This document shows positions 1-32,000 of a DNA stretch of 32,000 nucleotides, piece after piece. How positions within the stretch are numbered: the first letter of the stretch is position 1; every line of letters starts with the position of its first letter. The stretch covers positions 2,070,001-2,102,000 of the forward strand of contig NZ_CP011304.1 of NCBI RefSeq assembly GCF_000981785.2, given 5' to 3'. Source of the DNA: Microcystis aeruginosa NIES-2549. GTDB lineage: Bacteria > Cyanobacteriota > Cyanobacteriia > Cyanobacteriales > Microcystaceae. The translations under genes were made by a program, and so were the position numbers. The notes below the pieces were generated by a model. The model saw only the letters and a program-made list of their open reading frames with translations, was not told where the DNA came from and searched no databases.

Positions 1-156
1 CATGTAACTTATAGTCTATAATAATAATTGGCTGAAGGCAACTTTTAAAAATGAGTATCCCCAGCAAACCTGAAAGCGATCTTTCCTGTCAACCCAGTCG
101 CGGTGACAACCCACCGTTTACAATAGTTAAGAACCAACGGCAAGCAAGAATTAACG

Positions 157-2592
157 ATGCGGATTTCGATCAACTGGTTACGAGAATTAGTCAAAATTGT
201 CCAATCTCCCCAAGAATTAGCCGAATTATTGACAATTGCGGGAATAGAAGTGGAAGAGATCGAGGATCGCCGAGAATGGGCAAAGGGTGTGGTTATTGGT
301 AAAATTATCGATCGCCAACCCCATCCCAACGCAGATAAATTAAGTGTCTGTCAGGTGGATATCGGTCAGGAAAACCCTAGTACAATTGTCTGTGGTGCGC
401 CCAATGCTAGGGCTGATATTCTAGTTCCCGTGGCTACTTTGGGAACTCATTTACCAAAAATCAATTTAACGATTAAACCGGCTAAATTGCGGGGGGTAAA
501 ATCGGAAGGGATGATCTGTTCCCTCGCAGAATTAGGATTAACTAAGGATTCTGAAGGAATCCACATTTTTAGTCAGGAAAATCTCCCTTTAGGTACAGAT
601 GTTCGTCCCCTTTTAGGACTCGATGAGGTGATTTTAGATATTTCTCCCACCGCTAACCGTGCCGATGCTTTGAGTATGATCGGAGTTGCGCGAGAAGTGG
701 CGGCTTTGACAGGAGGAGAATTAAGCCTACCAAAAGTGAAATTAGGGGAATTTTCCCCTAAAAAAGATTTAACGCTGGAAATATCAGAAAATACAGCCTG
801 TCCTGCTTATATTGGTACGGTGATCGAGGGGGTAAAAATTGGCCCATCTCCGCTATGGTTGCAACAGCGTTTACAGGCAGCCGGACTGCGATCGATCAAT
901 AATGTGGTCGATATTACTAATTATGTCCTCTTGGAGTGGGGACAACCTTTACACGCTTTCGATCGCGATCGTTTACAAAGTTTTGCCGGAGGTAAATCCG
1001 TTACTATTGGGGTCCGTTTTGCCGAGGAAGGGGAAAAAATTATTAGCCTTGATGGTCAGGAAAGAAGCTTAAAAGAGCTTAATTTGTTAATTACTGCCAA
1101 TAATAAGCCGGTAGCTTTAGCGGGGGTGATGGGAGGTCAAGATACGGAAGTTAACGAGGAAACCGTTAATCTTGTGCTAGAGTCGGCTTTATTCGATCCG
1201 ATCGCTATCCGTCGTTCCTCAAAAGCGCAGGGTTTACGCAGCGAATCTTCTGGACGCTATGAACGCGGTGTTAATCCCGCCGCTTTGGAATATGCTTGTC
1301 AAAGGGCGATCGATTTAATTCTAGAGTTAGCTGGGGGAACTGTCAGCAGTCAGGTTAAAGCTGATTATCGTGCCGATCAGTCCAGTCGTTTGATCGAATT
1401 GCGTTTAGAACGTTTGCAGCAGCTACTGGGTCAAGTTACCCTAGATAATGGTGCGATCGGTGAAATTCTCGCCGAAGATGTGGAACGGATTTTAGGCAAT
1501 TTAGGCTGTGAATTGCAGTTAACCTCGAAAAATCCTGTTCTGTGGACTGTGACAGTGCCAGACTACCGTTATCGGGATTTAGAACGAGAAATTGACTTAA
1601 TTGAAGAAGTGGCGCGACTGTACGGATATGATCGCTTTGTCGATACTTTGCCAGCAAAAACCGCAGCCGGAGGATTATCCTTTGAGGAAACTATACAGCG
1701 TCGGGTACGGGAAGCTTTTCGCGCAGTGGGTTTGACGGAATTAGTCCAGTATTCCCTAGTTAAACCGGAATTAGCGGAAGTTGTCCTCGCTAATCCCCTT
1801 TTTGTCGAGTATTCTGCTTTGCGGACTAATCTCCTCGACGGTTTAATCGAAGCGTTTGAGTATAATCAGTCTCAGGGTAACGGTTCCTTAAATGGCTTCG
1901 AGATCGGGCGAGTTTTCCGCTCAGAATCGGATAATATCAACGAATACGATGCGATTGCTGGCATTTTTGGCGGTGATTTCTTCCCGGCCGGACGTTGGCT
2001 GCGATCGGGTAAAGAGGTGGCCATGACTTGGTATGAAGCAAAAGGCATTTTAGAAGCAGTATTCGATCGCCTTTCGCTGACAGTAAGCTACGAAAAATAT
2101 GCCGAAGATGCGCGTTTTCATCCCGGACGAACAGCCTCTTTATGGATTGGTAAACAACGACTAGGAATTTTTGGTCAACTACACCCGCAATTGCGTCAGC
2201 AAAAGGGATTAATTGAGGCAGTTTATGCCTTTGAAATCCGGTTCCCGATCCTGTTAGCAACTCTTAGCGATAGTGCCAAAATTACCCCGCGTTTACAGGT
2301 CTATTCTACCTATCCGGGGGCAGCACGAGATATCGCCTTCTTTGTTTCTACAGATATACCCGTAGATAGATTGACAAAAACTATCAAAAATGCTGGGGGA
2401 ACTCTTTTAGAAAAAGTCGAATTATTCGATCGCTATCAGGGGCAGAATGTGCCAGAAAATCATTGTAGTTTGGCCTTTAGTTTAGTCTATCGTGCCAGCG
2501 ATCGAACTTTAACCGATGAAGATGTGGAACCCTTAATGACAAAAGTGCGAGAAGCTTTAGTTAAACAGTTCCAAGTTTCTTTAAGAAGTTAA
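157..2592 (+). CDS. pheT: Phenylalanine--tRNA ligase beta subunit
   Basis: 811-aa ORF. It has the N-terminal tRNA-binding (OB) start '[12 protein letters not shown]', B3/4 and B5 regions, and a C-terminal ferredoxin-fold anticodon-binding tail ('FDRYQG...[20 protein letters not shown]'), all typical of bacterial PheT. Confidence 0.95.
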
Positions 2593-2757
2593 ATTCAGCG
2601 ATCAATTATCAGTTATCAGACATCGACTTTATATTATCTCAAGAATAATCTCACACATCGCTATCAATATCGCTGATTGCCTCTAATTGTTACCAATCAG
2701 TTTAAGAGGTTGGAATGGTTCTTTTTTAGACTCGATCTCCTCTAAGAAATATTACAA

Positions 2758-4107
2758 TCAATCGCTTTTGATATACGCTTTAAAAATAGATGATAATTGA
2801 AATCGGTTTTGCTCCCTTTGAATTAAATAACGTTGTTGCAAGGATTGTAAACCATTGATTAAATCACTAGCAGATAAATCTAGGTTATTTTTTAACTCCT
2901 CTCTAGATAAAGGTTGATTAACTTTACTTAATTCTAAGGCGATTTGTTGGGCAAGGGGAGAACAGCGACCAAAAATTTGTTTTAAATGAGACTGCATTTT
3001 TTTAGTAATAACTAAGCTATTTTCTGCCAAGAAATCATTAACCTTGCCATCAAAAACATCTTTAATCAAAACGGCAATATCAGTTAAATAAAAAGGATTA
3101 CCTTCGTATAATTGAATTAATTCTAACCATCTTTCCCCATCTTGTAAACCTTTATTTTCAAGAAAATCAATCGCTTCAAATCCTGATAATTCTAAGCATT
3201 GAATAGGAGAATTTTCTTGATTAAGATAGTTCATTTCCGCCGATTTTTCTTGACTAATGAGAATAAAATGGCTCTGGTGTTGGATTTCTGCAATCAGTTT
3301 TAAAAAATGTTGATAACTACTATATTCAGGTTGATAATTACCCGCCATTTGACCAACAGCAAAAAGATTTTGAAAATCATCTAAGACGATTAAACATTTA
3401 TGATTGCTTAGAACTTCTAACAATTGCTGGATTTTATTATCGGTGCTTTCTTTCGGTTCTTTTTGGCAAGTATTCAATAAATCATTTAGCCATAAATCTA
3501 AAGACTTAGGAAATTTTAAACTTTTCCAAATCACCACTTCAAATTGTTCTAAATTGAGATCAATAAATCGTTTAACTAGGGTGGTTTTTCCTATTCCCCA
3601 TAATCCCAAAACGGCAATTAAGCGAGTATTTTGCTTAAACACCCAGTTCGAGATTGTTGCCAGTTCATTTTCTCGATCATAAAAGTCAATAATTTGGGGA
3701 GCAAGGGTTAGATCATGATAGATTGATTCAGATTGAGAGTTATTATTACTATTTAAGTCATTTTCGTTATACAATCTTGTATTTTCTGTAGGACAAAGAT
3801 TATTATTATTGCCATTAATACTATAAATATTAGAATTTTTTAATGATTTAATATACACTCTTTCTAAGACAGAACGGGAAGTAGATTTTTTTATATCTTT
3901 TTCTAAAACCTCTGATAAAAGCTTCCATAATTTAGCACCTTCCTCTCTAATATGAGTCTCACTGCGGTGATATTCGTTACCTATTTCTTGATAACTCTGT
4001 CCTTGCCAACTCCCTTCAAAAATAGCCTTCTGGATAGTATTTAGCGGCTTTTTATCTCGCTCAATAAGGCGTTCGTCAATCAGTTGTAAGACTTCCGTGA
4101 TATTCAT
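2758..4107 (-). CDS. STAND NTPase of the NB-ARC/APAF type: N-terminal HTH-like module, no C-terminal repeat sensor
   Basis: 449-aa ORF. Walker A 'GLWGIGKTTLVKRF', Walker B 'CLIVLDDFQN', an 'ILISQ' hhhTTR-like motif and an 'EGNPFYL' GxP motif. The N-terminal ~80 aa ('LNTIQKAIFEGSWQGQSYQEIGNEYHRSETHIREEGAKLWKLLSEVL') resemble the sigma70-r4/LuxR-like HTH module common at N-termini of cyanobacterial STAND proteins. An Asn-rich low-complexity linker follows. There is no WD40 or TPR tail. Confidence 0.75.
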   Translation of the reverse strand: MNITEVLQLIDERLIERDKKPLNTIQKAIFEGSWQGQSYQEIGNEYHRSETHIREEGAKLWKLLSEVLEKDIKKSTSRSVLERVYIKSLKNSNIYSINGNNNNLCPTENTRLYNENDLNSNNNSQSESIYHDLTLAPQIIDFYDRENELATISNWVFKQNTRLIAVLGLWGIGKTTLVKRFIDLNLEQFEVVIWKSLKFPKSLDLWLNDLLNTCQKEPKESTDNKIQQLLEVLSNHKCLIVLDDFQNLFAVGQMAGNYQPEYSSYQHFLKLIAEIQHQSHFILISQEKSAEMNYLNQENSPIQCLELSGFEAIDFLENKGLQDGERWLELIQLYEGNPFYLTDIAVLIKDVFDGKVNDFLAENSLVITKKMQSHLKQIFGRCSPLAQQIALELSKVNQPLSREELKNNLDLSASDLINGLQSLQQRYLIQREQNRFQLSSIFKAYIKSD

Positions 4108-4353
4108 ACAATCGACACAGCAAAAGACTTTTGGGTATTATAGCCCAACTAAATCCCACTTTTTCCAATTTTCAGAAAAATTTACCCGACAAAACTCCCG
4201 ATAAAATCCGATGTTTAGGGGTTGTCACTTTTTGGAAGCGTTTGGCATGATGGAATGTAGTTAAGCAAAACAGACCTAAAACTAACCACATCTAACTCAG
4301 CGACGCTAGTTCTAAGTATTATTGCTTATGTCTCAGTTTAACGTAGGTATTTT
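4108..4353. promoter_or_regulatory. Divergent intergenic region between the STAND gene and the plus-strand island genes
   Basis: 246-bp non-coding gap between head-to-head genes, so it must carry at least the STAND gene promoter. I could not assign -35/-10 boxes with confidence. Confidence 0.3.
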
Positions 4354-4539
4354 ATGACGAAGTTCGTTTTAGACAAATATGCGCTCGATTCTAAAAAATC
4401 AGAAGCTAAGGCAAAAATCGTCGGTTCATTGGGTTCAAATGCCTCAATTTCAGGGGATCAGATAGAAGTCCCCAGTTATGACGCGAGTAAAGTGGTTCAG
4501 ATTTTAAGTCAAGTTGGTATCAAGTATTCGGGGGGGTAG
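4354..4539 (+). CDS. Hypothetical 61-aa protein ending in Gly-Gly
   Basis: ATG-initiated ORF in the island. The C-terminus is '...IKYSGG' followed by a stop. The last codons lie in a G7 homopolymer (4530-4536). I recognise no family. Confidence 0.4.
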   Translation: MTKFVLDKYALDSKKSEAKAKIVGSLGSNASISGDQIEVPSYDASKVVQILSQVGIKYSGG

Positions 4540-4664
4540 ATTCAAATGTCGGACATTGTTAATCACTCAAAAATATCAATGTAGCAGATCAAAACTGAAT
4601 CTGTCGTAAAGTTTACGATGCACAATCCAAGATAATTTTTACTCAACCCTAAATAATATTAGTC

Positions 4665-5021
4665 ATGAAAAGCAAAACAAAAAAACTAACTATGGTTTTT
4701 ATTTTGACAACCATTATATTCAATTCTCAAATTTTATTACAACCAAAAATTTCTAATGCGCAAACAGCTACTAAAAGGTTGTGTTGGGATGCGTATTATT
4801 CATATCTAAACACTAATGTTGGCGACGGATATATTGTTAGTAGTTCTACTCAAAAAGCAACTTATATGAATATGGTTTTTAGATGTGCAGAAAATTATCT
4901 AAATATGGTAGAGAAGGATTCTCGATACTGTCGTGAGGCCTTAGAATACGCTAACATGATATTACCTAACTTAGCAACAGTATTAGCATCACAAATTATC
5001 TTTAAATGTACAAATCGTTAA
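4665..5021 (+). CDS. Small secreted Cys-containing protein (hypothetical)
   Basis: 118-aa ORF with a Sec-type signal peptide ('MKSKTKKLTMVFILTTIIFNSQILLQPKISNA|QT'). The mature part of ~85 aa has 4 Cys. It lies 16 bp upstream of the next gene. Confidence 0.55.
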   Translation: MKSKTKKLTMVFILTTIIFNSQILLQPKISNAQTATKRLCWDAYYSYLNTNVGDGYIVSSSTQKATYMNMVFRCAENYLNMVEKDSRYCREALEYANMILPNLATVLASQIIFKCTNR

Positions 5022-5037
5022 CAAGGGAATCTCGAAC

Positions 5038-6507
5038 GTGCTTCAGAAATTTAAGAAACGTGTAAGTAAATTATCGCTATTCATCATATTATTACTATTT
5101 CAGATAGTTAGTTTTACAACAACAGTCAATGGAACTAGAATTTTACTAGGCCATTTAGACCTATTAGGAATAGGCTCATTCAAATTTCCAGCTTATCTTT
5201 TTTTTGGATTAGGCATTCAGCTATTTATATTGTGGCTTTTTTTATTGGGTGAACACGCACTAAGATCACGTTTTACCTTATGGTTATTAGTTTTTGTTTA
5301 TACATTGCTCAGTATCTATACAAGCTTTTTCTCTCTTTACGAAGGCATTAGTCGAGAAAAATTATCAGAAACAACTTCTGCTATAAAACAGAGTGAGGAA
5401 ATCGTGAGACTTATCCAAGCTAATAAAAAATATCAAGATCAGAATAATCGCTACTCGGAACTTGAAGAGGAGATAAAAAATGCAGAAGAAGACAGAACAG
5501 ATATCTGTAAAAGAGAATTCGGCGGATTCTACGGTTGTGAAGATGATCCACGAAAAATCGCAATTGACAACAAGATAAGTACACTCAAACAGGAAAGGGG
5601 GAAGTTAGCGGGGAAAGTTAAGACGTTTAATGATTTTCTTAAAAATAAAGGAGAAAACTTTGGCAAATGGACAGCCGAAAAAATTTATCTAGAAAATGGA
5701 AAGGTTATATCACTTTTCTCTGAAGAAATTCCCCAAAATACTCGAGAGGAGCTAGAAAAACAAGCAGGAACGCAAAATTTCTTTTTATTACCTTTTGTAA
5801 AACTGCTGGAAGGAGATAAGAATGCAATCTTTGCTGTTTTTATTGCCTCTATACTAGACTGTACATCAGTTTTAATCGGACTTAATCCAGAAACAATTAA
5901 GAGAGATAGATTTAGAACCGTTATAAATGCTCTTATTTTGGTAAAAAATAAAACAACTCTGGGAATAAGAAATTTCTTACCCCATCTAATCGAAGTTACT
6001 GGTCATACAATATCTACTATTGTTCGTTCTATTGCTGGACTCCCTAATGGAATTATATATGGTGTACTTGCAGGACTTCAAAGAACTTTTCAGATTTTTA
6101 TCCGTACAAATAACACCTTTACAATTCGAGGAAGAAGACAAGATTTTTTAGAAAATTTATGGGATAGTATTGATCATTTTAGAATTGGTTCTATCAATAG
6201 TCAAGATCATCAAGGTCATGTAATAAATTGTAAAAAACTGATGTTATCTTCTCAAGATAATCAGTCATTTAAACGTGGATATGAAAAAATTCTTAATAGA
6301 ATGGAAAGGTTAGAATGGGTTCAAAGAATTAGACACAGTAATGACACCAAATTTGAAATTCTAGAGTATGAGAAATTTGAGCAATGGTATTTAAAAGAGC
6401 ATAACAAAAGATTCGATCAAGAAAGACACGATATGTCAGGAGTTAATACTTTTAAAACAGTTATCTATCTCCCTCCAATTTCTCGTAAAAAAACAAACAA
6501 AAACTAA
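5038..6507 (+). CDS. Polytopic membrane protein with a central coiled coil (hypothetical)
   Basis: 489-aa ORF with a GTG start. There are three N-terminal hydrophobic helices (about aa 12-30, 50-72, 78-100). A charged heptad-rich segment follows (about aa 105-200, 'KKYQDQNNRYSELEEEIKNAEEDR'). Two further hydrophobic segments are 'IFAVFIASILDCTSVLIGL' and 'IAGLPNGIIYGVLAGL'. The C-terminal domain is basic. Confidence 0.65.
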   Translation: MLQKFKKRVSKLSLFIILLLFQIVSFTTTVNGTRILLGHLDLLGIGSFKFPAYLFFGLGIQLFILWLFLLGEHALRSRFTLWLLVFVYTLLSIYTSFFSLYEGISREKLSETTSAIKQSEEIVRLIQANKKYQDQNNRYSELEEEIKNAEEDRTDICKREFGGFYGCEDDPRKIAIDNKISTLKQERGKLAGKVKTFNDFLKNKGENFGKWTAEKIYLENGKVISLFSEEIPQNTREELEKQAGTQNFFLLPFVKLLEGDKNAIFAVFIASILDCTSVLIGLNPETIKRDRFRTVINALILVKNKTTLGIRNFLPHLIEVTGHTISTIVRSIAGLPNGIIYGVLAGLQRTFQIFIRTNNTFTIRGRRQDFLENLWDSIDHFRIGSINSQDHQGHVINCKKLMLSSQDNQSFKRGYEKILNRMERLEWVQRIRHSNDTKFEILEYEKFEQWYLKEHNKRFDQERHDMSGVNTFKTVIYLPPISRKKTNKN

Positions 6508-6539
6508 ATTTTAAAATTAAGTTCCAAAAGAGGTTTACC

Positions 6540-7631
6540 ATGAAAATGCAAGAAAGAGAATGTTCTAATCAAGGCGAGACTCTAGGCATGGGGTTTGATT
6601 CCTTAAAAAATATTCTCTTACCCAATAGTGCTATAGATTTGAGTAATGTTAATGAAGATAGCATACAATCTGAACAAGTTCCCGTGGAAGAGTCTTGTTC
6701 TTTTGCTCATATAGAAAATGAGGCTATGCTATCAAAGTCATTAAGCCTTTCTGCAAACATTGATTTTAAAATTGGAGGTGAGGGATCTGGACTGGACATT
6801 CCATGTATTTTATCTGCAAGTGCAAAAGGAGGTTATTTTAGAAGTGTAGAAATGAAAGAAAATAATTTATATATTCTGCTCAACTATCAGTTGAAGAATA
6901 CTGCTTACAGAATTACGCACCCCAAGTTATCGGCTGAAGCAGAAAATATTCTATCTAATTCTTCTGATTTTTTGGAGTTCAGGAAAAAATTTGGAGATGA
7001 ATTTATTATTGGTTTTAGAACAGGTGTTGAATACACTGCATGGATAGAAGTGTTAGATATAAAAAATAATGAAAAAGAGAAAACATATTTGAAAATTAAT
7101 TCAGCAGTATCTGAATTATTAGCATTATTAGGAATACCCACCCAACCAATTGATGGCAATCTTCAAAATGATTCAGAACAGACTCTCAAAAACTATTCTA
7201 GTAGAACTTTATGTTTCAAGAGACCTCCGAATATAAATGAAAGTGGTGTGATTTTAACTCTAGATCGGTTAATTTTTGACTTTATAGATTTTAGAAAACA
7301 AATTTCGAGTTCGAGTAAAAAGCATTATAAATATACTGCGGTTTTTGCAGATTATGATCAATTAGTTGAAGTCCGTCATGATATTTTAACACCAGAACTA
7401 AAACGCCTTAAATCTAAACTAAACCGATTGAGAGGTATCAAAATACAAAAGCAAATTCAATTGTTAGGAATACAAAATCAATTAAGATTTCAAGGACAAG
7501 ACCTTGAATTAAATGAGCAGCTTAGAAAATTATATAATTATGTTTATGAGTTAGATGATTTTATGAACGAGTGTTTATTTCTTCCAGACTCTATGACTGA
7601 TGAAAGATATAAACTATACCTAAATTCATAG
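6540..7631 (+). CDS. Cytoplasmic protein with MACPF/perforin-like motifs and a C-terminal coiled coil (putative pore-forming effector)
   Basis: 363-aa ORF with an AGAGG RBS 8 nt upstream and no signal peptide. 'TLGMGFDSL' matches the LGxG[YF]D first-strand motif of MACPF domains. 'DFLEFRKKFGDEFIIGFRTGVEY' aligns with the [YF]GTH[FY]x6GG signature region in degenerate form. The domain call is inference from motifs only. Confidence 0.6.
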   Translation: MKMQERECSNQGETLGMGFDSLKNILLPNSAIDLSNVNEDSIQSEQVPVEESCSFAHIENEAMLSKSLSLSANIDFKIGGEGSGLDIPCILSASAKGGYFRSVEMKENNLYILLNYQLKNTAYRITHPKLSAEAENILSNSSDFLEFRKKFGDEFIIGFRTGVEYTAWIEVLDIKNNEKEKTYLKINSAVSELLALLGIPTQPIDGNLQNDSEQTLKNYSSRTLCFKRPPNINESGVILTLDRLIFDFIDFRKQISSSSKKHYKYTAVFADYDQLVEVRHDILTPELKRLKSKLNRLRGIKIQKQIQLLGIQNQLRFQGQDLELNEQLRKLYNYVYELDDFMNECLFLPDSMTDERYKLYLNS

Positions 7632-7666
7632 ACCTGTAAAGTGAGTACTAATCTTGTAGCACAATC

Positions 7667-7720
7667 GCTTTTCTTATCGGGTGCATTATACTTTGTTAAT
7701 GCACCTTATTTGTTGTCTAT
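7667..7720. repeat. Hairpin repeat family A, copy 1 (hairpin flipped)
   Basis: 'cgcttttcttatcGGGTGCATTAtactttgtTAATGCACCttatttgttgtctat'. The flanks match copies at 8555-8610 and 10582-10638. The 8-nt loop is the exact reverse complement of the loop in copy 3. Confidence 0.85.
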
Positions 7721-7813
7721 AATTTAAAAGATTGAGATAAGGGCAGTTTGTTGGGTTGATTTTGCGTTAAAATTAAGTTAGATATGTCTTAATTAATAAA
7801 ACTTAGCAAGACA

Positions 7814-8053
7814 ATGAATACTTCGATTACTTTTCAAGAAATTGCCGCCGAAATTCAATTATTTGATAATATTGAACAAAAAGAACAATTTATTTTTGTA
7901 GTGGGTGCTTTAGTTTCTCGCATCATCAGTCTTCATAAAGCCGCAGAAATCATGGAAATGGATACAGAAATGTTCTTGAAAATTTTAGAATTAATGGGAA
8001 TCGATTTTTCTTATCTTACTACAGAAGACATAGATAGAGAAAAAAAATGGTAA
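7814..8053 (+). CDS. UPF0175-family antitoxin-like protein
   Basis: 79 aa. 'ISLHKAAEIMEMDTEMFLKILELMGIDFSYLTTEDIDRE' matches the UPF0175 HTH core. It overlaps the downstream DUF3368 gene by 7 nt. Confidence 0.8.
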   Translation: MNTSITFQEIAAEIQLFDNIEQKEQFIFVVGALVSRIISLHKAAEIMEMDTEMFLKILELMGIDFSYLTTEDIDREKKW

Positions 8054-8523
8054 TCTCTATGAAAATTGTTTTCAATTCTTCCCCTTTAATCTTTTTGTCT
8101 CAGTTAGGATTTTTAGAAAGATACCTAGATTCTAATGATAATTTTTATTTGCCTGCAACCGTACAACAAGAAATTAATGCCAAACAAGATCAATCTTCAG
8201 AGACTCTTAATAAGCTGATCAATCAACAGAAATTAATTATCCTAAATATTAAATTAATCTCTCTAGCAAATAGTTTAAATGAACGTTTAGGAAAAGGTGA
8301 ATCTGATGCCATTACTTTAGGAATAGAATTACAAGATGACTTTGCAGCAAGAAAAGAAGCACTACACTTAGGCTTAAATGTTAAAGGAACTTTAGCGATT
8401 ATTCGTAAACTTCTCAAAGAAGGAAAGATAGAAATTGAAAATTTGGAGAGTTTTTATCAAAGACTTAGAGAAATTAACTTTAGAGTCAAGCGTGAGATAT
8501 TTGAGAGCATTTTTGGAGACTGA
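8047..8523 (+). CDS. DUF3368-family PIN-like nuclease (putative toxin)
   Basis: 158 aa. 'VFNSSPLIFLSQLGFLE', 'LGKGESDAITLGIEL..DDFAARKEALHLGLNVKGTLAIIRKLLKEG' and 'INFRV' are typical of DUF3368, the usual partner of UPF0175. An alternative start is Met5 at 8059. Confidence 0.8.
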   Translation: MVISMKIVFNSSPLIFLSQLGFLERYLDSNDNFYLPATVQQEINAKQDQSSETLNKLINQQKLIILNIKLISLANSLNERLGKGESDAITLGIELQDDFAARKEALHLGLNVKGTLAIIRKLLKEGKIEIENLESFYQRLREINFRVKREIFESIFGD

Positions 8524-8554
8524 GTGTGATACTGAAGGCACTGCGTAGCAGCAC

Positions 8555-8610
8555 GCTTATTTTGTCGGGTGCATTAACAGAGTATAATGCGCCTTATTTC
8601 TTGTTATTGA
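8555..8610. repeat. Hairpin repeat family A, copy 2
   Basis: 'gcttattttgtcGGGTGCATTAacagagtaTAATGCGCCttatttcttgttattga'. It overlaps the stop codon of the minus-strand 60-aa ORF. Confidence 0.8.
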
Positions 8611-8776
8611 TGGATTCCCACCATAACTTTAAATCACTTTCATTAATCTTTTTTTGAAGATATTCAATCTGATCTGAATAGCTGAGATTTTTCATGTCTT
8701 CAGCCATTTTTTCTTGACTGGTTTGTTTAAAAGCTAAACAGTCAAAACTTTTTTTAATTGTCGTTGGCTTCATCAA
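8594..8776 (-). CDS. Small hypothetical protein, third gene of the DUF433/PIN operon
   Basis: 60-aa ORF overlapping the 3' end of the PIN gene by 23 nt. 'FDCLAFKQTSQEKMAEDMKNLSYSDQIEYLQKK' resembles small proteins often seen next to cyanobacterial TA genes. The support is weak. Confidence 0.4.
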   Translation of the reverse strand: MMKPTTIKKSFDCLAFKQTSQEKMAEDMKNLSYSDQIEYLQKKINESDLKLWWESINNKK

Positions 8777-9227
8777 TTGTTACCTCTAAAGGAGAAATAA
8801 TAGTCAAAATCCCGTAGCCATTAAGTAAATTAATTTGATTATAGCCTTTCATTTTATCTAGGCGCACAATATGTTTAAAATTCCATGATATGATTGCATC
8901 CGCTCTAGCTATTGTAGCAGCCGCTACATGAGTAGCATCATTAATAGACTTTGATGTAACAACTCCTTCATTGATATAAGCATCCCTTAACTGTAAAACT
9001 TCAGGTGTTATCTTAACTACTTCAATAACTCTCTGCGGAATCGATAATAAAATATCTTTAACCGCTTGGGGGGCATTAATTAATTCGCTAACAATGATAT
9101 CACTCATTAACAAAATAAACTTTTCTTGCTTAATGGCTTCCATCAATTGATTGGACTCTAAGGAAAATTCATCATCTAAACAGCCTCCAATGACTGATGT
9201 ATCGATATAAATTCTAAGTTGTTTCAT
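8754..9227 (-). CDS. PIN-domain protein (VapC-like toxin)
   Basis: 157 aa. 'IYIDTSVIGG' supplies the first acidic residue. 'INDATHVAAATIARADAIISWNFKH' is a typical PIN C-terminal motif. Confidence 0.8.
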   Translation of the reverse strand: MKQLRIYIDTSVIGGCLDDEFSLESNQLMEAIKQEKFILLMSDIIVSELINAPQAVKDILLSIPQRVIEVVKITPEVLQLRDAYINEGVVTSKSINDATHVAAATIARADAIISWNFKHIVRLDKMKGYNQINLLNGYGILTIISPLEVTIDEANDN

Positions 9228-9242
9228 AACGATTTTAGCTCG

Positions 9243-9545
9243 TCAATTTAATATTTTCTCAATTAAAGATGGTTTGTTGCCTTGTAGTTGTTTAGCAAAA
9301 GTTTCTCCTGCTTCAAGTTGTCGTCTAATTTCTTCTCGATTGTCATGGTAATAGGCCAAGGCCGCATAAACATCTGCTAGGGTGATAGTAGGATGATGAT
9401 AAATAATTTCATCTGGTGACATTCCCATTCTTTCATGCCAAATTACAATATCTTGAACTTTAATTCGATGTCCAGCAATACGAGGTTTTCCGCCACAGAT
9501 ACCAGAAGTGATTTCAATATGTTGTGAGATAACTAAAGATGACAT
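9243..9545 (-). CDS. DUF433-domain protein (antitoxin-like)
   Basis: 100 aa. 'ICGGKPRIAGHRIKVQDIVIWHERMGMSPDEIIYHHPTITLADVYAALAYYHDNREEI' is the DUF433 signature. It sits 15 bp upstream of the PIN gene. Confidence 0.85.
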   Translation of the reverse strand: MSSLVISQHIEITSGICGGKPRIAGHRIKVQDIVIWHERMGMSPDEIIYHHPTITLADVYAALAYYHDNREEIRRQLEAGETFAKQLQGNKPSLIEKILN

Positions 9546-9611
9546 AATTACTTGCCAATAAGATCAATCAATCCTTGTTATTATACCATTTTTTCCCAGT
9601 AAGGCAACATC

Positions 9612-9670
9612 AGTGCGATCGCCGATATTGTAGGTTGGGTTGAGGCACGAAACCCAACAGGATCAACTAT
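9612..9670 (+). repeat. HIP1-headed 60-bp hairpin repeat, copy 1
   Basis: 'aGTGCGATCGCCgatattgtagGTTGGGTTgaggcacgAAACCCAACaggatcaactat'. A second copy lies 139 bp downstream. Confidence 0.85.
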
Positions 9671-9750
9671 AGCAATTCTCTAACTTATGAGGTACAGTAG
9701 CAACAGTGAGTAAACCAATTGCGAATATATTTTTGAGTAACTTGTAACAT

Positions 9751-9810
9751 AGTGCGATCGCCGATTTGGTAGATTGGGTTGAGGCACGAAACCCAACATG
9801 ATCAACTATT
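9751..9810 (+). repeat. HIP1-headed 60-bp hairpin repeat, copy 2
   Basis: Near-identical to 9612-9670, with a few substitutions, in the same orientation. Confidence 0.85.
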
Positions 9811-9815
9811 AATTT

Positions 9816-9922
9816 ATACTAAATTCGGTTATTAAAAACTGATTATTTATTCCCCCTTTTGCCTCTTGCCTTCTGCCTCTTGCCTCTCCTGATATGTAGC
9901 ATATACTCAACGGATTTAGTAT
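9816..9922 (+). mobile_element. MITE family 1 (~107 bp), copy 1
   Basis: Imperfect terminal inverted repeats 'ATACTAAATTCGGTT...CAACGGATTTAGTAT' and a CT-rich core 'ttgcctcttgccttctgcctcttgcctctcc'. By eye it is identical to 16164-16270; identity extends over about 111 bp including 2 flanking nt on each side. Confidence 0.8.
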
Positions 9923-10095
9923 TATTTGGTTGGTGTTGGGTTGCACTTTGTTTAACTACATTTTGGCAATAAAGAGGCGATTAGGGTTGATAAACGGCGA
10001 ACGCTAATCTTGTAAGCTTTAAAAAGTGCTATATAAAAAACTAAACAAACTATAATTAAAATTACTGCAAAAATTTAGAGAGTAAAGAAGGAAAT

Positions 10096-10350
10096 ATGAC
10101 AGAAATAGTTTTTTTAGTGGAAGATGCACCGGAAGGGGGATATACAGCAAGGGCATTAGGCGAGTCTATTTTTACCGAAGCCGATGATTTACAATCTTTA
10201 CGAGAAATGGTAAAAAATGCCGTTAATTGTCATTATGATGATAGGGAAAATCGCCCTAAAATTATTCGTTTACATATTGTTAGAGTGATTAATTTTTACT
10301 TTTTTCAAATAATGCTTCGTCAATTAGAAAATCAAGTTTTCCAGCTATGA
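10096..10350 (+). pseudogene. HicB-like (UPF0150) antitoxin, 3'-truncated
   Basis: 'MTEIVFLVEDAPEGGYTARALGESIFTEADDLQSLREMVKNAVNCHYDDRENRPKIIRLHIV' is a typical HicB-like N-domain. After about 10275 the frame runs into the antisense of a convergent gene remnant and loses similarity. No HicA is nearby. Confidence 0.55.
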
Positions 10351-10474
10351 AATCTTCCTCAATTTGTTTTTCCCATTGTTGATCGTCTAACTTATTGATC
10401 CAATTTCTTAAATACAAAAATTAATCAGAAGTAAGGCTTTCAATTTTTGCTTGAATTAATTGTAACTTTGTCAT
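10289..10474 (-). pseudogene. Small TA-associated-type gene with an in-frame TAA stop
   Basis: The minus-strand frame reads 'MTKLQLIQAKIESLTSD*FLYLRNWINKLDDQQWEKQIEEDFIAGKLDFLIDEALFEKSKN*'. It is one continuous frame interrupted at codon 18. Confidence 0.5.
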
Positions 10475-10581
10475 CTTAGTATCTTTCCACAACAATAGTT
10501 CAAATTTGAGTTTTATATTATCATTTTTTCTGTAAAAATGGGAATTTGCGATCACATTTGGCAGAATATTGGAAGTGTGAT

Positions 10582-10638
10582 CGCTCTTATTATCGGCTGC
10601 ATTAACAAAGTATAATGCACTTTATTTGTTGTCTATTG
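10582..10638. repeat. Hairpin repeat family A, copy 3
   Basis: 'cgctcttattatcGGCTGCATTAacaaagtaTAATGCACTttatttgttgtctattga'. Confidence 0.85.
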
Positions 10639-11009
10639 ACGAATTCAATAAACATAAGATAAAATACTGTTGATACTCGTAACCATTAAAGAGAGATATG
10701 AACATCAATTCTATTCAAGATAACTCTTTACTCTTTAAGAAACCCGTTTTCTCTCTCGATCCTACGGTTTTCTGAGTTCCTCGTACTGTTCACTACGGTT
10801 CTTCCGAACTTACACTGTAGAAAATTCCGCAAGCTCCCTCTCCGTCCAGCAATGCTCTAAAGTTGATATAGCAGTTTTCATCAGAATGAGGTATGGGCAA
10901 GGGGCTTAAACCCTTTGTTGGCAAAACTTGTCGATACCTCAGTAACGTGAAAAGCGCTATAATGAAACCTACTCCCTTGATGAAGTGTTGAGAGAAATAG
11001 AATAACCTT

Positions 11010-11642
11010 CTATTTCTCTGTCTGACTTCTCACCCAATTACGAAATTCTTTCACTAATTCTAGGTAATCTTTTTGACCAGCTTGTTGTAAAAATATAGCA
11101 ATCTCTAGAATGGGTAAATTGGCAAAAAATTGACTCGATTGGGAGGTAATGTAAGTACCATTCTCTAACTGTTGAATCGCCAAAAATTCCCCATTATAAA
11201 TCCAAACTTCTCTGACGCCTAAATCTGCATAAACCTGGAGGCGATTTTGAGAACTGCTAGTGACATCAATTTCTAGCACCAAATCTGGTGGGGGATCTTC
11301 ATTCAAATCCAGTCGCTTTTTACCGCGAACCGCATCAATATTGTAGATATAGAAACACTTATCAGGTTCAGCACCACTTATTTCCGGTCGTTTGAAAGTA
11401 GTAGAGCCAAGAGGATATATTTGAACCGCTAATTCTTCTGCGAGAGTTTCCACAAAACGGCCGAGAACTTCTTTACTAAGTTCATGTTCTGGAGAAGGAG
11501 CCATGATTTCTAATGTACCACGATTGTAAGTGAGCCGGAGGCGGCGATTGTTTAATTCTTCTAGCAGTGTTTCGTAGGTTTCCCAACTAATTCCTGATAA
11601 GTTAATTATTTCAGCCGGTGGCGCAATTACTGTTACAGTCAT
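11010..11642 (-). CDS. Uma2-family (DUF820) endonuclease
   Basis: 210 aa. 'ISWETYETLLEELNNRRLRLTYNRGTLEIMAPSPEHE' and 'EPDKCFY...PPDLVLEIDVTSSS' give the PD-(D/E)xK core typical of Uma2. Confidence 0.85.
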   Translation of the reverse strand: MTVTVIAPPAEIINLSGISWETYETLLEELNNRRLRLTYNRGTLEIMAPSPEHELSKEVLGRFVETLAEELAVQIYPLGSTTFKRPEISGAEPDKCFYIYNIDAVRGKKRLDLNEDPPPDLVLEIDVTSSSQNRLQVYADLGVREVWIYNGEFLAIQQLENGTYITSQSSQFFANLPILEIAIFLQQAGQKDYLELVKEFRNWVRSQTEK

Positions 11643-11853
11643 AGGTGAAAATAGAAATCTAATGCTTCCATTTTAGGATATCACTGTCATTAATACAGGA
11701 ATTTCGGATTGCTTTGCCTGTGCCAAGGCTCTGACTTTTATTCAGTGAACAGTGAACATTTATCGGTTAACAGTGGAAAAAACTGATATGGTGCTATTGA
11801 GAGTAATCAGGTACAGCCACCTTCTTACCCGTTTTCCCTTCCCTTATCAAACC

Positions 11854-12054
11854 CTAGAAATCATCGGGAATAATCCATTGGGTCGGTTGCGTCAGTTTTT
11901 TCAGTCTAGCGGCTTCGGCCATTTCTAGCATCTTTTCCAAAGAAGTTTCGGCAATAAATTTGGCTGCTTCGGCGGCATGGGCTTGATTGGGGCATTGATC
12001 GCCTAAAATACAACCATTTAGGCAATCTACAGCACAATTTACCTGTTTTTCCAT
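11854..12054 (-). CDS. Small Cys-rich hypothetical protein
   Basis: 66 aa with N-terminal 'CAVDCLNGCILGDQC' (Cx3Cx3Cx5C) followed by a helical tail. Composition resembles the core genome. Confidence 0.55.
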   Translation of the reverse strand: MEKQVNCAVDCLNGCILGDQCPNQAHAAEAAKFIAETSLEKMLEMAEAARLKKLTQPTQWIIPDDF

Positions 12055-12313
12055 AAAAATTCTCTTTTTATGACGAGATTTGTCTTTTATATTTTAACCT
12101 AACTTTTTTTAAGTACCTCAGCAAAATTAATTACACATCTTGCTAATCCTTTTGCCGCTCTCAACCCTAGGTGAGTAATTATGCCAGTTAAGAAAGCGGC
12201 ACCCTTAACCTTTCCCTAACCCATAAATTGCTATAGATTTTAATTGTGTGAGGAGTGAGAAGAAAGCAAAGTCCTTGGGGTCGAAACACGGCAAGACTCC
12301 CAAGGGCTTTTCC

Positions 12314-12982
12314 ATGTCTAGGGAACAGTTGTCAGTCATGAACCAGCCTCAAGAGCGAGAACCTTTTGCCAGTTTAGTTTTATATCATCTCTTTAAATGG
12401 TCGTTCGTTAGCCCCACCCTACACGGCTATTTTCGCGGTCGCGTTTACGGAGTGGAAAATGTCCCCCGTCGTCATCCTCTGATTATCGTCTGCAATCACG
12501 CCAGTTACTTCGATCCACCCCTATTATCCTGTGCCGTGCGTCGTCCCGTAGCTTATATGGCTAAAGAGGAATTATTCACCATCCCGATTTTAAAACAGGC
12601 GATCGCTCTTTATGGGGCCTATCCCGTCAAACGCGGCAGTGGTGATCGCGGAGCCATTCGGGCGGCGATGGGAGCATTAGCAGCGGGCTGGGCAGTGGGA
12701 GTGTTTCTGGAGGGAACCCGCACCGAGGACGGATTGATCCATCAACCAAAACTAGGCGCGGCGATGATTGCCGCTAAAGCGGGAGTTCCCCTGTTACCCG
12801 TCAGTTTGTGGGGGACAGAAAAGATTTTTCAAAAAGGTTCTTCTTTTCCCCATAGTATCCCCTTAACTATTCGCATCGGAGAAGTGCTGCCGCCACCGAT
12901 TTCTAGCAAAAGAGAGGCTTTACAGGCAGTTACCGAGCGCTGTGCCGAAATTATTAACGGATTACACGCCCTCGGACGCTAA
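12314..12982 (+). CDS. plsC: 1-acyl-sn-glycerol-3-phosphate acyltransferase
   Basis: Acyltransferase motifs 'NHASYFDP' (HX4D), 'AYMAKEELF', 'FLEGTRT' and 'PLLPVSL'. I prefer the ATG at 12314 (AAGGG 8 nt upstream) over the upstream GTG at 12248 given in the ORF track. Confidence 0.85.
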   Translation: MSREQLSVMNQPQEREPFASLVLYHLFKWSFVSPTLHGYFRGRVYGVENVPRRHPLIIVCNHASYFDPPLLSCAVRRPVAYMAKEELFTIPILKQAIALYGAYPVKRGSGDRGAIRAAMGALAAGWAVGVFLEGTRTEDGLIHQPKLGAAMIAAKAGVPLLPVSLWGTEKIFQKGSSFPHSIPLTIRIGEVLPPPISSKREALQAVTERCAEIINGLHALGR

Positions 12983-13003
12983 ATCTTTGCCTTTTGCATG
13001 AGT

Positions 13004-13036
13004 AGAAAACGGGTTTCTCGGAGAAACCCGTTTTCT
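13004..13036 (+). terminator. Perfect 16-bp inverted repeat downstream of plsC
   Basis: 'AGAAAACGGGTTTCTCgGAGAAACCCGTTTTCT', 22 bp after the stop codon, ending in a T-rich run. Confidence 0.55.
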
Positions 13037-13135
13037 GTGTGTTACTCAACGGATTTAGTCTTAGATTTCTTTCCCCGACACTTTCAAGTCGGGAATCTAG
13101 GCTAAAATTGGCATAACTCGACCATCGCCTCGACC

Positions 13136-13480
13136 ATGTTCTTTTTTGTCCTCGGCTTCAATCTAGGCTTAACTTTATTTAATTGCTTTCTAGTCTGGAA
13201 ATTGTGGCAATTGCGGCGGATTTTAGGGCGAGTGACCAAAATTTTAAACCGGGTGGAACGACGTTTACACCACATTTTTTACCCCGCTCCAGAATATATT
13301 ATCATCGCCGGGGCGAAAACCTATTATCTCCGACAAAACTATCAACGCCTCTGCGGACAGATACAGATACTGCAATCCCTATTCTTGACCTTCTCCCTGA
13401 TTATCCGTTACTGGCAGCGTCAACCCCGTCAACCCCGTCGCCTCTGGTCGCTAAAATTGAGCAAAATCTCTAGCAATTAG
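13136..13480 (+). CDS. Hypothetical membrane protein
   Basis: 114-aa ORF with an N-terminal hydrophobic helix 'FFFVLGFNLGLTLFNCFLVWKLW' and a basic tail. Its last 30 nt overlap the convergent cbiB 3' end. I recognise no family. Confidence 0.4.
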   Translation: MFFFVLGFNLGLTLFNCFLVWKLWQLRRILGRVTKILNRVERRLHHIFYPAPEYIIIAGAKTYYLRQNYQRLCGQIQILQSLFLTFSLIIRYWQRQPRQPRRLWSLKLSKISSN

Positions 13481-14431
13481 GCAGCTAACAGCGATCGCCA
13501 ACCAGAGTAATACACAAGTACGAGTTAAATGCAAAGCCTGTTCGACGGTTTTAACGGTAATCGGGTTGAGGTTATCGCCTAATAAAGGTTTTTCCACAAT
13601 CTGGCCCCGATATTGATTTTTCCCCCCCAATTGCACCCCCAAAATCGCCCCATAGACGCATTCACTCCAACCAGAATTAGGACTAGGATCCCGACGGGCA
13701 TCGCGCCAACAAATGCTTAAAACTCGCCCCGGCCGGCCCGAAATCAGGGCGAGAGTTAAAACCGTTAAACGACAGGGTAGCCATGTGAAAACATCCTCGC
13801 TTTTGGCACTAAACCAGCCAATATGGGTGTAGGGTGGCCGACGATAGCCAATCATCGAATCGAGGGTACTAGCGGCTTTATAAGCGCAAGCGAGGGGTAC
13901 CGGTCCCACCCCCAGAAAAGCACCGAGAAGGGCATAAAAAAGCGGCGCGGTAACTCCATCTACACCATTTTCACTGACGGTTTCTAATAGGGCGCGGAGG
14001 ATTTCTTCCTGGCTGAGATTATCTGTGTCCCGGCCAACGTATAAACTTAGTTGGCAACGAGCTAGGGTGATATTTTCAGCTTGTAAAGCTGCGGTGACGG
14101 TTTCGGCAGCCCTGCGTAAACTTCTGCCGGCTAAACAACTAGCCAAGAGAATCATTTGTACTAGGTAACTCAGCAGCAAATTGACCTGACCTAACCACTG
14201 GATTCCTAGCCAAGTTAAGGCCCCAGTCAAGATAATTAAACCCAGTCCCAGAATTATGCCCGCTAAACGTTGGCGAATTTTTCCCTGCGTCCAATTAAGG
14301 ATAACTTTTGTGGCAACGGCAATAATCGCCCCCATCACCTGCACCGGATGAATCCATCCCCAGGGATCGCCGATCAGATAATCTAAAACCGCCCCCAATA
14401 CTAAAATGATCGCCGTTGCCGTTTCCTTCAC
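13451..14431 (-). CDS. cbiB: Adenosylcobinamide-phosphate synthase (CobD/CbiB)
   Basis: 326-aa polytopic protein. 'DYLIGDPWGWIHPVQVMG', 'ENGVDGVTAPLFYA' and 'SPNSGWSE' are characteristic of the CobD/CbiB family. Confidence 0.9.
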   Translation of the reverse strand: MKETATAIILVLGAVLDYLIGDPWGWIHPVQVMGAIIAVATKVILNWTQGKIRQRLAGIILGLGLIILTGALTWLGIQWLGQVNLLLSYLVQMILLASCLAGRSLRRAAETVTAALQAENITLARCQLSLYVGRDTDNLSQEEILRALLETVSENGVDGVTAPLFYALLGAFLGVGPVPLACAYKAASTLDSMIGYRRPPYTHIGWFSAKSEDVFTWLPCRLTVLTLALISGRPGRVLSICWRDARRDPSPNSGWSECVYGAILGVQLGGKNQYRGQIVEKPLLGDNLNPITVKTVEQALHLTRTCVLLWLAIAVSCLIARDFAQF

Positions 14432-14433
14432 AA

Positions 14434-14841
14434 TTACTCCCTTTTACCATCAATATCCCGAATTTTCTCAATATTGTCTTCCCAGTTAGCCCCATCAAAG
14501 AACTGGATCTGAAAATCGCCTAAGACATTGCCATCCAAACAGCGCAGGTTTATATCTATAGCGTCAGGATGGGAGCGAGGACGATAGAAAGGATGAATAC
14601 CACAAACACGACAAAAATAATGTTGGGCTGTGTGGGTATTAAATGTATAGGTACTTAAGAAATCTTCACCGCTTAGGAGGGTAAATTGTGCTGAAGGAAC
14701 AATCAGATGCAGAAAGCCTTTTTTCTGACAAATCGAACAATTACAGTCTAGACCTTGATTATGCTCGATCGCCACTTGAAAACGGATCGCTCCACAGTGA
14801 CAACCTCCCCCATAAATCTTTGCTTGAGTTGTTGCTGTCAT
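14434..14841 (-). CDS. GFA-family (CENP-V/GFA domain) protein
   Basis: Cys ligand pattern 'GGCHCGAIRF...CNCSICQKKG...FCRVCG'. The start is placed at Met23 ('MTATTQAKIYGG') because the longer ORF would overlap the upstream Rrf2 gene. Confidence 0.8.
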   Translation of the reverse strand: MTATTQAKIYGGGCHCGAIRFQVAIEHNQGLDCNCSICQKKGFLHLIVPSAQFTLLSGEDFLSTYTFNTHTAQHYFCRVCGIHPFYRPRSHPDAIDINLRCLDGNVLGDFQIQFFDGANWEDNIEKIRDIDGKRE

Positions 14842-14854
14842 AACTTCTAAACTA

Positions 14855-15298
14855 CTAAACAATAAAGCTGGTTTCCTCTCCCCTAGCGGCGATCCAGCTA
14901 CGCGCATCGTAGTATAAATCGGCTAAGGTAATCTTCCCCAGGGCCTCTTTTAATTTCTCATGGAGGTGTTTCCAGATAGTAAATGTCACCCAATCTTCTG
15001 CCTGTTCGTCCCTGGGATGATAGCCTGATAATGGCTCGATCGTCTCTCCCACCGCCTCTAAAATTTGCCCCAACGAGATACGATTTGCCGGCCTGGCCAA
15101 TTGATAACCCCCTTGCGCCCCCCTAAAGGAACGAACTAACCCCGCTCGTCGCATTTCTATCAGCAATTTCTCTAGATAAGCAGCTGGGATATCTTGACGC
15201 AGGGCGATCGATTTTACCGATACGGGAGTTCCCCTCGGTTGTAAACTAAGATCCAGCAAGGCTTTAACACTATAGTGACCCCTAGTTGTTAGCTTCAT
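14855..15298 (-). CDS. Rrf2-family transcriptional regulator
   Basis: 147 aa. 'MKLTTRGHYSVKALLDLSL' and 'IPAAYLEKLLIEMRRAGLVRSFRGAQGGYQLARP' form the Rrf2 wHTH. Confidence 0.9.
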   Translation of the reverse strand: MKLTTRGHYSVKALLDLSLQPRGTPVSVKSIALRQDIPAAYLEKLLIEMRRAGLVRSFRGAQGGYQLARPANRISLGQILEAVGETIEPLSGYHPRDEQAEDWVTFTIWKHLHEKLKEALGKITLADLYYDARSWIAARGEETSFIV

Positions 15299-15598
15299 TA
15301 TCCCTCATTTTTACCTCTTTATCTCTATCCTACCCCCTGCCCTCATTGATGACAGAAAGGCTAACCTCCCTTCCCTCAGCATCTCGATCAACATTGGTAA
15401 ATTCTGTTAAGATTTCGATCGAGAGATAGAGTGTAATCAATTACAATCAATTTCCTCAAGCAAGTGATAATTTTTAGTTTATACCGTGTAAGATGAGTGT
15501 AGAGAGCAATCGTAACCCGATTGTTTCTGGTCAGGGGGAGCAACTCTCCTCGACTAGCCTTGATGACCCTAACCTTTACTTATCTACTGCAAACTTAA

Positions 15599-15988
15599 AT
15601 GAACAAAACTACTAATCCAGAACCCCTGACTGGCCTCGAACTAATTGAGAAAGTTAAACAGCTAGGCAACCTCAGCAAAGAGGAAAAAGCCCGGGAATGC
15701 GGCTACTATACCATGACAAAAAATGGTATTGAACGTGTTAATATGATGAAGTTTCTCAATGCTTTAATCGATGCCGAGGGAATTGACTTAGATAGCAGTG
15801 CCAATGGTCAAGGACGGGGCGGGCGCTCGGCCAGCTACCGGATCAGTGTCCAATCAAATAATAATCTCCTGATCGGTTCGGCCTACACCAAAAAAATGGG
15901 ACTTAAACCGGGAGATGAATTTGAAATTACTTTGGGGAGAAAACATATTCATCTCAAGCAAGTTGGCGCCAGCGACGACGACGAATAG
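15599..15988 (+). CDS. Cyanobacterial AbrB-family regulator (cyAbrB)
   Basis: 129 aa with the AbrB/SpoVT swapped-hairpin domain at the C-terminus ('LIGSAYTKKMGLKPGDEFEITLGRKHIHLKQV'), the arrangement specific to cyAbrB proteins. Confidence 0.85.
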   Translation: MNKTTNPEPLTGLELIEKVKQLGNLSKEEKARECGYYTMTKNGIERVNMMKFLNALIDAEGIDLDSSANGQGRGGRSASYRISVQSNNNLLIGSAYTKKMGLKPGDEFEITLGRKHIHLKQVGASDDDE

Positions 15989-15996
15989 CAATAATT

Positions 15997-16024
15997 AAGG
16001 AGAGAGCCGTTTAACTCTCTCCTT
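15997..16024 (+). terminator. Hairpin downstream of cyAbrB
   Basis: 'AAGGAGAGAGccgtttaaCTCTCTCCTT', 9 bp after the stop codon. There is no clear U-tract. Confidence 0.4.
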
Positions 16025-16163
16025 GCCATTAGATAGGGTCTGCTGAAAAAGGCACTCCAGGAATCATGTTATTAAATGCCAATGATTGGTCACCCAAGTG
16101 ATAAGTTTTACTTGGGTTAAACTTCTATAAACATAATTTTTATTAAATATGAGTTCATGTCTT

Positions 16164-16270
16164 ATACTAAATTCGGTTATTAAAAACTGATTATTTATTC
16201 CCCCTTTTGCCTCTTGCCTTCTGCCTCTTGCCTCTCCTGATATGTAGCATATACTCAACGGATTTAGTAT
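16164..16270 (+). mobile_element. MITE family 1, copy 2
   Basis: By eye identical to 9816-9922, in the same orientation. The 77-aa ORF at 16064-16297 is an artefact spanning it. Confidence 0.8.
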
Positions 16271-16426
16271 TAGTTCATTTGTTCGCAAAAAAAGCAAGAA
16301 AGATAAAAAAGCCTAAAAAAACAGCCGAAGCAGTTGGGAAAGATTGACAACCAAAAAGATAATAGCAAGCTCAGTTTCTGAAGTTTCAGATTGAAATTAA
16401 ATCTTCTCTTAGCTTGTCCGAACTTT

Positions 16427-16644
16427 CTGGGGGCATCTCAGTTTGGCCAAAATACCGACAATCAACAATGATCAGTCATCCTTAAATTAGTACAAATGCC
16501 ACGAAGCCGCGTCTAAGCATCCCACTCCAAAAGCTAATCAGCGGCGGGATTGAGGAAAAAATCGCCAATAACCGCCAATTTTAGCGGAGAGTTTCCCTTG
16601 AAAAATCCCCACTGAGTAGATTGACAAAAATTAGATGCAGCCGT
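16427..16644 (-). mobile_element. MITE family 2 (~215 bp), copy A
   Basis: The reverse complement aligns along its length with 31161-31441. Shared blocks include 'gggaaactctc', 'aaaattgg', 'gggatgctta', 'gtactaatttaag', 'gattgtcggtattt' and 'tgagatgc'. Termini are inverted: 'GGGGGCATCTC...AGATGCAGCC'. Confidence 0.7.
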
Positions 16645-16660
16645 GGGTAAAGACTGTAAT

Positions 16661-17413
16661 TCAGTCAATCCCAAAAGTTATCGAAACCACAGCGGTAATA
16701 TCTTTGTCGATCGAGGAAGTGTCGTAAATTCCCGAATCGCTCACGTCAGTGGAATTGCGCGAGGTGATCTGAAAAACTCCCGTTTTCGCATCGCGCACCC
16801 TTCCCACCCGACTGCCGGTACTACTAGCGATCGCCTCAGCCCTCGCTCTGGCATCCTTGGTCGCCGCAGCCACCATTTCCACCCGCAGTTGATCGAGTTG
16901 GGTGTAAAGGTATTGGGGGGGTTCGGAGACGAGGCTAATTCCCTCCTCGATCAATTCCGTTACCTGCCTAGAAAGTTCCGTGTAACGGGCCACATCGCTC
17001 GCTCGGATCTCGAAGCGTTGGGTGAGACGATAGGCGAGAATTTGCCCGGTTTCCTGACCGTTAGCTGTTACTTCGGGAATCGGCATCGTCTCGATCGCGT
17101 TAGTGGTGATTGCGTCCTCGGGAACTTGTTTTTCTTTGAGATAAGCTCGTATCCGCTCGGTTTGCCGGATCAGATCGCGGTAGGCATCCTGGGCGCTGGG
17201 TTGTTGACTGGAAACCGATAAACGCCAGAGAAGATAATCGGATGTAATCGCCCTTTTGGCCGAACCGGTCACGACAAAAACATCGCCCGCCCGTTTCACC
17301 TCCAAGAACGAGCGCGCCGCTATCCAGGAACTCAAGACGAGAGCGATCGATAGCATCGATAAACCCGCGAATACCTGTGGGAAACGTTGGAATATAGAAC
17401 TGTCTTTCATCAT
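16661..17413 (-). CDS. SIMPL-domain (DUF541) protein
   Basis: 250 aa with an N-terminal membrane anchor or signal. The pattern 'VVTGSAKRAITSDYLLWRLSVS...AYRDL...IRAYLKEKQVPEDAITTNAI' and the C-terminal 'ITAVVSITFGID' are typical of the SIMPL family. Confidence 0.85.
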   Translation of the reverse strand: MMKDSSIFQRFPQVFAGLSMLSIALVLSSWIAARSFLEVKRAGDVFVVTGSAKRAITSDYLLWRLSVSSQQPSAQDAYRDLIRQTERIRAYLKEKQVPEDAITTNAIETMPIPEVTANGQETGQILAYRLTQRFEIRASDVARYTELSRQVTELIEEGISLVSEPPQYLYTQLDQLRVEMVAAATKDARARAEAIASSTGSRVGRVRDAKTGVFQITSRNSTDVSDSGIYDTSSIDKDITAVVSITFGID

Positions 17414-17759
17414 CCCCCATCCTAGAAATCCGACGTTTCCATCCTATGCTAGTAGCGAGTGCCTTGACATTATTATTTACAAAAATCAATAGGGGTTGCA
17501 ATCTGACGGGAAGCTTTCCCTTACCCAAAAACTCCCTAGCGCTGACGGAGATAACGCCCTATGAGTTCGGCTTGAGCATTGGGACGATTATTGACCGATT
17601 CCAAGAATATTCCCAGAATTGAACCATCTCACCATCGGAATCCTGTTAATTTGTGCGTTAACGTTTTGTCCGGTTTGATTGCTTACTGTCACCAGCCGAA
17701 AAACCCTCCTTGAAAATGGAATGGGCTTTATCCCCCTCTGTTTAACCCGAACTGAGCTT

Positions 17760-17980
17760 AAATAAATACTTCGCCGAAAAAGGTTCCAGCGAAGTACCAC
17801 AATAGTCAGTGACCAGTTATCAGTTATCAGTACCTTTAATATAACACCTTTGATCCAAAAATCATACCTTTGTACAAAAAAAGGCCAAAAATAAATACTT
17901 CGCCGAAAAGGGTTTCAGCGAAGTACCACAATAGTCAGTGACCAGTTATCAGTTATCAGTGCTTTTAGTATAACACCCTT
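17760..17980. repeat. Two ~90-bp direct repeats (period ~130 bp) downstream of eno
   Basis: The unit is 'aaataaaTACTTCGCcgaaaa(a/g)gg(t)t(c/t)caGCGAAGTAccacaatagtcagtgaccagttatcagttatcagt(a/g)c(c/t)ttta(a/g)tataacacc', at about 17760-17850 and 17888-17980. On the minus strand the eno-proximal hairpin (17896-17925) is followed by a T-rich run and is plausibly the eno terminator. Confidence 0.75.
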
Positions 17981-18009
17981 TTTCGATCACTGCAAACTTT
18001 TTTCCAATT

Positions 18010-19311
<1,302 letters not shown>

Positions 19312-19354
19312 TTATCGTCTCCAACTCAATTTACGCGGTCATTGCGGCTGATTA

Positions 19355-20116
19355 CTAATTGCCTAAAGGGAAATCCACGTTGACAATCTGCTTTTGATCA
19401 TCAAAAACGAGGATTAAAGTATCCGTCAGTTTTTCAAATTGAATCGTCACCAACACCAGATCCACACCGTCCGTATCCGCACCTTTTCTGACCTGAGTTC
19501 CCACGACCCGACGCACGGGGCCGGTACGCTTAAGTAAATTCTCCCAAGCACCTTGCACTCTGGTGGGGAAAACCTCGGCTTTCAGGAGAGGATGTAAAAA
19601 ACCTCTGGCCAGGCCGTAGTCTTTATTGACCAAAGCCTTGACAAAAGCAGCACCAATCTCAGAAATACTGCGAAATTCGGGAAAATCGGCGGCAATTACC
19701 TGACCAGACCGGTTAAAGGTAATTACCACATCTTCAGTGATTTTCTCAAATTCAACGGTGACAATCACCAGATTGGCATTGATAGCATCGAGTAGCTTGC
19801 TTTTGACAATGCGCTTAAACGGTCCGGTATGGTCAATGACTTGGCTTTCCCAGACCTTTTGCAGTTTCTCGGCAGTCCAGAGGGGTTTTAGTTGGGGTGA
19901 CAAGGCTGCAATCACCTTGTCGTATTGTTTAGTTCCCAACCATTGTACTAACTGCCGAGCTTGCTTTTCTTCTCGGACGGGATCACCAATAGCGATCGCG
20001 GTCGGTTCTAGGTTCGCCTGTACTGGTGAAACGTTGAACGTGGTCAAAGGCAGGGTAAAACCAATTAAACACAAAGACAGAATCGATACCCGTTTAGCTA
20101 ATGAAAGCTGCATCAT
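19355..20116 (-). CDS. Secreted protein with two DUF3887-like repeats
   Basis: Likely start at Met21, giving the signal peptide 'MMQLSLAKRVSILSLCLIGFTLPLTTFNVSPVQA'; the ORF track start is 20176. There is an internal duplication: '...VIVTVEFEKITEDVVITFNRSGQVIAADFP' and '...VLVTIQFEKLTDTLILVFDDQKQIVNVDFP'. Confidence 0.75.
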   Translation of the reverse strand: MMQLSLAKRVSILSLCLIGFTLPLTTFNVSPVQANLEPTAIAIGDPVREEKQARQLVQWLGTKQYDKVIAALSPQLKPLWTAEKLQKVWESQVIDHTGPFKRIVKSKLLDAINANLVIVTVEFEKITEDVVITFNRSGQVIAADFPEFRSISEIGAAFVKALVNKDYGLARGFLHPLLKAEVFPTRVQGAWENLLKRTGPVRRVVGTQVRKGADTDGVDLVLVTIQFEKLTDTLILVFDDQKQIVNVDFPLGN

Positions 20117-20231
20117 TTCAGCTATTGCTCCGCAAATAAATAACGTTTTTTCACTTGACGATTGAATTGATGCCATTGTTCATTAGTTAAAGCATTCAAG
20201 ATCGCTCGATCGGGTAATATCTCTCCCCTTG

Positions 20232-22316
20232 TTATACTGGTTTAACGATTAAAACTACCGCCGAACGCGCTTGCACCCGATAGGTTTCCGATTCAATAGC
20301 GGCGGCGGCATCTAAATCACAGGCTGCCTCGGACAATTGCCCAGCAGTATCGATGACGCGATGCCATTTTTCCTCTGGGAATAGGGGGGGTAACTGGAAG
20401 TTGAGAGATTCCCAGTAAGCGTTCAGCATAATGTGTAAATACTCGTTGGCCTTGGGATAACGCAGGGAAAAAGCTAAACTGCGGGAATCTTCCGACCAAT
20501 CGGGTTTACTCAACTGTACGCCATGCCAACTCAGATGGGGTTCGAGACTGGTATAGGTGACTTCTAGCAATTTTTCCTGACGGAAAAGAGCTAATTTTTT
20601 ATTAAAATCGATCAGTCTCCTTACGAAACACCAAAGATCGAACTCTTGCTCTACCGCACTCCAATCGAACCAACTTAACTGGTTATCCTGACAATAGGCG
20701 TTATTGTTGCCCTTTTGGGTGCGTCGCACTTCGTCTCCCATCAACAGCATAGGTGTTCCTTGGGAAATGAACAGGATCGTTAAGAGATTTTTTATTTGTT
20801 GCAGTCGCAGGGTTTTAATCGCCTCGTTATTGGTTTCCCCTTCTATCCCACAATTCCAGCTAAAATTATCGTTGCAACCGTCCCGATTCTTCTCGCCGTT
20901 AGCCTCGTTGTGTTTCTCGTCGTAGGAAACTAGATCGTTAAGGGTAAAGCCATCGTGACAGGTAACAAAATTTATACTTCTATTGACATCGTTGTCAGGT
21001 CTGTGGTATATGTCGGGGCTTCCTAAAATCCGCGCCGCTAATTTCCTGACTATGCCGGTATCTCCCCGGACAAAAGCGCGCACATCATCGCGAAAAGGAC
21101 CATTCCACTCGGAAAACCAATCGGCAAATTCGACAAATTGACCGACACTATACAATCCTGCCGCGTCCCAAGCTTCGGCGATTAATTTTGTCCCGGCTAA
21201 GACTGGATCCGATTCGATCGCCCAGATCATGTTATAACCTTTTTGCAGGATCGGTTCCCCGTCCACATTGCGCGATAATACGGCCGCTAGGTCAAAGCGA
21301 AAACCATCGACGTGCATTTCCGACACCCAATAGCGCAAACAATCGAGAATCATTTTGCCAACAATCGGATGACTGCCCTTGAGGGTGTTACCACAGCCGG
21401 TATAGTTGCTATAGAGGCTTTTATCGACCGCATCGAGGATGTAGTAGGTGCGATTATCGATACCTTTCAAGGAAAGAGTCGGCCCGATTTCGTCCCCCTC
21501 GGCGGTATGATTGAAAACTACATCGAGAATCACTTCAATCCCCGCTTTGTGTAACGCTTTCACCAGATCGCGAAATTCATTCAAAGGACCGAGCGGTGAG
21601 CGATCGCTACTGTAGCCGGCATGGGGCGCAAAAAAGCCGATCGTGCTATAACCCCAATAGTTAGTTAACCCCGGCATAGCGGCAGCGGGATCAAAGTAAT
21701 GAATCGGTAACAATTCCACGGCAGTAATGCCTAGGTTTTTCAAATAGGGTATTTTTTCGATTAATCCCGCAAAAGTACCTCTTTTTTCCTCGCTAACACC
21801 GGAATTCGGGTTACGAGTAAAGCCACCGACGTGCATTTCGTAGATAAAACTGGCAGAGTAGGGAGTGCGTAGCGGTTCGTCATCTTCCCAATCATAGCAG
21901 CCCGTATCCACTACCAGACCCCGCAAAGCTCGATGACAATTATCGCCTTTTTCGCTGGCAGCTTGTCGATCATAAATTTCCGCACCGACAATCGCTTTCG
22001 CATAGGGATCGAGAACTACTTTATCAGGATCGAAGCGATGACCCTGGGCCGGATTATCCGGACCATAGACTCGATAAGCATACACTTGACCGACTCCAAT
22101 GCCGTGAACGAAAATATGCCAATAGAAAAAGGTGCGGTTTGTTTGCGGGGTGAGGAGAATAGTCCGGCTAGGTACGGGAGAATTAGCATCATCAAATAAT
22201 AATAATTCGATGGCAGTGGCATACTTAGAAAATAGTGAGAAGTTGACACCATCGGCTAATACAGTCGCACCGACAGGATGGCTTTTACCGTGATCGGTTT
22301 TTAAGGTCATTGTCAA
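20232..22316 (-). CDS. glgX: Glycogen debranching enzyme (GH13 isoamylase type)
   Basis: 694 aa. GH13 regions 'LDVVFNHT', 'GFRFDLA', 'EAWD' and 'FVTCHDGFTLND', plus the N-terminal CBM48-like 'GATVLADGVNFSLFS'. Confidence 0.93.
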   Translation of the reverse strand: MTMTLKTDHGKSHPVGATVLADGVNFSLFSKYATAIELLLFDDANSPVPSRTILLTPQTNRTFFYWHIFVHGIGVGQVYAYRVYGPDNPAQGHRFDPDKVVLDPYAKAIVGAEIYDRQAASEKGDNCHRALRGLVVDTGCYDWEDDEPLRTPYSASFIYEMHVGGFTRNPNSGVSEEKRGTFAGLIEKIPYLKNLGITAVELLPIHYFDPAAAMPGLTNYWGYSTIGFFAPHAGYSSDRSPLGPLNEFRDLVKALHKAGIEVILDVVFNHTAEGDEIGPTLSLKGIDNRTYYILDAVDKSLYSNYTGCGNTLKGSHPIVGKMILDCLRYWVSEMHVDGFRFDLAAVLSRNVDGEPILQKGYNMIWAIESDPVLAGTKLIAEAWDAAGLYSVGQFVEFADWFSEWNGPFRDDVRAFVRGDTGIVRKLAARILGSPDIYHRPDNDVNRSINFVTCHDGFTLNDLVSYDEKHNEANGEKNRDGCNDNFSWNCGIEGETNNEAIKTLRLQQIKNLLTILFISQGTPMLLMGDEVRRTQKGNNNAYCQDNQLSWFDWSAVEQEFDLWCFVRRLIDFNKKLALFRQEKLLEVTYTSLEPHLSWHGVQLSKPDWSEDSRSLAFSLRYPKANEYLHIMLNAYWESLNFQLPPLFPEEKWHRVIDTAGQLSEAACDLDAAAAIESETYRVQARSAVVLIVKPV

Positions 22317-22588
22317 GAGATAAGAAGTGATTAGGATTAGTATAAGATTATTCGGCGTTGTTGAATCAAGGTATGAATGCTAACTGTGTATCGCATCCAA
22401 AAGTTAGTTGGGGTGCAGGTTTTAAAAATCTCACCCAAGAAGACTCAGAACTCAAATCAGCAACGCCAGGATTTTAATCGAGATGGTGTGATTAATTTCT
22501 AAGACCTTGCCCCGTTCAATAAAGCTCTCAATTTTCCGAGCAATCAAGAAAAAAATATAGGAGTTTTAAATGACCTTTCCCGAATATT

Positions 22589-23458
22589 TTAGGCTTGATT
22601 AAGCCAATTAATTAAGTCAGCTTGACTCTCAAAGTCTAGCAACGCTTCTCCTAAGTCTTCTAATTTTTCTACTGAGAGTTTTTGGATAGTTTCGGTAATA
22701 TGCGGGGGAAGTTCACCAAAACGTCGCTTTAGTTGACGTAGCACTAACTTGGATGCTTCTTTTTGAAGTCCGATAGCTTCTCCTAGTTGAATAGCTTTTT
22801 CTCTATCCTGTTCGTATAAAGGGGCTAAACGCATAATAAATTTCCTCTCCTCCTGGGTTCTTTTGGGTAAGGCTTGCAAGTTCCTACTCAAATTGTATAA
22901 TAATTTCAAGGAAGCTGATTTAAAGGGATGATTAGAAGACAAGGCCTCTAATTCATCAATCGCTCTGCTTCTGGTTCCTCCTCTGCCTAATAATCTTAAC
23001 CAAAGGGTTTCAGGGGTTTCAGGTAATTGATGCAGGACAATAATGGCTGTGGTTAATGCTGGGGCTAAAAAATAAATTCCTTCTCCCCAATCTGGATGAT
23101 TGAGAGCGGAAAAAGCAGTTATAATTCTTTGACTGGCCGTAGGAGTTAGTATCCATAGTCTAGGAATATTTTCTGCTAATAAGGGTTGTTGATGACGGTG
23201 AGCTTCTCTTTGTAATTGTTCCCGCACAGTTAACAGTTTAGATAAACAAGCGAGAATTCCCTCAATCGTGACTGGATTGCGATAGGGTTCTAATAGACAA
23301 GGGGTTTGAGCTAATCGACCCAATAAACCTAATTCGGGCGGTATTTTGGGGGAAGTCGGCCGAAAATACACATTAATTTCTTGAGTTTCTGCCGTCACAT
23401 CAAGGCTAGTTTTCACGTCACCGGAAGAAGAGAGAAAGGTTTCGAGGTAGTCTTTCAC
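22589..23458 (-). CDS. DUF4351-domain (Rpn/YhgA-like) protein, paralog 1
   Basis: 289 aa with C-terminal 'LVLRQLKRRFGELPPHITETIQKLSVEKLEDLGEALLDF' (DUF4351). It is near-identical to paralog 2. It starts at a GTG created by a 1-bp insertion relative to paralog 2, and the first ~10 ancestral codons are out of frame upstream. Confidence 0.75.
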   Translation of the reverse strand: MKDYLETFLSSSGDVKTSLDVTAETQEINVYFRPTSPKIPPELGLLGRLAQTPCLLEPYRNPVTIEGILACLSKLLTVREQLQREAHRHQQPLLAENIPRLWILTPTASQRIITAFSALNHPDWGEGIYFLAPALTTAIIVLHQLPETPETLWLRLLGRGGTRSRAIDELEALSSNHPFKSASLKLLYNLSRNLQALPKRTQEERKFIMRLAPLYEQDREKAIQLGEAIGLQKEASKLVLRQLKRRFGELPPHITETIQKLSVEKLEDLGEALLDFESQADLINWLNQA

Positions 23459-23540
23459 TAAATTTATCCCAAAGAAAGCGAGTCAAGGCTGAAGTGATTA
23501 AATCAATGATGGTTATTTTATCATTTTAAAAGCCTATTTA

Positions 23541-24479
23541 TTAGTTCAGCCAATTAATTAAGTCAGCTTGAGTCTCAAAGTCTAGTAATGCTTCTCCTAA
23601 GTCTTCTAATTTTTCTACTGAGAGTTTTTGAATAGTTTCGGTGATATGCGGGGGTAGTTCACCAAAACGTCGGTTAAGTAAGCGTAGCACTAGGTTGGCT
23701 TCTCCTTTTTGAAGTCCGATAGCTTCTCCTTGTTGAATCCCTTCGATTCTACCTTTTTGAAGTCCGATAGCTTCTCCTTGTTGAATAGCTTTTTCTCTAT
23801 CTTGTTCGTATAAAGGGGCTAAACGCATAATAAATTTCCTCTCCTCCTGGGTTCTTTTGGGTAAGGCTTGCAAGTTCCTACTCAAATTGTATAATAATTT
23901 CAAGGAAGCTGATTTAAAGGGATGATTAGAAGACAAGGCCTCTAATTCATCAATCGCTCTGCTTCTGGTTCCTCCTCTGCCTAATAATCTTAACCAAAGG
24001 GTTTCAGGGGTTTCGGGTAATTGATGCAGGACAATAATGGCTGTGGTTAATGCTGGAGGTAAAAAGTAAATCCCTTCTCCCCAATCTGGATGATTGAGAG
24101 CGGAAAAAGCAGTTATAATTCTTTGACTGGCAGTAGGAGTTAGTATCCATAGTCTAGGGATATTTTCTGCTAATAAGGGTTGTTGATGACGGTGAGCTTC
24201 TCTTTGTAATTGTTCCCGCACAGTCAACAGTTTAGATAAACAAGCGAGAATTCCCTCAATCGTGACAGGATTGCGATAGGGTTCCAATAAACAAGGGGTT
24301 TGAGCTAATTTGCCCAATAGGCCTAATTCGGGCGGTATTTCTGGGGAAGTCGGTCGAAAATACACATCGATTTCTTGAGTTTCTGCCGTCACGTCAAGGC
24401 TAGTTTTCACGTCACCAGAAGAAGCAAGAAAAGTTTCGAGGTAATCTTTACTAAATTTATCCCAAAGAAAGCGAGTCAA
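23541..24479 (-). CDS. DUF4351-domain (Rpn/YhgA-like) protein, paralog 2
   Basis: 312 aa with a TTG start ('(M)TRFLWDKFSKDYLETFL'). It contains a 48-bp tandem duplication (23704-23738 and 23752-23786) giving 'QQGEAIGLQKGRIEGIQQGEAIGLQKG'. Confidence 0.8.
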   Translation of the reverse strand: MTRFLWDKFSKDYLETFLASSGDVKTSLDVTAETQEIDVYFRPTSPEIPPELGLLGKLAQTPCLLEPYRNPVTIEGILACLSKLLTVREQLQREAHRHQQPLLAENIPRLWILTPTASQRIITAFSALNHPDWGEGIYFLPPALTTAIIVLHQLPETPETLWLRLLGRGGTRSRAIDELEALSSNHPFKSASLKLLYNLSRNLQALPKRTQEERKFIMRLAPLYEQDREKAIQQGEAIGLQKGRIEGIQQGEAIGLQKGEANLVLRLLNRRFGELPPHITETIQKLSVEKLEDLGEALLDFETQADLINWLN

Positions 24480-24629
24480 GGCTTAGGTGATTCAATCGAT
24501 GATCAGGGTTATTTTATCATTTTAAAAGCCTGATTGGAAAAATTAGCAGCATTGCAGCTTTAGTTACAGATTTTTCCTAGTTTTTGCGCTAGAACTGAAA
24601 GGTTAATCAGCAAAAAACGCGCTCGACGA

Positions 24630-26336
24630 ATGAAACCGCAAATCATCGTCTGTGGATTAGGTCGCACGGGTTATAAAATCTTTTGTTTACTCAAACAACA
24701 ATCTGCGGCAGTAGCGGCGATTAGCGATCGCCAAATGGTCTGCGAATACCAGTCTGATATTATCATCGGCGATCCCTGCTCTCCTCAGACTCTCCTGCAA
24801 GCTGGTCTCCCGGATGCAGAAACCCTAGTTTTGGCCATCGATAACGACGCACTCAATCTGGAAATTCTCACCCGTGCAAGGATAATTAACCCAAAAATTC
24901 GGATAGTTAACCGACTATTTAACGAAACTTTAGGAGAAAGACTCGATCAAACCCTCCCTGCTCACGTTAGCATGAGCGTTGCTTCCCTAGCGGCTCCGAT
25001 CTTTTCCTTTGCTGCCCTTGGTAATAAAGCTATCGGTCAATTACAGCTATTCGATCGCCTTTGGCCAATTCAAGAGATAATTATCGAGGAAAATCATCCT
25101 TGGTGGGGATTACCCCTCTACGAACTTTGGGACGATCCGGCCCGGATGTTAATCTATTATCTCCCCGCTCACGACGAAATTGATCTGGTTTCAGCAGTTC
25201 TTTTAGGCAAAAAACTCCAAACTGGCGATCATCTCATTATCGGCAATAAACCGACAATTAAGGCAAAACAGCGTTTTAAACTGCAAAAGTGGCTGAGAAA
25301 TCTACTCAATCTCCGTCCCTATCAGCACTATGTCCAACCGGTAATTCTTGTCACCCTTTCCCTCCTGGGGATGATTTCCCTTGCTACCATTACCTATCTC
25401 AGCGTTAATCAAAAAATTTCCCTCGTCGATTCCCTCTATTTCTCCGTCGGGATGATTACCGGTGCCGGAGGTAACGAAAAAGTGGCCGAATCTACCCCCG
25501 ATAGTATCAAAATTTTTACCGTGGTCATGATGATTGTCGGTGCGGGGGTTATTGGTATCTGTTATGCTCTCCTCAACGATTTTATTCTCGGTAGTCGCTT
25601 TAAGCAGTTTTGGGATGCTACCCGCATTCCCGTCCGCAATCATCACATTATCTGTGGTTTAGGAGGTATCGGCACCCGGATCGTGCGACAATTACACGAG
25701 CAAGGCTGTGAAGTGGTGGTGATTGAATCAGACCCCAATAATCGATTTTTGCATTCCGTGCGCTCCTGGGGAATCCCCGTTATCATCGAGGATGCGCGTC
25801 TAGTGGCTACCCTAGAAACCGCTAATATTAACAACGCTGAATCTTTGATCGTGGTGACTTACGAGGATATGATTAATGTGGAGATTGCCCTCACTGCTAA
25901 AGCGATCGCTCCTAAAATTAATCTAGTTTTACGCTGCTCTCAGGAACAATTCGGGCGATCGATTCAAGAGGTTTTTGATTTTGATACGGTATTATGTCCC
26001 CGGGATCTAGCTACCTATTCCTTCGCCGCGGCCGCTTTGGGCGGTAGAATTCTCGGTAATGGCATGACCGATGATCTCCTCTGGGTTGCTTTGGCTACAT
26101 TAATCACACCTAATCATCCTTTTATGGGTCAAATTATCAAGGAAGCGGCGATGAATGCCGATTTTGTGCCACTTTACCTAGAAAAACAAGGTCAAACTAT
26201 CCACGGTTGGCAATTACTGGAAATCACTCTCGATCAAGGTGATATTCTTTATCTAACTATGCCGGCTATGCGTTTACAACAGGTTTGGCAAAATACTTCC
26301 CTAACTATTCCCCAATCTTTCCCCGATTTAAAATGA
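24630..26336 (+). CDS. Ion-channel protein with two RCK/TrkA-N domains and a non-canonical pore filter
   Basis: 568 aa. The N-terminal Rossmann motif is 'IIVCGLGRTGYKI' and the second RCK is 'HIICGLGGIGTRIVRQL'. Between them is a 2-TM pore module 'VDSLYFSVGMITGAGGNEK', which reads TGAGGN where K+ channels have TVGYGD. Confidence 0.85.
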   Translation: MKPQIIVCGLGRTGYKIFCLLKQQSAAVAAISDRQMVCEYQSDIIIGDPCSPQTLLQAGLPDAETLVLAIDNDALNLEILTRARIINPKIRIVNRLFNETLGERLDQTLPAHVSMSVASLAAPIFSFAALGNKAIGQLQLFDRLWPIQEIIIEENHPWWGLPLYELWDDPARMLIYYLPAHDEIDLVSAVLLGKKLQTGDHLIIGNKPTIKAKQRFKLQKWLRNLLNLRPYQHYVQPVILVTLSLLGMISLATITYLSVNQKISLVDSLYFSVGMITGAGGNEKVAESTPDSIKIFTVVMMIVGAGVIGICYALLNDFILGSRFKQFWDATRIPVRNHHIICGLGGIGTRIVRQLHEQGCEVVVIESDPNNRFLHSVRSWGIPVIIEDARLVATLETANINNAESLIVVTYEDMINVEIALTAKAIAPKINLVLRCSQEQFGRSIQEVFDFDTVLCPRDLATYSFAAAALGGRILGNGMTDDLLWVALATLITPNHPFMGQIIKEAAMNADFVPLYLEKQGQTIHGWQLLEITLDQGDILYLTMPAMRLQQVWQNTSLTIPQSFPDLK

Positions 26337-26587
26337 TTTCTGGTCTTAATTATCTGAGCAAAGCTAGTTATCGCTGTATCTTGAGTTTAGGCAGTGCTGG
26401 CAGTATTTTAAGTCTCGCTAGTGCCAGCAGCATTTTAAGTCTGGTTAGTATCGGCAGTATGCTCAGTATTGGCAGTGTTGGCAGTATTCTTAGTATTGGC
26501 AGTGTTGGCAGTATTCTTAGTATTGGCAGTGTCGGCAGTATATTTGGCATTTTTCAATATCATTCTCTGCCTAACTATCCTGAGTAG
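26333..26587 (+). CDS. 84-aa Ser-rich nonapeptide-repeat protein, translationally coupled to the channel gene
   Basis: The ATG at 26333 overlaps the channel stop codon (ATGA). It has six tandem 9-aa units: SLGSAGSIL, SLASASSIL, SLVSIGSML, SIGSVGSIL, SIGSVGSIL, SIGSVGSIF. The ORF track start at 26285 lies inside the channel gene and is less likely. Confidence 0.5.
   Translation: MISGLNYLSKASYRCILSLGSAGSILSLASASSILSLVSIGSMLSIGSVGSILSIGSVGSILSIGSVGSIFGIFQYHSLPNYPE
26384..26545 (+). repeat. Six tandem 27-bp repeats (coding)
   Basis: The last three units are nearly identical ('agtattggcagtgttggcagtattctt'); the first three are diverged. All keep the reading frame. Confidence 0.9.
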
Positions 26588-26650
26588 TTCTAATGAACTA
26601 TTCATTACCGCTTCTTTGTCGATGGCGGTTTTTTGAGTTTAAACTGTGGA

Positions 26651-26683
26651 GCGATCGCTTTTTATGCAAACAAAATAGAAAGG
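26651..26683. repeat. HIP1-capped hairpin repeat family B, copy 1 (partial)
   Basis: 'GCGATCGCtttttatgcaaacaaaatagaaag'. It lacks the distal HIP1 present in copies 2 and 3. Confidence 0.7.
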
Positions 26684-26704
26684 GTATTAATCGGATTAAG
26701 GGAT

Positions 26705-32000: not shown

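Follow-up and report, generated by a model that had tools for sequence, protein, structure and literature searches.

To our knowledge, all experimentally characterised bacterial MACPF/CDC/CDCL proteins act on other cells; the MACPF toxins of Bacteroidales (BSAP) and the CDCL toxins, for instance, perforate other cells. Non-lytic roles of MACPF proteins are found in animals (astrotactin and Torso-like). Some STAND NTPases are transcription factors, such as MalT and AfsR (SARP-NB-ARC-TPR), and regulators of the BrxR/CapW type precede many different defence systems. In bacterial gasdermin systems and Avs-linked Pepco/EACC1 systems a latent cytoplasmic pore former lies beside a sensor or switch in a defence island, is licensed by proteolysis, and leads to abortive infection (PMC12642450; PMC10153256). 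The conflict systems described by the Aravind group (vWA-MoxR-VMAP ternary, iSTAND, and EAD-adaptor systems) combine a STAND NTPase with variable effectors and are biased towards cyanobacteria and multicellular bacteria (PMC7159879; PMC8195603).

We analyzed a 32,000-nucleotide stretch of Microcystis aeruginosa NIES-2549 DNA, here termed the window, in which a STAND gene next to pheT faces a short operon. The gene layout of the original prediction was confirmed, with frames for 61, 118, 489, and 363 aa running opposite to the STAND gene and gaps of 16 nt between sp118 and TM489 and 32 nt between TM489 and MAC363. The MACPF-fold protein and its membrane partner look like part of an undescribed cell-suicide or defence system, because the constant front end of an ATPase switch and a 61-aa protein bears different cassettes in other strains.

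Table 1. Features of the STAND/MACPF locus (positions in the window).
Feature	Position	Strand	Remarks
STAND NTPase	2758..4107	-	449 aa; Pfam NB-ARC and motifs
Divergent intergenic region, STAND gene/61-aa gene	4108..4353	.	conserved core ~4153-4212
s61	4354..4539	+	61 aa, ends YSGG; constant partner of STAND
Exchangeable cassette	4459..7719	+	3' half of s61, sp118, TM489, MACPF gene, terminator hairpin
sp118	4665..5021	+	118 aa; signal-peptide-like N-terminus, 4 Cys
TM489	5038..6507	+	489 aa polytopic membrane protein; hydropathy, alignment
MAC363	6540..7631	+	363 aa, leaderless, predicted divergent MACPF/CDC fold; AF2 model, Foldseek, transitive Pfam
Hairpin repeat	7666..7716	+	51 nt; stem GGTGCATTA / TAATGCACC, then T-rich tail; terminator-like, marks cassette boundary

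The island is compositionally foreign. In 500-nt windows the GC content was 0.29-0.39 across 2501-10500, mostly 0.29-0.35, whereas pheT had 0.43-0.47 and the stretch between 11.5 and 21.5 kb had 0.41-0.52. For the island as a whole (2593-10650) it was 0.323 and for the interval 2593-7720 alone 0.321, against 0.438 in the remainder of the window, and the proposed difference in composition from the flanks is thereby borne out. The same holds for the stretch free of HIP1 that had been noticed by eye from about 2.6 to 9.6 kb. HIP1 (GCGATCGC) is present in 20 copies in the window, where 0.23 are expected, and none lies before 9615. The CGATCG core is present in 52 copies, with none at 2505-9615 compared to 14.8 expected from the flank density (Poisson P ~4e-7, a value that the AT-richness of the island makes somewhat too strong). 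The block had been proposed to end at 7720; its AT-rich composition was found to continue through toxin-antitoxin (TA) cassettes to ~10.6 kb, but 7720 is a real unit boundary, marked by a terminator-like hairpin (7679-7706) and by the right-hand breakpoint of cassette exchange. Further copies of the 51-nt repeat that contains this hairpin are located at 8554-8604 and 10582-10632, each 3' of a cassette. In every host the module had a GC content of 28-37% compared to 36-60% in the flanks, and HIP1 was almost absent from the modules. The module is embedded among TA cassettes.

The STAND protein is laid out as an N-terminal HTH (~aa 1-85), an Asn-rich linker, an NB-ARC NTPase, and a helical/winged-helix tail, with Walker A (GLWGIGKT, aa 168-175) and Walker B (LIVLDD, aa 239-244) motifs. 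NB-ARC scored 32.7 bits (cut-off 23.5), and NACHT, ATPase_2, and AAA_22 also exceeded their cut-offs. The protein had been described as sensor-less, and no TPR, WD40, or LRR sensor was found in the domain layout of its 449 aa. It is not bare, however, as it carries the N-terminal HTH: precomputed matches to Pfam HTH_VMAP-M9 (PF26355) were found on the 98% identical orthologues of loci L007 and L009 and on every front-end STAND seen. A weak Sigma70_r4 match covers aa 30-54, and the only PADLOC match was a weak one to the PDC-S27 NTPase (4e-10).

The family of s61 comprised 32 clusters with a mean column identity of 80%. G60 was invariant, and 23 of 26 sequences had the terminal GG. At every locus but L030, s61 came first on the side divergent from an HTH-NB-ARC STAND; in L030 it accompanies an AAA gene without HTH-STAND. 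No match to s61 was obtained in Pfam, NCBIfam, PADLOC, or PDB; one member is named 'HMA domain-containing' in UniRef, and our reading of the sequence is a beta-alpha-beta-beta-alpha-beta pattern, possibly HMA/ferredoxin-like. The region between the STAND gene and s61 is a candidate promoter/operator. Its core follows the pattern ATC...TTTCC...ACAAAAC..C.G...AAATC.G.T, and the blocks were invariant across seven loci in which the STANDs were merely 41-55% identical (alignments A4 and A7). The region also holds an imperfect direct repeat (CCCAACTAAATCCCACTTTT / CCCGATAAAATCCGATGTTT, spacing 53 nt) and had no Rfam match.

The STAND gene, s61, the membrane protein gene, and the MACPF gene were found together not only in Microcystis but also in three or more other lineages, and the flanks differed: isoamylase in L001, GSHPx in L003, an ndhF-like gene in L007, ndh genes in L024, and pheT in the window. 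Order and orientation, STAND(-)/s61(+)/cassette(+), were kept in at least six chromosomal contexts and down to 41% STAND identity. Co-occurrence of all five genes had been proposed; it was found for these four, while the 118-aa protein is restricted to Microcystis and deleted in L008 and L011. For the 118/489/363-aa trio the outcome was similar, the 489/363 pair being present in 15 of 15 loci and the 118-aa protein absent outside Microcystis.

Three downstream cassettes were found on near-identical STAND/s61 pairs, namely membrane protein and MACPF, TerB and an IetA-like AAA protein (IetA at 1e-32 in PADLOC), and vWA and an AIG1-like GTPase; the alternative cassettes include TerB and a vWA-TerF-like domain. 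STANDs that are 91-95% identical serve either MACPF or vWA and GTPase cassettes, and STANDs that are 90% identical, with 100% identical s61, serve either MACPF or TerB and IetA-like AAA cassettes. The exchange could be followed at the pheT site itself, where comparison with a related strain also set the borders that had been called for. In L028, from another Microcystis, DNA identity to the window was 96-97% over 1-4458 and none was detected over 4459-7719, where vWA and GTPase genes take the place of the window sequence. Similarity resumes from 7720, placing the breakpoints at 4458 and 7720. The STAND/s61 pair is the constant unit, with the membrane protein/MACPF pair as one of at least three interchangeable cassettes, a plug-and-play behaviour typical of conflict systems. 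The functional tie between STAND and operon that had been suggested from adjacency gains from the recurrence of STAND and s61 beside this pair but is not exclusive: L013 has the pair with no front end within 1.6 kb, and in L017 a distant MACPF relative (P0030) adjoins a different STAND (EAD4-NB-ARC-TPR, no HTH).

The guess that the 363-aa protein is MACPF-like proved right as far as predicted fold, transitive Pfam matches, and a signature-like motif can tell, and we predict a MACPF/CDC fold for MAC363. The AlphaFold2 model (pLDDT 86.9, pTM 0.84) has a MACPF core at ~aa 1-280 (beta1 48-57, TMH1 61-100, beta2 110-124, beta3 154-171, TMH2 176-217, beta4 221-228) and a C-terminal helical hairpin at 285-361. 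In the Foldseek search of PDB with this model all 50 matches listed were MACPF/CDC proteins, with stonustoxin as the best (7e-7), followed by C8 beta (1e-5), perforin and Plu-MACPF (3e-5), and pneumolysin (1e-4); TM-scores to solved MACPFs were modest (0.25-0.40). Against BFVD only giant-virus MACPF proteins were matched. MAC363 itself had no Pfam MACPF match. A profile search gave 780 relatives; among 96 distant relatives 30 matched Pfam MACPF (best 1.9e-9), and two Thiol_cytolysin matches were obtained among the distant relatives. The motif FGDEFIIGFRTGV at aa 151-163 contains FGDEF-x6-GV, in which the second Gly of the MACPF signature is Val; the consensus of the relatives is GDxF-x6-GG (alignments A2 and A5), most of them having GG. 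Beta-amphipathic periodicity peaks at 64-82 and 87-99, corresponding to TMH1. Neither MAC363 nor any of its 12 close homologues has a signal peptide or hydrophobic leader.

TM489 has hydrophobic segments at 8-33, 50-75, 79-101, and 262-284, which predict four TM helices. The first three lie at the N-terminus and are followed by ~150 aa of coiled-coil; behind the fourth comes a soluble C-terminal domain (~200 aa). Its homologues form just eight clusters, and searches of Pfam and PDB gave coiled-coil noise only. In all 15 loci its gene directly precedes the MACPF gene, and TM489 is an obligate partner. Among Microcystis loci 5005-5491 was ~90% identical, 5491-5666 was unalignable, and the remainder of the module was 97-99% identical; the hypervariable patch falls in the predicted extracytoplasmic coiled-coil loop. 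DUF4407 membrane proteins share the layout of three TM helices, long coiled-coil, TM helix, and helical C-terminal domain, but homology to the TM489 family was not detected (no Pfam DUF4407 match in TM489, hhalign probability 1.8%, hmmsearch coiled-coil matches only). A true DUF4407 protein with this architecture takes the TM489 position in L017, P0030 starting 1 nt downstream of it.

Compared to the MACPF/CDC superfamily (perforin, C8/C9, Plu-MACPF, BT_3439, stonustoxin, pneumolysin, CDCL), MAC363 shares the predicted bent central sheet, the TMH1/TMH2 helical clusters, the signature-like motif, the amphipathic TMH1, and relatives matching Pfam MACPF. It differs in being much smaller and too divergent for Pfam, in having no signal peptide and a helical hairpin in place of the membrane- or receptor-binding beta domain, and in having a polytopic membrane protein as obligatory partner and being linked, on a mobile island, to a STAND. 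The bacterial members known so far have other cells as their targets, whereas for MAC363 an action from within the cytoplasm is predicted. The proposed logic of a latent cytoplasmic pore former beside a switch, leading to abortive infection, is that of the gasdermin and Pepco/EACC1 systems. The fold is different, however, with no gasdermin among the 50 Foldseek matches listed and no Pfam EACC1 or Pepco match at the locus, which has a membrane partner and no protease, so the proteolytic licensing that defines those systems is absent.

As in STAND transcription factors, the protein joins a nucleotide switch to an HTH, and its gene is divergent from the operon that it putatively controls; like BrxR/CapW-type regulators this STAND family stands before interchangeable cassettes. 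Unlike MalT, AfsR, and BrxR/CapW, it has HTH_VMAP-M9, another domain order, no sensor repeat or WYL domain, and an additional invariant 61-aa partner; its DNA binding is a prediction. The cyanobacterial and multicellular bias and the pairing of a STAND NTPase with variable effectors are shared with the Aravind-group systems, its N-terminal domain is one that Pfam derives from VMAP-M9, and EAD4, CHAT, TRADD-N-like, and DUF1822 components are present in neighbouring loci, but the locus has no MoxR, VMAP-C, or EAD pairing. In PMC7159879 and PMC8195603 MACPF is not mentioned, 'perforin' occurs once in a eukaryotic context, and no description of a 61-aa constant component was found.

We give about an even chance to a modular, horizontally mobile, STAND-controlled conflict locus that serves anti-phage defence or programmed cell death, with a cytoplasmic MACPF pore former as effector. 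The front end would be an active NB-ARC STAND and the divergently encoded s61, and the back end a two-gene effector of TM489 and MAC363, to which Microcystis adds sp118. A trigger, possibly sensed with help from s61 since the STAND has no sensor domain, would cause nucleotide-dependent activation of the STAND, which would then turn on the cassette. Transcriptional activation by HTH binding at the conserved intergenic element is favoured, since unrelated cassettes are served by STAND/s61 pairs that are nearly the same, with direct activation at the protein level as the alternative; the STAND in L017 has no HTH, and a purely transcriptional link is therefore not general. TM489 may recruit MAC363 to the membrane, where it would oligomerise and its TMH1 and TMH2 clusters refold into amphipathic beta-hairpins. 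The pore would open a membrane of the producer cell itself, cytoplasmic or thylakoid, from the inside, and the infection would be aborted. Speaking for this reading are the predicted MACPF fold, the gene linkage, the L017 pair as an independent recurrence, the cassette exchange, the foreign composition with TA neighbours, the conserved core of the intergenic region, and the hypervariable patch of TM489. Against the conflict-locus reading stand the missing Pfam MACPF match, the Val in the signature, the modest TM-scores, the L013 pair with no front end nearby, and toxin-type domains on distant relatives. Neither a protease nor another step known to license a lethal pore former was found in the locus. 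PADLOC recognised no system, which fits novelty and equally a non-defence function. In agreement with the original prediction, the gene combination corresponds to no system named in PADLOC, Pfam, NCBIfam, or the literature searched.

An inter-bacterial or anti-grazer toxin locus, in which MAC363 is exported non-classically to perforate other cells with TM489 as exporter or immunity protein, sp118 as periplasmic immunity factor, and the STAND-HTH as a mere transcriptional regulator, is unlikely. It would conform to the targets of characterised bacterial MACPF/CDC/CDCL proteins, and distant MAC363 relatives bear targeting domains (PASTA, lectin, LGFP, crystallin, and PLAT) of the kind usual in toxins acting from outside. 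The extracytoplasmic loop is also the most variable part of TM489, and sp118 has a signal-peptide-like N-terminus (KSKTKK, a hydrophobic stretch, SNA/Q) and Cys at 40, 74, 89, and 115. However, MAC363 and its close homologues are leaderless, none of the loci contained a secretion system, an ABC exporter, or a lipoprotein signal, and the same front end drives cassettes of intracellular type. sp118, which had no family match in searches including Pfam, NCBIfam, and PADLOC, was found only in Microcystis loci L007, L009, L010, and L012, and in L008 and L011 a precise 4614-5004 deletion has removed it. It is therefore not an essential immunity protein but a dispensable, lineage-specific accessory.

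We consider it improbable that the locus is a stress or membrane-remodelling regulon outside conflict, with the HTH-STAND as a MalT/AfsR-like factor for envelope or metal stress and MAC363 non-lytic. The Ter flavour of the alternative cassettes, the HMA-type resemblance of s61, the STAND with a DNA-binding-type domain and no killing domain, and non-lytic astrotactin-2 among the structural matches of MAC363 would fit. The patchy, strain-specific distribution, foreign composition, TA neighbours, and cassette swapping at one site argue instead for accessory genes of a conflict type and against a housekeeping response to stress; moreover, IetA-like AAA proteins belong to a known defence ATPase family, and the amphipathic beta pattern of TMH1 is strictly kept, as would be expected for a hairpin that inserts into a membrane. 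Chance adjacency of independent selfish STAND/s61 and TM489/MAC363 cassettes at one recombination hotspot is very improbable: L013, L030, and the cassette array bounded by a shared hairpin repeat would suit it, but the arrangement is conserved across contexts and divergent STANDs, s61 and cassette are co-oriented with short gaps and a single terminator-like hairpin at the end, and the sequence-unrelated membrane protein/MACPF pair of L017 also lies beside a STAND.

GC content is 0.43-0.47 in pheT, drops to 0.29-0.39 in the stretch at 2.5-10.5 kb and is back at 0.41-0.52 beyond it. The island as a whole (2593-10650) has a GC content of 0.323, compared to 0.438 in the remainder of the window. 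HIP1 (GCGATCGC) is present in 20 copies in the window versus 0.23 expected, while CGATCG has no copy in 2505-9615, where 14.8 are expected at flank density. The original prediction of an AT-rich block of distinct composition, free of HIP1 between about 2.6 and 9.6 kb, was confirmed, and the five open reading frames, their strands and the gaps of 16 and 32 nt between the last three were all as first described. Wherever the module occurs in other genomes its GC content is low (0.28-0.37) compared to the flanks (0.36-0.60); in a Prochlorococcaceae MAG it lies between flanks of 55-60% GC. A phage or plasmid origin was rejected, as the phage collection gave no match and plasmids a single weak one. 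This was to MAC363, the leaderless 363-aa protein of the island, from a hypothetical protein of Bacillus thuringiensis (NZ_CP044980.1 31702-32226, 28% identity over aa 1-191, E 5e-4).

Positions of genes and repeats in the window (nt) and of predicted structural elements in MAC363 (aa)
Feature	Position	Strand	Remarks
STAND	2758-4107	-	449-aa HTH-NB-ARC NTPase
s61	4354-4539	+	61-aa protein ending in YSGG
sp118	4665-5021	+	118-aa secreted-type protein
TM489	5038-6507	+	489-aa polytopic membrane protein
MAC363	6540-7631	+	363-aa leaderless protein
UPF0175 + DUF3368/PIN-like	7814-8523	+	TA pair
PIN	8754-9227	-	
DUF433	9243-9545	-	with PIN
51-nt hairpin repeat, three copies	7666-7716, 8554-8604, 10582-10632		3' ends of successive cassettes
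59-nt direct repeat, two copies	9612-9670, 9751-9809		93% identical; one HIP1 site in each
27-nt tandem repeat	26390-26541		5.6 copies
MAC363 beta1	aa 48-57		AF2 model
MAC363 TMH1	aa 61-100		AF2 model
MAC363 beta2	aa 110-124		AF2 model
MAC363 beta3	aa 154-171		AF2 model
MAC363 TMH2	aa 176-217		AF2 model
MAC363 beta4	aa 221-228		AF2 model

MAC363 had no match beyond noise in the profile libraries (Pfam, NCBIfam, PHROGs, PADLOC), with no Pfam hit at E<=1 and no gathering-score match to PF01823 or PF01289 for the protein itself. PDB sequence searches with s61, sp118, TM489 and MAC363, as single sequences and as profiles, also gave noise only. Close homologues of MAC363 form only 13 clusters; an exhaustive profile search yielded 780 relatives at E<=1e-3. 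A first AlphaFold2 (AF2) model based on the 13 close homologues (pLDDT 55.7) had weak Foldseek matches, already to MACPF proteins, and was replaced by a model based on an alignment of 115 of the 780 relatives (pLDDT 86.9, pTM 0.84). All 50 PDB matches listed by Foldseek for this model belong to the MACPF/CDC superfamily (best 7e-7, probability 1.00). They include stonustoxin (7e-7), C8 beta (1e-5), perforin and Photorhabdus Plu-MACPF (both 3e-5), as well as Bacteroides BT_3439, pneumolysin, TgPLP1, pleurotolysin B and CDCL, with modest TM-scores of 0.25-0.40. In the viral library BFVD, the only significant matches were giant-virus MACPF proteins. The modelled topology is canonical, with a central bent four-stranded beta-sheet and two helical clusters (TMH1 and TMH2). 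No signal peptide was found. To our knowledge, bacterial MACPF proteins are so far only toxins against other cells, and MAC363 might likewise be exported to antagonise other cells, with TM489 and sp118 serving in export or immunity; for this leaderless protein we consider that unlikely.

The MACPF signature is [YW]-G-[TS]-H-[FY]-x6-G-G. A signature-like stretch, FGDEFIIGFRTGV, was found at residues 151-163 of MAC363, just before and within beta3. F-G-D-E-F-IIGFRT-G-V agrees with the signature in spacing and at the Gly and aromatic positions, whereas T/S-H is changed to D-E and the last G to V. The family consensus, GDxFxxGxxTGG, has the same spacing as the signature. Beta-periodicity peaks at 64-82 (0.74) and 87-99, that is, at LSKSLSLSANIDFKIGG and IPCILSASAKGGY of TMH1, and is moderate (0.46-0.54) in TMH2 (177-211). 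The amphipathic pattern of TMH1 is the one expected of a segment refolding into a hairpin in the membrane; a non-lytic MACPF belonging to a stress regulon unrelated to conflict we regard as decidedly improbable.

Among 96 distant relatives of MAC363, Pfam MACPF was detected in 30 (best 1.9e-9) and Thiol_cytolysin in 2. Judged by the AF2 fold, the Foldseek matches and the Pfam hits of its relatives, MAC363 is, as modelled, a divergent MACPF protein. The resemblance to MACPF had been guessed in the original prediction, and the Foldseek comparison of the AlphaFold model bore this out. The C-terminus of MAC363 is a helical hairpin (285-361), where distant relatives instead have lectin, PASTA or crystallin-type targeting domains. 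PASTA was the extra domain in 13 of the 96 relatives, others having lectin, LGFP, crystallin or PLAT. In one distant relative (P0034, at 5450-7174 of comparison locus L016) a GUN4 (tetrapyrrole-binding) domain is attached at the C-terminus, and NB-ARC and HetE-N genes lie nearby on the opposite strand.

We compared the five proteins by tblastn to 15 loci from Microcystis, several metagenomic cyanobacteria, the Prochlorococcaceae MAG, Richelia and Rivularia. The TM489 and MAC363 genes were adjacent in 15/15 loci. Where upstream DNA is available, this pair is preceded by the s61 gene, L013-L015 being the exceptions. All loci long enough to show it, apart from L013, have a divergent gene for an HTH-NB-ARC STAND upstream. 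Flanking chromosomal genes vary (pheT, ndhF-like, isoamylase, GSHPx and ndh genes). Since the flanks differ between loci, the genes for STAND, s61, TM489 and MAC363 travel together, and a coincidental adjacency at a recombination hotspot is very improbable. The proposed co-occurrence of five genes held for these four, which recur in differing contexts, and not for sp118, which was found in Microcystis only and is missing from two loci (L008 and L011) through a precise deletion of 4614-5004.

Neither sp118 nor TM489 had a match in Pfam, NCBIfam, PHROGs or PADLOC beyond noise. The module is 97-99% identical to that of M. aeruginosa EAWAG127a (locus L007). Within Microcystis, the N-terminal half of TM489 has about 90% identity over 5005-5491 and is unalignable over 5491-5666, compared to 97-99% for the rest of the module. 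This hypervariable patch (5005-5666, aa ~1-210) comprises the N-terminal TM helices and a predicted extracytoplasmic coiled-coil loop. The positive-inside rule would place the C-terminal domain in the cytoplasm and the coiled-coil on the other side of the membrane.

TM489 had no Pfam hit to PF14362 (DUF4407), and its orthologue in L003 had a weak one restricted to the coiled-coil (E 0.052). The assignment to DUF4407 was rejected, as profile comparisons with a true DUF4407 protein were not significant, and the family was kept as an architectural analogue only. In locus L017 the gene for a true DUF4407 membrane protein is followed, after 1 nt, by that for a remote MACPF relative with a weak direct Pfam MACPF hit (P0030), and an EAD4-NB-ARC-TPR STAND is encoded next to them. 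This DUF4407 protein has the same layout as TM489 (three TM helices, coiled-coil, TM helix, C-terminal domain), although homology between the two is undetectable. We count L017 as independent evidence that STAND, membrane partner and MACPF are a functional grouping.

STAND exceeded the Pfam cut-off for NB-ARC (32.7 bits vs 23.5) and also those for NACHT and ATPase_2. Walker A (GLWGIGKT, 168-175) and Walker B (LIVLDD, 239-244) are both intact, and the 449-aa protein has the P-loop NTPase followed by a helical and winged-helix module that defines STAND proteins. In the PDB it had weak matches to the plant NLR Sr35. For the N-terminal HTH, PF26355 (HTH_VMAP-M9) is precomputed on all orthologues, and our own scan gave a weak Sigma70_r4 match. 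No repeat sensor (TPR, WD40, LRR or HEAT) was detected; the protein ends about 160 aa past the NTPase core, and all 8 orthologues aligned have the same length. The divergent intergenic region between STAND and s61 (246 nt) contains invariant blocks at ~4153-4212 in 7/7 loci compared. That intergenic DNA as a whole is better conserved than coding DNA was rejected, since the two are about equal (53-70%) and the core blocks alone stand out. A structured RNA in this region was also rejected, as a search of 2400-10000 against Rfam gave nothing at E<=1.

The small protein s61 had no match in Pfam, NCBIfam, PHROGs or PADLOC beyond noise, and its search returned 32 clusters. Mean column identity was 80%, compared to only 41-55% identity for the partner STANDs; G60 is invariant and the C-terminal GG was present in 23 of 26 sequences. 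A beta-alpha-beta-beta-alpha-beta (HMA-like) fold appears to fit the sequence pattern better than a beta-grasp fold of ubiquitin-like/ThiS-MoaD type, and no E1, E2 or JAB gene was found in any locus examined.

The divergent HTH-NB-ARC STAND/s61 pair was found ahead of three types of downstream cassette: (a) TM + MACPF, (b) TerB, an AAA ATPase (IetA match 1e-32, PADLOC) and two small proteins, and (c) a vWA protein and an AIG1/GIMAP-like GTPase. STAND phylogeny does not track cassette type. The window STAND, with cassette (a), is 91-95% identical to STANDs with cassette (c), and between L024 (a) and L023 (b) the STANDs are 90% identical. A breakpoint inside s61 had raised the possibility that s61 co-varies with cassette type; this was rejected as a rule, the s61 of L023 and L024 being identical. 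Locus L028, on a Microcystis-type contig, represents the same chromosomal site as the window, with pheT (96.7% identity) upstream and TA cassettes downstream. The two are 96-97% identical over 1-4458 and unrelated over 4459-7719, with similarity resuming at 7720, and L028 has vWA + GTPase where the window has sp118/TM489/MAC363. The exchange breakpoints are inside s61 on the left and just past the first copy of the 51-nt hairpin repeat on the right. This repeat could be a terminator common to the cassettes, or the site at which recombination shuffles them. In L005 cassette (a) is followed by an AAA gene and two small genes resembling that set of cassette (b), and in L030 s61 and AAA adjoin a CHAT-NACHT protein.

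As far as sequence can indicate, the locus as a STAND-based modular conflict system is partly supported, with a function in defence or suicide as a proposal. We would class as new the effector made up of a cytoplasmic MACPF and a membrane partner, and the constant front end made up of an HTH-STAND and the 61-aa protein. STAND would be the switch of the module. Transcriptional activation of the cassette by STAND is slightly favoured over direct activation at the protein level, because one STAND/s61 pair serves unrelated cassettes and the HTH of STAND faces a conserved non-coding core. L017, with a STAND lacking an HTH, and L013, without a front end, imply that transcription is not the whole story. 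s61 could stand in for the absent sensor or be an anti-activator. MAC363, perhaps by way of its C-terminal hairpin, would dock on TM489, form oligomers and open pores from inside in the membrane of its own producer, leading to abortive infection or dormancy. A bolder reading, somewhat less likely than not, is that a cytoplasmic minimal MACPF on a TM489-type partner kills the infected cell from inside under an NLR-like STAND, and that STAND and s61 are a front end of universal use, indifferent to the effector, which takes up unrelated killing cassettes (MACPF, IetA-like AAA + TerB, or vWA + GIMAP-like GTPase) by recombination at defined boundaries.

PADLOC, including its Avs models, returned for the locus only a weak match to PDC-S27 (4e-10), limited to the NTPase region; PDC-S27 is a candidate ATPase, unvalidated and enriched in archaea. 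Identity of STAND with PDC-S27 was rejected on this account, and the absence of a recognised named system agreed with the original prediction. Membership of Avs was rejected, as STAND has an N-terminal HTH and no C-terminal sensor. The locus resembles the Aravind-group conflict systems (PMC7159879, PMC8195603) in domain and phyletic bias, but these have MoxR, vWA and VMAP, all absent from 2593-7720. Membership of the vWA-MoxR-VMAP ternary system was therefore rejected, an HTH_VMAP-M9-type domain being all that is common to both. Neither paper uses the term MACPF, and their single mention of perforin is eukaryotic. The bacterial gasdermin systems and Avs with Pepco or EACC1 (PMC12642450) would be alike in the logic of pore-forming death controlled by STAND/NLR proteins; they have a defining protease, whereas the window locus has none and a different fold. 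No gasdermin was present among the 50 Foldseek matches listed or the PADLOC hits, and gasdermin, Pepco or EACC1 identity of MAC363 was rejected for the fold/family mismatch and the lack of a protease. No published MACPF/perforin-like module tied to anti-phage defence, STAND, NLR or cyanobacteria was found in the full-text literature, in which journal coverage is partial.

Animal immunity employs MACPF proteins (perforin, the complement membrane attack complex, MPEG1) as its pore-forming executioners. If the proposal is true, a leaderless MACPF with an NLR-like STAND on a mobile island that varies between strains would be the bacterial equivalent of pore-forming death under NLR control, with a pore family different from gasdermin, and MACPF would join the immune modules for which a prokaryotic counterpart exists (gasdermin, TIR, cGAS/STING and NLRs). 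The proposal would also add a new regulatory architecture for cyanobacterial defence islands and a tractable four-gene system for how a producer holds a MACPF inactive and how the protein reaches the inner face of the membrane. The STAND + s61 front end could serve as a discovery handle, anything downstream of it in cyanobacterial genomes being a candidate effector. Among toxic bloom formers Microcystis is the main one, and strain-specific defence or suicide modules would be relevant to cyanophage control of blooms and to bloom collapse.

The AT-rich island extends beyond the MACPF operon through the TA cassettes (7814-9545). The same cassettes occur in L007, L008, L027 and L028 in other orders or combinations, with HicA, DUF5615 and PIN. 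Copies of the 51-nt repeat (CGCTT..TCGG-GTGCATTA-loop-TAATGCAC-CTTATTTGTTGT) stand at the 3' ends of the MACPF operon, of the UPF0175/DUF3368 TA pair and of the cassette after it. Their flanks all have one orientation, whereas the first copy differs from the other two in its 8-nt loop, which is the reverse complement of theirs. L027 and L028 have several related segments of about 60 nt between their TA cassettes. Cassettes headed by s61 adjoin DUF1822 and CHAT(-NACHT/CHASE2) genes in L005 (3603-11002) and L030 (2921-10853), one of the latter genes having a weak TRADD-like_N hit. These neighbours hint that s61 and its AAA cassette are further connected to caspase-like STAND systems. The HIP1 sites of the 59-nt direct repeat, which has homologous copies in L027 and L028, are the first past the HIP1-free stretch. 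The 27-nt tandem repeat adjoins nine HIP1 sites within 1.2 kb (26650-27800).

Follow-up and report, generated by a model that had tools for sequence, protein, structure and literature searches.

A leaderless MACPF-superfamily protein encoded with a membrane-protein partner behind a STAND NTPase in Microcystis: a candidate membrane-attack module

The last gene of a small cassette of Microcystis aeruginosa NIES-2549 codes for a protein that profile searches and a predicted structure place together in the MACPF (perforin) superfamily. It was studied within a window of 32,000 nucleotides, to which all positions refer (Table 1). The gene is obligatorily linked to that of a multi-pass membrane protein, and the pair is one of several cargoes found behind a conserved core, made of a STAND NTPase and of a small protein ending in YSGG. 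Because the pair is an interchangeable cargo of this core, we interpret the cassette as a regulated conflict system. That it is a cell-autonomous, two-component membrane-attack module, with a conjectural function as suicide or conflict effector, seems to us to have about an even chance of being right. In animals, complement and cytotoxic lymphocytes kill by means of MACPF proteins, while to our knowledge bacterial MACPFs have been met only as secreted toxins or as proteins without an assigned role. A relative of perforin may thus be a means by which bacteria eliminate their own cells when these are infected or stressed.

Table 1. Features of the cassette and of its MACPF-superfamily protein, with positions in the window
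Feature	Position	Strand	Evidence
STAND NTPase, 449 aa, core component	2758..4107	-	Pfam, PADLOC, alignment
Divergent intergenic region, putative control region, between STAND gene and operon	4108..4353	.	six-locus alignment
Core component, 61-aa protein always ending in YSGG, its gene opening the + strand operon	4354..4539	+	
118-aa protein with a signal peptide and 4 Cys, optional, encoded between the YSGG-protein and partner genes	4665..5021	+	
489-aa multi-pass membrane protein, obligate partner	5038..6507	+	linkage, topology, alignment
MACPF-superfamily protein (candidate by sequence and model), 363 aa, last gene of the cassette	6540..7631	+	ORF, homologues, profiles, AF2, Foldseek
TLGMGFDSL, aa 14-22, counterpart of the LGxG[YF]D motif in the N-terminal strand of MACPF domains	6579..6605	+	alignments
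Predicted first membrane-inserting region TMH1/CH1, aa 58-109, between core strands 1 and 2	6711..6866	+	model, amphipathicity
FRKKFGDEFIIGFRTGVEY, aa 147-165, degenerate MACPF signature	6978..7034	+	superfamily alignment, profile alignment
Predicted second membrane-inserting region TMH2/CH2, aa 172-220, between core strands 3 and 4	7053..7199	+	model, amphipathicity
Predicted C-terminal alpha-helical hairpin, aa 285-361, the 'heptad-rich tail'	7392..7622	+	model, profile matches
Terminator-like hairpin, 10-bp stem and T-rich tail	7679..7706	+	pattern match only

A MACPF protein recognized through its relatives

An earlier note, made from the letters of this DNA, had singled out the reading frame for three collinear motifs of MACPF type and for its lack of a signal peptide. 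Both observations stand. The frame begins with ATG, carries the three motifs, and none of the 14 members of its close family displays an N-terminal hydrophobic segment or signal peptide. No 19-residue window of the protein reaches the hydropathy of a transmembrane helix (maximum 1.06), and in 94 relatives the median number of residues that precede the first MACPF strand is 12. A Shine-Dalgarno-like box, AAGAGG, lies 6 nt upstream of the initiation codon, so that 'leaderless' here refers to the missing signal peptide and not to a leaderless mRNA. The terminator-like hairpin, a pattern match, is located 48 nt downstream of the stop codon. The gene itself is unannotated, its product being a hypothetical protein in many Microcystis genomes.

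Taken alone, the protein matches no MACPF model in Pfam (E <= 1), NCBIfam, PADLOC or PDB sequence searches; its 14-member family, compared with Pfam, NCBIfam and PDB sequences, gives nothing, or just noise (uL3, NuoB). The profile of this family retrieved 767 relatives. Twelve of the 94 that were sampled match the Pfam MACPF family PF01823 (best E 1.9e-9) and one matches Thiol_cytolysin. PF01823, the family that the earlier note had named for a check, is therefore matched by relatives and not by the protein itself, and membership in the family is best described as transitive, since it is reached through them. Used against the PDB, the 94-sequence profile matches MACPF pore-formers of known structure, with E-values of 1.7e-21 for Aeg-L (9uj0), 1.7e-5 for TgPLP1, 6.6e-5 for stonustoxin alpha and 1.7e-4 for Mpf2Ba1. 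Bridging sequences, P0027, P0031 and P0036 among them, match the family profile at 1e-19 to 1e-26 and Aeg-L, in pairwise comparison, at 1e-8 to 1e-11. Aligned by hhalign with the Aeg-L fragment alone, the close family is collinear with it at a level that is not significant (E 0.016, probability 2.8%). In many members of the clade the C-terminal part comprises extra domains, of the PASTA, lectin, LGFP, LRR or beta/gamma-crystallin types. Searching phage genomes by tblastn with the MACPF protein produced no match, and a similar search of plasmids a single one, a distant hypothetical protein of Bacillus thuringiensis.

Structure prediction leads to the same superfamily. The AlphaFold2 model computed from the 94-sequence alignment (pLDDT 86.4, pTM 0.83) replaced a first prediction that used 14 sequences (pLDDT 59), with which MACPF/CDC structures already ranked first. 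Compared with the PDB by Foldseek, the best 50 of its 206 matches are all MACPF/CDC proteins (stonustoxin at 2.3e-8), with a probability of 1.00 for at least 30 such structures. TM-scores are low (0.3-0.42), as is usual with the flexible MACPF fold. Among viral models, giant-virus MACPFs were the only matches. Strands predicted at residues 48-57, 110-124, 154-171 and 221-228 form the bent, four-stranded antiparallel sheet which, with its two helical clusters, the earlier note had anticipated. The structures of cholesterol-dependent cytolysins match the model through the shared core only: where domain 4 of these toxins (PF01289) would stand we find an alpha-helical hairpin, and the protein has no Thiol_cytolysin match. 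It could still be argued that there is no relationship with MACPF at all, the motifs being due to chance and the fold being an artefact of prediction, and the want of any direct Pfam, NCBIfam or PDB sequence match for the protein and its 14-member family, together with the non-significant hhalign comparison, speaks in that direction. However, sequence bridging and structure prediction are independent and they converge, and even the shallow model already pointed to MACPF/CDC. We regard this explanation as effectively refuted, and extremely improbable.

The motifs themselves deserve some attention, because their degeneracy is not what it seemed to be. TLGMGFDSL does correspond to the LGxG[YF]D strand, as had been proposed, at residues 14-22 and not 13-21: in the 94-sequence profile it is aligned with YLGAGYD of TgPLP1 and GQGYN of Aeg-L, and its glycines are found in 88 (G16) and 93 (G18) of the 94 sequences. 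The third motif, LSNSSDFLEFRKKFGDEFIIGFRTGVEY (aa 138-165), contains the signature proper, FRKKFGDEFIIGFRTGVEY, aligned with YGDRFIADFIKGGHFYA of Aeg-L and FGTHFLVRLFAGGKMT of TgPLP1. Here the protein reads F-G-D-E-F-x6-G-V where the canonical pattern is [YW]-G-[TS]-H-[FY]-x6-G-G. The signature is degenerate, as claimed, yet GDE is not peculiar to this protein: most of the clade, to which the fungal Aeg-L belongs, has G-D (D153 in 78 of 94), and the clade consensus is [YFC]-G-D-x-F-x6-G-G, a variant shared with Aeg-L. F147 and G152 are present in all 94 sequences and G162 in 93; position 163, the second glycine of the GG pair, is G in 83 of 94, and the window protein is the sole case with V. 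Among its closest relatives (14-member alignment) this second hinge glycine is A or V, while G18, D20, S21, F147, K150, G152, D153, E154, F155, G158, F159 and T161 are invariant. The literal PF01823 signature is thus lost, T/S-H and the second G having been replaced, yet to judge from the alignments its structural positions, with the spacing and the first glycines, are conserved. The valine at the second hinge position could mean that pore formation is altered or lost.

The second motif, SKSLSLS...AKGG (aa 65-98), falls where the earlier note had placed it, inside the insert between core strands 1 and 2 that would make the first membrane-inserting region. This region comprises an alternating arm, SLSLSANIDFKI, a Gly-rich turn and a second arm, LDIPCILSASA; in the model it is flanked by strands 48-57 and 110-124 and runs through helices 61-70 and 95-100, around a tip (74-93) of low confidence. 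Residues 65-80, inside this motif, have the strongest beta-amphipathic moment of the whole protein. The second region, between strands 154-171 and 221-228, is modelled as helices 176-196 and 212-217; it is less regular than the first, although its KTYLKINSAVS segment is among the top beta-amphipathic windows. Both predicted regions have the canonical MACPF length of about 50 residues. The compact core extends approximately from residue 1 to residue 275, a small size, as the earlier note had remarked, but normal in the stonustoxin/Aeg-L-like branch. Beyond it the heptad-rich tail is real and starts at residue 287, in helices modelled at 285-318, 322-347 and 354-361 with pLDDT 89-97; it is no add-on, being a conserved part of the clade, and the profile matches of distant relatives often extend to position ~342. 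In 79 of the 94 relatives more than 60 further residues follow, in the subfamily of the window none. According to the model, then, the protein has no membrane-binding accessory domain and ends with its helical hairpin.

An obligate membrane partner and exchangeable cargoes behind a conserved core

Immediately upstream, and ending 32 nt before the start codon of the MACPF gene, is the gene of the partner. A gene for a protein of ~490 aa occupies this place in every locus with enough flanking sequence, in Microcystis and in other cyanobacteria. At one locus (L007) the linkage is kept while the STAND and small genes are absent within the available flank. The partner is predicted to begin with three TM helices, to continue with a coiled coil of ~150 aa and one or more additional TM helices, and to close with a soluble domain. 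No family in Pfam, PDB or PADLOC matches it, apart from a weak DUF4407 signal (one of six members at E 0.052; hhalign E 0.0013, probability 19%). The gaps within the last three genes of the operon are of 16 and 32 nt. The first of these three, coding for the 118-aa signal-peptide protein, is optional: it is present at L028-L031, L033 and L035, absent at L032, L034 and in all non-Microcystis cassettes, and its product has no significant family match.

The STAND gene is divergently transcribed from this operon, and its linkage to the MACPF and partner genes is conserved in most loci. Its product starts with an HTH, continues with a P-loop module of NB-ARC/NACHT type and ends with a winged-helix-like region, no repeat sensor domain being detected in its 449 residues. 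Walker A (GIGKTT) and Walker B (LIVLDD) are both intact. It matches Pfam NB-ARC (5.9e-8), NACHT (7.1e-8) and ATPase_2 (1e-8), as well as the phage-defence candidate PDC-S27 of PADLOC (4.4e-10), and its orthologues carry PF26355, HTH_VMAP-M9. In the intergenic region, blocks reading ACAAAAC ... AAATCnGnT are conserved across distant loci (invariant blocks in a six-locus alignment), and promoter-like hexamers are seen on both strands.

The second component of the core, the YSGG protein, makes 56 clusters, mostly of Microcystis, and its gene accompanies a STAND gene in all cases, irrespective of cargo. In the first four loci that were compared (window, L001, L003 and L005) it is 56-80% identical, and more conserved than either the MACPF or the membrane protein. 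Its sequence reads, to our eye, as a beta-alpha-beta-beta-alpha-beta succession; UniRef labels one member HMA-like; a PDB profile search came back empty. A ubiquitin-like nature was considered and found unsupported, the cassette having no E1, E2 or JAB gene. An operon of E1/E2/JAB-like type does lie beside a distant MACPF relative (L025), but it is convergent and unrelated in sequence, and we take it as a coincidental neighbour in a defence island.

Cargo swapping is directly visible when loci are compared. Other cargoes behind the same core consist of TerB with an IetA-like AAA protein (PADLOC 1.1e-32) and two small proteins, of three small proteins with an AAA protein, or of a DUF4407 membrane protein. 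At L011 and L014 the STANDs are 92% identical and the small proteins identical, but the cargo differs. The window and M. aeruginosa NIES-843 likewise have different cargoes at the same locus (pheT 98%, STAND 91%), and L032 shows the same cassette at another place in the chromosome. The cassette belongs to a low-GC island (30-33% vs ~45%) packed with toxin-antitoxin pairs; libraries of defence systems recognize neither the MACPF protein nor its partner.

Proposed mechanism and competing explanations

How might such a cassette operate? What follows on pores, on the membrane attacked, on the part played by the partner, on the trigger and on how switch and cargo are coupled is inferred. The STAND switch would release a lethal cargo, leading to abortive infection or programmed cell death. 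Coupling would be achieved most simply by transcriptional induction of the operon, not by a cargo-specific protein contact, because near-identical cores drive unrelated cargoes and the STAND protein has a DNA-binding HTH. Coupling of NLR and effector through an amyloid motif of the BASS/HET-s type was dropped, the N-terminus of STAND being an HTH; separately, no shared short motif of this type is seen by eye in the MACPF, partner, YSGG and STAND alignments. Once made, the MACPF protein would oligomerize on the inner face of the cytoplasmic or thylakoid membrane of its own cell, with the membrane protein supplying docking or gating, as do aegerolysins, C2 domains or CDC domain 4 elsewhere; the two ~50-residue regions (aa 58-109 and 172-220) would then refold into amphipathic beta-hairpins and perforate that membrane. 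The earlier note's suggestion of an intracellular, suicide-type pore-former is consistent with the gene context, and keeps its character of a suggestion. In its most complete form, that of a true perforin/MACPF homologue acting as a cyanobacterial executioner, released by STAND with its YSGG partner, docked by the membrane protein and aborting infection by perforating the producer's own membrane from the inside, the proposal is tentative, and we rate it at somewhat less than an even chance.

The main rival reading makes the protein a toxin directed against grazers, amoebae or competing bacteria, with the HTH-STAND as a mere transcriptional regulator of the operon. Lacking a classical signal peptide, the toxin would leave the cell through lysis, in vesicles or by partner-aided export. 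Stonustoxin and Aeg-L, the nearest relatives of known structure, lack a leader and yet act on foreign cells, outside their producer; the C-terminal domains of many clade members suggest binding to external surfaces, and PASTA, lectin and LGFP domains imply extracellular targets for part of the clade, all of which counts against the module. A relative is carried by a Bacillus thuringiensis plasmid, and a STAND protein with an N-terminal HTH, divergently transcribed, resembles classic regulators. However, the Microcystis subfamily has no target-binding domain, the cargoes that replace the pair (TerB/IetA-like AAA, DUF4407) are not export toxins, the upstream membrane protein bears no transporter signature and no secretion-system genes were found near the cassette. 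We consider such a toxin unlikely. It may also be that the MACPF fold has ceased to form pores and, with its partner, fulfils a non-lytic role in membrane remodelling, scaffolding or signalling. The degenerate hinge (G-V in the window protein, G-A in relatives), the replacement of the canonical T/S-H by D-E, the presence of astrotactin-2, a non-lytic MACPF, among the structural matches, and the low confidence of the TMH1 tip would all fit. Against this, the two insertion regions keep their canonical length, the alternation of hydrophobic and polar residues in TMH1 is clean on both arms around the Gly-rich turn, the G-D that replaces G-T-H is shared with Aeg-L, the pore structure of which has been solved (9uj0), and the core machinery has been under purifying selection, to judge from how strongly the family conserves the motifs. 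Loss of pore formation appears to us quite improbable.

Should the module operate as proposed, the perforin family would join the immune modules common to bacteria and eukaryotes (gasdermin, TIR, cGAS/STING, NLR and caspase-like proteases are others) in the form of a leaderless MACPF wired to an NLR-like ATPase. It would be a bacterial counterpart, possibly an evolutionary antecedent, of perforin/MAC immunity, in parallel with what gasdermins are for pyroptosis; no MACPF is known so far that inserts from the cytoplasmic side. This raises the mechanistic question of how an integral partner could help a giant beta-barrel pore to assemble on the inner side of a membrane. A hypothetical protein of many Microcystis genomes gains a name, and a clade emerges that counts more than 700 representative clusters, most of them leaderless, and that Pfam largely misses. 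Microcystis being a bloom former, the dynamics of its lysis are ecologically important. Finally, the compact STAND and YSGG core may be used as a lead to further effectors.

Comparison with known systems

Stonustoxin and Aeg-L (the Alternaria 'Aegerolysin-L', 9uj0) are respectively the best structural and the best sequence match. They share with the Microcystis protein a compact core of ~265-275 residues, placed at the very N-terminus with no signal peptide ahead of it and an alpha-helical region behind it, as well as the LGxG[YF]D strand and the [YF]-G-D-x-F-I..G..(T/K)-G-G variant of the signature. They differ in being eukaryotic toxins for foreign cells, whose membrane-binding modules are their own (PRYSPRY and thioredoxin-like domains) or recruited (the aegerolysin partner Aeg-S), whereas the Microcystis protein ends at its helical hairpin, has an integral membrane partner and a valine in its hinge, and belongs to a STAND cassette. 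In aegerolysin and MACPF pore-formers a separately encoded partner defines the membrane site. Pleurotolysin A/B, whose PlyB appears among both profile and Foldseek matches, is in this respect a functional analogue, a MACPF without a membrane-binding domain of its own that uses a separate partner; but that partner is a soluble lipid-binding beta-sandwich and not a multi-pass protein with a coiled coil, and the Microcystis partnership is proposed from strict gene linkage only. Plu-MACPF (2qp2), BT_3439 of Bacteroides (3kk7) and BSAP-1 have the superfamily fold in common with it, but they act extracellularly, are made with a signal peptide or a lipoprotein signal, and have beta-rich binding domains at the C-terminus.

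On the side of the switch, the cassette resembles STAND/NLR-like conflict systems, those of the HTH_VMAP-M9 type (Kaur et al., 2020; PMC7159879) and Avs/bNACHT, in its NB-ARC/NACHT module with intact Walker motifs, its variable effectors and its cyanobacterial enrichment. As in Avs/bNACHT, a STAND protein with an intact P-loop is genetically linked to a candidate effector. Its own STAND is minimal in comparison, being deprived of the C-terminal TPR/WD40/LRR sensor of Avs/bNACHT, of a fused effector and of a vWA-MoxR pair. The invariant YSGG protein is undescribed in such systems, a MACPF effector is mentioned in neither of the STAND/VMAP conflict-system papers (Kaur et al., 2020, PMC7159879; Avs/bNACHT), and our literature search for MACPFs, whether in connection with phage defence, STAND/VMAP systems or Microcystis, returned no report.

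[quoted passage not shown] Gasdermins differ in fold, none being found among the best 50 of the 206 Foldseek matches, and the cassette holds neither a protease or other known activator gene nor an evident cleavable autoinhibitory domain. What it has in common with gasdermins, Pepco and EACC1 is an organization, that of leaderless proteins encoded beside a sensor or activator in cyanobacterial and actinobacterial defence islands, and a proposed logic, which would be to kill from within.

Motifs, fold and family of the protein

The MACPF gene begins with an ATG, and an AAGAGG ribosome-binding box lies 6 nt 5′ of it. What the earlier note saw in its 363-residue product is confirmed: a Ser/Gly-rich alternating stretch occupies residues 65-98, LSNSSDFLEFRKKFGDEFIIGFRTGVEY is found at residues 138-165, and a heptad-like tail begins at residue 287. 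TLGMGFDSL is there as well, at residues 14-22, one residue away from its supposed place (13-21). The absence of a signal peptide also stands, as a hydrophobic N-terminal segment is missing from the protein and from all 13 close homologues, and no 19-residue window reaches the hydropathy of a transmembrane helix. The key motif residues are invariant in this 14-member family and nearly so in a superfamily alignment of 94 sequences (G18 93/94, F147 94/94, G152 94/94, G162 93/94), so that the motifs are not a matter of chance.

The signature, F-G-D-E-F-x6-G-V, had been termed degenerate, and its GTH and GG positions are indeed altered as described. However, the clade consensus reads [YFC]-G-D-x-F-[IV]-x-G-x2-T-G-G-E-[YF]; D is present in 78/94 and GG in 83/94 sequences, and the Alternaria protein Aeg-L (9uj0), the pore structure of which has been solved, likewise has Y-G-D-R-F...G-G. 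G-D replacing G-T-H is therefore a trait of the clade, not decay. The valine at the second signature glycine belongs to the window protein alone among the 94; in the closest relatives this position is A or V.

Taken alone, the protein found no match in sequence searches of Pfam, NCBIfam, PADLOC or PDB, and neither did the 14-member profile in the same kind of sequence-model search. An exhaustive HMM search with that profile retrieved 767 representative proteins at E <= 1e-3 (175 at E <= 1e-10), from which the 94 relatives were sampled. Pfam PF01823 MACPF is matched by 12/94 of these relatives (best 1.9e-9) and Thiol_cytolysin by 1/94. The 94-sequence profile matches the solved MACPF pore-formers Aeg-L (1.7e-21), Toxoplasma PLP1 (1.7e-5), stonustoxin alpha (6.6e-5) and Mpf2Ba1 (1.7e-4). 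Relatives such as P0027, P0031 and P0036 bridge the gap, matching the cyanobacterial family profile at 1e-19 to 1e-26 and Aeg-L, pairwise, at 1e-8 to 1e-11 (159-sequence set).

AlphaFold2, run on the 94-sequence alignment, gave a model of mean pLDDT 86.4 and pTM 0.83, falling below 50 solely at residues 74-93, where the first insertion region has its tip. Foldseek found 34 PDB matches at E <= 1e-3, and the best 50 are all MACPF/CDC proteins: stonustoxin (2.3e-8), pneumolysin, perfringolysin, Aeg-L, BT_3439, perforin, C8, astrotactin-2, TgPLP1, Plu-MACPF, MPEG1, pleurotolysin B and C9 are among them. Against viral models, giant-virus MACPF proteins were the only matches. A shallow first model (pLDDT 59) also ranked this superfamily first. 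The TM-scores are modest (0.3-0.42), as expected from a bent sheet, mobile inserts and differing accessory domains.

As modelled, the protein has two insertion regions of canonical size. TMH1, SLSLSANIDFKI-GGEGSG-LDIPCILSASA, consists of two strictly alternating hydrophobic/polar arms flanking a glycine turn, and the highest beta-amphipathic moment of the whole protein falls there; alternation in TMH2 is less regular. Read strictly, the single protein has neither the literal signature motif nor a direct Pfam match; what it does have is the predicted fold, the insert architecture and transitive homology. Sequence bridging, the AlphaFold2 model and Foldseek are three independent routes that converge, supporting the structural interpretation: we regard membership of the MACPF superfamily as close to certain, and pore formation as likely.

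In the clade, the median distance between the N-terminus and the start of the core is 12 residues, so that all of it counts as leaderless. Accessory regions follow the helical hairpin in 79/94 members, including PASTA, lectin, LGFP, LRR, beta/gamma-crystallin, PLAT and GUN4 domains; the cyanobacterial subfamily ends directly after the hairpin, with no accessory binding domain. In the cyanobacterial P0026 (L021 5450-7174), a leaderless MACPF-like module is fused to a C-terminal GUN4 domain (Pfam 1.2e-30), which binds tetrapyrroles, and there are NB-ARC and HetE-N genes at a distance of a few kb. GUN4 has been listed among conflict-system effector domains (PMC8195603). The distant P0027 (L025; 3763-8382 with its neighbours) sits on a mobilisable element with relaxase and integrase. 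Convergent with it is what seems to be a ubiquitin-like defence operon of bacterial type, encoding a ThiF/E1-like protein, two proteins of ~60 aa, an E2-like protein of 150 aa and a JAB-like one of 316 aa.

Membrane partner, conserved core and exchanged cargo

Features of the window (nucleotides) and of the AlphaFold2 model of the MACPF protein (residues)
Feature	Position	Strand	Remark
pheT	157-2592		98% identity to M. aeruginosa NIES-843 pheT
HTH-NB-ARC STAND ATPase	2758-4107	-	divergent from operon
61-aa (YSGG) protein	4354-4539	+	first gene of operon
118-aa signal-peptide protein	4665-5021	+	second gene of operon, optional
489-aa membrane protein	5038-6507	+	directly upstream of MACPF gene
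MACPF gene	6540-7631	+	last gene of operon
Terminator-like hairpin	7679-7706		
UPF0175	7814-8053		toxin-antitoxin-like, paired with next
DUF3368 PIN-like protein	8047-8523		
157-aa ORF	8754-9227	-	toxin-antitoxin-like, paired with next
100-aa ORF	9243-9545	-	size and order match DUF433 gene of related loci
N-terminal strands, LGxG[YF]D motif	residues 4-30		
Core strand 1	residues 48-57		
TMH1/CH1	residues 58-109		
Core strand 2	residues 110-124		
Two short helices	residues 132-151		run into signature
Core strand 3	residues 154-171		
TMH2/CH2	residues 172-220		
Core strand 4	residues 221-228		
Helix and strand	residues 241-271		
Helical hairpin	residues 285-361		pLDDT about 89-97

The last three genes of the operon are separated by gaps of 16 and 32 nt. 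The cassette lies in an island of 30-33% GC in a genome of about 45%; over ~2700-11000 of the window the GC content is 29-36%, with flanks at about 45%. The island also holds a run of toxin-antitoxin-like pairs, and the identical MACPF protein is present in many Microcystis assemblies. Inserted after the small gene and ahead of that for the membrane protein, the 118-aa ORF encodes a signal peptide and four cysteines; among Microcystis copies of the cassette, L028-L031, L033 and L035 have it and L032 and L034 lack it, despite an identical MACPF protein. It matched no family significantly, its PADLOC matches as Csx21-like (E ~0.006) being probably noise.

In relatives from Microcystis, Richelia, Rivularia, one Prochlorococcaceae MAG and metagenomes, linkage of the MACPF gene to that of a multi-pass membrane protein is strict: in every locus examined a protein of ~480-520 aa is encoded directly 5′ of the MACPF gene, even in L007, where STAND and small gene are both absent within the available flank. 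This partner has three TM helices, a coiled coil of about 150 aa, at least one further TM helix and a soluble C-terminal domain. L018 has a STAND that, along the 147 aa present, is 99% identical to that of the window, and only one cargo protein (1006-2334), a DUF4407 membrane/coiled-coil protein of 443 aa (Pfam 2.4e-11). Faint similarity of this DUF4407 protein to the MACPF partner (hhalign E 0.0013) hints that the latter may derive from a family of membrane-acting effectors.

The conserved core of the cassette is the STAND gene with the 61-62-aa protein, always the first gene opposite it, which ends in an invariant YSGG preceded by K/E. Besides the window it occurs in L001 (6193-6381), L003 (5971-6156), L005 (218-406) and L010-L018; its identity across the first four loci compared (window, L001, L003 and L005), 56-80%, exceeds the conservation of any cargo. 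No relative was found in Pfam or PDB, and one member is tagged 'HMA domain-containing' in UniRef; it is a candidate adaptor, co-sensor or feedback regulator. Between the two genes, at 4108-4353, six divergent loci share the invariant blocks ACAAAAC ... AAATCnGnT, TTTTCC and the -10-like box TATTATAG, where the flanking proteins are only 42-55% identical. The STAND protein's HTH may have its operator in this region.

Behind this core the MACPF protein is one of several cargoes, swapped modularly. Comparison of the window (2758-7631) with L016 and L010-L014 at the same locus shows three sets: TM + MACPF; TerB with an IetA-like AAA ATPase (PADLOC 1.1e-32) and two small proteins; and three small proteins with an IS-disrupted AAA (L016, M. 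aeruginosa NIES-843, AP009552). A DUF4407 membrane protein is a further cargo of the core. Identical copies of the YSGG protein precede different cargoes. The STANDs of L011 and L014 are 92% identical (the first 145 residues entirely so) and their small proteins identical, yet their cargoes differ; the window and NIES-843 have the locus downstream of pheT and the core in common, with a wholly different cargo. In L032 the MACPF cassette is at another chromosomal site. Cargoes can also be stacked, since in the metagenomic L005 (3603-11002) the TM+MACPF pair comes directly before an alternative cargo, the IetA-like AAA with its two small proteins; further downstream are a 444-aa protein, DUF1822 and a CHAT-CHASE2 protease. 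The locus downstream of pheT acts as an effector-swapping hotspot, which could be mined for new effectors.

Possible action and known systems

The MACPF protein and its membrane partner may form a two-component membrane-attack module, in which the partner would do the work of the targeting domain that the MACPF protein lacks, on the model of aegerolysin/pleurotolysin B and of Aeg-S/Aeg-L. The target would be the producer's own membrane, reached from the cytoplasmic side, and release would be governed by the STAND switch. Coupling of STAND and cargo is probably generic. Its simplest model would be transcriptional induction of the operon, because cargoes unrelated to each other share one core, and because the STAND protein has an HTH and faces the conserved divergent promoter region; direct activation at the protein level, via the YSGG protein, may be an alternative. 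The suicide-pore idea of the earlier note gains support from gene context, and to the full suicide or conflict-effector model we give an even chance.

An exported toxin directed against grazers or competitors, its operon under an ordinary regulator, would agree with the leaderless eukaryotic relatives and with the extracellular-type domains of the wider clade; it fits poorly with the missing targeting domain and with exchange of the MACPF cargo for non-toxin ones, and we find it unlikely. A non-lytic MACPF, as the G-V hinge might suggest, is somewhat less probable still, given a cleanly amphipathic TMH1 and the precedent of Aeg-L for the G-D signature. That the protein is no MACPF at all is scarcely credible.

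In the literature searched, no MACPF effector was found for STAND, VMAP or phage-defence systems and no MACPF for Microcystis, an absence that is no proof of the finding being unpublished; a recent preprint likens the barrels of an unrelated effector to MACPF, by analogy only. The fold is known; the minimal architecture, the obligate partner and the regulatory context are new. The nearest known proteins are the stonustoxin/Aeg-L-like MACPFs, compact and leaderless like the window protein, and the nearest functional analogies are two-component aegerolysin/MACPF toxins and the suicide pores of bacterial gasdermin type.
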